Positions 1-64,000 of a DNA stretch of 64,000 nucleotides are shown here, one piece after another. The notes beneath the pieces are model-generated. The model was not told where the DNA came from, searched no databases, and worked only from the letters and a program-made list of their open reading frames with translations. This DNA comes from an uncultured Gammaproteobacteria bacterium (GTDB taxonomy: Bacteria > Patescibacteriota > Microgenomatia > Levybacterales > UBA12049), in the NCBI GenBank assembly GCA_964490105.1, contig CAZAZU010000001.1, positions 580,174 to 644,173 on the forward strand. Reading direction: 5' to 3'. How positions within the stretch are numbered: the first letter of the stretch is position 1; each line of letters begins with the position of its first letter. The translations under genes and the position numbers were made by a program.

Positions 1-658
1 CCTGAAAATCTATAATTGATAAAAGCTGAATAATATTTTTTTCATTAAATTTTTTAGTCGTAATATCACCGATTGTAATAATTTTAGTATCTTTATTCTT
101 TGGCACTTCAGATAATATCTTTCCTAACGGCTTATGCAGCGTTGATCTGAGATCTTCAGGTAAATATAGATCGCTATCTAGCCATTTTTTATTCACATAT
201 GGTCTCCCATCCCTATTGATCTCACCATTTCTTATACGCGTGCTTGATATAACTCCCCCATCTTCCGCAGAATCCATCTCTATGATCTCAATTGATAATT
301 TCGGTAATCCAAGCTCTAATCTTTTTTCGTTGATTCCAATCGCAGTTCTATTTGTCTGAGGCGTTACTGCAATCGCTCCAGCTTTAAAATTTTTACCAAG
401 AACTGGTCCATAAATATCATTTATTTCTACTATTTCAATTTTATTAGGAGCACTAAGTGTTTTTAGGTATTCGTAAACATTTCTTTCTCTTGTTTTAAAA
501 TCTTCATAGTTGTCGATTTTAAAATTTGAAACATACGTATCGCTCGTTACTCCTACGAGAACTCTATCAGCAAGTTTTACAACTTTGTCCAAAAAACTTT
601 TATGTCCTCTATGAAGAAGGTCAAATGTTCCACCGCTTGCAATCAGATCATATTTCAT
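1..658 (-). CDS. Cytidylyltransferase-fold nucleotidyltransferase, archaeal PPAT/RibL-like N-domain plus C-terminal extension; partial, 3' end cut by the window
   Basis: Reverse-strand ORF starting at ATG (complement of 656-658): MKYDLIASGGTFDLLHRGHKSF... carries the (H/T)xGH nucleotidyltransferase motif GGTFDLLHRGH and later ISSTRIR. It continues more than 219 aa to the window edge. It is absent from the ORF track because it is truncated. Confidence 0.5.
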   Translation of the reverse strand, partial: MKYDLIASGGTFDLLHRGHKSFLDKVVKLADRVLVGVTSDTYVSNFKIDNYEDFKTRERNVYEYLKTLSAPNKIEIVEINDIYGPVLGKNFKAGAIAVTPQTNRTAIGINEKRLELGLPKLSIEIIEMDSAEDGGVISSTRIRNGEINRDGRPYVNKKWLDSDLYLPEDLRSTLHKPLGKILSEVPKNKDTKIITIGDITTKKFNEKNIIQLLSIIDFQ

Positions 659-678
659 GAGGCAATTATAACAAAAGG

Positions 679-1623
679 CTATTTAGGAATTCCCAATTTA
701 ACTCGAAGATTTTTCATCATCTCAGAAGTCATTTCTGGTAACTTAAATTTAGGCTCCCAACCCCAATCTTCCTTAGCTTTCGAGTCATCGATCGAAGTAG
801 GCCAAGAGTCTGCAATTGCCTGCGTGTGATTTGGGACATAAGTAGCAGTGAATTCCGGCATTAATTTCTGAATTTCTGCAACCAACTCGTCTGGAGAAAA
901 TGAAATTCCTGCAAAGTTATAGCTCGTTCTAATTGTAATACTGGCTGGATCAGCCTCCATCAATTTGATTGTTCCTAAAATTGCATCGTCCATATACATC
1001 ATTGGAAGATATGTTCCTTCTTTTAAAGGACTGACATATTTTCCATCACGCAGAGCAGCATAAAAAATATGAATCGCGTATTCAGTTGTACCATCCCCTG
1101 GATCTGCTTTCCACCCGTTTATACCTGGGTAACGCAGGCTTCTGACATCAACTCCATATTTGTTGAAATAATATTGACACAAAAGTTCGCCAGATACTTT
1201 CGCAACACCATAGATAGTTGTTGGTTCCAAAACAGTATGCTGTGGTGTATTTTTCTTTGGAGTAGTTGGACCAAATGCAGCAATTGAACTTGGCCAAAAA
1301 ATCTTTAACTTTTCTTCGACTGCAACATCAAGAACATTTTTTAATCCATCTAGGTTCACTTCCCAAGCAAGTCCAGGATTTTTTTCACTTCCTACCGATA
1401 GAATTCCTGCAAGATGATAAACAGTTCCAATATCATGCTTTTTTACTATACCAACTAACTCGTCTTTTTTTGTAACGTCAGCTTTTTCTAATATACCATC
1501 AAAATTATCTGGAACTTTAGAGTGCGCTGCTGCGATGACATTTTCCTTACCATATTTTTCCTGCAATGCAACAACAAGCTCAGTCCCTATTAAACCGAAT
1601 GCGCCAGTAACTAATATTTTCAT
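679..1623 (-). CDS. tdh: L-threonine 3-dehydrogenase, NAD-dependent epimerase/dehydratase (extended SDR) type
   Basis: 314 aa. N-terminal Rossmann motif VTGAFGLIGTEL and catalytic YxxxK (YGVAKVSGE). Overall resembles UDP-galactose-4-epimerase-like TDHs. It overlaps kbl immediately upstream by 4 nt, the classic tdh-kbl pair. Confidence 0.65.
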   Translation of the reverse strand: MKILVTGAFGLIGTELVVALQEKYGKENVIAAAHSKVPDNFDGILEKADVTKKDELVGIVKKHDIGTVYHLAGILSVGSEKNPGLAWEVNLDGLKNVLDVAVEEKLKIFWPSSIAAFGPTTPKKNTPQHTVLEPTTIYGVAKVSGELLCQYYFNKYGVDVRSLRYPGINGWKADPGDGTTEYAIHIFYAALRDGKYVSPLKEGTYLPMMYMDDAILGTIKLMEADPASITIRTSYNFAGISFSPDELVAEIQKLMPEFTATYVPNHTQAIADSWPTSIDDSKAKEDWGWEPKFKLPEMTSEMMKNLRVKLGIPK

Positions 1624-2807
1624 AATCCTAATTGTTCTTTTGCTTTTTTAAATGCCTCTATTCCCTTATCCAAATCTTCTCGCGAATGCGCAGCAGACGG
1701 GATTACTCTAATTCTAGCAGTTCCAAGTGGCACCATTGGAAAAACGATAGGAGTTGCAAAAACATCTAACTCAAATAGTTTTGCTGAAAATTCTTTAGCA
1801 TTATCTTCATCACCTATCATCACAGGCGTAATAGGTGTCTCTGTTTTTCCAGTATCAAAACCTAGTTTTTTAAATTCCGCTCGCAGATAATTTACATTTT
1901 CCCAAAGTTTTTCAACCAATTCTCCTGACCCTTGTAGGATCTTTATTCCCTCAAGTGCTGCTGCGGTATCGGGAATTGAAAGAGCTATGGAAAAAAGTCT
2001 TTGACGTGCTTTTAATTTGTAAAAACCGATTAACGTATTACTTCCTGCAATAAAACCTCCAAGAGAAGAAAAAGCCTTAGAAAGACTTCCAACTTCTATA
2101 TCAATTTGCCCTACCAAACCAAAATGATCGACTACCCCTCGTCCACCTTTTCCCATAACTCCCTCTCCGTGTGCGTCGTCAACCATAGTTAGAGCCCCGT
2201 ATTCTTTTGCCAAACGAACAATCTCTGGAAGCGGCGCTAAATCTCCATCCATAGAAAAAACTCCGTCTGTAATAATTAAAATTAATGGAGGTTTTCCGTC
2301 ACTTCTTGGAGTTTTTCTAAGCATATCCGCTTCTTTAAGTTTTTCTTCCAAATCTTTTATGCCTGTATGCTTGTAAATAAATTTATTCTTTACTCCACTA
2401 AGGCGTACGGCATCAATAATCGAAGCGTGGTTCAATTCATCGGAAATCACGATATCTTCTTTTCCTATAATAGTTTGTACTGCAGCAGCATTTGCCAGAT
2501 ATGCGCTTGAAAAAGTTAAAGCGGCTTCTGTTCCCTTAAACCTGGCAATAGCGTCTTCTAGTTCTAGATGTAAAACGTGAGTACCAGCAAGCGTTCTATA
2601 TCCAGTGCCCACCCCATATTTTTTTACGGCTTCATTTACTGCTTCTTTTATCCTTGGGTTTTCGGCAAGACCTAAGTAGTGACTTGAGCAAAAATTTAAC
2701 TTCTTGACTCCGCCAATAGTTAAGTATGCACCTTGACCAGATTCAATTAATTTAGGTGTAGCTCCAGCTTTTACTACTTCTTCCAGTTCTTTATAAAAAA
2801 AATCCAT
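1620..2807 (-). CDS. kbl: 2-amino-3-ketobutyrate CoA ligase (glycine C-acetyltransferase), PLP-dependent AONS family
   Basis: 395 aa. AONS-family signature with PLP-lysine context (GSLSKAF) and DDAHG; adjacent to and translationally coupled with tdh. Confidence 0.75.
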   Translation of the reverse strand: MDFFYKELEEVVKAGATPKLIESGQGAYLTIGGVKKLNFCSSHYLGLAENPRIKEAVNEAVKKYGVGTGYRTLAGTHVLHLELEDAIARFKGTEAALTFSSAYLANAAAVQTIIGKEDIVISDELNHASIIDAVRLSGVKNKFIYKHTGIKDLEEKLKEADMLRKTPRSDGKPPLILIITDGVFSMDGDLAPLPEIVRLAKEYGALTMVDDAHGEGVMGKGGRGVVDHFGLVGQIDIEVGSLSKAFSSLGGFIAGSNTLIGFYKLKARQRLFSIALSIPDTAAALEGIKILQGSGELVEKLWENVNYLRAEFKKLGFDTGKTETPITPVMIGDEDNAKEFSAKLFELDVFATPIVFPMVPLGTARIRVIPSAAHSREDLDKGIEAFKKAKEQLGL

Positions 2808-2939
2808 AGTTAAAAAATAAAATTAATTTTTCTTAGAGTTGCTTGTTTTAGTTTAGAGGAAAAGGAGAATTGCTTTGGAGAAACAATTAATGCTTTTGTT
2901 TTTTTAAGAACTGCAAGCATCAGATCATTTGCCATAATT

Positions 2940-3401
2940 TTAATTTATTGCTTCTATAGTGTAAATTATTTTCCCAGCAGGAGCTTCTACCTCTACTTTT
3001 TCGCCCACTTTTTTACCTAACAAAGCTTTTCCAAGAGGTGATTCATGGGAAATCTTACTTTCCTTAGGATCTGCTTCCCATTCTCCAACGACAGTAAATG
3101 TTTCTTTACCTGAATTTGTATTAACTTTCACAGTTGAACCTAATTTTATCGTACTTGAGTGATTATTGCTAATAATAACAACTTGTTTCAAAAGTTCTTC
3201 CAACTCCTCAATTCTTCCATCTATAAAAGAAAGCTCTTCACGCGCTACAGTGTATTCAGCATTTTCTGATAGATCTCCCATATTTCTCGCCTGAGAAACC
3301 CTATTTAAAACTTCAGGTCTTTTAACCTTTGTAAGCTCTTCGTATTCTCTCTTAAGCTCTTCCAAGCCTTCTTTTGTTAGGTATATTTTTTTAGTATCCA
3401 T
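2940..3401 (-). CDS. greA: Transcription elongation factor GreA
   Basis: 153 aa. N-terminal coiled coil (LTKEGLEELKREYEEL...) and C-terminal FKBP-like domain typical of GreA. GGAGGG Shine-Dalgarno about 10 nt upstream. Confidence 0.85.
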   Translation of the reverse strand: MDTKKIYLTKEGLEELKREYEELTKVKRPEVLNRVSQARNMGDLSENAEYTVAREELSFIDGRIEELEELLKQVVIISNNHSSTIKLGSTVKVNTNSGKETFTVVGEWEADPKESKISHESPLGKALLGKKVGEKVEVEAPAGKIIYTIEAIN

Positions 3402-3506
3402 AATAAAAATCCCTCCAAAATGTCATTGGGGGAAATAAGTTCTGGAAGATGATAAATCAAATTAAAACCTTTGTCAATGTCCTAGAGTTCTGAAGGATAT
3501 AGGGAA

Positions 3507-4940
3507 TTATTTTTCAATAGTTGGTTTGGGACTAAAACCAGAAAGCACCTCAAGGTAACCTTCAATTAAATTATCAGATGATGAATCCGGATTTAAATTA
3601 TCCAAAATACTATTAATTAGATCTCTGAGTACTGCGTTTGAATTATCATTCAATCCGTTATCAAAAGTCCCATCTACAAACGGCGAAGAACCTGCTGTTA
3701 AAGACTGATCCGCAAAAACAAAGCTTTCAGTATTTTTAAGATCCGCCATAACCCCCTTATGCCCCGGGGGCTGACCTAGTCCTCTTTTCTTTAACTGCTC
3801 TTGATAAATCTTTCTCTGAGTATCCTCTTCTGCCAAAAACTGAATGAACCTAAGCGCTTCCTTCTGGTTTTTACTTTGCGCTGATACTCCGTCTGCCCAA
3901 TAACTTGCAATATTTTTTCTGCTGTCAGTTAAGAGCTGTGGAACTGGAAAAATTTTAAATTCTACATTTGGATTCTTTGCCTTAATTTCAAAATAGTCCC
4001 AATAGTACCCAAAATACATTGCTAGTTTGCCTTGAGTGAATGCGCTTAGAGATGGATCGAGTGTCGTATTCCATACTGCATTTTCAGTTAATGCAAATGT
4101 CGTATAAAATCTTAATGCATCAGAAATTTTTTCAGGAAAATCTGAGATATTTTCAAAATCTACTCCATTTTGAACAAAGAGAAGAGAAATTATGTCCGGA
4201 GCGTGATTCACATTATCATATGTTCCAATCGCCGCCCCACCCACCGCAATTCTTCCCGACTCATCCCTTTTCGTAAGTATTTCTGATGCATCGATGAATT
4301 CTTGCCATGTCGCTGGCGGAGTCGCAGTAGCTTCAGCGAACAATGAAGTATTAACATATAGAGCTAGGGTGTCAGTTTCCGCGGGAATTCCGTAAATCGC
4401 TCCGTTTTTTATAAGATCTTCTTGAGCCACATTATAAAAACTTTCATTAAATTTATTTCTATCAATCGTTTCTTTAGGCAGAGGAAGAAGATCGTTTCTT
4501 AACATAGGAAACCAAGTATTGTGATACTTAAAAACATCAGGACCATTACCGGTACTAATTCTAGTAGTAAGTTTCTCCCTATAATCTTTTGGGTCTTGCA
4601 TAGAATATTCAATATTTATATTTGGATTTTTACTTTCAAATTCTTTTATAACCGGTTCCAAAACCGACGCGTCCTCTTTAATTCCCCAATAGATTAGAGT
4701 TACATTTTTCTCTTTAGAATTTAATCTCGGTAATAACAAAGAAATAATGACAAATATTATTGTTAGTAGAACAAATAGAAATATACCAATTTTTATTAAT
4801 CTTTTTGGATGAAACCCAGAAGGCTTATCCTCGCTTTTTTCCTTACTTGGATTTGTATAGGAAACCTGTGGTTGCACTGCCGGCGGGGCGTTATTCTGGG
4901 TAGCAGGAATACCTTCCTGAAAAATCGTTCCTTCTGGCAT
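3507..4940 (-). CDS. Membrane-anchored extracellular solute-binding protein (ABC-type, family 1, sugar-like)
   Basis: 477 aa. N-terminal cytoplasmic tail plus one TM (IGIFLFVLLTIIFVIISLLL), then an SBP_bac_1-like domain (NVTLIYWGIKED...PDVFKYHNTWF). No permease or ATPase genes adjacent. Confidence 0.6.
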   Translation of the reverse strand: MPEGTIFQEGIPATQNNAPPAVQPQVSYTNPSKEKSEDKPSGFHPKRLIKIGIFLFVLLTIIFVIISLLLPRLNSKEKNVTLIYWGIKEDASVLEPVIKEFESKNPNINIEYSMQDPKDYREKLTTRISTGNGPDVFKYHNTWFPMLRNDLLPLPKETIDRNKFNESFYNVAQEDLIKNGAIYGIPAETDTLALYVNTSLFAEATATPPATWQEFIDASEILTKRDESGRIAVGGAAIGTYDNVNHAPDIISLLFVQNGVDFENISDFPEKISDALRFYTTFALTENAVWNTTLDPSLSAFTQGKLAMYFGYYWDYFEIKAKNPNVEFKIFPVPQLLTDSRKNIASYWADGVSAQSKNQKEALRFIQFLAEEDTQRKIYQEQLKKRGLGQPPGHKGVMADLKNTESFVFADQSLTAGSSPFVDGTFDNGLNDNSNAVLRDLINSILDNLNPDSSSDNLIEGYLEVLSGFSPKPTIEK

Positions 4941-4974
4941 ACATATATAGTATAATATCAGGACTCTTCACACA

Positions 4975-6408
4975 ATGAAATCTTCTTTAAATAAAATAAA
5001 AAAAATAGAAAAAAAACACATTAAAAAAGCTAGTAGAATAACTTTTTGGTTTTCTGCTGGTGCTATAATTGCTCTTTTTTTAATATCTAGCTTTTCATAT
5101 ATTGCATTCCAACAGTATTACAAAGATAAAATTTATCCAGGGGTAAAAATCGATGGCATTGATTTTAGTAATAAAAAAGAAACTGATGTAAATAATTATT
5201 TCCTTCAGAAAAATAATGAGGCTTCAGATGCAGCGTTCGTATTTAGTTATCAGGATAAATCCGCTACGGTATCCGCAAGAGAAATTGACTTTGGATACGA
5301 TGAAGATCTTTTAACCGCTCAGGCTCTTAGTATTGGGAGATCCAAAGATCCGATTACAAATTTAAGTCTGATTTTTCAGTCATACACAATGGGAATTAAC
5401 CTCTCCTCTTCATATAAATTTTCAGAAGATAAATTATATAAAAAATTAGATTCTCTTATTGAGGAAATAAATGAAAAACCGACAGAAGCTGTCTTTAATT
5501 TTGAAAACGGAAGAGTTACGGAATTTAAAGCATCAAGCGATGGGCAGGAGGTAAACAAAGAAGAATTAAACAAACAGATTATTTCAAAAGCTAAAATGAT
5601 TTCAAATTATTCCGCTCAAAAAATAGTAACAATTCCTATTCCCGTAAAAATATTAAAACCGAATCTTACTACGGATAAGGTTAACGAGATGGGAATCAAG
5701 GAACTTATCGGAACTGGAACTTCTACTTTTAAAGGATCTATCGAGAATAGAATCTATAATATAAATCTAGCAGCAACGCGTCTTAATGGAGTATTAATTC
5801 CACCTGGTGAGGTTTTTTCTTTCAATAACACCATAGGTGATGTTTCATCTCTAACAGGATATAAGCAGGCTTACGTTATTCAAAATGGTAGAACTGTCCT
5901 TGGTGACGGAGGAGGGGTCTGTCAGGTCTCGACAACATTCTTTAGAGCTTTATTAAATGCAGGTCTACCAATAACAGAAAGGAACCAACATGCATATAGA
6001 GTTAGCTACTATGAGCAGGATTCAGCTCCTGGGGTAGATGCTGCAATCTATACTCCAAATATTGATCTTAAGTTTAAGAACGATACAGGACACCATATTC
6101 TTGTTCAAACAGTAATTGATAATTCGGAGCAAAGATTAACGTTTATGCTTTACGGAACAAGCGACGGAAGAATTTCAGAAATAACAACACCCGTTATCCT
6201 ATCTCAAACTCCTGCCCCAGAACCAAAATATGAAGATGATCCAAATCTTCCAAAGGGAACAGTCAAGCAAGTTGATTTTGCTGCAGCTGGAGCGAAGACT
6301 ACATTTTCAAGAACTGTAACAAGAAATGGAAAAGTTATTTTAAGTGACACATTTAACTCTAACTACAGACCTTGGCAAGCAGTTTTCCTAAGAGGAACTA
6401 AAGAATAA
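4975..6408 (+). CDS. VanW-family protein, membrane-anchored
   Basis: 477 aa. N-terminal TM and a C-terminal VanW-like region (GGGVCQVSTTFFRALLNAGLPITERNQHAY). Confidence 0.7.
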   Translation: MKSSLNKIKKIEKKHIKKASRITFWFSAGAIIALFLISSFSYIAFQQYYKDKIYPGVKIDGIDFSNKKETDVNNYFLQKNNEASDAAFVFSYQDKSATVSAREIDFGYDEDLLTAQALSIGRSKDPITNLSLIFQSYTMGINLSSSYKFSEDKLYKKLDSLIEEINEKPTEAVFNFENGRVTEFKASSDGQEVNKEELNKQIISKAKMISNYSAQKIVTIPIPVKILKPNLTTDKVNEMGIKELIGTGTSTFKGSIENRIYNINLAATRLNGVLIPPGEVFSFNNTIGDVSSLTGYKQAYVIQNGRTVLGDGGGVCQVSTTFFRALLNAGLPITERNQHAYRVSYYEQDSAPGVDAAIYTPNIDLKFKNDTGHHILVQTVIDNSEQRLTFMLYGTSDGRISEITTPVILSQTPAPEPKYEDDPNLPKGTVKQVDFAAAGAKTTFSRTVTRNGKVILSDTFNSNYRPWQAVFLRGTKE

Positions 6409-6890
6409 TGGCAGGAAAAATTCTAGAAAATAATAAAATCTCCGAGACAATTCGCAAACTAAAAGATGAAAAAAAGAAAATAGTCCTAGTGGGAGGATGT
6501 TTTGATATTATTCACCCTGGACATATTTTATTTCTTGAAGCCGCAAAAAAAGAAGGAGATGTTCTTATTTTACTGCTAGAAAGCGACGAGAATATTAAAA
6601 AAAGAAAAGGCGAAGGACGTCCTATAAATTCAATAAAAAATAGACAGATAGTAGTTTCTTCAATTGGTGACGTTGACTATATAATTCCACTTGTAGGCGT
6701 GACAACAGATGAAGAATATGATAGAATAATGATTCAAATTAGGCCTGAAGTTATAGCTATAACAGAAGGCGATTCGCAAACTGAAAAAAGGAAAAAACAG
6801 TGCGAATCAATTGAAGCAGAGCTTAAGGTAGTTATTAAGAAAATTGATAATAAATCTACGACAGCACTGATAAATGAAATAAGAGGTTAA
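6408..6890 (+). CDS. Small cytidylyltransferase-family nucleotidyltransferase (RfaE domain II / TagD-like)
   Basis: 160 aa. VLVGGCFDIIHPGHILFL is the HxGH nucleotidyltransferase motif. ATG overlaps the vanW-like stop (TAATG). Confidence 0.55.
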   Translation: MAGKILENNKISETIRKLKDEKKKIVLVGGCFDIIHPGHILFLEAAKKEGDVLILLLESDENIKKRKGEGRPINSIKNRQIVVSSIGDVDYIIPLVGVTTDEEYDRIMIQIRPEVIAITEGDSQTEKRKKQCESIEAELKVVIKKIDNKSTTALINEIRG

Positions 6891-6896
6891 ATAATT

Positions 6897-7361
6897 ATGT
6901 TTGGAATTATTAAAGAAAATTTAAGACTTTTAGTAGGAGCCGCAGTTGTCCTTTTCATAGGACTTTTAATTATAACTTTTGTTATGAGTAAACAAGCTAC
7001 CCAAGTTACCATTAACAATAAAACTTTCAATGTAAAAATTGCAGACACCGAAAAAGAGAGACAAATTGGTCTCTCAAACACAGAAAAACTTTCAGAAAAC
7101 CAAGGAATGCTTTTTGTTTTTGATAAACCGGATTTTTATTCATTCTGGATGAAAAACATGGATTATCCAATTGATATTATTTATATAAGTGGAGATAAAG
7201 TTACAACTGTTATTGAAAATGCAAAACCTGGATCAAGCGAAGCAAATCTTGAAATATATCAGCCGGATTCCGCATCAGACAAAGTTCTTGAAGTGAACGC
7301 AGGCCTCGCAAAGAAATATAATATTAAAAAAGGCACAGTAGTTAAAACTGGCTCCCTCTAA
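6897..7361 (+). CDS. DUF192-family protein with N-terminal membrane anchor
   Basis: 154 aa. TM (LLVGAAVVLFIGLLIITFV), then MLFVFDKPDFYSFWMKNMDYPIDIIYI, typical of DUF192/COG1430. Confidence 0.5.
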   Translation: MFGIIKENLRLLVGAAVVLFIGLLIITFVMSKQATQVTINNKTFNVKIADTEKERQIGLSNTEKLSENQGMLFVFDKPDFYSFWMKNMDYPIDIIYISGDKVTTVIENAKPGSSEANLEIYQPDSASDKVLEVNAGLAKKYNIKKGTVVKTGSL

Positions 7362-7364
7362 AAT

Positions 7365-8450
7365 ATGCTCATTTTAGGCATCGAAACCAGCTGCGATGAA
7401 ACAAGTGCAGCAGTTATTAAAGCTACAAAAAATTCCAAAAAAGTAAATCTGCTGTCAAATGTTATCTCCTCTTCCCTTCCAATGCATTCAATGACAGGTG
7501 GCATAATTCCTGAAACAGCAGCAAGAGAACAAGTTAAATATATTATTCCAGTTATTAAAAAAGCGCTTAATGACGCGAATGCTGAAATAAAAGATATCGA
7601 TAAAATCGCAGTAACCTATGGACCAGGACTCATCGGATCACTTTTAATCGGAGTTGAAAGCGCAAAAACCATTTCCTATACAAATAACATTCCCTTAATC
7701 CCCACGAATCATTTGATTGGACATATTTACGCAAATTTTATTGACACTAATCAGGAAGATATAGAATTTCCCGCTCTTTCCTTAATTGTTTCTGGCGGAC
7801 ATACAGACCTAGTTCTAATTAAAAAACATGGAGATATAAAATGGCTTGGTGGAACCAGAGATGACGCTGCCGGAGAATGTTTTGATAAATGTGCGCGTCT
7901 TCTAGGATTTCCATATCCCGGGGGACCAAAAATAGCAGAACTTGCAAAAAAGGGTAACCCAAAAGCTTTTCCACTTCCAAGACCTATGATCGGAAGCAGT
8001 GATTTTGAATTTTCTTTTTCAGGACTTAAAGCAGCATTTTTAAGAGAAACCCAGCTGCATTTCCCTATTCTTAGAACAAGTAATAAGCAGATAAGCTGGG
8101 AACAAATAACTAAAGATAAAACATTTAGTAAATCTGACGAGCAAACTTTAAACGATTTATGTGCATCTCTCGAAGAAGCGATTATCTCAGTCTTAATAAG
8201 AAAGACTATGAAAGCTGCTAATAAATATAAAGCTAAATCAATTTTAGTCGGAGGCGGAGTTGCCGCCAATCAATTACTCCGAGAAAGGCTTGAGCTATCA
8301 ATAGCAAACACAAATTCCAGTGTTAAACTTTTTGTCCCCGAAAGAAATCTTTGCACAGATAACGGAGCTATGATAGCCTCAGCTGCTTTTTTTACTGGCA
8401 AAGAAATTTCATGGCAAAAAGTAAATGCAGACCCATCTCTTTACTTTTAG
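7365..8450 (+). CDS. tsaD: tRNA N6-adenosine threonylcarbamoyltransferase TsaD (Kae1/YgjD family)
   Basis: 361 aa. N-terminus MLILGIETSCDETSAAV and the metal-binding HxxGH context (IGHIYANF...SGGHT) typical of TsaD. Confidence 0.85.
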   Translation: MLILGIETSCDETSAAVIKATKNSKKVNLLSNVISSSLPMHSMTGGIIPETAAREQVKYIIPVIKKALNDANAEIKDIDKIAVTYGPGLIGSLLIGVESAKTISYTNNIPLIPTNHLIGHIYANFIDTNQEDIEFPALSLIVSGGHTDLVLIKKHGDIKWLGGTRDDAAGECFDKCARLLGFPYPGGPKIAELAKKGNPKAFPLPRPMIGSSDFEFSFSGLKAAFLRETQLHFPILRTSNKQISWEQITKDKTFSKSDEQTLNDLCASLEEAIISVLIRKTMKAANKYKAKSILVGGGVAANQLLRERLELSIANTNSSVKLFVPERNLCTDNGAMIASAAFFTGKEISWQKVNADPSLYF

Positions 8451-8466
8451 TGGTAAAATAGCATCT

Positions 8467-9486
8467 ATGTCTCTAGATCTGCTCATAATCTTAGTCTCTG
8501 TAATCTCAGGTTTTTTAATTCTTTATTTCCTCTTATCAAGAAAAAATCAAAACCCTGGAACAAATGATAAAGCTTTAGTCGAATGGCTTAAGAGCATGCA
8601 GACTTCGATCGATGAAACAAATAAAACCCTAAATCAATCTATGAGAAATTCTTCTCTTGAAATGACGAAGACTCTTGTGGAAAATAACAAGCAAATTAAT
8701 GATAGGTTAACAAAAGCAGCTGAAGTAATTAGAGATGTAAGTCGAGAAGTTGGGCAGATGTCAGAAATTGGAAGATCGATGCGGGAACTTCAGGATTTTT
8801 TAAAAAGCCCAAAACTCAGAGGAAACATAGGAGAAGAAGTTTTGAAAGATTTGATAGCCCAAACATTTCCCAAAAATAGTTTTAATCTTCAGTATCAATT
8901 CAGAAGCGGCGAAAAAGTAGATGCTGCCATAAAAACAGATGCTGGAATCTTACCAATTGATTCTAAATTCCCAATGGAAAATTTTCAAAAAATGAACAAA
9001 GCTGAAAATGTCACAGAAAAAGAATCCTACAAAAAAGAATTCGTTAGAGATGTTAAAAAACATACTGAAACTATTTCTAAAAAATATATTTTACCTGAAG
9101 AAGGAACAATGGACTTTTGCTTAATGTATATTCCCAGTGAACCTGTTTATTATGAAATCGCAAATGACGCAAGCCTTTTAGATTACGCCAGAAGAATGCG
9201 AGTATATGCAGTTTCCCCCACTACTCTTTATGCCCATCTTCAAGTAATTCTACTTTCATTTGAAGGTAAAAAAATTGAATCAAAAAGTAGGGAAGTTTTC
9301 GCAATGCTTAGAGCACTGAAAGTAGATTATGAAAAAGTTGACGAGAATTTGGGAATATTAGGACGTCACATTGGAAATTCATCTTCTCAATTTAATAATG
9401 TTATCTCTTCTTTTCAAAAAATTGGTAAAAAACTTGAAACCACTAGACAATTAGATTTTGAGGTTGAGAAAAAAATAACCGATTAA
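8467..9486 (+). CDS. rmuC: DNA recombination protein RmuC
   Basis: N-terminal TM, a long coiled coil and a C-terminal RmuC nuclease-like region (FCLMYIPSEPVYYEI). The track ORF starts at 8425 inside tsaD; the ATG at 8467 is the more plausible start. Confidence 0.7.
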   Translation: MSLDLLIILVSVISGFLILYFLLSRKNQNPGTNDKALVEWLKSMQTSIDETNKTLNQSMRNSSLEMTKTLVENNKQINDRLTKAAEVIRDVSREVGQMSEIGRSMRELQDFLKSPKLRGNIGEEVLKDLIAQTFPKNSFNLQYQFRSGEKVDAAIKTDAGILPIDSKFPMENFQKMNKAENVTEKESYKKEFVRDVKKHTETISKKYILPEEGTMDFCLMYIPSEPVYYEIANDASLLDYARRMRVYAVSPTTLYAHLQVILLSFEGKKIESKSREVFAMLRALKVDYEKVDENLGILGRHIGNSSSQFNNVISSFQKIGKKLETTRQLDFEVEKKITD

Positions 9487-10211
9487 TATCCAGGGAAATT
9501 TTCTTTAAAAATATTTTCCTCTTCGATTTTCATCTTTTTTAATAAATCAAACATTGAATATTCAAACAACTCAGATCCCACAATAAAATATTTTGCTTTT
9601 TTAAAATCTAAAGAATATTTTTTTATTAAGTTTTCACTAATATGTCCTTTTTCAAATCTATCATTTTTATTAGATTCCATCGTTAAAGTATAAATTATTT
9701 TTATATTTTTATTCCTTGATTCAATATCTTTTAAATCTTCATAAAAAATAATATCTGACTCTTTTTTAAATGAAACAATTAATAATATTTTTGATTTTTC
9801 TTTTTTGGAGTCAATAAATTTTATTATTGAATGTGCAGGAGTCATACCAATGCCCCCAGCTAGAAAAATCTGCTCTCTGGTATCCTTAATATCAAAATCG
9901 AAATATCCGATTGGCCCAAATGCTCTAATTTTTTCTCCAGGATTTAAATTATTTAATTTTAATTTAAAAGAACTTTTTACAATCCTAGTTGTAATAACTA
10001 TAAAATCTTTATCAGCAGCGCTGGATGAAATTGTAAAATATCTTGATGTTCCTCTATCATCAGTTTTTTCAATATCTAAAAATATCTTCAAATATTGTCC
10101 CGGCAAAAAATTAAATTTTATTTTTTTCCTATCAAAATAAAACGAGTATGCATCGCTAGATACTTTTTCTTTTTTGAGATATGTTAATTCAAATTTTTGC
10201 GCCTTATTCAT
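9483..10211 (-). CDS. FAD/NAD(P)-binding oxidoreductase (ferredoxin-NADP reductase-like)
   Basis: 242 aa. FAD-binding RxYS/T motif (RYFTISS) and NAD-binding GGIGMTP motif. Confidence 0.6.
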   Translation of the reverse strand: MNKAQKFELTYLKKEKVSSDAYSFYFDRKKIKFNFLPGQYLKIFLDIEKTDDRGTSRYFTISSSAADKDFIVITTRIVKSSFKLKLNNLNPGEKIRAFGPIGYFDFDIKDTREQIFLAGGIGMTPAHSIIKFIDSKKEKSKILLIVSFKKESDIIFYEDLKDIESRNKNIKIIYTLTMESNKNDRFEKGHISENLIKKYSLDFKKAKYFIVGSELFEYSMFDLLKKMKIEEENIFKENFPGY

Positions 10212-10272
10212 TCTAATTTACGTTGATTATAGCAGTAAGTTATGCTAGAGTTAATAACACTCCGAAGCTCAA

Positions 10273-13140
10273 ATGGCAGACAAAAAACTCAACAAAGAAC
10301 AAACGGAAGCAATAAAACATGGCAAAGGTCCGCTTCTGATAATTGCCGGAGCAGGTACCGGAAAAACTACAGTTGTGACAGAAAGAATTAAGCATCTAAT
10401 TACAGATGAAAAAATTCTGCCTTCCTCTATCCTTGCATTAACTTTTACAGAAAAAGCGGCTTTTGAAATGCAGGAAAGGGTCGACAGACTTCTTCCTTAC
10501 GGATATACAAATCTTTGGATAAATACTTTTCATTCTTTTTGCGATCGCATTCTTAGAGACGAGGCTCATCAAATAGGACTTGACCCTAGCTACAAATTAA
10601 TTTCAGAATCTGAAGCAATACTTCTCATGCAAAAAAATATCTTCAATCTAGGATTAGAATTATTTCGTCCTCTCGGAAATCCCACAAAATTTCTCGATGG
10701 ATTATTAAAGCATTTCTCCCGTCTTAAAGATGAAGATATAACGCCTGTTGATTATATTAAATGGGCAAAAGGAAATAAAAATGCTGATGAAAAAGCTCAA
10801 TACATAGAACTTGCAAGCGCATATAAAAACTATGAAGAACTAAAAGTAAAAAATTCTTATATGGATTTCTCAGATCTTATTTCAAATTCTCTTATTTTAT
10901 TTAGAACTAGAAAAAATGTTTTAAAAAGATATCAAGACCAATTTAAATTTATAATGGTTGATGAATTCCAGGATACTAATTATGCGCAAAATGAACTGGC
11001 AATTCTCTTAGCGGGAGATGACAAAAATATTACTGTGGTTGCAGATGATGATCAATCTATTTACAGATTTAGAGGAGCCGCTATTAGTAACGTTCTACAG
11101 TTTAAAAAAAGTTTTCCTGAAGCAGAAATAATAACTCTAATTAAAAATTATCGATCAACTCAAACGATACTTGATTCTAGTTATGGCCTTATTCAAAAAA
11201 ATAATCCAAACAGGCTAGAAATAGTTGAAAGTATAAATAAAAAATTAATATCCCAGTCTAGCGCAAAAGATCAAAAAATAGAGCTAATTTATGAGCAAAG
11301 ATCAGAAGACGAAGCAGATGAAATCGCAAAAAAAATTACAGAGCTTACTAAAAAATATGAGTATAAAGACATAGCAATTCTAGTTAGAGCAAATAATCAT
11401 GCGCAACTTATTACAGGAGCACTTGGAAGACATAAAATTCCTTATCAATTTTTAGGTCCTGGTTATTTATTTCAACAAGAAGAAATTAAAGATTTAATTG
11501 CTTATTTAATTTTTTTAACAAATCTTTCAGATTCAATTTCCCTTTTTAGAGTTTTATCGATGGATATTTTTCAAATTCCCTATGTAGAATTAAATTATCT
11601 ATTAAATTATGCAAAGAAAAAAAATCTTACACTTTTTGAAACTTTAGAAAATTTAGATCAAGGTTTTCTTAAAGATGAAACAAAGGAAAAATTAGCAAAC
11701 TTTAGAAAAATGACAATCGTACATCTGGAAAAAAGCAAAAAAGAACAGGCGGGTCAGATTCTTTATGACTTCTTAATTGATTCAGGACTATATAAAACTC
11801 TGAATGAAACCGACTCTGTAAAAGATGAAAGAAAAGTTCAAAACATTGCAAAATTTTTTGATAGAATTAAAAATTTTGAAACAGAAAGAACGGATGCAAA
11901 TATTTTTACGCTCACTGAATGGCTAAACCTCATGCTTCAAATCGGTGACAGTCCTACTGCTGCCGATGTAGACATAAGAGATAGAAATGCAGTAAATATT
12001 CTAACAGTTCATTCTTCTAAGGGATTAGAATTTGATGTAGTTTTCTTAGTTAATCTTGTATCAGATAGATTTCCCTCCCGCGAAAGATCTGAGAAAATTC
12101 CTCTTCCCCCTGAACTTATAAAAGAAAAATTGGTAGCTGAAACTGATTTTCATTTAGAAGAAGAGAGAAGGCTTTTTTATGTTGGAATGACAAGAGCCCG
12201 GGAAAGACTATTCTTTACAGCTGCAGATTTTTATGGAACCGGGAAAAGAGCTAAGAAAATTTCTCCTTTTATATTTGAGGCATTACCAGAACTTGAAAAA
12301 GACGGAGAAGCGAAAAAAAGTGTCAAGCAACTTTCATTAACTGAAGTTCTTTCTTCATATGAAAATAACGAAGAAATTGAAGAAACAAAACAAAACTTTA
12401 AAGTAAGCTATATTACATTTTCAAACCTTCAGATGTTTGATATTTGCCCGCTCCATTATAAAGCTAGAGTGATATTTAATATCCCAACTCCTGCTACATC
12501 AGCACAAAGCTTTGGAATAACAATTCATAAAACTCTTCAAAATTTTTATAAATTAGTGCAGGATACAAATAAATTTCCAAAAGAAGATGAACTTCAAAAA
12601 ATCCTTAAAGAAGAGTGGGATAGTGAGGGATATGTAAATAAAAAACATGAAGAGGAGAGATTTATACAGGCGAAAAAGAACTTAAGCGATTTTTATAATT
12701 CGGAAATAAAAGATTCAGTAATCCCATTAAGACTTGAATACCCTTTCAATTTTACTTTAAAAAATGGCGTGAAAGTATTTGGAAAAATTGACAGAATTGA
12801 TCCAAAGGGAAAAGGAATAGAAATAATTGATTATAAAACCGGCGGAGATAATCCAAAGGCAGATGTTGCGCATAAATTACAGCTGGCTATCTATGCTCTG
12901 GCTGCTAGCAGAATTAAAGATGACGTTCTAAATAAAAATGCTTTAGATATTACTCTTACGCTTCATTTTCTAGAAGGAAATACAAAAAAATCTATGAACT
13001 TTTCAAATGATGATCTTGAAAAGCTCGAGGATGATCTAATTCAAAAGATTTCAGAAATAGAAAGTAGCGATTTTAAGTGCTCAGGCTCAGTACTTTGTGT
13101 TAATTGTGAATACAAAATGCTTTGCAATACTATAAGCTGA
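10273..13140 (+). CDS. UvrD/PcrA-family SF1 helicase fused to a C-terminal PD-(D/E)xK (Cas4/AddB-like) Fe-S nuclease domain
   Basis: 955 aa. Walker A GAGTGKTT, motif II DEFQDTN, and a C-terminal ...IIDYKTGG... plus a four-Cys cluster (CPLHY...CSGSVLCVNCEYKMLC) typical of RecB/Cas4-like nuclease domains. Confidence 0.8.
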   Translation: MADKKLNKEQTEAIKHGKGPLLIIAGAGTGKTTVVTERIKHLITDEKILPSSILALTFTEKAAFEMQERVDRLLPYGYTNLWINTFHSFCDRILRDEAHQIGLDPSYKLISESEAILLMQKNIFNLGLELFRPLGNPTKFLDGLLKHFSRLKDEDITPVDYIKWAKGNKNADEKAQYIELASAYKNYEELKVKNSYMDFSDLISNSLILFRTRKNVLKRYQDQFKFIMVDEFQDTNYAQNELAILLAGDDKNITVVADDDQSIYRFRGAAISNVLQFKKSFPEAEIITLIKNYRSTQTILDSSYGLIQKNNPNRLEIVESINKKLISQSSAKDQKIELIYEQRSEDEADEIAKKITELTKKYEYKDIAILVRANNHAQLITGALGRHKIPYQFLGPGYLFQQEEIKDLIAYLIFLTNLSDSISLFRVLSMDIFQIPYVELNYLLNYAKKKNLTLFETLENLDQGFLKDETKEKLANFRKMTIVHLEKSKKEQAGQILYDFLIDSGLYKTLNETDSVKDERKVQNIAKFFDRIKNFETERTDANIFTLTEWLNLMLQIGDSPTAADVDIRDRNAVNILTVHSSKGLEFDVVFLVNLVSDRFPSRERSEKIPLPPELIKEKLVAETDFHLEEERRLFYVGMTRARERLFFTAADFYGTGKRAKKISPFIFEALPELEKDGEAKKSVKQLSLTEVLSSYENNEEIEETKQNFKVSYITFSNLQMFDICPLHYKARVIFNIPTPATSAQSFGITIHKTLQNFYKLVQDTNKFPKEDELQKILKEEWDSEGYVNKKHEEERFIQAKKNLSDFYNSEIKDSVIPLRLEYPFNFTLKNGVKVFGKIDRIDPKGKGIEIIDYKTGGDNPKADVAHKLQLAIYALAASRIKDDVLNKNALDITLTLHFLEGNTKKSMNFSNDDLEKLEDDLIQKISEIESSDFKCSGSVLCVNCEYKMLCNTIS

Positions 13141-13155
13141 TATGGTATAATTCAT

Positions 13156-13513
13156 GTGCCGGGAAGAAGATCTGCTACTACGTTCAGTTAAATGAACGTA
13201 GAGGAAAGTCCAGACAGATCTTAAAACGGGGATGGAGCATAAGCTCCGACTAGCAATAGCTGGTGATCAAATTCTTACCCTATTAAACGGAATTTGATAC
13301 AGGTTTTGAATTGACAAAACTTGAGAGCAACAGAGACGAATAGGGGTGAAACGGGCAATCCTACCTGCTGCAACCTATGACCGATGCGTTTGAGCTTTTT
13401 TAAGGCGAGCATCAAAAATAGGGCATCCTGATAATATCAGGGCAAGTGACTAAGCATCACATTGAGAAAGATTGCAGAATAAAACAGAATCTGGCTTACT
13501 ACCTTCCCGGCAA
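13156..13513 (+). ncRNA. rnpB: RNase P RNA, bacterial type A
   Basis: P4 strands: 5' GAGGAAAGTCCAGACAG and 3' ACAGAATCTGGCTTAC. AGGGGTGAAACGG motif. P1 formed by GCCGGGAAG...CTTCCCGGC. About 358 nt, GC-rich relative to the genome. Confidence 0.8.
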
Positions 13514-13515
13514 TT

Positions 13516-13788
13516 TTACTTCACTGCTTTTTTAAGAGTTTTTCCAGGAGTAAAACCAGGCGCACGACGAGCGGGTAGTGTAATTTTTTCTCCGGTTTTT
13601 GGATTTCTCCCAGGGCGCTCCGATCTGTTTCTTATGCTAAATGTTCCGAAGCCTGTGATTACCACTTTTTCACCTCTTTTTAAAGAATCTCTAATTCCAT
13701 TTAACATCGCAGTTACAGAATCACCTGCTGCTTTATTTGTTAAGTTTGCTTTTTTAGCAACTACAACTATTAAGTCTTTTTTTGTCAA
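13516..13788 (-). CDS. hup: DNA-binding protein HU
   Basis: 90 aa: MTKKDLI...GFGTFSIRNRSERPGRNPKTGEKI, the conserved HU/IHF arm. Confidence 0.85.
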   Translation of the reverse strand: MTKKDLIVVVAKKANLTNKAAGDSVTAMLNGIRDSLKRGEKVVITGFGTFSIRNRSERPGRNPKTGEKITLPARRAPGFTPGKTLKKAVK

Positions 13789-13893
13789 AGATAATCACCT
13801 CCCTTAGTAAATTCAAAATAAATTAATTTGAAGAATTGGCCGATTAGACTAACAATACAGGGCAAACGAATATGCTGTCAAGAGGGATGAAAT

Positions 13894-15150
13894 TTACTCA
13901 TTTCCGGAGACTGCACGAAACTCTCTAATTGCTGTTACTTTTACTTCTCCAGGGATTGCAAGAGACCTGCTTACCTCTTCTCTAATTTTATCTGCTATGA
14001 GTGTTGTTTCAGCGTCGCTGAGTTTTCCTGGATTTATTATTACTCGAAGTTCTCGTCCTGCTTCAAAAGCATACGCATCCTCAACTCCGTCATATTTTTT
14101 AGCAATATCTTCCATCTCTGTAAGCCTTACACCGTACTCCTCTACATCTTCATACCTCGCCCCAGGACGTGCACCTGAAATCTGATCAGCAACGTGTACT
14201 ATAACTGACTCGACTGAGGAAAAAGGTATATCTTCGTGATGCTGAGCAACACAGTCAATTATCGGCTGTGGAATATTATGCTTCTTTAAAAGATCTACAC
14301 CTAATTTTACGTGACTTCCTTCTCCAGGAACTACTTTTCCAATATCATGAAGCATACAAGCGATTCTAACAATATTTACATCTGCGCCCACTTCCTCAGC
14401 TATATGTGTTCCTATTTTTGCAGTTTCGAGTAAATGAAGTGTTAGATTTTGGCCATATGAAGTTCTGAATTTTGCCCTTCCTAAAATTCCAATTAAATCT
14501 GCTGGGAGATTAAATACTCCGACTTCGTGGGAAAGTTTTTCTCCCTCTTCAAACATTACTTTTTCAACTTCTTTTTTTGTTTCCTCAACTATTTCTTCAA
14601 TTCTAAAAGGTTGAACTCTGGTATCTTTTATAAGCTTCTCAAGCGAACGACGAGCAATCTCTCTTCGTACTTGATCAAAAGATGAAAGACGAATTACTCC
14701 TTCTTCATCTAGATCTACATCTACTCCAGTTGCCTGCTCAAAAGCTCTTATATTTCTTCCTTCTTTTCCAATAATTCTCCCCTTTATTTCCTCATCTGGA
14801 ATTCTAACGATACTTACTGTATATTCTGGAATGTAACTTACGGCTCCGTGACGCATAGATTCAACTACTATTTCTTGAGCTTTCTTGTCCGCAGTTCTTT
14901 TTGCTTCTCCTTCACGCTCTTTAATTATTTTTGCTAGAGTCTGAACTTCTCTTTCCTCAACTTGAGCAAGTAATTCTTTTCTTGCTTCCTCAGAGGTCAG
15001 ACTTGAAACTTTTTGGAGCTTATCAGTATATTCATCTTTCTTTTTTTGTAATTCTTTTTTTTCGCGCTCTAACTCCTCCCGATCATTTTCGAGCTTTTCC
15101 TGTCTTTCAATTAGCTTTTTTTCGAGCGCTATAAGGTCTTGATCTGCCAT
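13894..15150 (-). CDS. rny: Ribonuclease Y (KH + HD domains), apparently lacking the N-terminal TM
   Basis: 418 aa. Coiled coil, KH (IIGKEGRNIRAFEQATGVDVDLD) and HD domain (LHDIGK...HHEDIPFSSVES). Confidence 0.75.
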   Translation of the reverse strand: MADQDLIALEKKLIERQEKLENDREELEREKKELQKKKDEYTDKLQKVSSLTSEEARKELLAQVEEREVQTLAKIIKEREGEAKRTADKKAQEIVVESMRHGAVSYIPEYTVSIVRIPDEEIKGRIIGKEGRNIRAFEQATGVDVDLDEEGVIRLSSFDQVRREIARRSLEKLIKDTRVQPFRIEEIVEETKKEVEKVMFEEGEKLSHEVGVFNLPADLIGILGRAKFRTSYGQNLTLHLLETAKIGTHIAEEVGADVNIVRIACMLHDIGKVVPGEGSHVKLGVDLLKKHNIPQPIIDCVAQHHEDIPFSSVESVIVHVADQISGARPGARYEDVEEYGVRLTEMEDIAKKYDGVEDAYAFEAGRELRVIINPGKLSDAETTLIADKIREEVSRSLAIPGEVKVTAIREFRAVSGNE

Positions 15151-15289
15151 AGGTTTTAAACACGAAGAAATCCCGATTAGATCGGGGAGCTTATACTCTT
15201 ATCAATTGGAGGTTTAATTTAGAATTCATACCTTCACTGACAATTTCTTTGTCAAACGTATTATATAATATTCTTACCAAAAATCAAAA

Positions 15290-15760
15290 TTAATCAAAAA
15301 TCTTTTTAATTATTTCATAGTTAAATCCCCGTCTAATTAAAAATCCAGTAACTTTCTCGCGCCTCTTCTTAGGATCCAAATTTCTGTAAAAATCTAATTT
15401 CTTCGAAGCAAGGTTTTTTGCATTCTCTAAATCTAAATCCTTAACATCAAATTCAACTAAAATCTCCTCCACAATGTCTCTGCTAATTCCCTTCTGGCTT
15501 AATTCATATTCAATTACCCGAATCGGTTTTTTCTTAAATTTGGTTCTCTGCTCAATCCAAAACTTGGCAAACTCAGAATCATTAATAAATTTATATTCCT
15601 TAAGCTTTCCCATGATCTGACTAATAACGGCTTCACTTAAATTAGGGGCTTTTTCCTGCTTCTTTTTAAGATATTCCAAAACTTCTTTTTCGGATCTAGG
15701 TCGATACGAAAGATAGCGAAGGACTAAATTATAGTAGCGGGCAAATGTAGTATTATCCAT
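15290..15760 (-). CDS. recX: RecA regulator RecX
   Basis: 156 aa: [26 protein letters not shown], RecX-like repeats. Overlaps the recA 3' end by 8 nt. Confidence 0.7.
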
Positions 15761-16859
15761 TTAAAGATTCCTGAGCATCAGAATCTTTATCATCTTCAAC
15801 ACCAACTTCAACTAAAGTCCCGCCAGTTTTATTTTTCTTCATAATTTCCCCTGTTATTTTATTTGCAAGTGTTGAATTTTCTTTAAGATATTCTTTTGCA
15901 GCTTCCTTTCCCTGTCCTAACATTTCATCTCCATATCTATAAAATGCCCCTGACTTAGAAATAATTCCCAACTCAAGTCCAACGTCAATTAATGCGCCGG
16001 TCCTAGAAACCCCATCCTGCATCACATCATACTCTGCAATCCTAAATGGAGATGAAACCTTATTTTTTACAATCTTTACTCGGTGCCTAGATCCGATAAC
16101 TCTGTCTCCATCTTTTAAAGTCTCTATCTTTCGAGAATCAAGTCTTACGGAAGCATAAAACTTAAGCGCGAGTCCTCCAGTCGTAGTCTCAGGATTCCCA
16201 AACATCACACCAATTTTTTGTCTGAGCTGATTGGTAAATACCACAACTGTTTTTGATTTAGAAATTGCACCGGTTAATTTTCGAAGAGCCTGAGACATAA
16301 GGCGGGCATGAAGGCCCATCATTGAGTCTCCCATCTCTCCTTCTATCTCAGCGCGTGGCACTAGAGCCGCTACAGAATCAATTACGAGAACATCAATTCC
16401 GCCTGAACGGATAAGACTTTCTGCGATCTCGAGTGCCTGCTCTCCGGTGTCAGGCTGAGAGATTAATAATTCATCGAGCTTAACTCCAATAGTTTGCGCC
16501 CAAATCGGATCTAGTGCATGCTCCGCATCTACAAAAGCTGCAACTCCTCCTGCTTTTTGCGCTTCTGCGATAAGTGAGAGAGCGAGTGTAGTTTTTCCAG
16601 AGGCTTCTGGTCCATAAATTTCTATAATTCTGCCCCTAGGAAGTCCTCCAACTCCAAGAGCTATATCTACTGGAAGAATCCCCGTAGGAATGACCTGTAT
16701 ATCAAACTTTTGAGTACTCTCACCCATGCGCATGATAGAACCTCTACCATACTGCTTTTCAATTTGCTCCATTGCAAGACGCACAGCATCCAGCTTAGAA
16801 GATTGTTCTGACATTTGACCGTTATTAAGTGAAGTTTTAGGAGTCCTGCCCATCGTCAA
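15753..16859 (-). CDS. recA: Recombinase RecA
   Basis: 368 aa. Walker [13 protein letters not shown], plus ...[10 protein letters not shown] and [10 protein letters not shown]. Carries a roughly 25-aa N-terminal extension relative to typical RecA, so the true start may be internal. Confidence 0.95.
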
Positions 16860-16941
16860 TGATTGTAAAGTGAATTTCTAAAAAATACAAGAACCTTTTT
16901 TGATATTTTGTAGCTCAAACTATGCTAAAATTATGGGCACA

Positions 16942-17012
16942 CGGGGTATAGTTTAGTGGTAGAATGCGCGGCTGGGGGCCGTGTGGTTCAAGTTCGATTC
17001 TTGATACCCCGA
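16942..17012 (+). tRNA. tRNA-Pro, anticodon GGG
   Basis: Manual fold: acceptor CGGGGTA/TACCCCG with the C1:G72 pair characteristic of bacterial tRNA-Pro. T-arm TCAAG-TTCGATT-CTTGA. Anticodon loop CTGGGGG with U33. Discriminator A; no encoded CCA. Confidence 0.7.
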
Positions 17013-17031
17013 CATTTGGTATAGTATGCAT

Positions 17032-17787
17032 ATGAGTATAGATGAAATTTCAGAAGTTCCCGCACAAGATCAAGAATTAAAAACCACAAAGCCAGCTTCT
17101 CCATCAGCTCTAATCCCACTAATGGATGTTGGTTTTGCTAATGAAGAACCAATGGACCCCGTAGTCAAAAAAAGGATAGCAGATGTTACCCTAACTTTAC
17201 TTGCAAAAGGTGAAAACATAAACCCATTTATCATTAGGTATTTTGAGAACCCTAGACTATTTAATGCTCTCCCACCCGAATTAAGAGATAGTGATCAAGC
17301 ACTTGGTGAATACATAACAAATACAGGTAGATTTGATGACCTTATTCACAGGGAAAGACAAGCTAGATGGCAGGGAGATATTACAGGATTATTTGGAGAA
17401 GAAGTTCATGCGCCCGAAGTCCCACATGCTGATGGCAGAACTAGAAAATCTGAAAGCGGATATAAAATTAATATTGACGGATTATCAGCTAAGGGAGTTG
17501 ATCCAGCAAAAGTGCTCTTTTTTAGGCTTACACAACCAGCAGATGATTTACCTAAACCCGAGTATTATTGGACATCAGATTTTAGCGAAACTTCTCACGG
17601 ACTAAATATGGAGGTTTCTCCTGAAAAAAGATCTAAGGCTGTGATATTAGTAGACAGCCTGGATAATATAAATAAAAATGGAGGATTAATACAGGATATA
17701 AATGATGACAGAGGACTCGCGGTAAGACAAATAGGAACTGCACCCTATGATCAAGGCGGTGTTATTGCTAAAATACCAGCTGCATAA
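17032..17787 (+). CDS. Hypothetical protein, no recognisable domain; probable leaderless start
   Basis: ORF 17026..17787. An extended -10 (TGgTATAGT, 17017-17025) abuts the first ATG, so the ATG at 17032 (MSIDEISE...) is the likely leaderless start. Composition is richer in A, R, G and P than neighbouring genes. Confidence 0.4.
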   Translation: MSIDEISEVPAQDQELKTTKPASPSALIPLMDVGFANEEPMDPVVKKRIADVTLTLLAKGENINPFIIRYFENPRLFNALPPELRDSDQALGEYITNTGRFDDLIHRERQARWQGDITGLFGEEVHAPEVPHADGRTRKSESGYKINIDGLSAKGVDPAKVLFFRLTQPADDLPKPEYYWTSDFSETSHGLNMEVSPEKRSKAVILVDSLDNINKNGGLIQDINDDRGLAVRQIGTAPYDQGGVIAKIPAA

Positions 17788-17827
17788 ATTTGTTCTTTAG
17801 CCTCGTTTCCACTATAATTAACACCTA

Positions 17828-18574
17828 ATGAAAGATCTTTCTCAGAAAAAAGAAGAAGCTATAAAAAAATTCCCAGTACTCGGAAAAATCCCCGATGAAA
17901 ATTTCCCAGAACACATTTTTATAATTCCTGATGGAAATAGAAGGTTTGCTAAGAATAATAATAGGCCCTCGTTTTGGGGACATGAAAAAGGATTTAAAGT
18001 AGCCATTAATTTACTTAGATTTTTTAGACCATTCTCCATAAAAACAGTTACACTTTGGGGATTTTCATCAGATAACTGGAAAAGAGATGAGTCTGAAATT
18101 AATAATTTAATGCGAATTTTTGGATTTATAATTGATAATTATTTAGATGAAATTAAAGAATATAATTCAAGATTTGTTCACCTTGGACGTCGTGACAGAT
18201 TGCCAAAAAAATTACTTGAAAAAATAGAAAAAGCAGAAGAAGAAACTAAAAATAATACGGGCCAAATAGTTTGCCTTGCTCTAGATTTTGGCGGAGAAGA
18301 CTCAAATGTTAGGACTGCAAAAAAAGCGCGCGAAACAAGTATTGAAATTGACGAGGAGTCTATTTGGAAATTAAGAGATACCGAAGGCTTGATTAGATCT
18401 GCAGATTTAATTTTTAGAACATCAGAGAGAAGGACATCTGACATAGGCTTTCTGAACGGAAAACATTCAGTGTTATATTTTGCAGAAGAAAAATTATTCC
18501 CAGAGGTAACTGAGGAAGATTTAGTAAAAGCAATTAATTACTATTCCCAAACAAAAAGAAATGAAGGGAAATAA
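17828..18574 (+). CDS. uppS: Undecaprenyl diphosphate synthase (cis-isoprenyl transferase)
   Basis: 248 aa: IIPDGNRRFAKNN...GHEKGF...TLWGFSSDNWKR, the UppS signature. Confidence 0.85.
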   Translation: MKDLSQKKEEAIKKFPVLGKIPDENFPEHIFIIPDGNRRFAKNNNRPSFWGHEKGFKVAINLLRFFRPFSIKTVTLWGFSSDNWKRDESEINNLMRIFGFIIDNYLDEIKEYNSRFVHLGRRDRLPKKLLEKIEKAEEETKNNTGQIVCLALDFGGEDSNVRTAKKARETSIEIDEESIWKLRDTEGLIRSADLIFRTSERRTSDIGFLNGKHSVLYFAEEKLFPEVTEEDLVKAINYYSQTKRNEGK

Positions 18575-19114
18575 ATGCTAGATTATTACAAAGAAAAACA
18601 ATTCATAGCTAAAGTTAACGAAACTGGAGAAATAATTGGAGAAATTGAAAAATGGGAAGCACACAAAAAAGGAATTCTACATAAGGCCTTAACAGTCACA
18701 TTAATCTACAAAGGAAAATTTATAGTTCAACACAGAAAACACCCCGCATTCGATAGGGTCTATGATGTAACCTCTTCATCTCATCAGTTATTTAGTGAAG
18801 GTAAACTTCAAACAACTGAAGAAGCGACGCTAAAATGCTTGGAAAGAGAATGGAATTTAGACAAAAAATATTTAAGTAATTTAAAAAATCTGGGAGCAAT
18901 TTACTATAAAGCAAAAGACCAGAAAAGTGAATTTACAGAACATGAACTTTGTGATGTTGTAACCGTAGAAGTTCAAAGTAAACCAGAGCCTAATTTAGAT
19001 TTTTCGTATGACGCTTTATTAGTGAGTAGAGAGGAACTTATGGATAAAAAATCTAGAATATATAAAAACCTTGCTCCTTGGGTAAAAGTAATGATTGAGG
19101 AAAATAAAATCTAA
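18575..19114 (+). CDS. Nudix-fold protein resembling type-1 isopentenyl-diphosphate isomerase (IDI-like), degenerate catalytic motifs
   Basis: 179 aa. ILHKALTVTLIYKGKFIVQHR...DVTSSSHQ aligns with IDI LHRAFS...TNSxCxHP, but the catalytic Cys position is Ser and the Nudix box is degenerate. Start overlaps the uppS stop (TAAATG). Confidence 0.45.
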   Translation: MLDYYKEKQFIAKVNETGEIIGEIEKWEAHKKGILHKALTVTLIYKGKFIVQHRKHPAFDRVYDVTSSSHQLFSEGKLQTTEEATLKCLEREWNLDKKYLSNLKNLGAIYYKAKDQKSEFTEHELCDVVTVEVQSKPEPNLDFSYDALLVSREELMDKKSRIYKNLAPWVKVMIEENKI

Positions 19115-19584
19115 CGTTTTGGAGATTGCTTCGCTCTTCTTGCTTTTCCACCAGTACCCACTTTTCTTCGCTCCCTAACTCTTGGATCTCTTGTTAAGAG
19201 TCCTTTTTTTCTAAGTGTTGGTTTAACAGTTTCATCCATTGCAGCTAGCGCACGAGAAACTCCTAAAACAAATGCTCCTAATTGAGATGTTGTTCCCCCA
19301 CCTGCTACTTTTGCAGTTATTGCATATTTATTTAGCACGTCTGCTGTTTTTAGTGGTTCTTCGTATGTAGCTTTTGCAATAACTCCGCCAAAATATTCAG
19401 AAATCATTCTTCCGTTTACAACTAAGTCACCTTTTTTAACAGCAATTTCTTCAAACTTTAATGAGTCAGTTACCTTAGGATATACTCTAACTCGAGCCAC
19501 TGCTGCACGACGTCGTCCTACTGCAAACATAAAGTCTTTATATTTCTTTGTTCCTCCAACTGTTGTTTTTAATTCTTCTGCCAT
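19111..19584 (-). CDS. rpsI: 30S ribosomal protein uS9
   Basis: Conserved uS9 core (GRRRAAVARVRVYP ... RRAKQSPKR). Start taken at the internal ATG (MAEEL) to avoid a 29-nt overlap with rplM. Confidence 0.9.
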   Translation of the reverse strand: MAEELKTTVGGTKKYKDFMFAVGRRRAAVARVRVYPKVTDSLKFEEIAVKKGDLVVNGRMISEYFGGVIAKATYEEPLKTADVLNKYAITAKVAGGGTTSQLGAFVLGVSRALAAMDETVKPTLRKKGLLTRDPRVRERRKVGTGGKARRAKQSPKR

Positions 19585-19585
19585 A

Positions 19586-20005
19586 TTAAGCGTTAGCTCC
19601 TTTGAATTTTTCATTATACTCGTGTTCCGAAGTTTCGTAAACCTTTAATCTTCCAAGCATTTGATCTCTTAATCTATTCTGAGGAAGCATGCCCTTTACT
19701 GCATGAACAATAATATCCTGTGATTTTCTGTTTCTCAAATCTCCCAAAACTTCCTCCTTAAATCCTCCTGGATATCCTGAATGGCGTCTATATAATTTTT
19801 TACTTTCTTTATTTCCTGTAACTTTTACTTTTTTAGAATTTGTAACGACCACAAAATCTCCGCAATCTAAATTTCTAACAAAATATGATTTCCCTTTTCC
19901 CATAAGAAGACCTGCAATCTCTGTGGAAACTCTTCCGAGAGTTTTTCCGTCAACATCAATTAAGTGCCATTCTCTTTTAATTTCGTTCGCTTTTGTTGCT
20001 TTCAT
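19586..20005 (-). CDS. rplM: 50S ribosomal protein uL13
   Basis: 139 aa: REWHLIDVDGKTLGRVSTEIAGLLMGKGK... Confidence 0.9.
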   Translation of the reverse strand: MKATKANEIKREWHLIDVDGKTLGRVSTEIAGLLMGKGKSYFVRNLDCGDFVVVTNSKKVKVTGNKESKKLYRRHSGYPGGFKEEVLGDLRNRKSQDIIVHAVKGMLPQNRLRDQMLGRLKVYETSEHEYNEKFKGANA

Positions 20006-20478
20006 TATTTTTTCTCCTTCTTTACAGCCTTTTTAGGTGCTTTCTTGGCTGATGGTTTTTTTGCTTCTTTTTTTGGCGCTGCGATCTTCTTAGCTTCCTT
20101 CTTTGGAGCAATGACCACCTCTTCTCCCTCTACCCATTCCATTATAGCCATTGAAGCATTATCGTTAAATCTTCTTCCTGTTTTTATGATTCTTGTGTAT
20201 CCTCCAGCTCTATTTTTAAATCTAGGAGCTACTTCATTTATCATTTTATCTACCAATTCCTGTTCTTTAATTATTCCCTTGAGAAGTCTTCTTGCATTAG
20301 CTTCATCTTTCTTAGCTTTAGTAACAATTTTTTCTACATCAGCTTTAATTGCTTTTGCTTTTTCTTCTGTTGTGGTAATTTTTCCGTGTAAAATCATTGC
20401 AGAAATAAGACCATTAAATAAGGCCTTTCTTTCATTAATATCTCTCTTAAATTTTCGTCCAAAAACTTGTTTTCTCAT
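20005..20478 (-). CDS. rplQ: 50S ribosomal protein bL17 with Lys/Ala-rich C-terminal tail
   Basis: 157 aa: GRKFKRDINERKALFNGLISAMILHGKITTTEEKAK... followed by AAPKKEAKKPSAKKAPKKAVKKEKK. Confidence 0.9.
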   Translation of the reverse strand: MRKQVFGRKFKRDINERKALFNGLISAMILHGKITTTEEKAKAIKADVEKIVTKAKKDEANARRLLKGIIKEQELVDKMINEVAPRFKNRAGGYTRIIKTGRRFNDNASMAIMEWVEGEEVVIAPKKEAKKIAAPKKEAKKPSAKKAPKKAVKKEKK

Positions 20479-20564
20479 TTATATACAATAAATGCCTGCC
20501 CGCAATACCTCTGTGCATGCGTTGCAGGCGGGGCACAATAAACGCCCATCAAACTTTTATTAAA

Positions 20565-21488
20565 TTAGGCAGATAACTCTATTCCCTTTTCCCTTAATTT
20601 TTCTTCAATAATAGAAATTGATTTTCCTCCCATGTTTCGCATGGAGATGAGATCTTTTCTTGGTGCTTCAACTAATTGACCTATTGTTTCAATTCCACCA
20701 TTTCTTAATGAGTTATAAATTCTAGTTGGTAAATCTAATTCATCGATTGTAAGCTTAAGCGTAGTGTCTGGAATATCTGACCTTACAGAATCTGACTCTA
20801 CATGATCCTGTGCTTTTGGCTCATATACCTGATGGAAATATGAATTTAGAGTTCTTGCAGCTTGATCTAGAGCATCTTTCGGAGAAACTACTCCATTTGT
20901 CCAAATACTTAAACTTAACTTATCTAAGTTGGTTTGTCTTCCAACACGTGTTGCTGAAACTGTAAAGTTTACTCTTTTTACTGGTGAATAGATTGCATCT
21001 GTTGGAATTACTCCTAGAGCTGAGCTTCTTCTTTCTTCAGAAAGAGAATATCCGTATCCTCTCTCAACTGTCATTTCTAATTCTAGCTTTGCCTTTTTGT
21101 CAGCAAGCGTTCCTATATAATGGTCTGGGTTAGCAACTTCTACATCTTCGGAAACTTCAAAGTCCTTAGCTGTAATTTCTTTTGGTCCTTTTACAGATAG
21201 CCTAACTATACTTTGATCTTTTGAATTTAAGAGTTTGAAGTTTAATCCTTTAACATTTAGAAGAAGGTCAACAACATTTTCCTTAAGACCTGGAATTGTT
21301 GAGAATCTGTGCTTTGCGCCATTTATCTTTACTGATGTTACTGCAACTCCTGGAATAGATATTAAAAGAACACGTCTTAAAGCTGTTCCCAGTGTGTGGC
21401 CATAGCCCGGCTCCAAAGGTTCAATTACGAACTCTCCGTAGTCGTTTGTAAGCTTTTCCGCGGTAACTTTGAAATTAGGTTCTGTCAT
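20565..21488 (-). CDS. rpoA: DNA-directed RNA polymerase subunit alpha
   Basis: 307 aa. N-terminal domain (GYGHTLGTALRRVLLISIPG) and C-terminal alpha-CTD (LDLPTRIYNSLRNGGIETIGQL). Confidence 0.9.
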   Translation of the reverse strand: MTEPNFKVTAEKLTNDYGEFVIEPLEPGYGHTLGTALRRVLLISIPGVAVTSVKINGAKHRFSTIPGLKENVVDLLLNVKGLNFKLLNSKDQSIVRLSVKGPKEITAKDFEVSEDVEVANPDHYIGTLADKKAKLELEMTVERGYGYSLSEERRSSALGVIPTDAIYSPVKRVNFTVSATRVGRQTNLDKLSLSIWTNGVVSPKDALDQAARTLNSYFHQVYEPKAQDHVESDSVRSDIPDTTLKLTIDELDLPTRIYNSLRNGGIETIGQLVEAPRKDLISMRNMGGKSISIIEEKLREKGIELSA

Positions 21489-21505
21489 AAAGATTTATTC
21501 TACCA

Positions 21506-22108
21506 TTATCTGGAATAATATTCAATAATCAATTGGGTATTAAAAGGGACCTCTAGATCTTCTTTTTTTGGCATTCTTAAGAGCTTTCCCACGCTTCCTT
21601 TACGCTCAACATATGGAACAAAGTCTTTCTTTTCTTCCATAGCCTGTAATATTAAAGGATTTGTTTGTGATTTTGCGTTAATAGAAACTATATCATCTGC
21701 TTTAAGCTGGTATGACGGAATATTTATTTTTTTATCGTTTACTAATACATGTCCGTGAGAAACCAACTGTCTTGCTCCAGCCCTTGACTTTGAAAATCCT
21801 AATCTGTAAACCACGTTATCAAGTCTTGTCTCAAGAAGTGCTACTAAGAGCTCTCCTGTTTCGTCTTTTTGAGTTTCAGCATATTGGAAAAGCTTTTTGA
21901 ACTGTTTCTCTAATATTCCATATGCTACTTTCGCTTTTTGTTTCTCTCTAAGCTGAGCTCCGTATTCTGAAATTCTTTTCTTTCTTTTTCTAGCGTGCTG
22001 TCCAGGCGGAATATTAAGTCTTCTTGCTAGTGAATTAGATGTCTTATCTAATACATTTACTCCTTCTCGTCTTGCTAATTTATGTTTTGGTCCAGTATAT
22101 CTTGCCAT
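21506..22108 (-). CDS. rpsD: 30S ribosomal protein uS4
   Basis: 200 aa: MARYTGPKHKLARREG... and LDNVVYRLGFSKSRAGARQLVSHGHVLVN. Confidence 0.9.
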   Translation of the reverse strand: MARYTGPKHKLARREGVNVLDKTSNSLARRLNIPPGQHARKRKKRISEYGAQLREKQKAKVAYGILEKQFKKLFQYAETQKDETGELLVALLETRLDNVVYRLGFSKSRAGARQLVSHGHVLVNDKKINIPSYQLKADDIVSINAKSQTNPLILQAMEEKKDFVPYVERKGSVGKLLRMPKKEDLEVPFNTQLIIEYYSR

Positions 22109-22113
22109 AAAAA

Positions 22114-22512
22114 TTAAATCCTTCTTTTCTTACTTGCTCTTGGTCCATTGTGTGGAATCGGTGTGATATCTGCAATTTGAAGAATTGAAAGTCCTGCACT
22201 TTTAATAGCGCGCAAAGCTGAATCTCTTCCAGCCCCTGGTCCTTTTACATAAACTTCAACACTTTTCATTCCTCCAGCAATTGCTTTCCTAGCTACAGCT
22301 TCTACTGCAGTGGTTGCTGCGAATGGTGTAGATTTTCTTGTTCCCTTAAATCCTGAAGCTCCTGCTGAAGACCAACCTACAGTGTCACCTTTATTATTTG
22401 TAAATGTAACAAGCGTATTGTTAAAAGTTGCAGTAATATAAACTTTACCGTTTTCAGTAATTCTACTGACTTTTTTCTTTGTTACTGATTTTTTAACTTC
22501 TGTTTTTGCCAT
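22114..22512 (-). CDS. rpsK: 30S ribosomal protein uS11
   Basis: 132 aa: [23 protein letters not shown]...DITPIPHNG. Confidence 0.9.
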
Positions 22513-22514
22513 AG

Positions 22515-22925
22515 TTATTTAGTATCTAGTCCCATTTTTGTTGCTACTTCTTTCTTGATAGCTCCAATTGTGACTCTCTTTCCTCTCTTAGTTCTAGCAT
22601 TTGATCTTGTTCTTTGACCTCTTGCTGGTAAATTTCTAGCATGTCTCATTCCTCTGTAAGCACCAATATCTTTAAGTCTTCTGATGTTAGCATTTACTTC
22701 TGTTCTTAAGTCTCCTTCAATTTTATATCCTTCAAGAGCCTGCTGAATTCTCTTTTGCTCTTCTTCAGTTAAAGTATTTACTCTTTTTGCTCCATCTACC
22801 TTAGCTTTTTCAAGAATTTCAAAAACATTACTTCTTCCTACTCCATAAATATAGCCTAGCGCTATTTCTAATTTCTTTTCTTCTGGTATTGTTACTCCTG
22901 AAATTCTCATATTATTTTTTTTCAA
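22515..22925 (-). CDS. rpsM: 30S ribosomal protein uS13
   Basis: 136 aa: [25 protein letters not shown]...[16 protein letters not shown]. Confidence 0.9.
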
Positions 22926-22952
22926 ACCCTGAGCCTGCCGAACGGGTCATAA

Positions 22953-23066
22953 TTAACCTTGTCTTTGCTTATGTCTGGGATTATCACAAATAATCCTAAC
23001 GACTCCACGTCTTTTAATTACTTTACATTTTGTGCATCTTGGTCCGACACTTGCTTGTACTTTCAT
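22953..23066 (-). CDS. rpmJ: 50S ribosomal protein bL36
   Basis: Unlisted small ORF translated by hand: [37 protein letters not shown] (37 aa), a classic L36 with a Zn-ribbon. Confidence 0.85.
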
Positions 23067-23067
23067 G

Positions 23068-23286
23068 TTATTTTAACCTAAAGGTAATCCTTCCTTTTAA
23101 CTCATCATATGGTGTCATTTCTACTCTTACTCTATCTCCTGGCAAAATCTTAATAAAATGCATTCTCATTTTTCCTGAGAGATGGCAAATGATGATTCTA
23201 CCGTCCGGAAGCTCCACCCTAAACAATGTATTAGGCAGAGATTCCAAGACTTTTCCTTCTATTTCAAACGACCCCTGATGTGCCAT
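23068..23286 (-). CDS. infA: Translation initiation factor IF-1
   Basis: 72 aa: [51 protein letters not shown]. Confidence 0.9.
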
Positions 23287-23391
23287 AAAAAAAATTCAAA
23301 ACTAAACCTCATTTGAACCTGAGGTTACAATCTTGAGATTTTGTTTTGATATTATATCAAACAAGCCTATAAAGAGCAACCTGCAGCCTGC

Positions 23392-24150
23392 CTATTTAGT
23401 TAAAATTAATGGACCATCTTTAGTTATTGCAATAGTTCTCTCGAATAACCCAGAAAGTGATCCATCCGAGCTTGAAATTGTCCAATTATCGTCATTTAGG
23501 TATGACACTTCAAAGCTTCCCATGTTATAAATAACCTCAATTGCTATAGTCATTCCTTCTCTTAAAGCCGGGGTTTTTTCAATTTTTTTAATTAAATACC
23601 CTGGAACCTCAGGCTCTTCATGTAGCTCTCGGCCCACTCCATGACCAATTAGAGTTCTTACAACTCCATATCCGCCGTCTTTTTCTACAATATCTTGGAT
23701 AGTTTTGGAGATATGACCTATCCGATTTCCAATAACAGCCTGTTTTATAGCCTCATTCAGCGCTTTTTCACCAGTTGCCAGGAATTTAACGACTGATGGA
23801 TCTTTTTTCTTTCCAACTATGATTGAGTGCGACATATCTGTATTAAATCCTTTATAAAAAACCCCACAATCAATTCCAGCTATATCTCCATCTTTATACC
23901 TATAATCGCTAGGGATTCCGTGAACTACTACATTATTTGTAGAAATGCATGTCGCATGCTTGTATCCTTTTACTCTCTTAAACGCAGCTTCTCCACCCTT
24001 TTCAGTGATCAAACGGTCAGCTAGAGCCTCGACTTCATTCTCAGTAACCCCAGGCTTAACATTCTCTAGAACTTCCCACAACACATCAGAGAGAATTTTC
24101 CCTCCATGTTTCATAATCTCAATTTCTTCTGGTGTCTTTATATCAATCAT
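23392..24150 (-). CDS. map: Methionine aminopeptidase type I
   Basis: 252 aa: VTENEVEALADRLI..., the metal ligands DIAGIDCGV and HGIPSD, and GHGVGRELHEEP. Confidence 0.9.
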   Translation of the reverse strand: MIDIKTPEEIEIMKHGGKILSDVLWEVLENVKPGVTENEVEALADRLITEKGGEAAFKRVKGYKHATCISTNNVVVHGIPSDYRYKDGDIAGIDCGVFYKGFNTDMSHSIIVGKKKDPSVVKFLATGEKALNEAIKQAVIGNRIGHISKTIQDIVEKDGGYGVVRTLIGHGVGRELHEEPEVPGYLIKKIEKTPALREGMTIAIEVIYNMGSFEVSYLNDDNWTISSSDGSLSGLFERTIAITKDGPLILTK

Positions 24151-24694
24151 TTAATTCTTCTTTTAAAAACTCTTCGATTTTTCTATAAAATTCTTCCTTT
24201 GTTCCTTCATTTTTTATAAGATAGTCTGAGTAAGCAATTGGTCCACCTTTATTTAGCTTCTCAATTTCATCAGTATCTCTTTTCTCAGCTTCCTCCTCAG
24301 TAAAGGATCGTTCCTTTCTTTCCAATAATCTTTGATGACGAATGGTGGGTTTAGCATAAACTGCAAGTAAATATAGATTTGGAATTTCTTCTTTTAAAAA
24401 TGTGTACTCTTCCCAAGAATAAAGCCCATCCAGTATTGTTTTTTTATTATTTGAGATAGCCTGTTTTATTTTTGGAAGTAACTTAATCGCTACGGCATTC
24501 ATCCCAAGCTCGTTTCTTATCTTTTTTCTATAATAAGATTCGTTTTCGGCAGTTCTTTCTAATCCTTCTTCCGCAAGCCCGTCAATAATGACAGAACCAA
24601 AATAAACACGCTCAAAACCTTTGCTTATAAAGTAACTACTAGCCTCACTTTTCCCAGCTCCCGGCATCCCAACAATTGCAATTACTTTATTCAT
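24143..24694 (-). CDS. P-loop nucleoside/nucleotide kinase-like protein (dephospho-CoA-kinase / cytidylate-kinase-like), specificity unknown
   Basis: 183 aa. Walker A IVGMPGAGKSE. Sits in the position where many genomes carry a second kinase next to adk. Confidence 0.45.
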   Translation of the reverse strand: MNKVIAIVGMPGAGKSEASSYFISKGFERVYFGSVIIDGLAEEGLERTAENESYYRKKIRNELGMNAVAIKLLPKIKQAISNNKKTILDGLYSWEEYTFLKEEIPNLYLLAVYAKPTIRHQRLLERKERSFTEEEAEKRDTDEIEKLNKGGPIAYSDYLIKNEGTKEEFYRKIEEFLKEELND

Positions 24695-25233
24695 GAGGAC
24701 TTTCCAATATTCTTGAGAATTTCTTTAGAGATTTCTTCAACTGGCTGTTCCCCGTCGATTTCCACTAATTTTCCTTTTTCTTTGTAGTACTCAATTACTG
24801 GTTCTGTAAATTTATGGAAAAGATCGATCCTTTTTCTGATTGCGATTAATGTTTCATCTTCCCTTTCTGCTTCTCGTCCTGAGATTCTCCAAAGGGCCTC
24901 TTTGTCAGAAATTTTCAAATAAACTACTTTATCGATTCCATTCTTAAACTCCTTAGCTTGAACTAAGGTTCTGGGATAACCATCCATAATGTAACCTTTG
25001 TCATATTCAGGACGTGAAAGATATTCGCTAACAATTTTATTTGTCTTTTTATCTGAAATTAGAAGTCCAGCATTCATAACCAATTTTATTTGACGTCCTA
25101 AAGTAGTGTGCTCCTTAGCCAGATTTCTAAAAATGTGTCCCGTAGAAAGGTAGGGAATACCCAGCTTTTCAGAAAGAATATTTCCCTGTGTAGATTTTCC
25201 TGATCCTTGAATTCCAATTAAAATTAACTTCAT
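24691..25233 (-). CDS. adk: Adenylate kinase, short form without Zn lid
   Basis: ILIGIQGSGKSTQGNILSEKLGIPYLSTGHIFR. Start taken at ATG (MKLILIG) rather than the GTG at 25242. Confidence 0.85.
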   Translation of the reverse strand: MKLILIGIQGSGKSTQGNILSEKLGIPYLSTGHIFRNLAKEHTTLGRQIKLVMNAGLLISDKKTNKIVSEYLSRPEYDKGYIMDGYPRTLVQAKEFKNGIDKVVYLKISDKEALWRISGREAEREDETLIAIRKRIDLFHKFTEPVIEYYKEKGKLVEIDGEQPVEEISKEILKNIGKSS

Positions 25234-25257
25234 AAAAATCACCCCTTAGTGTATTAG

Positions 25258-26544
25258 TTACTTTTGGTAACCTTCATAGTTTTTCATGACCAATTGCGCT
25301 TCAATCGACTTAATAGTTTCTAAAACTACTGACACAACGATAAGTATTCCTGTTCCTCCAAGTAAAAGTGTCTGAACATTTGTTACGGATCTTCCTAGTA
25401 CCGGAAGAATTGCGACAAGTCCTAAGAATATGGCTCCGCCTGAAGTAATTCTAGATAAAACATATCCCAAATATTTCGCAGTTTCCGTTCCCGGTCTAAT
25501 TCCAGGAATAAATCCTCCCTGTTTTTGAATTTCTTCGGAAATCTTTTTTGGATTAAATACAACCGCTGTGTAGAAATAAGTAAATACAACAACTAAAACA
25601 AAGTATAAAACATTATAAATTCCCCCATCTGGATTAAACCAAATAGCTATATTTGTAGCAAAATTTCTTAAAGCAGGATTTGTAGAAGCAGTTAAATAAT
25701 TTGCAAAAAGACTTGGAAGAAGTACAAGTGATACCGCAAAAATAATCGGAATTACTCCAGCCTGATTCAACCTCAATGGAAGATGTGTTGATTGACCGCC
25801 ATACATCTTATTTCCCCTAACTCTTCTTGCGTAATTTATAGTTATTCTTCTTGTTGCTTCATTTACAACCACAATTAAAGAAATCACTACAAGCCCCATA
25901 ACTGCAAAACTTAGTACGCTAAAAAGATTTTGAGAAGAAGTAGTGGTAAGAGTTTGGCCAAGAATTACTGGAAGTCTTCCTACGATACCTGCAAAAATTA
26001 TAATTGAAATTCCATTTCCGACACCTTTTTCCGTAATAAGTTCTCCAAGCCAGACAAGAAGCATGGTTCCCGCAGTCATCGTTAAAATAAAAGATACGAT
26101 CTCAATAGGATTATTCATAGAGATTATTCCCTGACTTTTAAGAAGCGCAAACATTCCAACAGCTTGTACTGCAGCCAAAGGAACCGTTAAAAATCTAGTG
26201 TATTGATTTATTTTTTGTCGTCCTGCTTCGCCTTCTTTTTGAAGCGCCTCAAGCTTTGGGAAAACCAAAGCTCCCAGATTCATAATAATGGACGCATTAA
26301 TATATGGATTAAGTCCTAGCGCCATCACAGAAAAATTGGCTAAAGTTCCACCCGAAAAAATGTCTAATAAACCAAGAAGTTGGTTTTGAGCGAAAAGTGC
26401 CTTCAATTGAACGAGGTCTACGCCTGAAACGGGGATGTGTGCAAAAACGCGGAATACTATGAGAATAAATGCCGTAAAAAGTATCTTTCGTCGGACGTCT
26501 GGGGCCCTGAAACTGTTTTTAAATAATCTTAAAAGGTTCTCCAT
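25258..26544 (-). CDS. secY: Preprotein translocase subunit SecY
   Basis: 428 aa, 10 [29 protein letters not shown] is a SecY signature. Confidence 0.9.
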
Positions 26545-26557
26545 TTAAACTTCCGGG

Positions 26558-27010
26558 CTATTTTTTTTCGCTTACTTCGAGTTTTCCGCCTGCTTTTTCT
26601 ATTTTCTTAAGTGCACTTTTTGAGATAGCAACTTTTATAGTTAATGCTTCTTTAATTTCTCCGTCTCCTAATATCTTAACACCAAATTCTTTTGCGTCTT
26701 CAGCTTTAACTATTTTATTTTTTATAAGAGACTCTAAGTCAACAACCTGACCTTTTTTGTATCCCTCAAGATGTTTTAAATTAACAACTAATGGAACATT
26801 TCTAAAACTTTTATTTCTACCTTTTCCTCTTCTGAATGGAAGTCTTTTAATTAAAGGCAAAGCTCCTCCTTCAAAATATGTTGGAACTTTATTTCTTGCT
26901 TTTTGTCCTTTTGTTCCGCGACCCGAAGTTTTAACTTTTCCAGAACCGTGTCCTTGTCCAAGTCTTTTTTTAGTCGGATGTTTTATTTTTTGTAAACTAT
27001 GAAGTGCCAT
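26558..27010 (-). CDS. rplO: 50S ribosomal protein uL15
   Basis: 150 aa: KRLGQGHGSGKVKTSGRGTKGQKAR. Follows rpsE directly, with no L30 gene between. Confidence 0.9.
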   Translation of the reverse strand: MALHSLQKIKHPTKKRLGQGHGSGKVKTSGRGTKGQKARNKVPTYFEGGALPLIKRLPFRRGKGRNKSFRNVPLVVNLKHLEGYKKGQVVDLESLIKNKIVKAEDAKEFGVKILGDGEIKEALTIKVAISKSALKKIEKAGGKLEVSEKK

Positions 27011-27510
27011 TATTTAGATTTCCTTTCTTGTTCTCTTTTATATCTTATTGATAAAAGCCTTAGTGCTTCAACTGCTGCATAAACATTACTTGCCTGATTT
27101 TTTGTTCCAAGTACTTTTGAAGAAATGTTTTGAATTCCAGCTGCTGACACAACGCTTCTAACAGCTCCTCCAGCAATTACACCTGATCCAGGAGGCGCTG
27201 GCTTAAGAAGAACTTTTGCAGCTCCCAATTTTATATAAAATTCAAAAGGAATAGTTCCATTAATAATCGGTACTTCAACTAAATTTTTCTTTCCAGCGAG
27301 TACTCCTTTTTTAATTGCTGAAGAAACATCTGGAGCTTTTCCAAGTCCAACTCCAACTTTTCCTTTTCTATCTCCTACAACTGCGATTACTGAAAATCCA
27401 ATTTTGTTTCCACCTTTTGTTTTCTTAGACACACGACTTACCTGAACAATTTTTTCCTCAAACTCGTCTGATCGTCTATCTATTTGATTTGTAAAATTTG
27501 CATCAGCCAT
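27010..27510 (-). CDS. rpsE: 30S ribosomal protein uS5
   Basis: 166 aa: VSRVSKKTKGGNKIGFSVIAVVGDRKGKVGVGLGKA. Confidence 0.9.
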   Translation of the reverse strand: MADANFTNQIDRRSDEFEEKIVQVSRVSKKTKGGNKIGFSVIAVVGDRKGKVGVGLGKAPDVSSAIKKGVLAGKKNLVEVPIINGTIPFEFYIKLGAAKVLLKPAPPGSGVIAGGAVRSVVSAAGIQNISSKVLGTKNQASNVYAAVEALRLLSIRYKREQERKSK

Positions 27511-27512
27511 AT

Positions 27513-27848
27513 TTAGAACTGGATACCTCCCTCTCTTAGTCCTTCTGCGATACTCTTAACTCTACCATGATATCTATAGCTTCCTCTATCAAAAACTATT
27601 TTTGTAATTTTTTTTGCCTTTAATTTAGTTGCCATTTCAAGTCCTAGTGCTTTTGCACTCTCAACTTTTGTTCCTTTTGTTTTTAGATTTTTTTGACTCA
27701 TTCCAACTAACGTAACTCCCTTAACATCATCAATAAGTTGTGCTGAAACATATTTATTAGATCTAGAAACTGTTAATCTTGGCCTGTCAGCGCTAGATGT
27801 AATATTTTTTCTTGTCCTTAATTGTCGTCTTGTTTTAGTTGCGTTCAT
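27513..27848 (-). CDS. rplR: 50S ribosomal protein uL18
   Basis: 111 aa: RPRLTVSRSNKYVSAQLIDD...FDRGSYRYHGRVKSIAEGLREGG. Confidence 0.9.
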   Translation of the reverse strand: MNATKTRRQLRTRKNITSSADRPRLTVSRSNKYVSAQLIDDVKGVTLVGMSQKNLKTKGTKVESAKALGLEMATKLKAKKITKIVFDRGSYRYHGRVKSIAEGLREGGIQF

Positions 27849-27849
27849 A

Positions 27850-28407
27850 TTATTTTGCTCCTGCAGCTCCTACTGCTTTTGCTGCTTTTCCAACTTTTCT
27901 TCTAATTCTTTCTCCCTGATATTTAATTCCTTTTCCTTTGTATGGCTCAGGAGGACGCACAGCTCTAACTTCTGCTGCTACATTTCCTACAATTGCTTTA
28001 TCTACTCCACTTACAGTAACTACATTTTCCTCTACTGAAAATGTAATGGTAGGATCTGCCTTAATAATAACTGGATGAGAAAATCCTACTGCTAATGTTA
28101 AGGTATTTCCAGATGCTTGCGCTCTATATCCTACTCCAGTCATTTCAAGTTTTTTAGAAAATCCAACACTTACTCCTTTTACCATATTTGCTACATATGC
28201 TCTAACAAGTCCTGATAAAGCTCTAGATTTTTCAGTTTGATCAGTTGTTGTTACCAAAACATTTCCTTCTTCAATTTTTACAGCAACACCATTTGGAATT
28301 GAAAAAGAAAGATTTCCCTTAGATCCCGCAACTTTTACAACATTGTTTTCTAGAGTAATCTGTACTCCTTCTTTTACTTCGACTGGTATTTTAGCAATTT
28401 TTGACAT
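27850..28407 (-). CDS. rplF: 50S ribosomal protein uL6
   Basis: 185 aa: MSKIAKIPVEVKEGV...KGKGIKYQGE. Confidence 0.9.
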   Translation of the reverse strand: MSKIAKIPVEVKEGVQITLENNVVKVAGSKGNLSFSIPNGVAVKIEEGNVLVTTTDQTEKSRALSGLVRAYVANMVKGVSVGFSKKLEMTGVGYRAQASGNTLTLAVGFSHPVIIKADPTITFSVEENVVTVSGVDKAIVGNVAAEVRAVRPPEPYKGKGIKYQGERIRRKVGKAAKAVGAAGAK

Positions 28408-28446
28408 ATGAATATTTTATTTGTTCGTTATTTATAGTTTTTAAAA

Positions 28447-28839
28447 CTACCAAATTTCGAACAATATTTCCCCTCCTAATCCTTTCTTTTTAGCGTCATA
28501 TCCACTCATTACACCCTGACTCGTTGACAGGACCACCTTGTGTCTTCCTCTTCTTTCAATATCATTTATTTTCTTTGATGGCTTATAAACTCTTAATGAT
28601 GGTTTTGAAATAACAATTACATTTGATAAAACTGGTGTTCTTTTTTCATAAGAAATTACAGCATGTAATCCTCTCTTAGCTCCATCTTTAGTCTCTTTAA
28701 TTTCTGTTAAGAATCCTTCTTTTTGTAATACTTTTCCAATTTCTTTATTAATATTTGAATATGGAAGATCTACTTCACGTCTTCTTGCAAGTGAAGCATT
28801 TTTTATTCTAATTAAAAAGTCCGATACTGAATGATTCAT
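28447..28839 (-). CDS. rpsH: 30S ribosomal protein uS8
   Basis: 130 aa: SDFLIRIKNASLARRREVDLPYS...GGEILFEIW. Confidence 0.9.
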   Translation of the reverse strand: MNHSVSDFLIRIKNASLARRREVDLPYSNINKEIGKVLQKEGFLTEIKETKDGAKRGLHAVISYEKRTPVLSNVIVISKPSLRVYKPSKKINDIERRGRHKVVLSTSQGVMSGYDAKKKGLGGEILFEIW

Positions 28840-28855
28840 AATTTTATTTTAATAC

Positions 28856-29041
28856 TTACCAGCTTGCCTTTGTTACCCCTGGTAATTCTCCTTTCGACGC
28901 TAGTTCTCTAAAACAAATTCTACATATTCCAAATTTTCTCATAAATGATCTGTTTCTTCCGCAAATATTACAGACACTTTTAGAACGTGTACTATATTTT
29001 GGTTTTCTTCTAGCGCTAACTGTATTTGATGTTTTTGCCAT
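28856..29041 (-). CDS. rpsZ: 30S ribosomal protein uS14, zinc-binding type Z
   Basis: 61 aa with CxxC...CxxC (CNICGR...CRICFRE). Confidence 0.9.
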
Positions 29042-29044
29042 ATA

Positions 29045-29587
29045 TTATTTTTGAAAAGGCATTCCTAACGAACGCAGGAGAGCCATTCCTTCCTCATTTG
29101 TTTTTGCACTTGTAACAATTGTTATCTCAAGTCCCTGTTGTGCTTTATCTAATTTTGATGGATCGATTTCCGGAAAAACAATTGGCTCAGAAAAACCTAA
29201 TGAATAATTTCCGCGTCCATCAAAACTTTTTACACTTACTCCTCTAAAATCTCTTAAGCGAGGAAGAACGATACCAACTAATTTTTCATAAAAATCATAC
29301 ATTCTTTTTCCTCTTAGAGTTACCGCTGCTCCAATCTTATCTCCTTCTCTTAATTTAAAGGTAGCGATAGATTTTTTAGCAGCTGTAACTTTTGGTTTTT
29401 GCCCCGTAATCTGAGTTATGATATTTACAGCATTTTCTACATTTTTTTTATCAGCTAAAGCATCTTTAACTCCGATGTTAACTACTATTTTTTTAAGCTT
29501 TGGTGTTGCGAGAGAGTTCTTTATTTCAAGCTCTTTCTGCAAATCCAATGCTATTTTTGTATTAAATCTTGTCATTAAATTATCCAT
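29045..29587 (-). CDS. rplE: 50S ribosomal protein uL5
   Basis: 180 aa: RFNTKIALDLQKEL...GAAVTLRGKRMYDFYEKLV. Confidence 0.9.
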   Translation of the reverse strand: MDNLMTRFNTKIALDLQKELEIKNSLATPKLKKIVVNIGVKDALADKKNVENAVNIITQITGQKPKVTAAKKSIATFKLREGDKIGAAVTLRGKRMYDFYEKLVGIVLPRLRDFRGVSVKSFDGRGNYSLGFSEPIVFPEIDPSKLDKAQQGLEITIVTSAKTNEEGMALLRSLGMPFQK

Positions 29588-29589
29588 AG

Positions 29590-29895
29590 TTATATTTTTT
29601 TATTGCATTTTCTGCAAACTCTTACTTTCTCTTTATTTTCAATCTTATACCCAATTCTTGTTTCCTTATGACAGTTCGGGCAAACTAAAGCAACATTACT
29701 TACTTTAAAAGGTTTTGTAATTTCAATAATTTCTGATGGTTTATTTTGAACTCTTGATTTGTAATGTCTTTTGTAAAGATTCAAACCAGGAACCAAAACC
29801 ATATCAAGTTTTGAAAATACTTTTTCTACCTTACCTCTTTTTCCTTTATCTTTTCCTTTTACAACAATTATTTCGTCTTCTTTTTTAAGTTTCAT
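29590..29895 (-). CDS. rplX: 50S ribosomal protein uL24 with C-terminal Cys4 zinc-ribbon variant
   Basis: 101 aa. KOW motif (IIVVKGKDKGKRGKV) plus CPNCHKETRIGYKIENKEKVRVCRKCNKKI. Confidence 0.85.
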   Translation of the reverse strand: MKLKKEDEIIVVKGKDKGKRGKVEKVFSKLDMVLVPGLNLYKRHYKSRVQNKPSEIIEITKPFKVSNVALVCPNCHKETRIGYKIENKEKVRVCRKCNKKI

Positions 29896-29896
29896 A

Positions 29897-30271
29897 TTAT
29901 AACACCTCTACAGCCATACTAGAAATTTTCATAAATCCTTGGTCTCTAATTTCGCGAGCCACTGGTCCAAAAATACGAGTTCCAACTGGATTCTTATCTT
30001 TTCTATTATCAATAATTACAGCTGCATTATCAGAAAATCTTATATAAGATCCGTCCGGTCTTTTAAATTCTTTTCTGCTTCTAACAAGCACTGCTTCTAC
30101 CATTTCACTCTCCTTAACAGTTCCTGTTGGACTTGCTTCTTTAACAACGCATTTTACAACGTCACCAATAAAACCGAACTTTCTCTTAGAACCATTTCTG
30201 GCCTGAATCACTAGTAATATTTTTGCGCCGCTATTGTCTGCGACCTTTAACATTGTTCTATGCTGTACCAT
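29897..30271 (-). CDS. rplN: 50S ribosomal protein uL14
   Basis: 124 aa: [17 protein letters not shown]...[27 protein letters not shown]. Confidence 0.9.
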
Positions 30272-30627
30272 TATTTAAACTCCTTTTTTACTGTTTTTGT
30301 TTTTCTTGCTGAAACTTTTACAGGTGCTTTCTTAACTTCTGCTTTTACTTCCTCTTTTGGTTCTTCAACTTTCCTTACAGTTTTTTTAACATGTTTTTCA
30401 GGAACAATCTCTAAAATCTTAAAATATTTTCCTTTAGACATTGGTCTTGTTTCTCCGATTTTTACTTTATTTCCAATCATAACTTCAAAATCCCCAGTAT
30501 CTGCTTTAAGCTTTTTACTAAGTCTCATAAGTTTTCTATAAAGAGGATGAGGGGTACGTCTACTTACCTCAACCACTACAGTTTTATTTTTTCCTCCGCT
30601 TACAACTATCCCTTCAAATATTTTCAT
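30271..30627 (-). CDS. rpsQ: 30S ribosomal protein uS17 with Lys-rich C-terminal extension
   Basis: 118 aa: [21 protein letters not shown], plus a tail [35 protein letters not shown]. Confidence 0.9.
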
Positions 30628-30628
30628 A

Positions 30629-30859
30629 TTACTTACTTACCTCCACAACTTTTGCTTGCTCTGCTGTCAGCTGTCTTTCTTTAATTAACGTCAGAACTCT
30701 TGCTATTTCTTTTCTAGTATTAAAAATTATTCTTGTATTTTTCAACTTATTCTGTTTGTTATCTAAATTTAATTTAAACAAATCTTCTCTTTTAGATTTC
30801 AATAGATCTTTTAAATCTTTTTCTGTTTTACTGCTTATGTCTTTTATATCTTTTTTCAT
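30629..30859 (-). CDS. rpmC: 50S ribosomal protein uL29
   Basis: 76 aa coiled coil (DLKDLLKSKREDLFKLNL), positioned between rplP and rpsQ. Confidence 0.85.
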   Translation of the reverse strand: MKKDIKDISSKTEKDLKDLLKSKREDLFKLNLDNKQNKLKNTRIIFNTRKEIARVLTLIKERQLTAEQAKVVEVSK

Positions 30860-30861
30860 AA

Positions 30862-31269
30862 TTATTCCTTATCAATTATTCTAGTTTTTAGTCCTATTTT
30901 GTGAGACGCAAGTCTTAATGCAGCGTGAGCTATTTCACTATTTACTCCTGCCATTTCAAATAAGACTCTCCCTGATTTTACTGGCGCTACGAATTCTGCG
31001 ATATCTCCTTTTCCTCCACCCATTCTAACCTCAGGCGGTTTCTTACTAATTGGCTTATCTGGGAATATCCTTATCCAAACACGTCCTCCGCGCTGTGTGT
31101 AATGAGTAATAGCACGTCTTGCTGCCTCAATTTGGCGAGCTGAAATCCAACCAGTTTGCTCAACTATTAATCCATAATCCCCAAAAGAGATTTTTGTTCC
31201 AGCGTGTGCATAACCGCTTAAATTTCCTCTAAATTGTTTTCTAAATTTTGCTCTTCTTGGTGTTAACAT
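30862..31269 (-). CDS. rplP: 50S ribosomal protein uL16
   Basis: 135 aa: MLTPRRAKFRKQFRG...RMGGGKGDIAEFVAPVKSGRVLFE. Confidence 0.9.
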   Translation of the reverse strand: MLTPRRAKFRKQFRGNLSGYAHAGTKISFGDYGLIVEQTGWISARQIEAARRAITHYTQRGGRVWIRIFPDKPISKKPPEVRMGGGKGDIAEFVAPVKSGRVLFEMAGVNSEIAHAALRLASHKIGLKTRIIDKE

Positions 31270-31913
31270 TAGTCTTCCTTTCTATTTATCCAAACTTTTA
31301 CTCCGATATATCCTTTTTTTGTAAGTGATGGGACACTCGCGAAATGAACGTGCTCTCTAATTGTTGATAAAGGAACTGTTCCCTGCTGAAGCTTTTCTCG
31401 TCTTCCAATTTCAGCTCCATTAATTCTTCCGGATAAAATTACTCTAACTCCAAGTGCGCCCGACGCCATCGCACGATCCACTGCTTGACCCATAACTCTT
31501 TTGTGCGGCATTCTTCTTGCCAATTGATCTGAAATATTTCTTGCAACTAAATAAGCATCAAGATTTGGTTCTTTTACTGGCTCAATTCTTATATCCATTT
31601 TTGGCAAATTTTTCTTTGATTTATTCTTAGAAAGAATTTCTACTAAAAATTTCTTAAGCTCTTCTAGTCCAGCTCCACCCCTACCAATAACCATTCCGGG
31701 CTTTGAAACATATGCTGTAATCTTAATACTATTTATGCTTCTTTCAATTTCAACAGTTGATACTCCAGCACCTTTTAATCTATCTGTTATAGATTTTCTT
31801 AAATTGTAATCCTCTAAAAGAGTAGCAGCATAATTCCTATCATCAAACCATCTACTATCCCAGTTATAAAGCGGACCTAATCTAAACAATTTTGGATTTA
31901 CTTTATGACCCAT
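31269..31913 (-). CDS. rpsC: 30S ribosomal protein uS3
   Basis: 214 aa: MGHKVNPKLFRLG... with a KH domain. Confidence 0.9.
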   Translation of the reverse strand: MGHKVNPKLFRLGPLYNWDSRWFDDRNYAATLLEDYNLRKSITDRLKGAGVSTVEIERSINSIKITAYVSKPGMVIGRGGAGLEELKKFLVEILSKNKSKKNLPKMDIRIEPVKEPNLDAYLVARNISDQLARRMPHKRVMGQAVDRAMASGALGVRVILSGRINGAEIGRREKLQQGTVPLSTIREHVHFASVPSLTKKGYIGVKVWINRKED

Positions 31914-32252
31914 TTACTTTTGTACCTCCTCTAATGTAATTCTAATGTTTGTACTTCTCTTCTTGTATCTATGGATTCTACCTCTCGTAGAGGGTCTAAA
32001 TCTTTTTAAAGAAGCACCTTCACCGATGTCGATACTTTTTATTTTCAAATTATTTTTTTCCATTTTTGAATTATTAACTGCATTTGCCACAGCTGATCTA
32101 AGAGCTTTTTCTAAATCATAAGCTCCTCTTTTTTCAATAACAGTTAGCGCATCTAATGCCTCAGGAACACTTAAATCTCTGATGGCATCAGCTACTAATC
32201 TTACTTTTCTCGTACTTGTTCTAATTTCTTTTAATCTTGCTACTTGCTGCAT
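31914..32252 (-). CDS. rplV: 50S ribosomal protein uL22
   Basis: 112 aa: TRKVRLVADAIRDLSVPEALDAL...GRIHRYKKRSTNIRITL. Confidence 0.9.
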   Translation of the reverse strand: MQQVARLKEIRTSTRKVRLVADAIRDLSVPEALDALTVIEKRGAYDLEKALRSAVANAVNNSKMEKNNLKIKSIDIGEGASLKRFRPSTRGRIHRYKKRSTNIRITLEEVQK

Positions 32253-32266
32253 ATTATTTTTCTTTC

Positions 32267-32551
32267 TTATGTCTTAGAAATTTCTCTAGCTACTATTCTT
32301 CCGTGTGATCTAAATGTTCTAGTTGGCGCAAATTCTCCTAATCTATGACCCACCATTCCCTCAACTACATATACATTAATAAAATTTCTCCCGTTATGTA
32401 CTGAAAAATTATGTCCTATAAATTCTGGCGGAATCTGACATGCTCTTGCCCATGTTTTTATTGCAGTTTTATCTCCTGTCTGCTTTTGCATATTAACTTT
32501 TTTTACTAATTTTGGATCCACGAATGGACCTTTTTTACTTGATCTTGACAT
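32267..32551 (-). CDS. rpsS: 30S ribosomal protein uS19
   Basis: 94 aa: [14 protein letters not shown]...[35 protein letters not shown]. Confidence 0.9.
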
Positions 32552-32552
32552 A

Positions 32553-33296
32553 TTATTTCTTTCCCTTTCCTCTTCCTTTTAGAATAGAAGAGTTTGAATA
32601 TTTCTTCGGATTTCTTGTTTTTCCGACTGCTTTTCTTCCTGCATATGTTTTTGGACTCTTAAGTCCGATTCCAGATCTTCCTTCTCCTCCTCCATGAGGA
32701 TGTGATCTAGGATTCATCGCAATTCCTCTTACGGTTGGTCTTATTCCCATGTGTCTTTTTCTACCAGCTTTTCCAAAAACTTCATTTTTCCATTCAAGAT
32801 TAGAAATTACTCCAACTGTCGCCATGCACTCACCTCTGACCCTTCTAACTTCACCTGAAGGAAGTTTTAAATGAACAAACTGACCTTCTCTTGCTTGAAT
32901 AATTGCACCTGTTCCTGCGCCTCTTGCAATCTGTCCGCCTTTCCCTGGAGTAAGCTCTACATTGTGAACTACTGTTCCAACTGGAAGATTTTTAAGAGGA
33001 AGGCTATTTCCTACTTTTACATCTACGTTGTCTCCAGATTTAATCTTTGCGTTAACTTTTAAATCGTTGGGCGCAATTATATATCTTTTTTCTCCATCTG
33101 CATAGTGAACAAGTGCAACGTCAGCGGTTCTATTTGGATCATATTCGATTGAAACCACACGACCTACTACTAAATTCTTATCTCTCTTGAAGTCAATTTT
33201 TCTAAGAAATCTCTTATGTTCGCCACCCTGATGCCTTACTACTACTTTTCCGCGACTTCTGCCTGAATGTTTTTTTCTTATTGTTTTTAATTTCAT
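32553..33296 (-). CDS. rplB: 50S ribosomal protein uL2, N-terminally short form
   Basis: 247 aa: [30 protein letters not shown]...[18 protein letters not shown]. Confidence 0.9.
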
Positions 33297-33595
33297 TTCT
33301 TATCTTCTCCTCCGCCTAGTTCAAATAATCCGATTTTCTGTCCTTTTTTAACAGTTACGATTGCTTTTTTATAATCAGAAACTTTTACTTCGGCTCTCCT
33401 TGCTCCAACTCTTTGCTTTTTACCCTTTAATATATTTGTCGAGATGTGAGTAACATTTACCGAAAAATTCTTCTCGATAACATTTTTAATTTCAGTTTTA
33501 TTTGCTCCCTTAAATACTTTAAAAGTAAATTTTCCCTGTCCTGCATCTAGCATAGATTTCTCAGTAATTAATGGTGAAATAATAATATTATTCAT
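33293..33595 (-). CDS. rplW: 50S ribosomal protein uL23
   Basis: 100 aa: [23 protein letters not shown]. Confidence 0.9.
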
Positions 33596-34386
33596 TACTT
33601 AACACTCCTCTTTACACCGTTTGACGGTGCTAATACTTCTACAGATTCTTTCATAAATAATAAATTTTTATGTTTTAAAACTTCATAAGTATTTAAAAGC
33701 TTTGCATTTATAATCTCCACATTTTTAATATTTCGACTAGCATTATAAACATTTGGAAGTTCTTTTGGAGCACCGGAAATAACTAACAAAACTCTTCCCT
33801 TTCCTTTTTTATCTTCTGTAACTTTCGAAATTAATTGATACATATTTTTTGTTTTTGCTTCAATCTTATTAACTCCAGAAAGCACTTTTATGTCTCCGTC
33901 CGCTGCTCTTTGTGATAATGCTGAAAGAAGTGCAGCTTTTTTCATTTTTTGTGGCATAGCCAACGAATAATCCCTAAGCTTTGGTCCATGAGCTACTCCT
34001 CCTTTAACAAAAATTGGAGCTCTCTTTCCTCCGTGTCTAGCTCCACCTGTTCCTTTTTGTCTATAAATCTTTTTAGTTGATCCTGTGACTTCTCCTCTTG
34101 TCTGAGTTACTGCAGTTCCAAGTCTTTGATTTGCGAGATAAACTCTAACAGCTTGTGCCATAAGAACATTGTTAACTTTCACACCAAACACATCTTTTGG
34201 AAGAGAGAAAGTTCCAGCTTTTGCGCCTTTTACATCAAACATAGGAGCATTCAAGCCTGATACTTTTACAGTCTTTACTGCTGATTCTACTTTTTCTGTT
34301 TTTGCCGCTTTTTCAGCTGCCACTTTTTTTACTACTGCTTTTTTAGGAGCTGCTTTTGTTGTTTTTGAAACTTTACTTGTTGCCAT
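33595..34386 (-). CDS. rplD: 50S ribosomal protein uL4 with Lys/Ala-rich N-terminal extension
   Basis: 263 aa. The uL4 core (KKIYRQKGTGGARHGGKRAPIFVKGGVAHGPK) follows a roughly 40-aa low-complexity N-terminus. Confidence 0.9.
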   Translation of the reverse strand: MATSKVSKTTKAAPKKAVVKKVAAEKAAKTEKVESAVKTVKVSGLNAPMFDVKGAKAGTFSLPKDVFGVKVNNVLMAQAVRVYLANQRLGTAVTQTRGEVTGSTKKIYRQKGTGGARHGGKRAPIFVKGGVAHGPKLRDYSLAMPQKMKKAALLSALSQRAADGDIKVLSGVNKIEAKTKNMYQLISKVTEDKKGKGRVLLVISGAPKELPNVYNASRNIKNVEIINAKLLNTYEVLKHKNLLFMKESVEVLAPSNGVKRSVK

Positions 34387-35263
34387 CTTCTTCTCCTTCT
34401 TTTACTTCTCCTGCTGGTGTCTCCGAAACCTCTTCTTTTACCTCTTCAACCTGAGTATCTTCTGTTTTAGCTTCTTCTGTATTTTCTGAAGCCTCAACTT
34501 TTTCTTCCTCTTTTGGCTCTTCAACTACTTCTTCTGCTTTTTCCTCAACTGGAGCCTCAGCTTTTTGTGCTTCTGCTAATGATGCTTCTTCAGCTGCAAC
34601 TATTTCTGGATCCTTAAAAAGAGGAACGAATTTTTTGTCTTCCCCCGTTTTTTCAATCTTAATTAATGCATTTATTACTCCCGGAACTAATCCTTTAATT
34701 ACTAAAACTCCGTCATTTGTTACATCAACTACTTTTAGCCCCCTAACTGTTACCGTGTCATTTCCCATGTTTCCAGCCATTCTTTTTCCTTTATAAACTC
34801 TTCCTGGAGTTGTACCCTGTCCGATAGAACCTGGAGCTCTATGTCTATCAGATTGTCCGTGAGTTTTAGGACCTCCGCGGAAACCATATCTCTTTACTCC
34901 TCCTTGAAATCCCTTACCCTTTGATGTTCCAGTAACGTCAACTATATCTCCTGGCTGAAATACTTCTTGGGGATTTAATGCGATTCCAACTTCTGGAAGA
35001 GAGGAGTCATCCTTAATTCTGACCTCTTTTAAAAATTTAGGGGCTTGTTCTCTTTTAGCCCCTTTTGCGTGACCCAATAATGCTTTGTTTGCGTTTTTCT
35101 TAATCCCATATCCAAGTTGCACAGCTTGGTAGTGATCGCGTTCGTTAGTCTTTACTGACATGACCCAGTTATCTTTAACATCAATAAGAGTAACCGGAAT
35201 TCTCATTCCGTTTTCTAAAAATCTTTGACTCTGTACTTTTTTTATACCTATTAGAGACTGCAT
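34373..35263 (-). CDS. rplC: 50S ribosomal protein uL3 with acidic Glu/Lys-rich C-terminal extension
   Basis: 296 aa: MQSLIGIKKVQSQRF... the uL3 core, then about 70 aa of EEKAEEVVEEPKEEEKVE... tail. Confidence 0.9.
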   Translation of the reverse strand: MQSLIGIKKVQSQRFLENGMRIPVTLIDVKDNWVMSVKTNERDHYQAVQLGYGIKKNANKALLGHAKGAKREQAPKFLKEVRIKDDSSLPEVGIALNPQEVFQPGDIVDVTGTSKGKGFQGGVKRYGFRGGPKTHGQSDRHRAPGSIGQGTTPGRVYKGKRMAGNMGNDTVTVRGLKVVDVTNDGVLVIKGLVPGVINALIKIEKTGEDKKFVPLFKDPEIVAAEEASLAEAQKAEAPVEEKAEEVVEEPKEEEKVEASENTEEAKTEDTQVEEVKEEVSETPAGEVKEGEEDGNK

Positions 35264-35288
35264 ATATATTCAAAGGTTTTTTACAAAC

Positions 35289-35312
35289 AAAAAAGCGACC
35301 ACATAGTGTCGC
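35289..35312 (-). terminator. Intrinsic-terminator-like hairpin plus U6 inside the rplC leader; candidate attenuator
   Basis: Minus strand: GCGACactatgtgGTCGC followed by TTTTTT, 25 nt upstream of the rplC ATG and downstream of the predicted promoter. Confidence 0.45.
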
Positions 35313-35394
35313 TCTATTCAGGTAAGAATAAAAACTCAAACAGTAACTATGTAGCTATCACCTCCTGTGTTTGTAAAGCCATTTTGTACCTGTA

Positions 35395-35423
35395 ATTATA
35401 TCTAAGCTCGTGCGTAAATGCAA
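35395..35423 (-). promoter_or_regulatory. Sigma70-like promoter for the rplC-led r-protein operon: TTGCAT-17 nt-TATAAT
   Basis: On the minus strand: ttgcat ttacgcacgagcttaga tataat, with an exact 17-nt spacer. It lies about 130 nt upstream of the rplC ATG. Confidence 0.5.
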
Positions 35424-35480
35424 TAGGAAATGGGGAAGGACGATATGCTTATGAATTGATTTACCAATCAACACTATAGG

Positions 35481-35509
35481 TTGACTATTTTTATAAAAAT
35501 CTGTATAAT
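35481..35509 (+). promoter_or_regulatory. Consensus sigma70-like promoter TTGACT-17 nt-TATAAT driving the 35519 gene as a leaderless mRNA
   Basis: ttgact atttttataaaaatctg tataat. The ATG at 35519 begins 9 nt after the -10, so there is no SD and an essentially leaderless transcript. Confidence 0.55.
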
Positions 35510-35518
35510 TCGCGGATC

Positions 35519-35818
35519 ATGTCGGACATTCCATCAAGAAGAGTTACCTTAACTACAGAAGAAGCAAGAGAAGCTACCTCATTACTGCGCGCTGCAGGAT
35601 TAGGTGGGGAACTTGCTAAGCTATCAGGCAAACTTCCAATCGTAAGAACTCAAATTCTACATAGGGCGGCAGCCGGATTATCGCAAACCCATACATTTGA
35701 CGGAACTCCAAGTGGATTCAGAGCTCTAATCGGGGCGCCAATTCAAGATGCTGATTTAGGATCTTGGAGACAGACTATCATAGAACAGACTCGAAGACCT
35801 GGAAAAGAATCATTTTAA
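35519..35818 (+). CDS. Hypothetical small protein of atypical (Ala/Gly/Arg-rich) composition; no recognisable domain
   Basis: 99-aa ORF with a canonical ATG and a strong upstream promoter. Its codon and amino-acid composition differ from the Lys/Ile/Asn-rich host proteome. Confidence 0.4.
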   Translation: MSDIPSRRVTLTTEEAREATSLLRAAGLGGELAKLSGKLPIVRTQILHRAAAGLSQTHTFDGTPSGFRALIGAPIQDADLGSWRQTIIEQTRRPGKESF

Positions 35819-35828
35819 GCCTCTTATT

Positions 35829-37433
35829 TTAATATCCTCCCTGCTCAAATCTAGCTTTTAATTCCGGTCTAAAACCAAATTCCTCGTTTATTGCATTTCT
35901 GTATACCTTTAAAACAGGCAACTTCTCACCTTCACATTTCTTTAAAGTATATATTCCAGTATAGTAAGTGTCTGAGGCGGGAAAAGTTATTTCCTGTTTA
36001 AAAAATCTTTCCATTCCCAATAATTCATTTGATCTAGTCACAAAATATGCCGGAAATTCTGATGACATACAATCAAATTTTTCAAGTCCATTAAAAAGCT
36101 TAGAATCAATCCTTAAGGTTAATAAATTATCTGTTTTAAGTGAATAAACATTAATTGCGTCTTCAGGATTTCCCGCATTTAATCCAAAAAATATAAAGGC
36201 TGGTTTTCCATTTGCATCTTTTTCAATAAAATTCATTGCATCATTTATTCCAACCCCTGAAGTTTGTCCCTGTAAATATTCTGCCTCAGAAAATCTAGTG
36301 AATTTTGATAGATTCGTTAGATACGACATAGGACTAAAAATTAGAAATGATGAAGCGACAAAAGGAATTGAGATCGACAAAATTACAATTATTTTTTTAT
36401 ATAATTTTCCTCTCCATAAGCTTCCCAAAAAGTAAGATGAAGAAATAATTATAAAGACTAGAAAAGGAACAATATATCTAGTGCTTTGTGACTTGGTCAG
36501 TAATATTTCAAGAATTAATATCGAAAGAAAGAAAGCAATAAATATTTTAAAATTCTTTATTTTACTCTTTATCATTAAAAAAATTCCCAAAAAACCTGTT
36601 ACAAAAATGAAAGGAGTTAAAAGAAAAAATCCTATTTCAAAAAAACCAAGGAAATTATTTATCCATGCGCTAACAGGAAAACTTAATAATTCCGAAAACG
36701 TAAAAGAATATCTACTATTTGAGGCTAAAGTATTCCAAAAAACCGGATTAATTAAAATTAAAAAATCCACAGAAATTAAAGAAGCTAAAGAAATTAAAGA
36801 AGGCTTCAATAAATCATTTTTCCTTTTCCAATATATGTAAAAAGAAATTATAATTCCAGAAATTAAAATAAATAAAAAAGAATTAGATTTTATAAATACT
36901 CCAAGACCTAAAATAATTCCTAGAATCGCTCCGTTCTTGTTTGTTGGCTTTTCAATTAAATTTAAAAGCGAATAGAACACCCAAATCCCAATACAGATAA
37001 TTCCGCTTTCAAGAAGAGCTTGTCTATTATAAAAAACAAAAATTGGGGAAATTGAAAAAATAATTGAGGCTAAGTAAGCCGAATTTTTATTAAAAATTTT
37101 CTTTGTAACTAAATATATTCCAATAAGTGAAATTCCTCCGGCAATTACCGACACAAGTCTTCCAGCAAAAAGCGGATCAAAAAAATTACTGAAAATTCCA
37201 AAAAACCAAAGCATTAACGGCTGTTTGCCATCAAACATCGAATCGTATTCGTGTCCTGCCCAATGAGTCTGAATCCATCCCCAACTAAGATAAATTGATT
37301 CGTCGTTAAAAATTGGCAAGCGTGTAAGATTTATGAGATTGAAGACAAAGTAGAAAACGAGGATTAGAAGAATAAACTTGTTAATTAATATCCACTTTTT
37401 AAGCCGATTATATAATTTAAAGCCTTGAGGCAT
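35829..37433 (-). CDS. GT-C fold glycosyltransferase (PMT/ArnT-like, GT39/GT83 type) integral membrane protein
   Basis: 534 aa with at least 11 TM. First-loop DE motif (LPIFNDESIYLSWGW) as in dolichyl-phosphate-mannose protein mannosyltransferases/ArnT. Large C-terminal extracytoplasmic domain. Confidence 0.6.
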   Translation of the reverse strand: MPQGFKLYNRLKKWILINKFILLILVFYFVFNLINLTRLPIFNDESIYLSWGWIQTHWAGHEYDSMFDGKQPLMLWFFGIFSNFFDPLFAGRLVSVIAGGISLIGIYLVTKKIFNKNSAYLASIIFSISPIFVFYNRQALLESGIICIGIWVFYSLLNLIEKPTNKNGAILGIILGLGVFIKSNSFLFILISGIIISFYIYWKRKNDLLKPSLISLASLISVDFLILINPVFWNTLASNSRYSFTFSELLSFPVSAWINNFLGFFEIGFFLLTPFIFVTGFLGIFLMIKSKIKNFKIFIAFFLSILILEILLTKSQSTRYIVPFLVFIIISSSYFLGSLWRGKLYKKIIVILSISIPFVASSFLIFSPMSYLTNLSKFTRFSEAEYLQGQTSGVGINDAMNFIEKDANGKPAFIFFGLNAGNPEDAINVYSLKTDNLLTLRIDSKLFNGLEKFDCMSSEFPAYFVTRSNELLGMERFFKQEITFPASDTYYTGIYTLKKCEGEKLPVLKVYRNAINEEFGFRPELKARFEQGGY

Positions 37434-37535
37434 AAATTAATGCTAACATCCTGTTTTTTAATTAGCAATAAAATAAATGCATGATATATCAATATATGAA
37501 CAATTTTTGCGTCAAGAAAGTGAGCTTTTTTGGTG

Positions 37536-37871
37536 TTAAAAAATAAATAAGGAAGGGAGGAAGACAGCTGCGAAAATAACAATTAAAACTATGACTACTA
37601 CCAGATACATTCTCCTTGTTCTCTTAGTAAGACTTTGCATCACTACCGCATCCTGAGCATACTGAAAAATTCTATTACATTTCATGCAGCGGTAAGCGAC
37701 AACTCTTCTTAAATCCTCAAAATTTGATTCTGTTACTGCTAATTTAAAATTCCGTGAGTCATCCGGAATATTGTTACTCTTGGCATAACGCTGGATAATA
37801 ACAGCTCCATATGTTGTATCAAGCATAACTCCATTCTCAAAATCTCCACCGCAATCGGGACAATTCTTCAT
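37536..37871 (-). CDS. Zinc-ribbon protein (CxxC...CxxC) with C-terminal TM anchor; hypothetical
   Basis: 111 aa: MKNCPDCGG...YRCMKCNRIF, then a TM (YLVVVIVLIVIFAAVFLPSLFIF). Confidence 0.45.
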   Translation of the reverse strand: MKNCPDCGGDFENGVMLDTTYGAVIIQRYAKSNNIPDDSRNFKLAVTESNFEDLRRVVAYRCMKCNRIFQYAQDAVVMQSLTKRTRRMYLVVVIVLIVIFAAVFLPSLFIF

Positions 37872-37957
37872 AGCTAAATTATTTCAAGGGGGAATAATAA
37901 AGTCAATGGGTGCACCAAATCAAACAATTATGGAATTAAAACAAAATAAATTGTAGT

Positions 37958-38485
37958 TTATGCGGAGGCTGCTGCTCTTCGCGGGAATTTAGACAAAATC
38001 GGTGAGTTTGTGTGCCTAACCATATATTCATAAAAATCAGTTCCTCGTGTGGGAATATAATTTGGTCCAGGCACAAATTCAACTTCAATACCTCTTCTTC
38101 TATTCAATTGACCTGGATTAAATAATGAAGCTAGAAATCCTATCATTTGTTCAGGTGTTTGTGCGCTGAATCTCCAACTATCTCCCTCTGGAGTAAATCC
38201 GCGAAATGTATATTTTCGTTCTTGAATACGATCAAATGAGAGTAGGGGTTCATGATGTAAATGACCACCGCGAACTACATGAACGGCACTTAACTCATTT
38301 TCATCCCCAAATTCATGACCCGAATAATGCTTAACCGTTAAATGCGCCTTACTATCTGGAATTTTTATTACAGCTGATTTCCTTCCATAGCCTTCATAAC
38401 TTCTTATCGATCTATCTGGAGAAATATTCACTAATTTACCAAGACCTAGGGAAAAATTTCTTAAAGTTCTATATTCTGCACTCAT
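37958..38485 (-). CDS. Hypothetical protein, moderately GC-enriched; His-rich motif GGHLHHEP
   Basis: 175-aa ORF with no confidently recognisable domain. Confidence 0.4.
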   Translation of the reverse strand: MSAEYRTLRNFSLGLGKLVNISPDRSIRSYEGYGRKSAVIKIPDSKAHLTVKHYSGHEFGDENELSAVHVVRGGHLHHEPLLSFDRIQERKYTFRGFTPEGDSWRFSAQTPEQMIGFLASLFNPGQLNRRRGIEVEFVPGPNYIPTRGTDFYEYMVRHTNSPILSKFPRRAAASA

Positions 38486-38517
38486 AGTGATGTTTTGAAA
38501 GAGGAAAGCTAATAAGC

Positions 38518-38826
38518 CTACATTCTAATTTCTATATTTACTCCCGCTGGAAGTTCGAGGTGACCCAGAGAATCCATAGTTTTTTCTGTAGGGCTGACAA
38601 TATCTATTAATCTTTTATGAACTTTAATTTCGAAATGATCTCTGGCGTCTTTATCGATGAAAGGGGATTTGTTTACAGCGTAAACTGATCTTTTAGTAGG
38701 TAAGGGAATTGGGCCCACAACTTTAGCACCGGTCCTGATGGCCGTATCTAAAATTTGCTGACAACTAGCGTCGATGACTCTAGCGTCGTAGCTCTTTAAG
38801 CGAACTCGAATTCTACCTTTTGGCAT
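38518..38826 (-). CDS. rpsJ: 30S ribosomal protein uS10
   Basis: 102 aa: RIRVRLKSYDARVIDASCQQILDTA...IKVHKRLIDI. Separated from rplC by about 3.2 kb of inserted genes. Confidence 0.9.
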   Translation of the reverse strand: MPKGRIRVRLKSYDARVIDASCQQILDTAIRTGAKVVGPIPLPTKRSVYAVNKSPFIDKDARDHFEIKVHKRLIDIVSPTEKTMDSLGHLELPAGVNIEIRM

Positions 38827-38853
38827 ATACTAAAAAATCAAAGGGCGAAGCTA

Positions 38854-40035
38854 TTATTTAATAACTTTTGTAACTACTCCTGCTCCAACTGTTTTTCCAC
38901 CTTCTCGGACTGCGAACCTAACTCCTTCTTCAAGAGCTACTGGAGCGATAAGTTTTACTGTCATTTTTGTTGAGTCTCCAGGCATAACCATTTCTACCCC
39001 TGATGGAAGAGTAGCTTCTCCTGTTACGTCTGTTGTTCTGATATAAAATTGTGGTCTGTATCCTGTGAAGAAAGGTGTGTGACGTCCTCCCTCTTCTTTT
39101 GTAAGAATATAGATTTCAGCTTCAAATTCTGTGTGCGGAGTAATAGATCCTGGCTTTGCAAGAACCTGTCCTCTTTCAACATCGTCTTTTTCAATTCCTC
39201 GAATTAATACTCCTACATTATCTCCTGCTTGACCTTCATCTAGCATCTTATGGAACATTTCTACTCCGGTTACAACTGTATTTGCTGTAGCTTTAATTCC
39301 AACGATTTCTACTGCTTCGTTTACTTTAACTACTCCTCTTTCAATTCTTCCAGTTACAACTGTTCCGCGTCCTTTAATTGAGAAAACGTCTTCAACAGGC
39401 ATAAGGAATGGCTTAGCTGTATCTCTAACTGGAGTTGGAATATCTTTATCTACTGCTTCCATTAAAGCTAATATTTGCTTTTCTGCTTCTGCGTCTCCTT
39501 CAAGAGCTTTAAGAGCTGATCCTCTTACGATTGTAACTGTGTCTCCAGGATATTCATATTTAGTAAGTAATTCTCTTACTTCCATTTCAACTAAATCTAG
39601 GAGTTCTGCGTCTTGAACCATATCTACTTTATTAAGCCATACCACAATTGAAGGTACTCCAACCTGGCGTGCTAATAGAATGTGTTCTCGTGTTTGAGGC
39701 ATAGGACCGTCTGGAGCTGAAACTACTAAGATAGCTCCGTCCATTTGTGCTGCTCCTGTAATCATGTTCTTGATGTAATCTGCGTGTCCTGGAGCGTCGA
39801 TGTGAGCATAGTGTCTGTTAGCTGTTTCGTATTCTACGTGAGTAATATTAATCGTGACTCCGCGTGCTTTTTCTTCTGGAGCATTATCAATATCCTCATA
39901 CTTCATAGCTTTTGCTCCGCCAGTCTTAGAAAGAACTGTAGCAATAGCTGCAGTAGTAGTAGTCTTACCATGGTCAACGTGACCAATAGTTCCTATGTTT
40001 ACGTGTGGTTTTGATCTGTCAAATTTATCTGCCAT
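38854..40035 (-). CDS. tuf: Elongation factor Tu
   Basis: [26 protein letters not shown]... The track ORF begins 5 codons earlier (MVFLIM); the conserved N-terminus indicates a start at 40035. Confidence 0.95.
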
Positions 40036-40039
40036 AATT

Positions 40040-40064
40040 AAAAAAACCATCAGCCATTTGATGG
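40040..40064 (-). terminator. 5'-terminal stem-loop plus U7 tract in the tuf leader (terminator-like; possible attenuator or 5' stabiliser)
   Basis: Minus strand: CCATCAaatggcTGATGG then TTTTTTT, 4 nt before the tuf ATG. No SD. Confidence 0.45.
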
Positions 40065-40071
40065 TAAAAAG

Positions 40072-40100
40072 AATATACTACACTTTTCAGAAATCGTCAA
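40072..40100 (-). promoter_or_regulatory. Sigma70-like promoter for tuf: TTGACG-17 nt-TATATT
   Basis: Minus strand: ttgacg atttctgaaaagtgtag tatatt. The predicted TSS falls at the base of the hairpin immediately upstream of tuf. Confidence 0.5.
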
Positions 40101-40117
40101 GAGGGATTTTACCAGTT

Positions 40118-40489
40118 TCAGTTCGCTGAGCCTTCGGCGATTTCATCTGACACCTGATCCCTTACTGGTCTATCCTGAGGTGTCCCTTTTGACATCACTT
40201 CATTTCTAAGTCTGAATCTCACGAAACTTAAAAGCACTAAATCAGTTCCCATGACTACGCCTCTGTTAATAATTTCATGGCCCTTACTCAAGCTATTAAT
40301 ATGATGTCTATGGCTTGCAATAGAGCTTGGATCTAGGGGATCTATGATAGGACTTTCGTGGAAAAATTGAGACGCTTCTTCATATCTCGCTCTTGCTGCT
40401 GAAAATTCTACAATACCTTGTCTTGGGGTTTGTTTTTCAATTCTTATCAAACTTCTTACTGCTAATCTTGCAGTCTCTAATCTTCCCAT
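40118..40489 (-). CDS. Hypothetical protein (Arg/Ser-rich), translationally coupled to the upstream MazG-like gene
   Basis: 123-aa ORF whose start overlaps the stop of the MazG-like gene by 1 nt. Confidence 0.4.
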   Translation of the reverse strand: MGRLETARLAVRSLIRIEKQTPRQGIVEFSAARARYEEASQFFHESPIIDPLDPSSIASHRHHINSLSKGHEIINRGVVMGTDLVLLSFVRFRLRNEVMSKGTPQDRPVRDQVSDEIAEGSAN

Positions 40490-40818
40490 TAACGTTTGGG
40501 TTCAGCCTTTCTTTTTTCTATTTTTTTAAGCGAATACATGATCGCATCATTTAAATTTATCTTTTTAATGCGAGCTAATCTGAGGATTGAAACTAAAATG
40601 TCGCCTAATTCCTGTCTATAGGTCTCATCCTCCTGAGCTGATAAATTAGTCGCTTTTCTTCCATGCTTCGCAAGATATGCTCGCGACATCTCTCCAACCT
40701 CTTCAACTATTTGGAGTATCAAAATTGAACCAAACTCTTTAGAATCTCTTACTCCCTTATCGATTCCATCTAAATATTTTATGTAGTAGCCAAACGGACT
40801 TGGCTTTCTTTTACTCAT
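40489..40818 (-). CDS. MazG-like nucleotide pyrophosphohydrolase domain protein
   Basis: 109 aa. EExGE-type motif (QIVEEVGEMSRAY) and ELGDILVSILRLA, typical of the small MazG/all-alpha NTP-PPase family. Confidence 0.55.
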   Translation of the reverse strand: MSKRKPSPFGYYIKYLDGIDKGVRDSKEFGSILILQIVEEVGEMSRAYLAKHGRKATNLSAQEDETYRQELGDILVSILRLARIKKINLNDAIMYSLKKIEKRKAEPKR

Positions 40819-40851
40819 GAGGCTATTATAACATTATGGAAGGTTAGAATT

Positions 40852-41484
40852 TTAATTGATTTCTTTGATACCGAACTCTACTTGATTATAGTAAAAACCC
40901 CATCCGTCTCCGCCTTCAGACATGGGGAATCCGCAGATCTCTTTAGTTTTTATACCCTTAAAAGCTTTTCCTCTTCTGTTGTTCCCATCAGTTACATACA
41001 TACCTGTATAGGCAAACTTATTAGACGTATTCGTTCTAACAAATGCAATCGTATTGCAATTTTTTGTAATCTTTAGATATCGGGCAGGATAATTACAGTC
41101 ATCTTGCGTAGCGGTTTTTTCTCTCCCGTTTTTCTTAACCGTAAAAGACTTTTTCGCACAATCTTCTGACCCGTCTTGATCTGCATTTTTATTTACATCT
41201 CTAAAGAGCTTTATTGCAATATATTTGTCAACAGTTACCCCTGCTGCTACCTGTTTTTTGACATTAGAAATCGCCTCATCTCTTGTGTATGAAACATCCT
41301 CATCAACTGTGGTGACACCTTTTACTTGATTGGACGAAAGTGTAACTTGATATATGGTTAACGTAGAAAGAACTATAACTCCAAAAACGACTAGTTTTGG
41401 GAAAGTGAATAGTTTTTCTAAAAAGGATTTCTTAGCAGCTCGTCGTGCCGGCCTTTTTCGGGATTTGGACAGTTTTTTTGGCAT
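40852..41484 (-). CDS. Secreted/membrane-anchored Cys-containing protein, paralog A
   Basis: 210 aa. Basic N-terminus plus TM anchor; extracytoplasmic domain with 4 Cys. Shares SEDC..AFV..TG.Y.TD..FGIKE blocks with the next gene. Confidence 0.45.
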   Translation of the reverse strand: MPKKLSKSRKRPARRAAKKSFLEKLFTFPKLVVFGVIVLSTLTIYQVTLSSNQVKGVTTVDEDVSYTRDEAISNVKKQVAAGVTVDKYIAIKLFRDVNKNADQDGSEDCAKKSFTVKKNGREKTATQDDCNYPARYLKITKNCNTIAFVRTNTSNKFAYTGMYVTDGNNRRGKAFKGIKTKEICGFPMSEGGDGWGFYYNQVEFGIKEIN

Positions 41485-41539
41485 CTATTCCAGTGAACAC
41501 TATAAACGTATGTTTTGTCAATTAGTTTTTTAGAGGTAT

Positions 41540-42043
41540 TTACTGTTTTTTAACTCCGAAGTCGATTACTGTGTAGTATGAGTCAACTGAAAATTTTCCT
41601 GTTACTTCCTGTGAATGTCTTCCGTTAAGTCTTACTTCTCCTTCATGAGTCTTATCAGTAAAATTATATCCTGTAAAAATAAAGCCGTCCACCTTTTTTA
41701 ATTTTATTGTTACAGTTCTTGCTTTTGTGACAAATGCAACGTCTTCTGTGCAACCCCAAATACTTCTTTCAAATTTAGTACCGTTTGGTCTTGTAAACTC
41801 ATAAGTAACATTTCTATTTAAACAATCCTCAGCACTGCCTCGTCTGCCATTCATGTTTGGATCTTTAAAGACTGAAAGTAAATGATATGTTGGCGGAGTA
41901 TCACCGCTAATTCTAGTTATATTTGAAATTTCTGACCTCTGAACAAAAGACTCATCCACATATTGAGCCGAAGCATTTTGAGGAGCTACAACTACAAAAG
42001 CTAACAACATTCCAACCAATAAAGCCCTTAATTTTAATTTCAT
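41540..42043 (-). CDS. Secreted Cys-containing protein, paralog B
   Basis: Signal peptide MKLKLRALLVGMLLAFVVVAPQNASA (start chosen at this Met). Blocks AEDC..VAFV..FTGYNFTD..DFGVKK match paralog A. Confidence 0.45.
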   Translation of the reverse strand: MKLKLRALLVGMLLAFVVVAPQNASAQYVDESFVQRSEISNITRISGDTPPTYHLLSVFKDPNMNGRRGSAEDCLNRNVTYEFTRPNGTKFERSIWGCTEDVAFVTKARTVTIKLKKVDGFIFTGYNFTDKTHEGEVRLNGRHSQEVTGKFSVDSYYTVIDFGVKKQ

Positions 42044-42131
42044 GCTTGCAAGATACCAATAATGCTTCAATTTGTCAAATATTAAGCACATTTTGATTGA
42101 CTTTTAAGTCACCTATTGTTACGATACTTCA

Positions 42132-42674
42132 GTGAATCAAGCACGAATTTTAATAGTTGAGGACGAAGAATACTTAAGGGAACTTTATCAGGAAGTTCTT
42201 TCTGATCAAGGATATTTTGTAGATACTGCAGAAAACGGAAATGAAGGGCTTGCAAAAATTCAGCAAGGCGGATGGGATCTTGTAATGCTAGATATCATAC
42301 TTCCTGGAATTGATGGAATCTCAATAATGAGACAGATAAAAGCTTCCCCGGCAAAACTTCCAAATAAAAAAATAATATTTTTAACTAATTTAGATAAAGA
42401 TAAAGAAATGCAGGAAGGGCTCTCTTTGGGAGATGGATATTTTATTAAAAGCCAAATTACCCCTGGTAATCTAGTGGATCAAATAAAAGCTTACATAAAT
42501 ATTGAACAGACTCCAAATCATAATGCCCCTCAGGTTCAGCAAAATCAAACTCCACCTGCAAGTCCACCCACTCAAGCTGCACCTATTCAATCAGCTCCAC
42601 CTCAGCAAACACCTAGTCAACCAATAGCTCAAACACCTGCGCCTGCAAACCCTAGCCAAACCAAGCCTCAGTGA
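42132..42674 (+). CDS. Single-domain response regulator (CheY-like receiver) with Pro/Gln-rich C-terminal tail
   Basis: 180 aa, GTG start. Receiver motifs ILIVEDEE...DLVMLDIILPGIDG...; about 55-aa PQ-rich low-complexity tail; no DNA-binding domain. Confidence 0.7.
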   Translation: MNQARILIVEDEEYLRELYQEVLSDQGYFVDTAENGNEGLAKIQQGGWDLVMLDIILPGIDGISIMRQIKASPAKLPNKKIIFLTNLDKDKEMQEGLSLGDGYFIKSQITPGNLVDQIKAYINIEQTPNHNAPQVQQNQTPPASPPTQAAPIQSAPPQQTPSQPIAQTPAPANPSQTKPQ

Positions 42675-44071
42675 GTTAAAAATGGAATTGTAAAATTGAA
42701 TGTGGCTCCTTTTCCTTCACCTAATGATTCAGCCCACATCTTCCCTCCGTGCATTTCTACGAGAAGTTTTGAAAGATAAAGTCCAAGTCCTGTACCCTGT
42801 GCTTCTTGTTTGTGTAGATAACTTTCTCCCATAGTCCCGAACTTTCTGAAAAGCTTTTCCATATCTTCCTTATTCATTCCTCGCCCAGTGTCAACTACAG
42901 TAACAAGTAAATTCTTATCTTCAGGCTTTATCGATACATTAATAGAGCCTCCAGACGGAGTAAATTTAAGTGAATTCCCCACAAGATTAATGATAACTTG
43001 CTCAATTCTTTCATGATCAGCATTTACCAAAGGCACTGGGTAATTGGGCTTTGCAAATGCGAGCTTCAAGCCAAGCTGCTGTGCTCGAGGGATTAACTCT
43101 TCGACCTGTTTTTCTAAAATATCAACAATTTGAACTGGTTTTAACTCAAGCGATAGTCTTCCGGACTCAATTCTAGAGACATTTAACATATCATTTACAA
43201 GATTTATCAGTCTTTCAGTTGACGAATAAGCACGTGTTAAATAACTCATTTCTTTTTCGGTGAGCTGCCCTTTTTTCTTATCCATAAATAGCCACAAATA
43301 AGATTTAATAATGGTCATTGGGGTTCGGAGTTCATGAGAAGCCAGAGAAACGAATTCGTCTTTTAACTTGTCAAGTTGCTTCAATCTTTCATTAGCTTCC
43401 TGAATCGATCGGTAAAGAAGTGAGTTATCAAGAGCAATTCCTACAACTCCTGCCATTCGATCAATTAAAGCTTTTTTCTCTAGTGTTATTGCAGATTCTT
43501 CTTCTGTGATTCCAATAACCAACGTCCCAATCACATCAAGCCTAACTATAAGCGGATAAACAATTATAGATTTTACTTCCATTTCCTCTTGCGCTTCTTT
43601 AGATTCTTCATCTGAAATGTTTGAACCAAATATATCCTGAAGACTTTTTACAATCTGAACTTTCTTTGTCAGTAAAGTTTTTACTAGAACATTATCTTTT
43701 TCAGATAAAGCAATTGAAAGTTTTAAAAATTTATTTTTCCCGATATCGTTTATTGCTTCACTTTTTGCAAACGATGAAATGGCGATTGGAATTATTAATT
43801 TTTCTTCCTGCTTAACAATACAGATACTTACAAATCTAAATTCTTCCTCAACTAAAAGATCAGACACCTGCTGTGCGATTTGATTTGGGTCTGTAACCGT
43901 TGAGAGAACTACCTCATCTATATGCCTAAGAAGAGCAAGGGTCTTATTTCTGTCATTTAAATCCTGATTCTTCTTGTACATCTCCTGCATGATGTGCTCT
44001 ATGCCAGTTACGGCAGATACTGCTACAGGGTCTGTCACAGAATTTATCGGATCTTTTTGGGGCAGGTCCAT
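42668..44071 (-). CDS. Soluble sensor histidine kinase (GAF-like sensor + HisKA + HATPase_c), no TM segments
   Basis: 467 aa. H-box SHELRTPMT, N-box LVGNSLKFT, G-boxes DTGRGM and GTGLGLYLSK. Convergent with the RR gene and overlapping it by 7 nt. Confidence 0.8.
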   Translation of the reverse strand: MDLPQKDPINSVTDPVAVSAVTGIEHIMQEMYKKNQDLNDRNKTLALLRHIDEVVLSTVTDPNQIAQQVSDLLVEEEFRFVSICIVKQEEKLIIPIAISSFAKSEAINDIGKNKFLKLSIALSEKDNVLVKTLLTKKVQIVKSLQDIFGSNISDEESKEAQEEMEVKSIIVYPLIVRLDVIGTLVIGITEEESAITLEKKALIDRMAGVVGIALDNSLLYRSIQEANERLKQLDKLKDEFVSLASHELRTPMTIIKSYLWLFMDKKKGQLTEKEMSYLTRAYSSTERLINLVNDMLNVSRIESGRLSLELKPVQIVDILEKQVEELIPRAQQLGLKLAFAKPNYPVPLVNADHERIEQVIINLVGNSLKFTPSGGSINVSIKPEDKNLLVTVVDTGRGMNKEDMEKLFRKFGTMGESYLHKQEAQGTGLGLYLSKLLVEMHGGKMWAESLGEGKGATFNFTIPFLTH

Positions 44072-44093
44072 TTGTTAATTATAAGTTGAATGC

Positions 44094-44366
44094 TTATTTG
44101 AGTAAAGCGGGGAGACTGTCTGCAGGAACAGAAAGACCTTTTATAGCATCTTTACAGACTTCTACAGACGTTTGGCCAAATAAATTCTGATATTGCTTCA
44201 CCAGATTATCGATAATTGCCTTTTCGTCCCCTCCTAAAGCCACTTCATGATTTTGCCAATCTATTTTAAGGCCTGGCACTTTTTTTGCTTGTTCCAATGC
44301 CACTGGTCCAATAATAGACTCTTGCTCTTTTATTATCCTTTGAGCCATCTGAGCAAAAATATCCAT
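44094..44366 (-). CDS. Hypothetical small protein co-operonic with the histidine kinase
   Basis: 90-aa ORF sitting 22 nt upstream of the HK start. Confidence 0.4.
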   Translation of the reverse strand: MDIFAQMAQRIIKEQESIIGPVALEQAKKVPGLKIDWQNHEVALGGDEKAIIDNLVKQYQNLFGQTSVEVCKDAIKGLSVPADSLPALLK

Positions 44367-44375
44367 AAGCTTAAA

Positions 44376-45191
44376 CTATGTCCTAAGTTTTTTTAAAACG
44401 TCTCCTAACTGAAGGAGTCCCAATGTCATCAGTGAATATGAAGCGAGATACAAGTAATCATTTAATCCGCCAGCATACCAAGTTTCCCTACTTGCTTGAA
44501 ATAAAAACGTATAATCAGCTAAGAACTGAACCATTAGAGCGATCACTATAAAAAATATTTTACTTCTCATAACTCCTCCTAGTAAATTTCTAGAAAGAAA
44601 GTAAGTTAAAAGAGCAAATGATATATAAATCGCTTGACCAAGCGGATAACCAAAATCTAATAGTGTTCTTAGGGGTGCCGACATATCTATCTTATGACCT
44701 TGAACGAATAAAAAGTATCCTGCGAGAACCATTCCTAAAGGTATTAAAACCGCGGCTATTTTATTTTCAAATCCTTTGAGTCCGATTTTCAAACCCGAAG
44801 CTTTTCCAAGCAAATACGCGCCGTAAATATAAAGCGGAATACTTCCAAAGTAACCTAAATCCCCTAATGAAGGGTATGGAACTTCGATCTTGAGAAAATA
44901 AATATAGAAAGAATACATTAGCTGACCAAATTCTTGCGCTAGAAGTCCTAGTGAAAACATAAGAATTGAACGGCCAAAAAGGCTTTTGAAAAATCCCCAT
45001 TTTCTTGAAATTAAAATTCCCCACACTCCTCCCCATATAGCCATTAATCCATATGAAGCTGCGAATATTTGATGCTGGAGAGTATCAGTTGTTGTACTTG
45101 AGGACTGAATATATATCCACCAAAGAGTGAAGAAAACAAATATGGCAATCGCTATTTTATTTTGCCATTGATTACTATTAGCTTCTGGCAT
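44376..45191 (-). CDS. Polytopic membrane protein (about 7-8 TM), hypothetical; upstream of the small-protein/HK genes
   Basis: 271 aa, hydrophobic throughout; possible membrane input partner of the soluble HK. Confidence 0.45.
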   Translation of the reverse strand: MPEANSNQWQNKIAIAIFVFFTLWWIYIQSSSTTTDTLQHQIFAASYGLMAIWGGVWGILISRKWGFFKSLFGRSILMFSLGLLAQEFGQLMYSFYIYFLKIEVPYPSLGDLGYFGSIPLYIYGAYLLGKASGLKIGLKGFENKIAAVLIPLGMVLAGYFLFVQGHKIDMSAPLRTLLDFGYPLGQAIYISFALLTYFLSRNLLGGVMRSKIFFIVIALMVQFLADYTFLFQASRETWYAGGLNDYLYLASYSLMTLGLLQLGDVLKKLRT

Positions 45192-45252
45192 ATAATCAGC
45201 TTAAACCTAAAGATAAATAAATGTCAACTTATCTAACTTCCGCTACTTAACG

Positions 45253-46164
45253 ATGATACCCATATTTCCCTCATCGAAAAAGCTAGAGCTAACCGACAGA
45301 GAAGAAATAGAAAATTTCACAAAAAGTTTCGCCCCATATTCTGACTATAATTTTGTAAGCTTGTATTCCTATAACACTCAAAACTTAACTGAATTATCAT
45401 ACCTAAATAATAATCTCGTAATTTTATTCGAGGATTATATTACCGAAGAACCGGTTTACTCATTTATAGGTATAAATAATTTAGAAGACACTGCAAGAAA
45501 ACTTTTAGATAGAGCTCACGAATTAAATATACTTGATCAATTAAAATTAATTCCTGAAGGAAATTTTGGCGAGCACATTCATGGAATTCCAGGATTTGAC
45601 GCTATAGAAGATCCCGATAATTTTGATTACATTTTATCAGTTGATAAATTAAGTAAGCTCGAAGGAGGGGAGTTCCAAGACAAAAGAAATTTATATAATA
45701 GATTTGGTATTGAAAATCCTGATGCAGAGATAAAAAAATTAGATCTAACTAATAGTCAAACTAAAGATGAGATTTTAAATCTTTTTGATACTTGGGTAGA
45801 ACGAAAAGGAAAATCAATCGAAGAAACAGAACATGAAAAAACTGCAATAAAAAGACTCCTAAAAGCTTCTAACTTTTTTAATCTAATTTCAATTGGAATT
45901 TTTAAAAATAACAGACTAATAAGTTTCGCTATTTCTGAAATTGTAAATAATAACTTCTCAGTATTTCACTTTGTTAAAGCAGACATTGAATTTAAAGGTA
46001 ATTTTGAAACCACATATAAAACATTAGCAAGTGAATTAAAAAAAAGTGGAGTTTTATTTATTAATTACGAACAACATTTAGGAATTGAGAATTTGAAAAA
46101 ATCTAAAGAACTATGGAGGCCTGTGGGATTTTTAAAAAAATATACAATTTCAAAAATTGATTAA
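45253..46164 (+). CDS. Hypothetical protein; a weak guess is a DUF2156/FemAB-like acyltransferase fold
   Basis: 303 aa, host-like composition, no motif I can state with confidence. Confidence 0.35.
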   Translation: MIPIFPSSKKLELTDREEIENFTKSFAPYSDYNFVSLYSYNTQNLTELSYLNNNLVILFEDYITEEPVYSFIGINNLEDTARKLLDRAHELNILDQLKLIPEGNFGEHIHGIPGFDAIEDPDNFDYILSVDKLSKLEGGEFQDKRNLYNRFGIENPDAEIKKLDLTNSQTKDEILNLFDTWVERKGKSIEETEHEKTAIKRLLKASNFFNLISIGIFKNNRLISFAISEIVNNNFSVFHFVKADIEFKGNFETTYKTLASELKKSGVLFINYEQHLGIENLKKSKELWRPVGFLKKYTISKID

Positions 46165-47072
46165 CTTTTGTAGATCAGAAAGAGGCCGGCGATCATTAAA
46201 AGCATCAAGATTCCATTTCGCAGTTTATTTTCCCCTGCTGCATCCCTAAGATATTTTGGGAAAAATGGAAAAAATAAAACCGCAAATAAAAGTACATAAA
46301 TCGGCTGAATTCCTTCAATAACTTTTACAATTGACACTGGTCCCTTACTTATTGCTAAGTTACCAACAAATTCTGCAGAAATTCCCAATAGCTCAACAAA
46401 TGAAAAAACCAATATCCATTTTTTAAAAGTTTTCTTGAATTCTTTTCCGAATTCTCTTCCTTTTTTTGTAGATAATACTAAAAATAATGCTCCCAGTCCC
46501 ATTCCCATTGAAAAAAGCATATATCCTGTCCAAAAATCTACTTCTGTATAAACATATTTTCCTATCACAGAGATCACTGCGAAAATAAAGGCACCAATTC
46601 CGACCAGTATAAATGCCGGGGAGAATTTAAATTTCTTAATATCTGTCACAGAAATGGCAAGAGAGGAAAAAAGAATAATTCCAAAACCTAAATACTGATT
46701 TAGAGTTAAAACCTCTTTCAGGAAAAAATACGCTAAGAATGGAATTAGAGCTGGAGCAAGACTAAATAATGAAATAACTACTGAAGGTTTTTCTACCTCA
46801 AGTCCTCTGAAGTAGAAGTAATAATACATAACCGTAAGAAATCCTGCTAATAATCCTAATCCTGCGACTAAAGGAGAGGGGACTGAAATATCTACAAAAA
46901 ATAAAGCGGTAAGAGGAAGCAATCCAAAAATTCCAGAAATTATTGCTCCAAAATGTGCGGAGCGATAAACATTTCTAAGTAAATTATCATCAATAATATT
47001 TATTAAAGCAAAAAGGGCAGGAGTAAGAAGAGCTAGTAAAAACCATTGCTCCGTAATCATAATTAGGTCCAA
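46161..47072 (-). CDS. EamA-like (DMT superfamily) transporter
   Basis: 303 aa, about 10 TM, with the two-repeat architecture of EamA. Overlaps the pdaD start. Confidence 0.6.
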   Translation of the reverse strand: MDLIMITEQWFLLALLTPALFALINIIDDNLLRNVYRSAHFGAIISGIFGLLPLTALFFVDISVPSPLVAGLGLLAGFLTVMYYYFYFRGLEVEKPSVVISLFSLAPALIPFLAYFFLKEVLTLNQYLGFGIILFSSLAISVTDIKKFKFSPAFILVGIGAFIFAVISVIGKYVYTEVDFWTGYMLFSMGMGLGALFLVLSTKKGREFGKEFKKTFKKWILVFSFVELLGISAEFVGNLAISKGPVSIVKVIEGIQPIYVLLFAVLFFPFFPKYLRDAAGENKLRNGILMLLMIAGLFLIYKS

Positions 47073-47554
47073 TCTTCGGACTTATATGCAGCAATTACTA
47101 CAACTGACGCCGGTAAATCCTTGACCTGAGCTGTTTTAATTTTAATTCCTAATTTATCTTCATCAAATTCCAAATCTCTATTTTTACATAAATCCATTAT
47201 GGATCTTTTTACTTCTTCTCGTAAATCTGCCTCTACCGAACTTTCAACCTCTCCTGTTTCTTCATGCTCTACGAAAACTCCCCGTCCATCTTCTAACTGA
47301 TACCAACCAAGTGCTGCCCCAATAAATCTCCCTGAATCTCTACTTCTCATTTCGGCTTTTACACAATAAAGCTTATTCCCCCATTCATTATCATTTACGG
47401 GCATTTTCTCATGAATAACTGTCGTCATTGGAGGAATAACAGATGAAAGAGTAATAAGATTAAAATTCATTACTCCTGCATCCATAAGTGCACCATCAAA
47501 TGCAGATAAAGGTGTTTTCCCGAAGCCTACGCCAGTTGTAATATAAATTTTCAT
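47063..47554 (-). CDS. pdaD: Pyruvoyl-dependent arginine decarboxylase (archaeal PdaD type)
   Basis: 163 aa: GVGFGKTPLSAFDGALMDAGVMNFNLITLSSVIPP matches PdaD NAFDxALLxAGIGNVNLIxxSSIxPP, with the Ser-Ser self-cleavage site. Confidence 0.7.
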   Translation of the reverse strand: MKIYITTGVGFGKTPLSAFDGALMDAGVMNFNLITLSSVIPPMTTVIHEKMPVNDNEWGNKLYCVKAEMRSRDSGRFIGAALGWYQLEDGRGVFVEHEETGEVESSVEADLREEVKRSIMDLCKNRDLEFDEDKLGIKIKTAQVKDLPASVVVIAAYKSEDWT

Positions 47555-47638
47555 AACCTAATCAGTATATAAGGAAATATTAAAAAAATTCAAGCCTCAT
47601 AGTTTCCTATAGGGGTTAATTGATTCAATCTAGGGTAA

Positions 47639-49774
47639 TTATTCAACTCTTCCCGTGAAGGTGGAGGCGGCTTTCATTTGAGCCTGAATGTTTTGTGGAA
47701 CTTCATCATAGTGCGAAGGCTCCATGTAATACGAAGCTCTTCCCTGAGTCATAGACCTTAAGATCGTAGCGTATCCTGATAATTCTGAGAGAGGAACCAT
47801 AGCGTTAATGATTGTCGCTTTTCCTCGATCTTCACTTCCGGAAATCTGTGCTCTTTTACTAGACAAATCTCCAATTACATCTCCTAAAAATTCTGATGGA
47901 GTTGTAACTTCTACCTTCATAATAGGCTCTAAAAGTGTAAGTTTTGCATTTTGAGCTGCTATTTGAAGGGCTTTTGAAGCTGCAATTTTGAATGCGATTT
48001 CTGAAGAGTCCACGTCATGGAAAGATCCATCATAAACTTCTACACTCATATCTACCACAGGGTATCCTAAGTAAATTCCGTTTTCCTCAGACTCGATTAC
48101 TCCTTTTTGAATAGCTTTTATAAACTCTGCAGGAATTGCTCCTCCCTTAATACTATCTATAAATTCATTTCCCTCTCCTCTTGGTTTTGGCTTGATTCTT
48201 AAGAAACAGTGTCCGTACTGTCCGCGTCCTCCAGACTGACGAATATATTTTCCTTCTCCTGTTGCTTCTTCTTTAATTGTTTCTTTATAAGCTACCTGAG
48301 GAGCTCCTACATTAGCTTCAACTCCAAAGTCTGATTTCATAGTATTAACTTTAACCTCAAGCTGAAGCTCTCCAACCCCTGAGATAATAGTCTGATTTGT
48401 TTCATGATTTGTTTTAACCTGGAAAGTTGGATCTTCGTCCATAAGGCGCTTTAATGCTATGCCGAGCTTCTCCTGATCTGATTTAGTCTTTGGTTCAATT
48501 GCTAAAGAAATAACAGGTTCTGGGAAAGTAATTTTTTCTAAAACTATTGGATTTGCTTCATCACAAAGTGTATCTCCTGTGATGGTTTCTTTAAGTCCTA
48601 CAATTGCGACGATTTCTCCTGCATACGCCTCGTCAATTTCTTCTCTTTGATTTGAATGCATAAGAAGAAGACGGCCAACGCGCTCTGTATTATCTTTTGT
48701 AGAGTTATAAATATAACTTCCAGATTTAATTTTTCCAGAATAAACTCTATAAAAAGTTAATTTTCCAACGTGAGGATCATTTTGAATTTTAAAAGCAAGC
48801 CCTGCAAGAGGAGCATCTGCTACTAGCTGGCGGGTTTCTTCTGCATCAGTTTTAGGATTTATTCCTTTTACTTCTTTAAGATCTACTGGGGATGGCAGAT
48901 ATTCAACAACAGCGTCAAGAAGTGGCTGTACTCCTTTGTTTCGAAGAGAAGTACCTGCATAAATTGGAACTAATTTATATGCGATAACTGCGCGTCTCAA
49001 TGCCGCTCTTAGTTCTTCAACACTTGGCTCTGTTCCATTTAAGTATTTATCTAGTAATGCGTCATCTGTTTCTGAAATTTTTTCAATAAGTTTATGTCTA
49101 TACTCATCAACTGCCACTTTCATTTCCTCTGGAATATCATCATTTACTTCGTATTTTGCTCCTAATTCATCTCCGCCCCATCTGATTGCTTTGCGGGTTA
49201 AAAGGTCAACGTTTCCTACATAAGTTTGCTCACTTCCAATTGGAAGAACCATGATTGCGGTATTTGCTCCAAGCCTGTCTTCAATAGATTTAACAGTAGC
49301 TAAAAAATCCGCTCCTAGTTTATCCATTTTGTTGATGAAACAAATTCTAGGAACCTTATATTTATCAGCTTGTCTCCAAACTGTTTCTGACTGGGATTGA
49401 ACTCCCTCTTCTGCGTCAAGAACTGTAATTCCTCCGTCCAAAACTCTTAGAGAGCGCTCTACTTCAGCTGTAAAGTCTACGTGACCTGGAGTATCAATAA
49501 TGTTAAATCTGTGCTCTATGCCCTTTTGTGAGCCTTCAGTTGGGGTCCAGAATGCAGTAGTAGCAGCACTTACAATGGTAATTCCGCGCTCTCTTTCTTC
49601 CTTCATCCAGTCCATGACTGTATTTCCCTCATCGATATCTCCGATTTTGTGAGTTTTTCCAGTGTAGTAAAGAATGCGCTCTGTAGTGGTCGTTTTTCCC
49701 GCATCAATATGCGCGATAATTCCGATGTTTCGGATCTTTTCTAAATCAAAATGTCTATTAGATGAATCAGCCAT
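47639..49774 (-). CDS. fusA: Elongation factor G
   Basis: 711 aa: NIGIIAHIDAGKTTTTERIL... with the full EF-G domain set. Confidence 0.95.
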   Translation of the reverse strand: MADSSNRHFDLEKIRNIGIIAHIDAGKTTTTERILYYTGKTHKIGDIDEGNTVMDWMKEERERGITIVSAATTAFWTPTEGSQKGIEHRFNIIDTPGHVDFTAEVERSLRVLDGGITVLDAEEGVQSQSETVWRQADKYKVPRICFINKMDKLGADFLATVKSIEDRLGANTAIMVLPIGSEQTYVGNVDLLTRKAIRWGGDELGAKYEVNDDIPEEMKVAVDEYRHKLIEKISETDDALLDKYLNGTEPSVEELRAALRRAVIAYKLVPIYAGTSLRNKGVQPLLDAVVEYLPSPVDLKEVKGINPKTDAEETRQLVADAPLAGLAFKIQNDPHVGKLTFYRVYSGKIKSGSYIYNSTKDNTERVGRLLLMHSNQREEIDEAYAGEIVAIVGLKETITGDTLCDEANPIVLEKITFPEPVISLAIEPKTKSDQEKLGIALKRLMDEDPTFQVKTNHETNQTIISGVGELQLEVKVNTMKSDFGVEANVGAPQVAYKETIKEEATGEGKYIRQSGGRGQYGHCFLRIKPKPRGEGNEFIDSIKGGAIPAEFIKAIQKGVIESEENGIYLGYPVVDMSVEVYDGSFHDVDSSEIAFKIAASKALQIAAQNAKLTLLEPIMKVEVTTPSEFLGDVIGDLSSKRAQISGSEDRGKATIINAMVPLSELSGYATILRSMTQGRASYYMEPSHYDEVPQNIQAQMKAASTFTGRVE

Positions 49775-49791
49775 AAATTAAATAAAACTTT

Positions 49792-49830
49792 AAAAAAGCT
49801 CCCACAAATGGAAGCTAAATGAGTATACCA
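49792..49830 (-). promoter_or_regulatory. Extended -10 promoter (TGgTATACT) plus 5'-terminal stem-loop and U6 leader for fusA
   Basis: Minus strand: tgtggTATACTcatttaGCTTCCAtttgTGGGAGC TTTTTT aaagttttatttaat ATG. The hairpin has one mismatch. No SD. Confidence 0.45.
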
Positions 49831-49847
49831 CAAAATCTTTTTAGAAT

Positions 49848-50399
49848 CTATAGAATTGTTCCGAATTTTTTGTTTTTCTTTGTATTCTTTATAAATGAAT
49901 TTAAGCGTCTTTCGTAATCTTCCATTCTTTTTTGCTTTTTAGCATCCTCTATGTAATAAATCCTAAGTCTTTTATAGAGATCGTCAAAGGCTTGATAGTT
50001 CTTCCAGACTTCCGGATCTGTCTTTAATGCTTTTTCTGTTTCAGGAGACAATATGACTGGTTTTTCAGAAAGATCCACTCCTACTAGTGCCTCTATTCCA
50101 TATGGAGTCATAAGCTTTGATTTAATCAAACGTCTTGCTCGTTCTTTATTTAGCTCTGACCAATTTGACTTAGCTCTTCTTGGTGTAAATCGCTGAATAG
50201 TTGAATCCTGATCCCGTTTTTTAACCACCCCGTCTATCCATCCAAAACACAACGCTTCTTCAACTGCCTCATTATAAGGAAGTGAAAGCTTTCCTGATGC
50301 CTTTTTATAGAAGACAAACCATACTTCTTTTTCCTTATTGTGGTTTTTCTCAAGCCACTCTCGCCACTCTTTTCTATCCTTTGCATAAAAACTATTCAT
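49848..50399 (-). CDS. YdeI/OmpD-associated (OmdA) family protein
   Basis: 183 aa: EAVEEALCFGWIDGVVKKRD, a family signature. Confidence 0.55.
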   Translation of the reverse strand: MNSFYAKDRKEWREWLEKNHNKEKEVWFVFYKKASGKLSLPYNEAVEEALCFGWIDGVVKKRDQDSTIQRFTPRRAKSNWSELNKERARRLIKSKLMTPYGIEALVGVDLSEKPVILSPETEKALKTDPEVWKNYQAFDDLYKRLRIYYIEDAKKQKRMEDYERRLNSFIKNTKKNKKFGTIL

Positions 50400-50467
50400 A
50401 AACTAATTATATTACTTTTCCTGGAATCAAAACTGCACGATACATCGATATATCGATATATGATGCA

Positions 50468-51379
50468 TTAAGAGGGTTTTTCTGAAGTTTTCGGCCCATC
50501 TACAAATATCATGTCTACGAAATTATCAACTAACCCTCTTACCAGTTCTCCCCAAAGCTCTAATCTAATTCTCCAAAGCTCTTTTCCTCCATCCAAAAGT
50601 CTTGCAGGTATATGCTCACCCACCAAATCCTTGGGCGATCTTGATGCTACTGAAGAATACACACCTTTTTCTATAATCGCATCTATTCCCTTAGTCATTG
50701 CTAAATCTACGCTTGTTTCAGCGATACCCAAAACTTTTCCTCTTACATCAAGAAGCTTTGCCAAATGCGCATCAACTTTTCCTCTATACTCTCCTTTTCC
50801 CTGGACGCTAGATAGTTGAATCGGAAGCTTCTTTTCCCTGCGGCTATAAGGAGGAATTCCAGATCTTCCTGGATGAACCCTTGTAGTTATACCAACCAAA
50901 GTAGTTTTATTTTTAGGATAACCTTTATACTTTCTCCACCAATCTTTCCCCTCAACTCCATCAATGTGAATATCTCTAGATGAGATTAAATCACCAAGTC
51001 TTTCACCTTTTATTTGCTGTCCTGGTATATAAAGCCTACCAAGCTCAATTCCTGCGTCTATTTGTATCGGCCTAGGTGCATAATTTCTAACTGGCGCTTG
51101 AACCTCAAATCCATAGTTTAATTCCCCCTCTGCGATCCCTTGAGCATCTACCTGCTCTCCTATTTTTAATGCAGCACCTTCTTGAAAAGCAAAATGCATT
51201 TGAGCATTTCTACTTCTAGCAGACTCTTCTACTCCTGCAAAATCTACTTTTCTAGTACCGGGAACATTACCCGATGAAATTAGAACTTTTGCATATCCAT
51301 ACTCAAAAGCAGGAATCTCGACTCCTTTCACAACTATTAAACCTGCTCCTCGCCAAGCTTGCATTTCTACCTCTGCCAT
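50468..51379 (-). CDS. Hypothetical protein, GC-enriched and of atypical composition
   Basis: 303-aa ORF, rich in G, V, A and R, with no recognisable motif. Confidence 0.4.
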   Translation of the reverse strand: MAEVEMQAWRGAGLIVVKGVEIPAFEYGYAKVLISSGNVPGTRKVDFAGVEESARSRNAQMHFAFQEGAALKIGEQVDAQGIAEGELNYGFEVQAPVRNYAPRPIQIDAGIELGRLYIPGQQIKGERLGDLISSRDIHIDGVEGKDWWRKYKGYPKNKTTLVGITTRVHPGRSGIPPYSRREKKLPIQLSSVQGKGEYRGKVDAHLAKLLDVRGKVLGIAETSVDLAMTKGIDAIIEKGVYSSVASRSPKDLVGEHIPARLLDGGKELWRIRLELWGELVRGLVDNFVDMIFVDGPKTSEKPS

Positions 51380-51417
51380 AGATGGGGAATTATATTCTAA
51401 AGGGGATTAAACTTCAA

Positions 51418-51846
51418 CTATAGGTTATGTTGTAGGTCGTTTTTTTGGGGTAGAGAAGTTACAGTAACCTTTAAGCCGGGTTTTTCTCCTTCTACTGCCT
51501 GTTGAGTTAGCGCAAACCCTTCCCTAGCAACAATTGCTAAATGTGCTGATTCCACTCCAGTTCTTAGTTCTGATTCTTGTCCAGTTAAAGATACACGGGG
51601 TGATACGCGGATAAATCTACCTAATTCTGTTCCAGATAGAATTTGGGCTATTGGTCCTAAATGAGAATCGACAGCATCTGATAATAGATGTGAATATAAC
51701 TCTGTTCTATGGCCAATTCCCTCTTTTATTCTTTGCTCTATTAAAGACAAAGCCATTAGCTCTCTTTCGATTAATTCAACATTATCAATTGGAAGATTAA
51801 CTTCTACAACAGGTCTGCCTGGTTTTGGCTCAACATCTCTAGTCAT
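51418..51846 (-). CDS. Hypothetical protein, GC-enriched; immediately upstream of the 303-aa gene
   Basis: 142-aa ORF. Its stop lies 5 nt from the rpsG stop side. Confidence 0.35.
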   Translation of the reverse strand: MTRDVEPKPGRPVVEVNLPIDNVELIERELMALSLIEQRIKEGIGHRTELYSHLLSDAVDSHLGPIAQILSGTELGRFIRVSPRVSLTGQESELRTGVESAHLAIVAREGFALTQQAVEGEKPGLKVTVTSLPQKNDLQHNL

Positions 51847-51851
51847 GGAAG

Positions 51852-52325
51852 TTAAATGCGGAAGTGGGAGAAAGCTTTGTTTGCGTCAGCCATTCTATGA
51901 ACATTATCTCTTTTCTTGATTGCCTCTCCTTGATTTGCTGCTGCGTCCATTATTTCTGCTGCTAATTTTTCTGCAAATGAATGATAATCTTTATTTGATT
52001 TAGAACGAGCTGCATCCACTATCCATCGAAGTGCTAGTGCTGTTCTTCTATCTCCTCTAACTTCGATCGGGATTTGATAACTTGCTCCTCCAACGCGTCT
52101 AGCTTTAATTTCTGTTTTTGGACCGATATTTTGTACTGCTTTTTCAAATAATGAAAGTGCGTCTTCTTTTTTTGCAAGAATTTCCATCATGTCATAAACA
52201 ATTCCTTGTGCAATTGATTTCTTGCCGTCTTTCATTATGTAATTAGCAAGTTTTGCTACCAAAAGATTGTTGTAAACTGCATCTCCCTCAATATGTCTTT
52301 TTTTACTTGCGTGTGCGTGTCTCAT
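51852..52325 (-). CDS. rpsG: 30S ribosomal protein uS7
   Basis: 157 aa: NNLLVAKLANYIMKDGKKSIAQGIVYD. Confidence 0.9.
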   Translation of the reverse strand: MRHAHASKKRHIEGDAVYNNLLVAKLANYIMKDGKKSIAQGIVYDMMEILAKKEDALSLFEKAVQNIGPKTEIKARRVGGASYQIPIEVRGDRRTALALRWIVDAARSKSNKDYHSFAEKLAAEIMDAAANQGEAIKKRDNVHRMADANKAFSHFRI

Positions 52326-52332
52326 AATTTAA

Positions 52333-52797
52333 TTAAGCTGCTGGAGCTTCAGCTGCCGGTGCTGCTGCTTTTGGCGCAGGTGCACCTTTTGATCCTCTCT
52401 TTGCTCCATATTTACTTCTTGAACTTTGCCTACCTACTACTCCAGCTAAATCTAATTTTCCTCGAACGATGTGATATTTTACTCCAGCTAAATCTTTTAC
52501 ACGTCCGCCTCTGACTAAAACAATTCCGTGTTCAGCTAAAGAATGACCTTCTCCCATGATATAAGCTGTAACTTCAGTTCTATTTGATAATTTTACTCTA
52601 GCTACTTTTCGAAGAGCCGAATTAGGTTTTCTAGGAGTCATAGTTTTAACTAAAGTTACAACTCCTCTTTTTTGAGGTGAATTAACTTCAGTGTAAACTC
52701 TGTCCTTAGCATTATAAAGTTTTCTAAGTCCAGTAACCCTGACCTTTTTCATTCTTCTTTGTCTACCGTGCTTTGTAAGTTGTGATAGTGTTGGCAT
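52333..52797 (-). CDS. rpsL: 30S ribosomal protein uS12 with Ala/Pro-rich C-terminal extension
   Basis: 154 aa: [12 protein letters not shown]...[16 protein letters not shown], plus a tail [18 protein letters not shown]. Confidence 0.9.
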
Positions 52798-52811
52798 ATT
52801 TTGGTTTTTAA

Positions 52812-55800
52812 TTATACAGCATCAGCGGCAGGAGCTTCAACTGTAGGTGCAGTTTCTGTTGGGGCAACAACTTCTGTAACTTCCTCTGCGTCTTCATCAA
52901 CTGTAATTCCGTCAACTGGGATTAAGCGTCCGATAATAACGTTCTCTTTAAGTCCGATTAATTTATCCTCTGCACCCTCAAGGGACGCTTCAGTTAACAC
53001 TTTTGTTGTTTCCTGGAATGATGCAGCTGAAAGCCATGAATCTGAGAATAATGATGACTTTGTAACTCCAAGAATAGTCTGTCTTGCTGTTGCTGGTTCT
53101 CCACCCTGAGTTAAGATTTCCGCATTAATTTCTTCAAATCTTGTTCTTGTTATAAAGTCTCCAGGAATTAAAGATGAATCTCCAACTGTTTCAATTACAA
53201 CTTTATCAGACATTTTTCTAAGAATTACTTCAAAATGCTTATCGTTAATTGCGATTCCCTGCGATTCATAAACTTTTTGAGCTTCAGTTATTACATATCT
53301 TTGTGCGTCAATTAGCCCTGTAATCTTGAGAACCTCTTTAGGATCCAGATAACCTTGTGCAAATTGAGTTCCAACACTTACTTCTTGTCCATCTTTTACA
53401 GTTAGATTTGAAGCTAACGGGATGAAATATTCTCTTTCTTCAACTGGCTTTCTGTGTGAAGCAACCTTAAGAAGATATCCATCATCGCTTGTTTCAATTG
53501 TAAGTTTTCCAGATGTTTCAGAAATAGGAGATAACGCTTTTGGAGTTCTCATTTCAAAAAGTTCTTCAACTCTAGGCAAACCATGGGTAACGTCCTGCAT
53601 AACAGCTCCAGCAACATATCTGGTTCTCATAGTAAGCTGTGTTCCAGGCTCTCCGATAGATTGAGCTGCTACTACTCCGACAGGCACTCCAAGTGCTACT
53701 TTTCTTCTTACTGAATAATCCCATCCATAACAGTTAGAACACATTCCGTATTTAAGCTCACATGTTATTGCTGATCTTACAATTGCTTCTTGAATATCTT
53801 CTGTAGCAATCTCAGCAACCTTGTCTTCTGTAATTTCCTGACCAGCTTTTACGATTGGCTTCTTAGTCTTTGGAGAAATTATATTTTCAGCTGCAATTCT
53901 TCCAAGAATTCTGTCATGGAAAGTAGCAGTTCTATCTGGATCCAAAGCCGAAATCTTAATACCATTCTTAGTTCCGCAATCTTCAGTTTTAATGATCATG
54001 TCATGAGACACATCAACTAATCTTCTTGTTAGGTATCCAGCGTTTGCAGTCTTAAGAGCTGAGTCGGTTAATCCTTTTCTAGATCCGCGAGCTGAAGCTA
54101 CGTATTCAAAAATTGAAAGTCCTTCTCTAAAATTAGACTTAATAGGAAGCTCAATAATCTTTCCAAGCGGATCCATGATAAGTCCTCTCATCGCAGAAAG
54201 CTGTTTTAGCTGTTCTTTTCCAGCTCTAGCTCCTTCAGAATCGATAATTGTTCTAATAACATTTCCAGTTGTTAACAAGTCCCAAGTCATGTCAGCGATT
54301 CTCTCTGTTGTTGAAAGCCAAACGTTATTTGAAAGTCTTTTTCTTTCATCGTTTGTAATAAGTCCTTTTTGATATTCGAGGTCTATTTCTGCGATTTTTT
54401 CTTCGGCTTCGTCAATAATCTTGTCTTTTCCTTGAACTAGTGCGGTATCAAAAACAGATACTGAAATTCCAGAAACTGTTGAACCATAGAATCCGAGTGT
54501 TTTAATGTTATCGATTAATTCCTCAACCTCAAGTGAATTTGAAACTTTCATAGCTCTGGTAATTAATTTTTTAATACCGCTTGCTTTTACTGGCTCGTTC
54601 ATAAATCCAAGAGACTCTGGTAAATGTTCGTTAAACATAAGACGTCCGATAGATGTTTCTATGATTTCACCGTTTACTCTAACCTTAATTGGCTGTCTTA
54701 GCTTTAATCTTCCGTATGTATGAGCAAGTAATGCGTCATTTATGTCAGAAAATATCTCTTCATCTTCTGGTTTAACTTCGGTTCTCAAACTTTCATCAAT
54801 TGAAGTTAGATAGAAAACTCCAACAGCCATTTCTTTATTTGGAAGCGTAATAGGAGCTCCATCAGCTGGCTTTAAGAGATTTTCTCTAGGCATCATAAGC
54901 TCAATTGCTTCTTTTTGTGCGTTTTCACTTAAAGGAATGTGAACAGCCATCTGGTCTCCGTCAAAATCAGCATTAAATCCGCTACAAACACAAGGGTGTA
55001 ATTGAATCGCAGCTCCCTCGATAAGAACTGGATAGAAAGCCTGAATACCTAATTTATGTAGTGTTGGAGCACGATTAAGTAAAACTGGATGATTCTTTGT
55101 AATTTCTTCTAAGATATCAAAAACCTCAGGCGGTCTTTTCTCGATAAATCTCTTTGCTGATTTAATATTTGGCGCAAAACCTCTGACAATTACTTCGCGA
55201 AGTACGAATGGCTTAAACATTTCAAGCGCCATTTCTTTTGGAATTCCGCACTCAGATAGCTTCAAATTAGGTCCGACAACGATAACTGATCGACCTGAAT
55301 AATCTACTCTTTTTCCAAGTAAATTCTGTCTAAACCTTCCCTGTTTTCCTCTTAACATGTCGGAAAGAGATCTTAACGGTGATTGAACTACTTGAGTTCC
55401 GCGCTGGGAAGCATCAATTAATGAGTCTACTGATTCCTGAAGCATTCTTTTTTCATTTCTTAAAATAATTTCAGGTGCTCCAAGTGAAATAAGATGCTTC
55501 AAGCGATTATTTCTGTTAATTACTCTTCTATATAAATCGTTTAGATCACTAGTCGCAAATCTTCCGCCTGATAACTGAACCATAGGCCTAAGATCTGGTG
55601 GAATAACAGGAAGAACAGTGTAGACCATGTCTTTTGGAGAAACTCCAGCTTTTCTAATGACTTCAAGAAGTCTCAAACGCTTAACGAGTTTTAGATATTT
55701 TTGTCCTTTTGCTTTTTCTACTTCTTTTCTAAGTTCAATTATTAAATTATCGATATTTAGCTTCTCGATTAGTTCCAAAAGTCCTTCTGCTCCTGTTTTA

Positions 55801-56603
55801 AAGGTAAAGAAGATTGGAATATCATATTCCAAAACCTTAAAGTATTCGTCCTCTGAAAGAACTGATCCAGGCTTAAGACTTTTCACTAAAGCTGTTAATG
55901 CATCTGCGATTTCATCAATTTTCTTAGATTCCGCTGAAACCCTTTCATTAATTCTAAGAATTCTCTGTTTCTTTGAGAGTTCAATTTCCTGCTCCATTAA
56001 TTCTTTTTGAGTAGTATTAGATTTTCCAGCTGACTTTAATTTTTCCTTAACCTCTTCTTCAATTGCTTTTTCCTCGACTTCTGCATCTTTTTTAAGATTT
56101 GCTTTTCGGTCTTCTATTACTTTTGCAAAACCCTCTAGAGCTTTTTTCTTCTTGTCATCCTCAATGGATGTAACTAAATATGAAGCATAATAAATGACTG
56201 ATTCTAAGTCTTTTTGAGACATGTCCAGAATCAGACTTAAAGGTGAGCTTGATCCTTTAAAGTACCAAACGTGAGCAACAGGGGAAGCAAGTCCGATGTG
56301 ACCCATTCTTTCGCGCCTAACGCGTGACAATGTAACTTCAACTCCGCATTTATCACAGATTATTCCTCTATATCTAATTCTCTTGTATTTTCCGCAATAA
56401 CATTCCCAGTCTTTCGTAGGCCCGAATATTCTTTCATCAAATAATCCATCTTTTTCAGGTCTAAGCGTTCTGTAATTGATAGTTTCAGGCTTTGTTACTT
56501 CTCCATAACTCCAGCCCATAACATCTTCTTTTCCGGCTACTAAAACCTTTAAGGATTGGAAATCCAAAATACTAATGTCTTTCATTTTTTTATTCTTATC
56601 CAT
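52812..56603 (-). CDS. rpoC: DNA-directed RNA polymerase subunit beta'
   Basis: 1263 aa. Zn-finger [23 protein letters not shown] and the catalytic [12 protein letters not shown]. Confidence 0.95.
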
Positions 56604-59600
56604 TTATTTCTCCTTCTGTAACTCCTTCTAAATCAGCTGCGCTAGGTTCAACTTCTCCTGATGCTGTTGCTTCATCTACTCCTGCTTCTTCTGTTACTAC
56701 GTCTTCTCCGCCTAACTCTTTTTCCATTTCCTTAGCTTCTTCTTCAATCTTTTCGTCTGCTTTTGCTTCTTTCATAGGCTCCACCATAGTTGGCTCAGCT
56801 ACAATTTGTGCTCCCATTGGAACCACATTTAGTCCTAGTGCTTGAAGCTCTTTAATAAGAACTTTAAATGATTCTGGAACCTTAGGTGTTGGAATTGCAG
56901 TTCCCTTTACGATTGCCTCAAATGCTTTTGCACGTCCGACCACGTCATCAGACTTGATCGTTAACATTTCCTGTAGTGTATAACGTGCGCGATGAGATTC
57001 CAATGCCCAAACTTCCATCTCTCCAAGTCTTTGACCTCCCATTTGTGCCTTTCCTCCAAGAGGTTGCTGTGTAACAAGTGAGTATGGTCCTGTACTTCTT
57101 GCATGAGTCTTGTCCTCAACCATGTGGATAAGCTTCATAATGTATGAGACTCCCACAACTACTGCTCCATCATAAGCTTCTCCGGTTCTAGAGTCATATA
57201 ATTTAGCTTTTCCATTTTCTGGGAGCCCTGAAGCCTTAAGCTCAGCGATAATATTATTTTCGTCTACTTTTTCAAAAACAGGAAGTCCGACTTTCTTTCC
57301 CTGTACTAATGCTGCCCAACCAAGATGAGCTTCAAGAAGCTGTCCCAAGTTCATACGAGCAAGTACTGAAACCGGAGAAATAATAATGTCGACCGGTGTT
57401 CCGTCTTCGAGATATGGCATATCTACTACAGGAACGATTTTAGAAATAACTCCTTTATTTCCGTGGCGTCCTGCCAATTTATCTCCAACTACAACGTGTC
57501 TGAATTGAGCAACCTCAACTATAATCTTTCTAAGACATCCAGGCTCTAGTTCATCTCCCTTTTTGCGATCTAAAACTTGAATAGAAATAACTGTTCCTCT
57601 TTCACCGTTTGGCATTCTTAAAGATGTATCTCTAACTTCTCTTGCTTGTTCTCCGAAAATAGCGCGTAATAATCTTTCCTCTGCTGTTAATTCTGTTTCA
57701 CCTTTTGGCGCAATTTTTCCAACAAGAATGTCTCCAGGTCCTACTTCTGAAGATAAAACTACAACTCCATCTTCGTCCAAATTAGCTAAATCTTCTTCTG
57801 ATACATTTGGAATATCTCTAGTTGTTTCTTCAGGACCTAATTTGGTCTCAACTACTGCAGCTTCATATTTTTCGATGTGAATTGAAGAAAGAACGTCTTC
57901 TTTTACTAATCTATCTGAAATAACAATAGCGTCTTCATATCCAAGTCCGTCATATGAAGCATATGCGATAAGAAGATTCTGTCCAAGAGCTAATTCTCCA
58001 CCCTGTGAAGATGGTCCATCAACTAAAAGATCTCCTTTTTTAACTTTTTGACCAGTCGTTACCATTGCTCTTTGAGTATAAGCTGTAGCCTGTGAGGTTC
58101 TTTGGAATGATTCGATTTTATAAGTTATTTCTTCTTTGCCTTTTCCCTTGAATACAACTTTGTCTCCGTCAGCATAAACTATTTCTCCATCTTCTGGAGC
58201 TCTAGCAACACGTCCCATAACTTGGGATACCATTTTTTCCATTCCAGTTCCAACAATTGGACTCTGAGGAATAACAAGCGGTACTGCTTGAGACTGCATG
58301 TGGGTTCCCATAAGCGCTCTGTTAGCTTCATCATGAGAAACAAAAGGAATAAGGGATGCTGCTGTTCCTACAACTTGACGTGGAACTACATCGATATATT
58401 CAATTTTTTCTTTCTCTACTTCAATAAATTCTCCCTTATATCTAACAGGAACTCTTTCATTTGTAATTGTCTGGTCCTCATTTAATACGTCTGAGTGAGT
58501 AATATATTTTTCTCTCTCGTCATCTGCTGCCATATAAACGATTTCATTCGTTGCAGTACTTACTGTTTTATTTCCTTTTTTAGTATGAGTTACTTTTCTA
58601 TATGGGGTTTCTAAGAAACCATATTGGTTTACTCTTGAATATAAAGCCAAGTATGTTACGAGTCCGATGTTCGGACCTTCAGGACTACGAATCGGACAAA
58701 TTCTTCCATACTGTGAAGAATTAATATCACGAATTGAGAAAGCAGCTCTTTCTCTAGAGATTCCACCGGTTCCCATAACTGTTAAACGGTTAAGGTTATC
58801 GATTTCTGAAAGTGGATTTGTCTGGTCTAGGATTGTTGAAAGCTGAGAGGTTCTGAAGAATTCGTTTATTGAGGCCATAATCGGTCTAGCATTAATAAGT
58901 CCAGCAATTGTAACTGGGACTTCTGGAGTAATAAGTGACATTCTTTCTTTAATACTTCTTTCAAGTCTTAAAACTCCAACTCTAAATGCTGTTGAAGCTA
59001 CTAATTCTCCAACTCTTCTTACACGTCTATTTGCGAGTGAATCGATATCGTCAACTCCATCCTGTCCTTTTGAAAGAGCGATTAAAAATGAGATTGTTGC
59101 GATAATGTCATCAATTGTAAGAATTTTTTCCTCTGTTGGATTAAATCCTGGTACGTTTTTAAGTTTTTTATTCATCTTATAACGTCCGACGTCTCCAAGA
59201 TCATATCTTCTGTTATTGAAAAACATTCCAAAGAAGTTTTCTTTAACTTTGTCCAAAACTACTGGTTCTCCTGGATGCATTTTCTTAAAAATTTCGATAA
59301 GAGCTGCGTTTTGTGAATCAGTTTCATCTTTTGTAAGAGTGTTATTTATGAAATTTGTTTTTCCATCGGCTTCTGCATCTTTGAATTTAGATCTAATTAA
59401 ATCGTTATCTGATACTCCAATCGCTCTAAGGAAAGTTGAGGCCAAAAACTTTCTTCTTCTGTCAATTTTTACTGTAATTGTTTCGTAACGGGTAGTTGTA
59501 AATTCAAGCCATGATCCATGAACTGGTCTAATTTCTGCAGTGTAAAGAGTTTGTCCTGTTACTACATCTTGAGTTGAAGTAAAGAAAACTCCAGGGGATC

Positions 59601-60027
59601 TAACAAGCTGATTTACGATTGCGCGTTCAATTCCATTGATAATAAATGTTCCGCGTTCTGTCATTCTTGGGATATCTCCTAGGAAAACTTCTTGATCGAT
59701 TTCTGCTTCTGTTTTTTTGTTAGTGAGGGTTGCTTTTACATAAAGAGGTGCGTCGTAGGTGAGTCCTTTAATGAGACAAAGAGTAGGCTCATTAGTTGGC
59801 TTTCCAATTCTATAATCCTTAAGGGTAAGAGTCCAGTTTTTTCCTGTGAAATCATCAATAGGAGATATCTCCTGTAAAACTTCTCCTATTCCAACTTCTT
59901 CAAACCATTTGTATGATTCGTGTTGAACTGTGAGAAGATCTAGCTCAGGGAGAACTGGAAAATTCTTTCCCCAGTCTTCACGAAGCTTAAAATTTGTCTT
60001 ATTGTCTTTAGAATCGGATTTAGGCAT
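56596..60027 (-). CDS. rpoB: DNA-directed RNA polymerase subunit beta
   Basis: 1143 aa, conserved beta-subunit blocks throughout. Overlaps the rpoC start by 8 nt. Acidic C-terminal tail. Confidence 0.95.
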   Translation of the reverse strand: MPKSDSKDNKTNFKLREDWGKNFPVLPELDLLTVQHESYKWFEEVGIGEVLQEISPIDDFTGKNWTLTLKDYRIGKPTNEPTLCLIKGLTYDAPLYVKATLTNKKTEAEIDQEVFLGDIPRMTERGTFIINGIERAIVNQLVRSPGVFFTSTQDVVTGQTLYTAEIRPVHGSWLEFTTTRYETITVKIDRRRKFLASTFLRAIGVSDNDLIRSKFKDAEADGKTNFINNTLTKDETDSQNAALIEIFKKMHPGEPVVLDKVKENFFGMFFNNRRYDLGDVGRYKMNKKLKNVPGFNPTEEKILTIDDIIATISFLIALSKGQDGVDDIDSLANRRVRRVGELVASTAFRVGVLRLERSIKERMSLITPEVPVTIAGLINARPIMASINEFFRTSQLSTILDQTNPLSEIDNLNRLTVMGTGGISRERAAFSIRDINSSQYGRICPIRSPEGPNIGLVTYLALYSRVNQYGFLETPYRKVTHTKKGNKTVSTATNEIVYMAADDEREKYITHSDVLNEDQTITNERVPVRYKGEFIEVEKEKIEYIDVVPRQVVGTAASLIPFVSHDEANRALMGTHMQSQAVPLVIPQSPIVGTGMEKMVSQVMGRVARAPEDGEIVYADGDKVVFKGKGKEEITYKIESFQRTSQATAYTQRAMVTTGQKVKKGDLLVDGPSSQGGELALGQNLLIAYASYDGLGYEDAIVISDRLVKEDVLSSIHIEKYEAAVVETKLGPEETTRDIPNVSEEDLANLDEDGVVVLSSEVGPGDILVGKIAPKGETELTAEERLLRAIFGEQAREVRDTSLRMPNGERGTVISIQVLDRKKGDELEPGCLRKIIVEVAQFRHVVVGDKLAGRHGNKGVISKIVPVVDMPYLEDGTPVDIIISPVSVLARMNLGQLLEAHLGWAALVQGKKVGLPVFEKVDENNIIAELKASGLPENGKAKLYDSRTGEAYDGAVVVGVSYIMKLIHMVEDKTHARSTGPYSLVTQQPLGGKAQMGGQRLGEMEVWALESHRARYTLQEMLTIKSDDVVGRAKAFEAIVKGTAIPTPKVPESFKVLIKELQALGLNVVPMGAQIVAEPTMVEPMKEAKADEKIEEEAKEMEKELGGEDVVTEEAGVDEATASGEVEPSAADLEGVTEGEING

Positions 60028-60064
60028 TCAAAAAATATATAAGCGGGCAGCTCCTTAAATCGAC

Positions 60065-60149
60065 AAAAAATGCACACAGGTGCATGAACCTTTCCGGCTT
60101 TTCGTCTTAAAGTAATCTACTTATATCATACGATCCAAGCGTGTGTCAA
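60065..60149 (-). promoter_or_regulatory. rpoB promoter (TTGACA-18 nt-TATAAG) with a leader hairpin plus U6 (attenuator-like) and an AAGGAG SD-like element
   Basis: Minus strand: ttgaca...tataag at 60120-60149; hairpin TGCACCtgtGTGCA then TTTTTT at 60065-60084; then ...ttaaggagctgcccgcttatatattttttgATG. Confidence 0.45.
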
Positions 60150-60177
60150 CAATCAAATTAGAGACCTATATTACTTT

Positions 60178-60528
60178 TTATCTGAGTTCTTTATCACTTA
60201 AACCGAAATGGTGGCCTATTTCGTGAATCACAGTTCTTCTGACGCGGGCTCGTACTTCATCTGGAGTGCGTGAAACCATAAGTATCGGATATTTAAAGAT
60301 GGTAATCTTATCTGGCAGTACGCCTGTGTAATTTCTTCTTTGCGTAAGAGGAATTCCTTCATAAAGACCAAAGAGTAAACTTCGCCTGTTCAATCTAAGT
60401 TTTGCAGCCTGCATAGGACTTGGCCAGTTTTCAAAAGTAACACCTACATTTTCAAGTCTTTTGGCAAATTCAGGAGGCAAACTATCAAGCGCTTCTCCGA
60501 TCAACTTTTCAAACTCCGCATCATCCAT
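60178..60528 (-). CDS. Zincin-like metallopeptidase-fold protein (DUF1025/Zincin_1)
   Basis: 116 aa with the C-terminal HEIGHHFGLSD (HExxH) motif. Confidence 0.55.
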   Translation of the reverse strand: MDDAEFEKLIGEALDSLPPEFAKRLENVGVTFENWPSPMQAAKLRLNRRSLLFGLYEGIPLTQRRNYTGVLPDKITIFKYPILMVSRTPDEVRARVRRTVIHEIGHHFGLSDKELR

Positions 60529-60638
60529 CCCGTTAGAAGCAGATCGCGATCATCTGCTTATCCTTTCAACTATTTCAAATCCTTAAAAGCGATCGCGGCT
60601 TCTAACGGGATCCATGGACTTAGGATTATACATGAGAA

Positions 60639-60666
60639 TTGACAAATTTTTTTAATCTGATATTCT
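60639..60666 (+). promoter_or_regulatory. Candidate metK promoter TTGACA-16 nt-TATTCT
   Basis: ttgaca aatttttttaatctga tattct. The predicted TSS falls at the start of the riboswitch-like leader. Confidence 0.35.
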
Positions 60667-60673
60667 TTAATCT

Positions 60674-60762
60674 GCATTAAGAGAGTCCGATCAATATCGG
60701 ACCGGCAACCGAGCCCTTCGACCAGCTCAGGGACGCGGTGCCATTCCAAAAAGGAAATGCGG
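60674..60762 (+). promoter_or_regulatory. SAM-riboswitch-like leader (SAM-I core features, apparently P4-less SAM-I/IV-type) upstream of metK
   Basis: GCATT...AATGC (P1). AAGAGAG. Hairpin TCCGATcaatATCGGA (P2). GGCAACC. A GC-rich P3. GGTGCCATTCC. Then TTCC-AAAAA-GGAA, which could sequester the AAGGA SD of the metK ATG at 60766. Confidence 0.5.
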
Positions 60763-60765
60763 CTT

Positions 60766-61863
60766 ATGAGCAAAAATATTTTTACTTCTGAATCTGTTAG
60801 CAATGGCCACCCGGATAAAATCTGTGATTCTATTTCTGACTCCATTTTAGATGCTGTTCTTGCAAAAGATAAATTTGGAAAAGTCGCAGTTGAATGTCTC
60901 GCAGCAAACAACAAACTTATTATAGCTGGCGAAGTGACAACTAATGCCAAAATAGACTTTGAAAAAATCGCTAGAAAAAGAATAAAAGATTTAGGCTATA
61001 CAAATCCTGATTTTAATTTCTCAGACAAATCAGATATCGAAGTTTACGTTCATGAACAGTCTCCCGAAATAGCCCGTGGAGTCAAGAAAAAAGGAGCAGG
61101 AGATCAGGGAATGATGTTTGGATATGCGTGTAGGGAAACCAAAACTCTAATGCCTTTACCTATTTCTATGGCTCACAGACTCGCTGAAGAACTGGACAAA
61201 AGTAAACAAAAACTCAAATATTTAAAACCTGACGGAAAAACTCAAGTAACCATAGAATACAAGAATGGTGTTCCTTACGAAGTCAAACAAGTTGTTATAG
61301 CAGTTCCTCATGATGAAAAAATAAAACTTGAACAAGTAAGAGAGGATGTTTTCAAATACATAGTCAAACCAGTTTTAGACGGTTTTGGGTTTAAATTTTC
61401 AATAAAAGATTTGATTCTAAACGGCACAGGAGTTTGGCATATGCCTGGACCCTCTTCAGATGCCGGACTCACAGGACGAAAAATAATAGTTGATACCTAT
61501 GGAGGATACGCGAGAGTTGGTGGAGGAGCTTTTTCTGGAAAAGATCCCACAAAAGTAGATAGATCCGGCGCATATGCCGCTAGATTTTTAGCAAAAAATA
61601 TTGTGGCTGCAAAACTCGCAGACAGAGCGGAAGTCAGACTTGCCTATTTTATTGGAGCTAAAAAACCTGTTATGCAGGAAGTGGAAACATTCGGGACTGA
61701 GAAAACATCGGATAAAGTCATTAAAGATTTTATGAGAAAAATTCTTAATACATCAGTCGAGGGAATTATTGATGGCTTGGATCTTAGACAACCAATTTAT
61801 TTAAAAACATCTTCTTACGGTCACTTCGGCCGCCCGGAATTTCCTTGGGAAAGGCTAGTCTAA
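60766..61863 (+). CDS. metK: S-adenosylmethionine synthetase
   Basis: MSKNIFTSESVSNGHPDKICDSISD...GAGDQGMMFGYA...GGGAFSGKDPTKVDRS. Start taken at the second ATG, which has AAGGA about 11 nt upstream; the track ORF starts at 60757. Confidence 0.9.
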   Translation: MSKNIFTSESVSNGHPDKICDSISDSILDAVLAKDKFGKVAVECLAANNKLIIAGEVTTNAKIDFEKIARKRIKDLGYTNPDFNFSDKSDIEVYVHEQSPEIARGVKKKGAGDQGMMFGYACRETKTLMPLPISMAHRLAEELDKSKQKLKYLKPDGKTQVTIEYKNGVPYEVKQVVIAVPHDEKIKLEQVREDVFKYIVKPVLDGFGFKFSIKDLILNGTGVWHMPGPSSDAGLTGRKIIVDTYGGYARVGGGAFSGKDPTKVDRSGAYAARFLAKNIVAAKLADRAEVRLAYFIGAKKPVMQEVETFGTEKTSDKVIKDFMRKILNTSVEGIIDGLDLRQPIYLKTSSYGHFGRPEFPWERLV

Positions 61864-61864
61864 A

Positions 61865-62281
61865 TTATTTTCTTGGGGTTATATCTAATTTTTGATGAAC
61901 CTCATGCCCATCTGAATCAACACTCGTTAAGCTTGCTGTAATTCTTTCTCCTTTTACTTGATCAGGAACGCCAAGTAACCTTGCTCCCTCTTGAAATTCT
62001 TCTAGAAGTCTTGTGGCGGAAGCAACTGTAAGCGTTGCGCTAAGATCTATCCTTACCTGCCCAGGCCTCAACGGATCTGGTGTTTCAAAAACTAATCCAC
62101 CTCTGTCTAACTCATCTCCGCCCACACCTGATTCGAACATGGCTACTCTAATCATATCCTTAGCACGTCCAATTTGATCGGGATGCACCTTTGCTTTTGC
62201 GACCAAATCTACTCGTCTTCCTGCATCAGCTTCATGTGCATCTCCCTGAGATTCTCTTTCGCGTCCAAACATACGTGGCAT
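61865..62281 (-). CDS. Hypothetical protein, GC-enriched with atypical composition
   Basis: 138-aa ORF rich in G, R, D and A; no recognisable motif. Confidence 0.35.
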   Translation of the reverse strand: MPRMFGRERESQGDAHEADAGRRVDLVAKAKVHPDQIGRAKDMIRVAMFESGVGGDELDRGGLVFETPDPLRPGQVRIDLSATLTVASATRLLEEFQEGARLLGVPDQVKGERITASLTSVDSDGHEVHQKLDITPRK

Positions 62282-62315
62282 TATACACTCGAAGTCTTAA
62301 TTGTCAAATTACTAT

Positions 62316-62819
62316 TTAAATTTTCCTTGAGTCATATGCCCAGTGGAGAATTGCCTGGCGCTGGCGAGGGCGACAATTTAATTCCCCTTTTGCGCAATTC
62401 TTTTTTACTTGAGAAATATGACGCTTAATAGCTTTCCACCTCTTAATCTGCCTATCATCATCAACAGAACGTCTCCCTATATAATACCGGCAGTACCACT
62501 GAAACCATCCTCTCGGATCTTGAGGTCTTATCCAGCCTTTCTTAATCCAAATTTTTAGCGGCTGAGACGCATTTACCTTAAAAAAATTCAGATTTTTATC
62601 CGGTCCATTTGGATCTAATTTAGCACCTTCAAACCAGTCTTTAGGAAATTCCGGAGTACAATCAGTCATATACCTTCCGCCAAAAACTCCAAGCTTTAGC
62701 ATTTCCTTGGGTGTTAATTCCGGCCGGAACTCAGGATCAAAATTCTTTCCCATGGGTTCGGTCAATAAATAAGAATAATCAGTTTGCATTTTGTCATTAA
62801 CAACTACACGCTTATTCAT
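62316..62819 (-). CDS. Hypothetical protein (Trp/Arg-rich; motif GWFQWYCRYYIGRR)
   Basis: 167-aa ORF with host-like codon usage; family not recognised. Confidence 0.4.
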   Translation of the reverse strand: MNKRVVVNDKMQTDYSYLLTEPMGKNFDPEFRPELTPKEMLKLGVFGGRYMTDCTPEFPKDWFEGAKLDPNGPDKNLNFFKVNASQPLKIWIKKGWIRPQDPRGWFQWYCRYYIGRRSVDDDRQIKRWKAIKRHISQVKKNCAKGELNCRPRQRQAILHWAYDSRKI

Positions 62820-63296
62820 AAAAAAATTATATCAACAAAATAAGTTCTAAAATTTAAGCAAAGTGCCTATTGATTTAGAAAGTTACTAGGAGAATAATAT
62901 GCTAAGTGCCTCACCCAGCAGAAACCATCGCATCTAATCCTGCTCCCGAGTCGCGACCCAAACAGCGGCCTACTGTTAGAACTGTCGAAACATTGCTCTA
63001 CGAAGGAAGAACTCCATTTCTAATGAGAAGCCAAATCACCCTATCGCTATATGATGAAGGAAGTCATGACGCGAAGACTAATGATAGCGGCTTACCGGAA
63101 GACTCAGCGCCAATGGAAAGAGTGTCATTAAACCCCCGCAGGGCAGTTGTCTGCTCTTTCCCTTCAATAGACGGAAACCCGGAGAGAAGATTTAGGTTAA
63201 GCCTTGAAGAAGCTGCGCACATTTCTTCTATCCAGCGCGAGCTTACAAGCTTAAAACAATCATAACCACTTGCTGCATAATGTATAATATATGCCT

Positions 63297-64000
63297 ATGA
63301 AATACACAGTTTTGCTTTTCTATAAATACGTTAATATAAAAGATCCCCAGGCGCTAATGATCCAGCATCGCGCATATTGCGAGGCTTTGGATCTAAAAGG
63401 TCGCATAATTATTGCCGAGGAAGGAATTAATGGGACACTAGAGGGAACCACAGAAAATACTGAAAAATACATAACGCTTACTGAAAACGACAGAAGACTC
63501 AAAGAAATAAACTGGAAAAAAAGCGAAGGAACTGGAAAGTCTTTTAATAAACTGTCAGTTAAAGTCAGGCCTGAAATTGTAACGACTGGAATTCCAAACA
63601 AAGATTTTGGTCCTCTTAAAAAAGTGACAGGCAAACGCTTAACAGCTGACAAACTTAAAGAGTGGTACGAAGAAGGACGTGAATTTTATGTTGTGGATAT
63701 GCGAAATGACTACGAATTCGAAGTGGGTCGTTTTAAAAACTCTATCTGGCCAGAAGGACTCGGACATTTTAGAGATGTGCCGCGTGCAATCAAATCAATA
63801 GAAAAGCTAAAAGACAAGACTGTAGTAACGGTCTGCACTGGCGGAGTCAGATGCGAAACAGCTTCAGGACTTCTCATTAAATATGGATTTAAAGAAGTTT
63901 ATCAATTGGAAAATGGAATTGTAACTTTCATGGAAAAATATCCAAATACATATTTTGAGGGAAAACTTTTAGTCTTCGATCAGCGCGAAATGATAGGCTT
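63297..64000 (+). CDS. trhO: Rhodanese-domain tRNA uridine(34) hydroxylase TrhO/YceA (UPF0176) family; partial, runs off the window end
   Basis: MKYTVLLFYKYVNIKDPQALM...GRIIIAEEGINGTLEGT...KLSVKVRPEIV...VCTGGVRCE. Extended -10 TGTATAAT at 63281-63288, 8 nt before the ATG, suggests a leaderless transcript. Confidence 0.7.
   Translation, partial: MKYTVLLFYKYVNIKDPQALMIQHRAYCEALDLKGRIIIAEEGINGTLEGTTENTEKYITLTENDRRLKEINWKKSEGTGKSFNKLSVKVRPEIVTTGIPNKDFGPLKKVTGKRLTADKLKEWYEEGREFYVVDMRNDYEFEVGRFKNSIWPEGLGHFRDVPRAIKSIEKLKDKTVVTVCTGGVRCETASGLLIKYGFKEVYQLENGIVTFMEKYPNTYFEGKLLVFDQREMIG

Follow-up and report, generated by a model that had tools for sequence, protein, structure and literature searches.

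Canonical dCTP deaminases (Dcd) are homotrimers that have a C-terminal lid and place their active sites between subunits, and in the Escherichia coli enzyme the residues Ser111, Arg115 and Glu138 form a catalytic triad-like set. The monomeric dUTPases of herpesviruses have one composite site in a single chain, and staphylococcal phages encode trimeric dUTPases that carry a variable insert and have a signalling role. A further architecture is represented by a 'long', two-domain dCTP deaminase of Agrobacterium (PDB 2R9Q), of the Pfam PF06559 type; this is a structural-genomics entry for which we know of no published biochemistry, and a search of the literature on 2R9Q returned unrelated papers only. 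Literature searches on PF06559, DUF8412, the catalytic residues of Dcd, dCTP deaminases of Patescibacteria and the str operon of the CPR found nothing relevant. At the level of gene order, Omelchenko et al. (2003) reportedly described displacement of genes in situ within operons.

Here we compare with these systems a gene, ORF303, that lies between rpsG and fusA in a 64,000-nucleotide stretch of DNA (the window) from a Levyibacteriota-like (Microgenomates/Patescibacteria) genome. On balance we favour the reading that the rpsG-fusA island of this genome is old and lineage-wide, with ORF303 as its resident, recombining deaminase-fold gene. The insertion of three ORFs at this junction, as described in a first-pass annotation of the window, was borne out, and ORF142, ORF303 and an ORF of 183 aa are co-oriented on the minus strand (Table 1).

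Table 1. Features of the rpsG-fusA junction, in order of transcription, with positions in the window.
Feature	Coordinates	Strand	Description
rpsG (uS7)	51852..52325	-	ORF; orthologue with Pfam Ribosomal_S7; upstream anchor of the island
ORF142	51418..51846	-	142 aa; a real small accessory protein gene
45-nt conserved element	51380..51424	-	Ends at the ORF303 ATG; promoter-like
ORF303	50468..51379	-	303 aa; hypervariable core gene of the island
Terminator-like hairpin	50434..50467	-	Overlaps the ORF303 stop codon, with UUUU after it
YdeI/OmdA-family gene (DUF8412 + OmdA)	49848..50399	-	183 aa; conserved downstream neighbour of ORF303
fusA leader (extended -10, hairpin, T-run)	49797..49832	-	Conserved among relatives
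fusA (EF-G)	47639..49774	-	ORF; orthologue with Pfam EF-G domains; downstream anchor

The order rpsG, ORF303 homologue, fusA recurs in most of the related loci. It is found in L001, L003, L006, L007, L013, L019/L021 and L023; the homologue-to-fusA part of it is present in L009 and L014, and the contigs of L005, L015, L016, L017 and L024, which stop short of fusA, likewise have the homologue after rpsG. The order, with an ORF303-like gene in between, persists where S7 is only 54-72% identical. In relatives the junction also holds other cargo, including a CBS protein and an IS30 fragment, together with what we take, from recognition of the sequences, to be a DUF433/PIN-like pair and a SET-like protein. 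No Rfam match at gathering thresholds lies between rpsG and fusA. The 183-aa protein matches Pfam OmdA (PF13376; 38.3 bits against a gathering cut-off of 25.6, E 1.3e-9, residues 116-175), in agreement with its first assignment to the YdeI/OmdA family, and its orthologues carry DUF8412 (PF28474) with or without OmdA. Its gene has a -10-like hexamer of its own 7 nt ahead of the ATG. Of the 11 Levyibacteriota-like loci with downstream sequence, 10 have a YdeI/DUF8412 gene after the ORF303 homologue; this gene, which is not hypervariable, is the steadier neighbour of ORF303, and ORF142 is not.

The function of ORF303, previously given as unknown, can be narrowed to the level of fold: the protein almost certainly has a two-lobed dCTP deaminase/dUTPase fold, in a family that lies outside all profile libraries. 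There are 7 close homologues, and a profile search extended the family to 228 cluster representatives; comparison with other alleles backs the start codon at 51379, and one database version of the protein has 298 aa, for which an exact look-up gave no record. An earlier model built from 7 sequences was mediocre (pLDDT 64.5), and the prediction was repeated with an alignment of 85 sequences, from which AlphaFold2 returned a model with pLDDT 94.1 and pTM 0.91 that displays the beta-rich fold of dUTPases and Dcd. Neither ORF303 nor ORF142 was matched in Pfam (E <= 1), NCBIfam, PHROGs or PADLOC, and the curated profiles of this fold (Pfam DCD PF22769 and dUTPase PF00692; NCBIfam dcd/dut) left ORF303 unmatched. 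When 85 family members were searched against Pfam at E 0.01, PF22769 (DCD) was the sole family returned, in 2/85 (E 7e-4); a Pfam search with 16 further members or alleles, including five other allele types and larger members or fusions such as P0133, gave nothing informative, the five allele types having no Pfam hit at all, and no PF06559-type profile matched ORF303, the 85 members or these 16. Pfam scans of the other small neighbours were likewise uninformative. A PDB profile search with the ORF303 family reached dUTPases at E 0.03, and a fold search of BFVD gave weak dUTPase-type matches only. With hhalign, the N-terminal half aligned to Dcd residues 79-169 (E 0.003, with RSRxAQxG on RSSLARLG) and the C-terminal half to residues 88-142 (E 0.05-0.085, with D263 on D128 and E274 on E138), in both cases at a probability below 12%. 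A duplication of the lobes is suggested because both halves align to Dcd residues 88-142, which is its only basis; comparison of the N-half and C-half profiles with each other detected no internal duplication (E 0.22).

The two lobes appear to retain complementary parts of the Dcd motifs. The N-lobe holds a 'Ser motif', R55-S56-R57-x-A59-Q60, equivalent to R110-S111-S112-L-A114-R115 of E. coli Dcd, and lacks the catalytic Glu, with P96 at the position of E138; in the C-lobe, H256...D263-G-G...E274 is equivalent to H125...D128-P-G...E138. From this complementarity we infer one composite nucleotide-binding site at the lobe interface, to which S56 and E274 would contribute. Both residues are invariant in 85/85 members, and R55, R57, Q60, N99, R103, R115 and R199 are conserved in at least 86% of the 85. 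The family has Q60, and not Arg, at the position of Dcd R115; at position 13 the window allele has Gly where 81/85 members have Asp; and the protein ends about 9 residues past the last strand, with neither a C-terminal lid nor a motif-5-like segment. ORF303 would be a pyrimidine (d)NTP deaminase or diphosphatase. That it is an active enzyme seems to us slightly the better bet, and a pyrimidine (d)NTP is a plausible, if tentative, choice of substrate.

The gene stands apart from its neighbours in its divergence. Against L001, L006 and L007, amino acid identity is 93-96% for S12, 89-96% for S7, 78-86% for YdeI and 96-97% for EF-G, as opposed to 34-37% for ORF303; with L003 included, S7 of the window is 84-96% identical. 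Across genomes whose S7 proteins are 79-96% and EF-G proteins 96-97% identical, the ORF303 homologues share 26-44% identity, and their identity matrix distinguishes at least five allele types. Among 14 shared genes the lowest identity is that of ORF303, which is not alone, as an LPG_synthase_C-like gene (45-52% identical) and one other (52%) diverge too. Between types, dN is 0.61-0.67 for ORF303 vs 0.06-0.13 for YdeI in the same genome pairs. Similarity in blastn breaks off and resumes at the edges of the ORF303 coding sequence (CDS); nucleotide similarity of the window to L006 and L001 ends at 51851/51852, the rpsG edge, and that to L006 picks up again at 50453. L024 and L001 are 97.3% identical in nucleotides over the 45-nt element and CDS vs 82.2% over rpsL-rpsG. 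The alleles have, in our judgement, very probably been exchanged by recombination. Homologous recombination in the conserved flanks would swap the CDS alone for anciently diverged alleles, with upstream homology supplied by rpsG or an ORF142-family gene plus the 45-nt element, and downstream homology by the hairpin, ydeI and fusA.

The 45-nt element has the form CCTATAGTTGAAG-N17-TATAAT-N10, with TATAAT at 51389-51394, and abuts the ORF303 ATG. Its TTGAAG-17-TATAAT agrees with the consensus at 10/12 positions, and this pattern occurs 2 times in the window vs 0.16 expected; in the region, promoter-like matches taken together show no enrichment (11 vs 13.9 expected), and a -10-like hexamer lies 3-15 nt ahead of the start codon in 13/67 window genes. 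At the element, nucleotide identity is 86-94% over a 51-nt island with dissimilar sequence around it, and in 12 loci the element is kept upstream of every allele type, the CDS behind it being unalignable. Judged by its sequence, the element would be a sigma-70-type promoter for a leaderless or very short-leader mRNA, and may also serve as the upstream anchor for allele exchange; because it abuts the ATG, leaderless-type initiation is implied for ORF303. With a promoter-like element and a terminator-like hairpin of its own, ORF303 would form a self-contained expression unit. The hairpin (RNA fold -15.7 kcal/mol, z -2.9) has an analogue in L006 (-14.9 kcal/mol, z -2.9), with which it has the core CATATATCGATATATG in common, and it lies at the downstream limit of the variable segment. 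The fusA leader is composed of an extended -10 (TGTGGTATACT), a hairpin (AGCTTCCA-N4-TGGGAGCT) and a T-run, and makes up a terminator-like site that hardly varies across 5 loci, the changes in L006 and L003 preserving the pairing; its fold alone is not significant (z -0.9). This leader may terminate transcription of the island, form a 5' stem-loop on the fusA mRNA, or do both.

ORF142 starts 5 nt past the rpsG stop codon and has neither an SD-like nor a -10-like site, and translational coupling to rpsG is therefore suggested; it is a real accessory protein, probably translated in this way. That it is a spurious ORF was considered and rejected on the basis of its coding substitution pattern and protein family: the homologue P0009 is 85% identical, the two differ at 21/13/41 sites in codon positions 1/2/3, with 34 synonymous-only and 24 nonsynonymous codons, and a profile search gathered a family of 8 members of 112-144 aa. 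An ORF142-type gene also follows rpsG directly in L012, L023 and L024, and in the last two, which constitute a second lineage, it is again followed by an ORF303-type gene. Genes of this family are present in some lineages only. L001, L006 and L007 are without ORF142; compared with them, the window carries the gene on a cleanly inserted segment of about 426 nt (51425-51850). The family profile has a weak match (E 0.016) to the Azotobacter ModG Mop protein (1h9j), in which (S/A)R(N/D)xLxGxV...GL is aligned, and no match to Pfam TOBE was found at E <= 1; the C-terminal half may be Mop/TOBE-like. No relationship was found between ORF142 and the ORF149/152 family of small neighbours. Upstream of ORF303 allele types B, D and E alike there is an ORF142-family gene, with about 90% nucleotide identity. 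We also considered ORF142 as a toxin-antitoxin-like cognate partner of ORF303 and rejected this because the types assort independently. The two genes have separate histories, since one entered as an indel and the other has its alleles swapped inside the CDS boundaries, and their types do not co-vary.

As to what maintains the diversity of ORF303, the likeliest cause is diversifying or frequency-dependent selection on a nucleotide enzyme of the cytoplasm, driven for instance by inhibitors that phages encode or by a role in nucleotide-pool defence; a conflict-driven origin of the allele diversity is possible, and we hold it with some doubt. A different explanation, to our minds rather unlikely but the strongest of the competing ones, is that ORF303 is a housekeeping dCTP deaminase/dUTPase of a reduced genome, a source of dUMP for thymidylate synthesis placed in the str operon by chance, its alleles being products of neutral xenologous displacement in situ and not of a conflict. 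Its fold fits an active enzyme, as do the invariant Ser and Glu residues, the same locus is occupied in nearly all related genomes, codon usage is host-like, and displacement in situ inside operons has a described precedent. Purifying selection on ORF303 within a type is strong, with dN/dS of 0.055-0.094 inside type B at dS of about 1. Consistent with housekeeping, too, are the negative searches, which leave the gene with no tie to defence: PADLOC-DB at E <= 1 gave no defence-model match for any of the three island proteins, and searches of IMG/VR and the INPHARED phages found no viral relatives of ORF303. Against it stands the rate of turnover, which, with so many deeply divergent types and the recent 97%-identical transfer, is far above that of a usual housekeeping enzyme. 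The homologue is, moreover, frameshifted in L019/L021 and truncated by an IS30-like transposase in L022, from which it is dispensable in some lineages, and the family departs from canonical Dcd in its Gln for Arg115 and in the missing lid.

The resident, recombining deaminase-fold gene that we favour could also be placed in a more specific, and in our estimation unlikely, scheme, that of an unrecognised CPR conflict system with the ORF303 family as its effector or sensor. As a single-chain enzyme of the dCTP deaminase fold, it would manipulate the pyrimidine-nucleotide pool, for instance upon phage infection, or be the target of a phage inhibitor; balanced ancient alleles would be shuffled among strains by recombination with the highly conserved str genes and the 45-nt leaderless promoter as homology arms, and ORF142-type, ORF149-type and DUF8412 proteins would be modulators.

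It is improbable that ORF303 is instead a catalytically dead dUTPase-fold sensor, regulator or decoy whose diversity is driven by co-evolution with a variable partner, in the manner of the herpesviral dUTPase-related proteins or of the staphylococcal phage dUTPases in their signalling role. In favour of it, sequence divergence is extreme and the fold is kept; the Gln at the Arg115 equivalent, the missing lid segment and the D13G change in the window allele point the same way, and variable small neighbours are at hand in the ORF142 and ORF149/152 families. S56 and E274 are nevertheless retained throughout the 85 members, together with a conserved set of Arg, Asp and Asn residues, as an active nucleotide site requires. 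The small neighbours, furthermore, do not co-vary with ORF303 type; B, D and E are all found behind an ORF142-family gene, and YdeI stays 78-86% identical across types.

Composition sets neither gene apart from its host. Over 71 window ORFs, mean GC is 0.361 (SD 0.037), GC3 0.234 (SD 0.055) and the G+A+V+R fraction 0.277 (SD 0.066); the corresponding values are 0.406, 0.248 and 0.350 for ORF303 and 0.390, 0.197 and 0.296 for ORF142. Leave-one-out synonymous-codon scores (z) are -0.33 for ORF303 and -0.08 for ORF142. Neither ORF142 nor ORF303 is compositionally foreign, with compositional z values of at most about 1.2 in magnitude (67-71 window ORFs), and the first-pass description of GC-enriched proteins far from the host norm does not hold, GC, GC3, GAVR and codon usage all falling within about 1.2 SD of the window ORFs; a check of GC3 and codon usage finds both genes host-like. 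The marks of a recent genomic island, namely odd GC, GC3 or codon usage and mobility genes at the borders, are absent from the island in the window. That ORF142 and ORF303 came in together recently, as a foreign cassette marked by G+C-rich composition, is accordingly very improbable: the two are adjacent and co-oriented, recur as a pair in L023 and L024, and ORF303 lies somewhat above the window mean in GC (z about +1.2), yet GC3, amino acid composition and synonymous codon usage are inside the window range, no phage, plasmid-like or integrase/transposase genes flank ORF142-ORF303 in the window, ORF142 is an independent indel, and its types assort independently of those of ORF303. What stands of the proposed two-gene cassette is its arrangement; co-acquisition gives way to separate histories and to an old rpsG...ORF303-like...fusA order, which is kept across the lineage and argues against a recent event. 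The ORFs are not without relatives, as the same annotation had allowed, for both have conserved homologues.

Several consequences follow. A family of at least 228 sequence clusters, left blank by current profile libraries, gains an identity at the level of fold, and within a Microgenomates lineage it seems to be characteristic of the rpsG-fusA junction. This gene neighbourhood, which is among the most conserved of bacteria, can hold cassette-like exchanged alleles with breakpoints at the edges of a CDS, and the locus gives studies of uncultured CPR populations a natural marker of recombination. It is also a candidate site of conflict with phage or host at the level of strains, in genomes that measure about 0.8 Mb and contain few accessory genes. 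Whether a dUTPase fold has been duplicated and its copies have lost complementary motifs can be tested on this protein, and leaderless promoters abutting start codons are suggested as a mode of expression in the window genome. Should ORF303 be merely the dCTP deaminase of this lineage, the finding would amount to a gain in annotation and an example of gene displacement in situ.

Among structures, the closest to ORF303 is the 'long' deaminase 2R9Q, on which both lobes superpose; only 10% of the aligned residues are identical, and the match carries over the fold and not the function. In comparison with canonical homotrimeric Dcd and the bifunctional dCTP deaminase-dUTPases (E. coli Dcd; 1OGH, 2QXX, 4XJC), ORF303 is one chain of two lobes that appear to carry complementary motif halves, has Gln for Arg115 and no C-terminal lid, and is only marginally alike in sequence (hhalign E 0.003-0.085, low probability). 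The monomeric herpesvirus dUTPases (e.g. that of EBV, PDB 2WE1) and dUTPase-related proteins are the systems compared for the single composite site, and the outcome would be the same in both. Unlike the staphylococcal phage dUTPases (PDB 3ZEZ), which also show allelic diversity, ORF303 is chromosomal, two-lobed and divergent along its full length. With xenologous displacement in situ and core-flanked hotspots the locus shares a fixed operon position, the entry of a distant homologue and collinear, similar neighbours, and the junction likewise gathers other cargo in relatives. It differs in that replacement is recurrent, involves at least five types and covers almost exactly one CDS, between the 45-nt element and the hairpin and inside the str cluster, and in that ORF303 is nearly universal at its locus and not accessory.

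The three ORFs that the first-pass annotation had named between rpsG (uS7) and fusA (EF-G) are present, and its naming of the 183-aa product as an OmdA (YdeI) protein was borne out by Pfam. ORF142 and ORF303 had no match in Pfam, NCBIfam, PHROGs or PADLOC. Both are nevertheless real genes. ORF303 has homologues reaching down to 35% identity, and with its profile, 228 proteins were retrieved from 1.84 billion representatives at a cut-off of E 0.001, mostly full-length matches of about 300 aa. For ORF142, a homologue of 85% identity occupies the equivalent position after rpsG in the related locus L012; their differences number 21/13/41 at codon positions 1/2/3, a third-position bias, and a profile search recovered a family of eight members of 112-144 aa. 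No known RNA family was found in the rpsG-fusA interval with Rfam; elsewhere in the window, an S-adenosylmethionine synthetase gene is preceded by a SAM-I/IV riboswitch (48.7 bits against a gathering score of 41.1) that overlaps the listed ORF start, so that translation probably begins at a codon further 3'.

Features of the rpsG-fusA junction and of related loci
Feature	Sequence	Position	Strand	Remark
rpoB	window	56596-60027	minus	
rpoC	window	52812-56603	minus	
rpsL	window	52333-52797	minus	
rpsG	window	51852-52325	minus	
ORF142	window	51418-51846	minus	
ORF303	window	50468-51379	minus	
183-aa ORF	window	49848-50399	minus	Pfam OmdA (YdeI) threshold passed
fusA	window	47639-49774	minus	
45-nt promoter-like element	window	51424-51380	minus	10/12 match to promoter consensus
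Hairpin and U-run after ORF303 stop	window	50467-50434	minus	z -2.9; counterpart in L006
Codon 13 of ORF303	window	51341-51343		GGT (Gly)
rpsL-upstream sequence	window	52811-52846	minus	in rpoC 3' end
fusA leader	window	49797-49832	minus	
fusA-PvlArgDC interval	window	47555-47638		extra genes missing
LPG_synthase_C-like gene	window	45253-46164	plus	GC 0.279, very low
SAM-I/IV riboswitch	window	60669-60787	plus	
S-adenosylmethionine synthetase ORF	window	60757-61863		
149-152-aa family gene	L003	1863-2312		before homologue
149-152-aa family gene	L013	1152-1610		after homologue
Split homologue	L019	2863-3767		single frameshift
Split homologue	L021	3983-4887		single frameshift
Homologue-IS30 fusion	L022	319-1785		
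Intergenic stretch 3' of homologue	L001	10892-10995		
Intergenic stretch 3' of homologue	L007	1996-2112		
Intergenic stretch 3' of homologue	L009	1312-1376		
Two extra genes after fusA	L001	13787-15117		
Two extra genes after fusA	L007	4910-6494		

The composition of ORF142 and ORF303, which the first-pass annotation had considered atypical, proved to be native when set against 71 window ORFs. GC is 0.406 for ORF303 and 0.390 for ORF142 (mean 0.361, SD 0.037), GC3 is 0.248 and 0.197 (mean 0.234, SD 0.055), and the G+A+V+R fraction is 0.350 and 0.296 (mean 0.277, SD 0.066); leave-one-out synonymous-codon scores over 67 of these ORFs give z = -0.33 and -0.08, respectively.

Synteny of the ORF303 homologue extends across the lineage. 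Among related loci from other genomes, L001, L006 (labelled Candidatus Levyibacteriota; Microgenomates, Patescibacteria) and L007 have the order rpsG, homologue, YdeI(183), fusA, without ORF142; L023 reads rpsG, ORF142-family gene, homologue, DUF8412, CBS, fusA; and L024 reads rpsG, ORF142-family gene, homologue, where its contig ends. Of the 11 Levyibacteriota-like loci with downstream sequence, 10 have a YdeI/DUF8412 gene next after the homologue, cut down to its DUF8412 part in four of them. In the more distant L015, L016 and L017 (S7 61-72% identical) the homologue lies directly 3' of rpsG, and in L019/L021 (S7 54% identical) it lies within a 6-kb rpsG-fusA island; ORF303 is therefore a long-standing resident of the junction. 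The first-pass observation thus holds in part, but given native composition and old residency, ORF142 and ORF303 can for the most part not be read as a two-gene cassette of foreign origin. In L019 and L021, independent metagenome contigs, the homologue is split by an identical single frameshift near CCAAATATAAAAGG, and the island carries a putative cargo, recognised by sequence, of a DUF433-like/PIN-like pair, RidA-like, SDR and cyclophilin genes. In L022 the homologue's reading frame continues into the C-terminal portion of an IS30-family transposase, which indicates that IS insertion removed its last strand. The fusA-PvlArgDC interval is another indel hotspot adjoining the str cluster, with two extra genes in L001 and L007, one of 132 or 210 aa and one of 283 aa, that are missing in the window and L006.

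Within this conserved setting, inside the str cluster, the ORF303 family behaves as a cassette that recombines. Between the window and L001/L006/L007, amino-acid identity is 93-96% for S12, 89-96% for S7, 78-86% for YdeI and 96-97% for EF-G, and 34-37% for the ORF303 homologue, the most divergent of the 14 genes common to the window and L001 (two further genes reach no more than 45-52%). Eleven loci hold at least five homologue types, 26-44% identical to one another; among the Levyibacteriota-like genomes compared, S7 proteins are 79-96% identical. Replacement is confined to the coding sequence: window and L006 are 88% identical in nucleotides as far as the rpsG stop, share a 51-nt aligned piece ending 6 nt inside ORF303, have no alignment over its coding sequence, and regain alignment, at 83%, 15 nt beyond its stop. 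L023 and L009 are likewise 90% identical until 5 nt short of the ATG, unaligned over the coding sequence and 81% identical from DUF8412 on. Between types, homologue dN is 0.61-0.67 vs 0.06-0.13 for YdeI in the same genome pairs, and dN/dS within type B is 0.055-0.094, with dS at about the level of the flanks; this makes the types old alleles under constraint rather than products of a fast-evolving gene. Direct evidence that at least one exchange was recent comes from the type-B allele of L024, which matches the L001 allele at 97.3% of nucleotides while rpsL-rpsG is 82.2% identical; an ORF142-family gene is present in L024 and absent from L001. Such exchange would proceed by homologous recombination within the flanks. 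More speculatively, the recurrent replacement, the L019/L021 frameshift and the L022 truncation favour an accessory or conflict role over an essential housekeeping one, although no defence model and no viral relative backed a conflict role. A second strongly divergent gene close to the island, LPG_synthase_C-like (named from its syntenic gene in L001), is 45-52% identical to its L001/L006 counterparts, its neighbours being 86-92% identical.

That ORF142 and ORF303 form a cognate pair is argued against by the two ORF142-family types (24-27% identical), which do not co-vary with ORF303 type, and by the type B, D and E alleles, all of which stand behind an ORF142-family gene with a nucleotide identity of about 90%. 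In its C-terminal half, ORF142 shows a weak similarity to Mop/TOBE repeats (E 0.016). The 149-aa ORF upstream of the homologue in L003 and its relative downstream in L013 constitute another family of small accessory genes (149-152 aa, pairwise E 3e-6), with no Pfam match and no detectable relation to ORF142.

Ahead of every ORF303 allele type stands CCTATAGTTGAAG-N17-TATAAT-N10-ATG, a pattern found twice in the window where 0.16 occurrences would be expected; this element presumably serves as a promoter, and the hairpin after the ORF303 stop as a terminator. A -10-like hexamer lies 3-15 nt ahead of the start codon in 13 of 67 window genes and an SD-like site in only 16, making leaderless-type initiation plausible in this genome. 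ORF142 has no such signal of either kind and begins 5 nt beyond the rpsG stop, which suggests translational coupling to rpsG. Upstream of rpsL, CCTACAGTTGAAG-N18-TATAAT shares the 13-mer CCTAYAGTTGAAG with the ORF303 element; this could reflect an extended -35 region specific to the lineage, or chance similarity in coding sequence. The fusA leader, near-invariant also in L001, L003, L006 and L007, comprises an extended -10 (TGTGGTATACT), a hairpin (AGCTTCCA-N4-TGGGAGCT) with pair-preserving changes in L006 and L003 (G-C to G-U, G-U to A-U), and a T-run; it could be an island terminator, an attenuator or a stem that stabilises the 5' end of fusA mRNA. In the stretches 3' of the homologue, L001 and L007 carry a GC-rich inverted repeat, CTAGCCTCGCAAGGCC...GGCCTTGCG, and L001 and L009 share TATAGGACTGAAATNGCTAATTATAGACATGAG despite different allele types; these may represent a small repeat element.

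ORF303 adopts the dCTP deaminase/dUTPase fold (AlphaFold2 model from an 85-sequence alignment, pLDDT 94.1, pTM 0.91), with which weak but mutually consistent sequence evidence agrees: Pfam DCD matches two of 85 family members, and a PDB profile search found dUTPases at E 0.03. Aligned by hhalign to E. coli dCTP deaminase (Dcd; NC_000913.3), R55-S56-R57-x-A59-Q60-x-[G/H]62 falls on Dcd R110-S111-S112-L-A114-R115-L-G117, with P96 at the Glu138 position of the N-lobe, and C-half H256...D263-G-G...E274 falls on H125...D128-P-G...E138. S56 and E274 are the sole internal residues without variation among the 85 members; conservation reaches 75% or more at a set of Arg, Asn and Asp positions. Codon 13 encodes Gly in the window and Asp in 81 of the 85, including all close type-A relatives; the change may impair function, be tolerated or reflect a sequencing variant. 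The N- and C-halves did not detect one another by profile comparison. Because of the motif alignments, the S56/E274 invariance and the conserved positions, we infer a duplicated fold whose lobes would retain complementary halves of one nucleotide site, forming a composite single active site, perhaps for a pyrimidine nucleotide. As caveats to this reading, Gln stands at the Arg115 position, the lid segment has no counterpart, and the window's allele carries Gly13. ORF303 represents a new family inside a known superfamily.

Follow-up and report, generated by a model that had tools for sequence, protein, structure and literature searches.

The 5' leader of metK in the DNA analysed here, from an ultra-small Candidatus Levybacteria genome, is a genuine member of the SAM-I/IV riboswitch family (Rfam RF01725) and not a new kind of element. 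Most probably this riboswitch makes up the whole leader, the start region of translation is built into the sensor, and SAM blocks the access of the 30S subunit. New here is a SAM-I/IV member in a CPR lineage with a compact expression platform. The leader is unusually compact because the metK start codon lies within the sensor itself. In the following, we refer to the whole stretch of DNA that was analysed, 64,000 nucleotides in length, as the window. Its features are collected in Table 1.

The metK gene and its promoter

The start of metK was fixed by protein comparison. A database protein identical to the product of this ORF, P0001, has a length of 365 aa and carries the Pfam domains PF00438, PF02772 and PF02773; therefore, metK starts at the ATG at 60766. 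The ATG at 60757 (MRLMSK...) was rejected as a start, as it lies 1 nt past the SD-like motif and both the identical protein and the relatives start at 60766. Homologues that share 80-87% identity with this MetK bear the name Candidatus Levybacteria (Microgenomates/Patescibacteria, CPR).

metK is a classic SAM-regulated gene, and here it is found directly downstream of a strong promoter. The hexamers of this promoter match at 10 of 12 positions and a TG stands ahead of the -10 box, so that it is near-consensus and of the extended -10 type. In four Levybacteria relatives, the promoter block is nearly unchanged. Judging from the promoter, transcription probably starts near 60673, right at P1. The original prediction had set the extent of the leader at 60639-60765. 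The leader is real, but its supposed left edge, 60639, falls on the promoter's -35 box; thus, the RNA probably begins near 60673 and the leader would consist of the aptamer alone.

Table 1. Features of the metK leader and of the surrounding window
Feature	Position	Strand	Basis and details
tRNA gene	16942-17012	+	Rfam RF00005, 59.8 bits; only other Rfam match in the window
Sigma-70-type promoter	60639-60666	+	-35 TTGACA 60639-60644; 16-nt spacer; TG 60658-60659; -10 TATTCT 60661-60666
SAM-I/IV match (aptamer and first metK codons)	60669-60787	+	Rfam RF01725; lineage-specific model R2
P1, 5' strand GCAUU	60674-60678	+	Rfam alignment; followed by J1/2 core AAGAG 60679-60683
AAGAGAG block	60679-60685	+	Sequence
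P2, plain hairpin	60683-60703	+	G60683-C60703; GUCCGAU/AUCGGAC 60685-60702; loop CAAU
P3, GC-rich	60704-60742	+	GGCAACC 60704-60710; GGUGCC 60737-60742, then AUUCC 60743-60747
P3b, extension of P3	G60713-C60734; CCC 60714-60716 with GGG 60730-60732	+	Capped by the 13-nt loop UUCGACCAGCUCA (L3, 60717-60729)
P4, in-junction hairpin UUCC-AAAAA-GGAA	60744-60756	+	UUCC 60744-60747; GGAA 60753-60756
SD-like AAGGA	60751-60755	+	Within the P4 3' strand
P1, 3' strand AAUGC	60756-60760	+	Lies 3' of the SD-like motif and 5' of the start codon
P5 (nomenclature of PMC6890682), GCU-UAUG-AGC, 3 bp	60762-60771	+	Rfam alignment; hairpin 3' of P1
metK (S-adenosylmethionine synthetase), 365 aa, MSKNIFTSESVSNGHPDK...	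60766-61863	+	ORF; Pfam on the identical protein

Assignment to the SAM-I/IV family

The leader matched RF01725 at 48.7 bits (gathering score, 41.1); E was 6.6e-5 over the whole 64-kb window and 3.1e-7 locally. RF01725 was the top-scoring member of the SAM clan at the metK leader and the match stood above the curated gathering score. Two weaker matches of the same clan, for which the tool named no family, ranked below it, and one of them may be RF00162. The original prediction had called the leader SAM-I/IV-like and had proposed the Rfam covariance models as a check, with no match above noise counting against it. Both the identity and the check came out in its favour, RF01725 being the best clan member and above threshold.

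The structure of the leader agrees with this assignment. The SAM-clan core (AAGAG, GGCAACC and GGUGCC-A) is present at 60679-83, 60704-10 and 60737-43 and is invariant across relatives, and the sequence blocks and helices that had been predicted were all found where they had been placed. P2 is a perfect 7-bp hairpin, without the internal loop, kink-turn or PK-1, as is the rule in this family. Its loop has no complement in J3/4, so that a partner for PK-1 is missing there. Directly 3' of P1 stands the external hairpin of the family, here of only 3 bp; the two inner pairs drawn by the covariance model are sterically impossible. The loop of this hairpin, P5, holds the metK start codon (60766-60768) and codon 2 forms its 3' strand. 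Taken together, and leaving PK-2 aside (see below), the leader shows all the secondary-structure features of RF01725 in addition to the curated score. The MFE fold of 60669-60790 is the same four-way junction, with a modest z-score of -2.0, and P1, P2, P3 and P4 all formed in it, as had been expected of a folding check. In ensemble folding, G60753 and G60754 were paired with a probability of about 0.99, and A60756 has alternative pairings, with either U60744 (P4) or U60678 (P1).

Weinberg et al. 2010 (PMC2864571) described SAM-I/SAM-IV variants that have no P2 internal loop and probably no pseudoknot at the P2 tip. In their consensus, one hairpin stands between P3 and the 3' side of P1, another one follows P1, and the P3 loop pairs with the 3' tail as a pseudoknot. 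According to the account of the SAM-I/IV crystal structure in PMC6890682, P2 is undivided, PK-1 is absent, and P4 is added to the P5 and PK-2 elements of SAM-IV, while SAM-IV itself has the P2a/P2b internal loop, PK-1 and PK-2, and is without P4. The metK leader shares with SAM-I/IV the SAM-clan core, the plain P2 without PK-1, the optional in-junction P4, the hairpin 3' of P1, the position upstream of a SAM-cycle gene and the score above the gathering threshold. It differs from SAM-I/IV in that PK-2 is undetectable in the window, with P3 lengthened instead, and in that the external hairpin has the start codon in its loop and P4 contains the SD-like motif. Among 45 rows of the original SAM-I/IV alignment, none has an AUG in the external-hairpin loop, and where a GGAG-type SD is visible in these rows, it is located 3' of the hairpin.

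In the case of SAM-I (S-box, RF00162), the ligand-binding core, the four-way junction in which P4 separates P3 from the P1 3' strand, and the J3/4 motif A(U)UCC are held in common. However, UUCC pairs locally with GGAA in the window as P4, P1 is followed by an additional hairpin, and there is neither a P2 kink-turn, nor a pseudoknot between the P2 loop and J3/4, nor a terminator/antiterminator platform. In the case of SAM-IV (RF00634), the core and the hairpin outside the junction, 3' of P1, are alike, whereas the P2a/P2b loop, PK-1 and a detectable PK-2 are missing in the window and a covarying P4 is found. Thus, the absence of kink-turn and PK-1 separates the leader from SAM-I, and the absence of P2a/b and PK-1 together with the presence of P4 separates it from SAM-IV. 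The departure from the SAM-I consensus that had been pointed out originally (no kink-turn, a short P4) is indeed seen in both respects, but it is normal for SAM-I/IV. What had been called a minimal architecture is the usual one of this family, because the plain P2, the optional in-junction P4 and the external hairpin belong to the 2010 definition.

Covariation among related metK leaders

To place the leader among its relatives, metK loci were gathered from reference genomes, metagenomes and look-ups of exact proteins. Two covariance models were used: R1 was derived from a single relative, and the lineage-specific R2 from 18 related metK leaders, the window being left out. R2 scored 78.6 bits on the window leader (E = 3.9e-16 in the 64-kb window) and found no second match in the window besides it. 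A weak R1 match at 61932-62022 on the minus strand (17.5 bits) was regarded as noise, and is absent with R2.

In a CM alignment of 24 related metK leaders, which, being CM-fitted, is biased towards its model, standard pairs occupied 92.6% of the cells compared to 71.4% after shuffling, and changes on both sides were seen in 23 of 29 pairs; none of 500 shuffles attained the observed values. Slid controls were 37-48% paired. Covariation was seen in all six helices, and the conservation in metK leaders of relatives, which had also been proposed as a check, was therefore found as covariation-supported pairing throughout. P1 was paired in 98% of the cells with both-side changes in three of its five pairs; the corresponding changes affected eight of nine pairs in P2 and all five pairs in P5 (87% paired). 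P4 appears among the relatives as UGUU/AACA, UCCU/AGGA, CUCC/GGAG, GUCC/GGAC, UCGCU/AGCGA and UCGU/ACGA, next to UUCC/GGAA in the window. P3b covaries in close relatives (CCC/GGG, UCC/GGA and UCU/AGA; columns 60-63 with 86-89). In the nine closest leaders, P1, P3, P3b and P4 were also recovered de novo by RNAalifold. A MAFFT alignment of six leaders was left out of the covariation analysis, since P4 and P5 were misaligned in it, and covariance models were built instead.

The general family model reports only part of this group. Out of 17 related metK leaders, at loci from L081 to L180, RF01725 reports ten at E <= 0.01, eight of them at or above the gathering score and two just below, and misses seven (L082, L162, L165, L170, L171, L179 and L180), all of which reach 45-77 bits with R2. 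At the gathering threshold, Rfam returned no SAM-clan match in 20 metK loci from reference genomes; one of the leaders without an Rfam match, L001, shows the same architecture by eye and by R1 and R2.

Two designs of the metK leader

The related leaders split into two designs. In the terminator type, an intrinsic terminator is clear between aptamer and ATG in L081, L082, L083, L174, L176, L178 and L180, and three terminator-less leaders, L001, L087 and L142, are grouped with them. The P3 loop is short in this design. A clear PK-2 of varying sequence is present in L083, L001, L087, L142, L176 and L180, located right after P5 and an A-rich linker, with pairings such as AAAAGUU/AACUUUU, UAGGA/UCCUA and UAACG/CGUUA.

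The compact type comprises the window leader and L161, L162, L163, L165, L170, L171, L173 and L179, and here P3 is lengthened by P3b. P1 and the AUG are separated by 5 nt in the window and by 5-11 nt in all nine close relatives, and no terminator-like site was found in 60400-61000 of the window. In the compact type a hairpin always surrounds the AUG, and codons 2-5 provide its 3' strand, with the strands GCU/AGC in the window and GUC/GGC, CCU/GGG, UCCUU/AAGGA or CCUUUGA/UCAAA-C-GG elsewhere. The conserved feature of this type is the AUG in the P5 loop beside P1.

Two side observations concern the variation between relatives. In L162, L165, L170 and L171, one more codon near the MetK N-terminus and a substitution (locus ~601-620) give MSNGKN or MSKGKN where the window has MSKN, and the extra or changed codons provide the CGGA/AGGA 3' strand of the AUG hairpin. 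The MetK N-terminus seems to be shaped by RNA structure. Additionally, three loci with MetK at 55-60% identity (L002 126-297, L085 785-930 and L086 742-912) have a SAM-I-like leader with a P2 internal loop, a longer in-junction P4 and a terminator, which is not of the SAM-I/IV type, and in L003 (1700-2000) the leader is absent and metK abuts the upstream gene. None of these four loci attained the Rfam gathering score. Altogether, the SAM-I-like or absent leaders of these distant relatives indicate a turnover of riboswitch classes upstream of metK in this part of the tree.

The PK-2 pseudoknot

The canonical SAM-I/IV mechanism would have PK-2, formed by the P3 loop with sequence 3' of P5, in the coding region or over the AUG, as the real regulatory element. 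We regard this as unlikely for the window. PK-2 belongs to the definition of the family (SS_cons_1), it is clear with differing sequences in the terminator-type relatives, and the window itself offers short complementarities by eye, namely GCUCA (60725-29) with UGAGC (60767-71) and UCAGGG (60727-32) with UUCUGA (60790-95), to which a 7-bp match of L3 in L163 can be added (p = 0.04). However, the candidate pairs of the window compete with P5 or P3b and were rejected as PK-2, not being conserved. The best duplex of L3 with the 18 nt after P5 has an energy of +0.1 kcal/mol in the window (p = 0.56), a search of the whole 3' region of the window gave nothing significant, and nothing significant was found in eight of nine close relatives, although the absence of detectable pairing does not amount to proof that PK-2 is absent. 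The L3 duplex energies of the compact group are also unlike those of the terminator-type group (Mann-Whitney p = 0.006). Lastly, the window, L161 and L163 have identical downstream sequence and yet unrelated L3 loops, and so no common partner of L3 could be conserved. The compact subgroup therefore either lacks PK-2 or has not conserved it. The P2 loop and L3 were also compared by eye, and no kissing complementarity was found.

The P3 loop shows one further peculiarity. In L161, this loop (~545-560) contains UGAGCAAA and so repeats, in the same sense, the start region of its own mRNA, AUGAGCAAAA (~598-610), while the homologous loop in the window has the complement instead (GCUCA), so that either P5 strand is matched, depending on the relative. 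This likeness could be due to chance or to strand exchange with P5.

The SAM-I/IV crystal structure is that of Trausch et al. 2014, where PK-2 is reported to be stabilised by SAM and part of the switch. The lack of a detectable PK-2 in the window consequently counts against the reading of the leader as a SAM-I/IV riboswitch with a built-in start region. We tentatively consider, as a possibility with the odds rather against it, that the compact subgroup of Levybacteria forms a distinct sub-architecture of the SAM clan, in which a four-way junction binds SAM without PK-1 or PK-2, a lengthened P3 compensates, and the AUG lies in a hairpin loop adjacent to P1. If this were true, the aptamer itself would be the whole translation-initiation region, in an organism mostly without SD sequences.

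Proposed control of translation initiation

For the SAM-I/IV riboswitch with a built-in start region, which remains our preferred reading, the following mechanism can be proposed. The transcript would start at P1 and fold into a four-way junction of P1, a plain P2, a long P3 and a short P4, with P5 directly next to it. The start region would lie within the sensor, with the SD-like AAGGA as 3' strand of P4, the AUG in the P5 loop, and a spacer consisting of the P1 3' strand and the P5 5' strand. When SAM is abundant, it would bind the conserved core of P1, P3 and J1/2 and lock P1, with P4 and P5 stacked on it. With P1 locked, positions -22 to +5 would be out of reach of the 30S subunit and MetK synthesis would fall. 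When SAM is scarce, P1 would breathe and the start region would open. We infer both the binding of SAM and the translational repression. The action at translation that had been predicted originally is in line with the lack of a terminator before the ATG and with the position of the ATG 5 nt after P1, and to this extent it stands, repression being the inferred part of it.

Translational SAM riboswitches whose aptamer includes the ribosome-binding site are known in SAM-II, SAM-III/SMK box, SAM-V and SAM-VI. In these, the start region takes part in the structure of the ligand-bound fold, and a separate expression platform is missing. Their folds and pockets are unrelated to the window leader, and the likeness is an analogy of mechanism only.

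Several observations have to be weighed against this mechanism. P5 has only 3 bp in the window, the MFE structure does not keep P1 when more coding sequence is included, and opening of -15 to +12 in the ligand-free state is predicted to cost only ~6 kcal/mol. The low opening cost and a P1 that is not always kept would be as expected if the energy of the ligand were needed. In addition, the use of SD sequences in the genome is low, so that the recognition site of the ribosome is uncertain. By a rough count that took the first ATG as ORF start, an SD-like motif stands upstream of only 13 of the 52 long ORFs (>= 150 aa) of the window. We also observed a TATAAT-like box 5-15 nt ahead of the ATG in many of these 52 ORFs, which suggests that leaderless mRNAs or mRNAs with very short leaders are widespread in the Levybacteria genome.

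The occlusion of the SD by P4, as proposed in the original prediction, is plausible for the window, where GGA ends 10 nt before the AUG and its two G residues are paired almost throughout the ensemble. It is not a conserved feature, though. The distance from GGA to AUG is 12-17 nt in six close relatives, ACGA replaces GGA in L173, and P4 helices of the UCC/GGA type are present in terminator-type relatives, too. As the GGA distance varies or GGA gives way to ACGA, as P4 is alike in the terminator type, and as SD motifs are few, SD occlusion by P4 is not the conserved principle.

It is very unlikely that the leader acts through premature termination, Rho or RNase access, at the level of transcription or mRNA stability, and not on translation initiation. 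The same aptamer does carry a terminator in the seven metK-leader relatives named above, and therefore both modes exist in the lineage, but the window is without a terminator-like site, the 5 nt between P1 and AUG leave no room for an expression platform, and a lower stability of the mRNA could still be a secondary effect of reduced translation. Least likely of all is that the leader is a decayed or constitutive structure which has lost the sensing of SAM, or responds to a related ligand such as SAH, since the missing PK-2, the minimal P5, an Rfam score just 7.6 bits over the threshold and the seven relatives missed at E <= 0.01 stand against core positions that are all intact and invariant across relatives with 47-88% MetK identity and helices kept by compensatory changes, including changes in P5 against coding constraint, which together indicate purifying selection on the fold.

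Neighbouring features of the window

Two further features were observed on either side of metK. Upstream, the window has an insertion of 81 nt at 60529-60609 that four close relatives lack. Its ends are inverted repeats of ~14 bp (CCCGTTAGAAGC...GCTTCTAACGGG), inside of which lie GATCGCGATC/GATCGCG, and the 6-bp sequence ATCCAT is directly duplicated on its two sides, at 60523-60528 and 60610-60615. Folded as DNA, the insertion gives a long hairpin (-21.9 kcal/mol, z = -6.8), and it looks like a MITE-like element; no second copy was found in the window. It sits exactly at the start codon of a divergent Zincin_1 (PF06262) gene and parts this gene from its apparent leaderless-type promoter (GTATAATCC, minus strand).

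Just 3' of metK, the region 61865-62300 has a GC content of 0.44-0.46 compared to ~0.38 and a strongly negative GC skew. It contains a minus-strand ORF of 138 aa rich in Arg, Asp and Gly, and the relatives have a plus-strand gene of 78 aa in this place.

Implications for the family and for Levybacteria

The metK leader provides a clean riboswitch, with support from covariation, in the Patescibacteria (CPR), which are little studied and largely uncultivated; our literature searches on SAM riboswitches in CPR found nothing specific. RF01725 misses seven of 17 related leaders, and adding them would therefore improve both the family model and the annotation of CPR genomes. The compact design, with the AUG in the aptamer and no separate expression platform, offers a minimal model of ~100 nt for the question of how differing peripheries support the SAM-clan core. 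If PK-2 should truly be dispensable, this would bear on the question of peripheral architecture that arose from the SAM-I/IV crystal structure. For the organism itself, feedback control of SAM synthesis would have been kept although the contig that bears MetK is only ~785 kb long.
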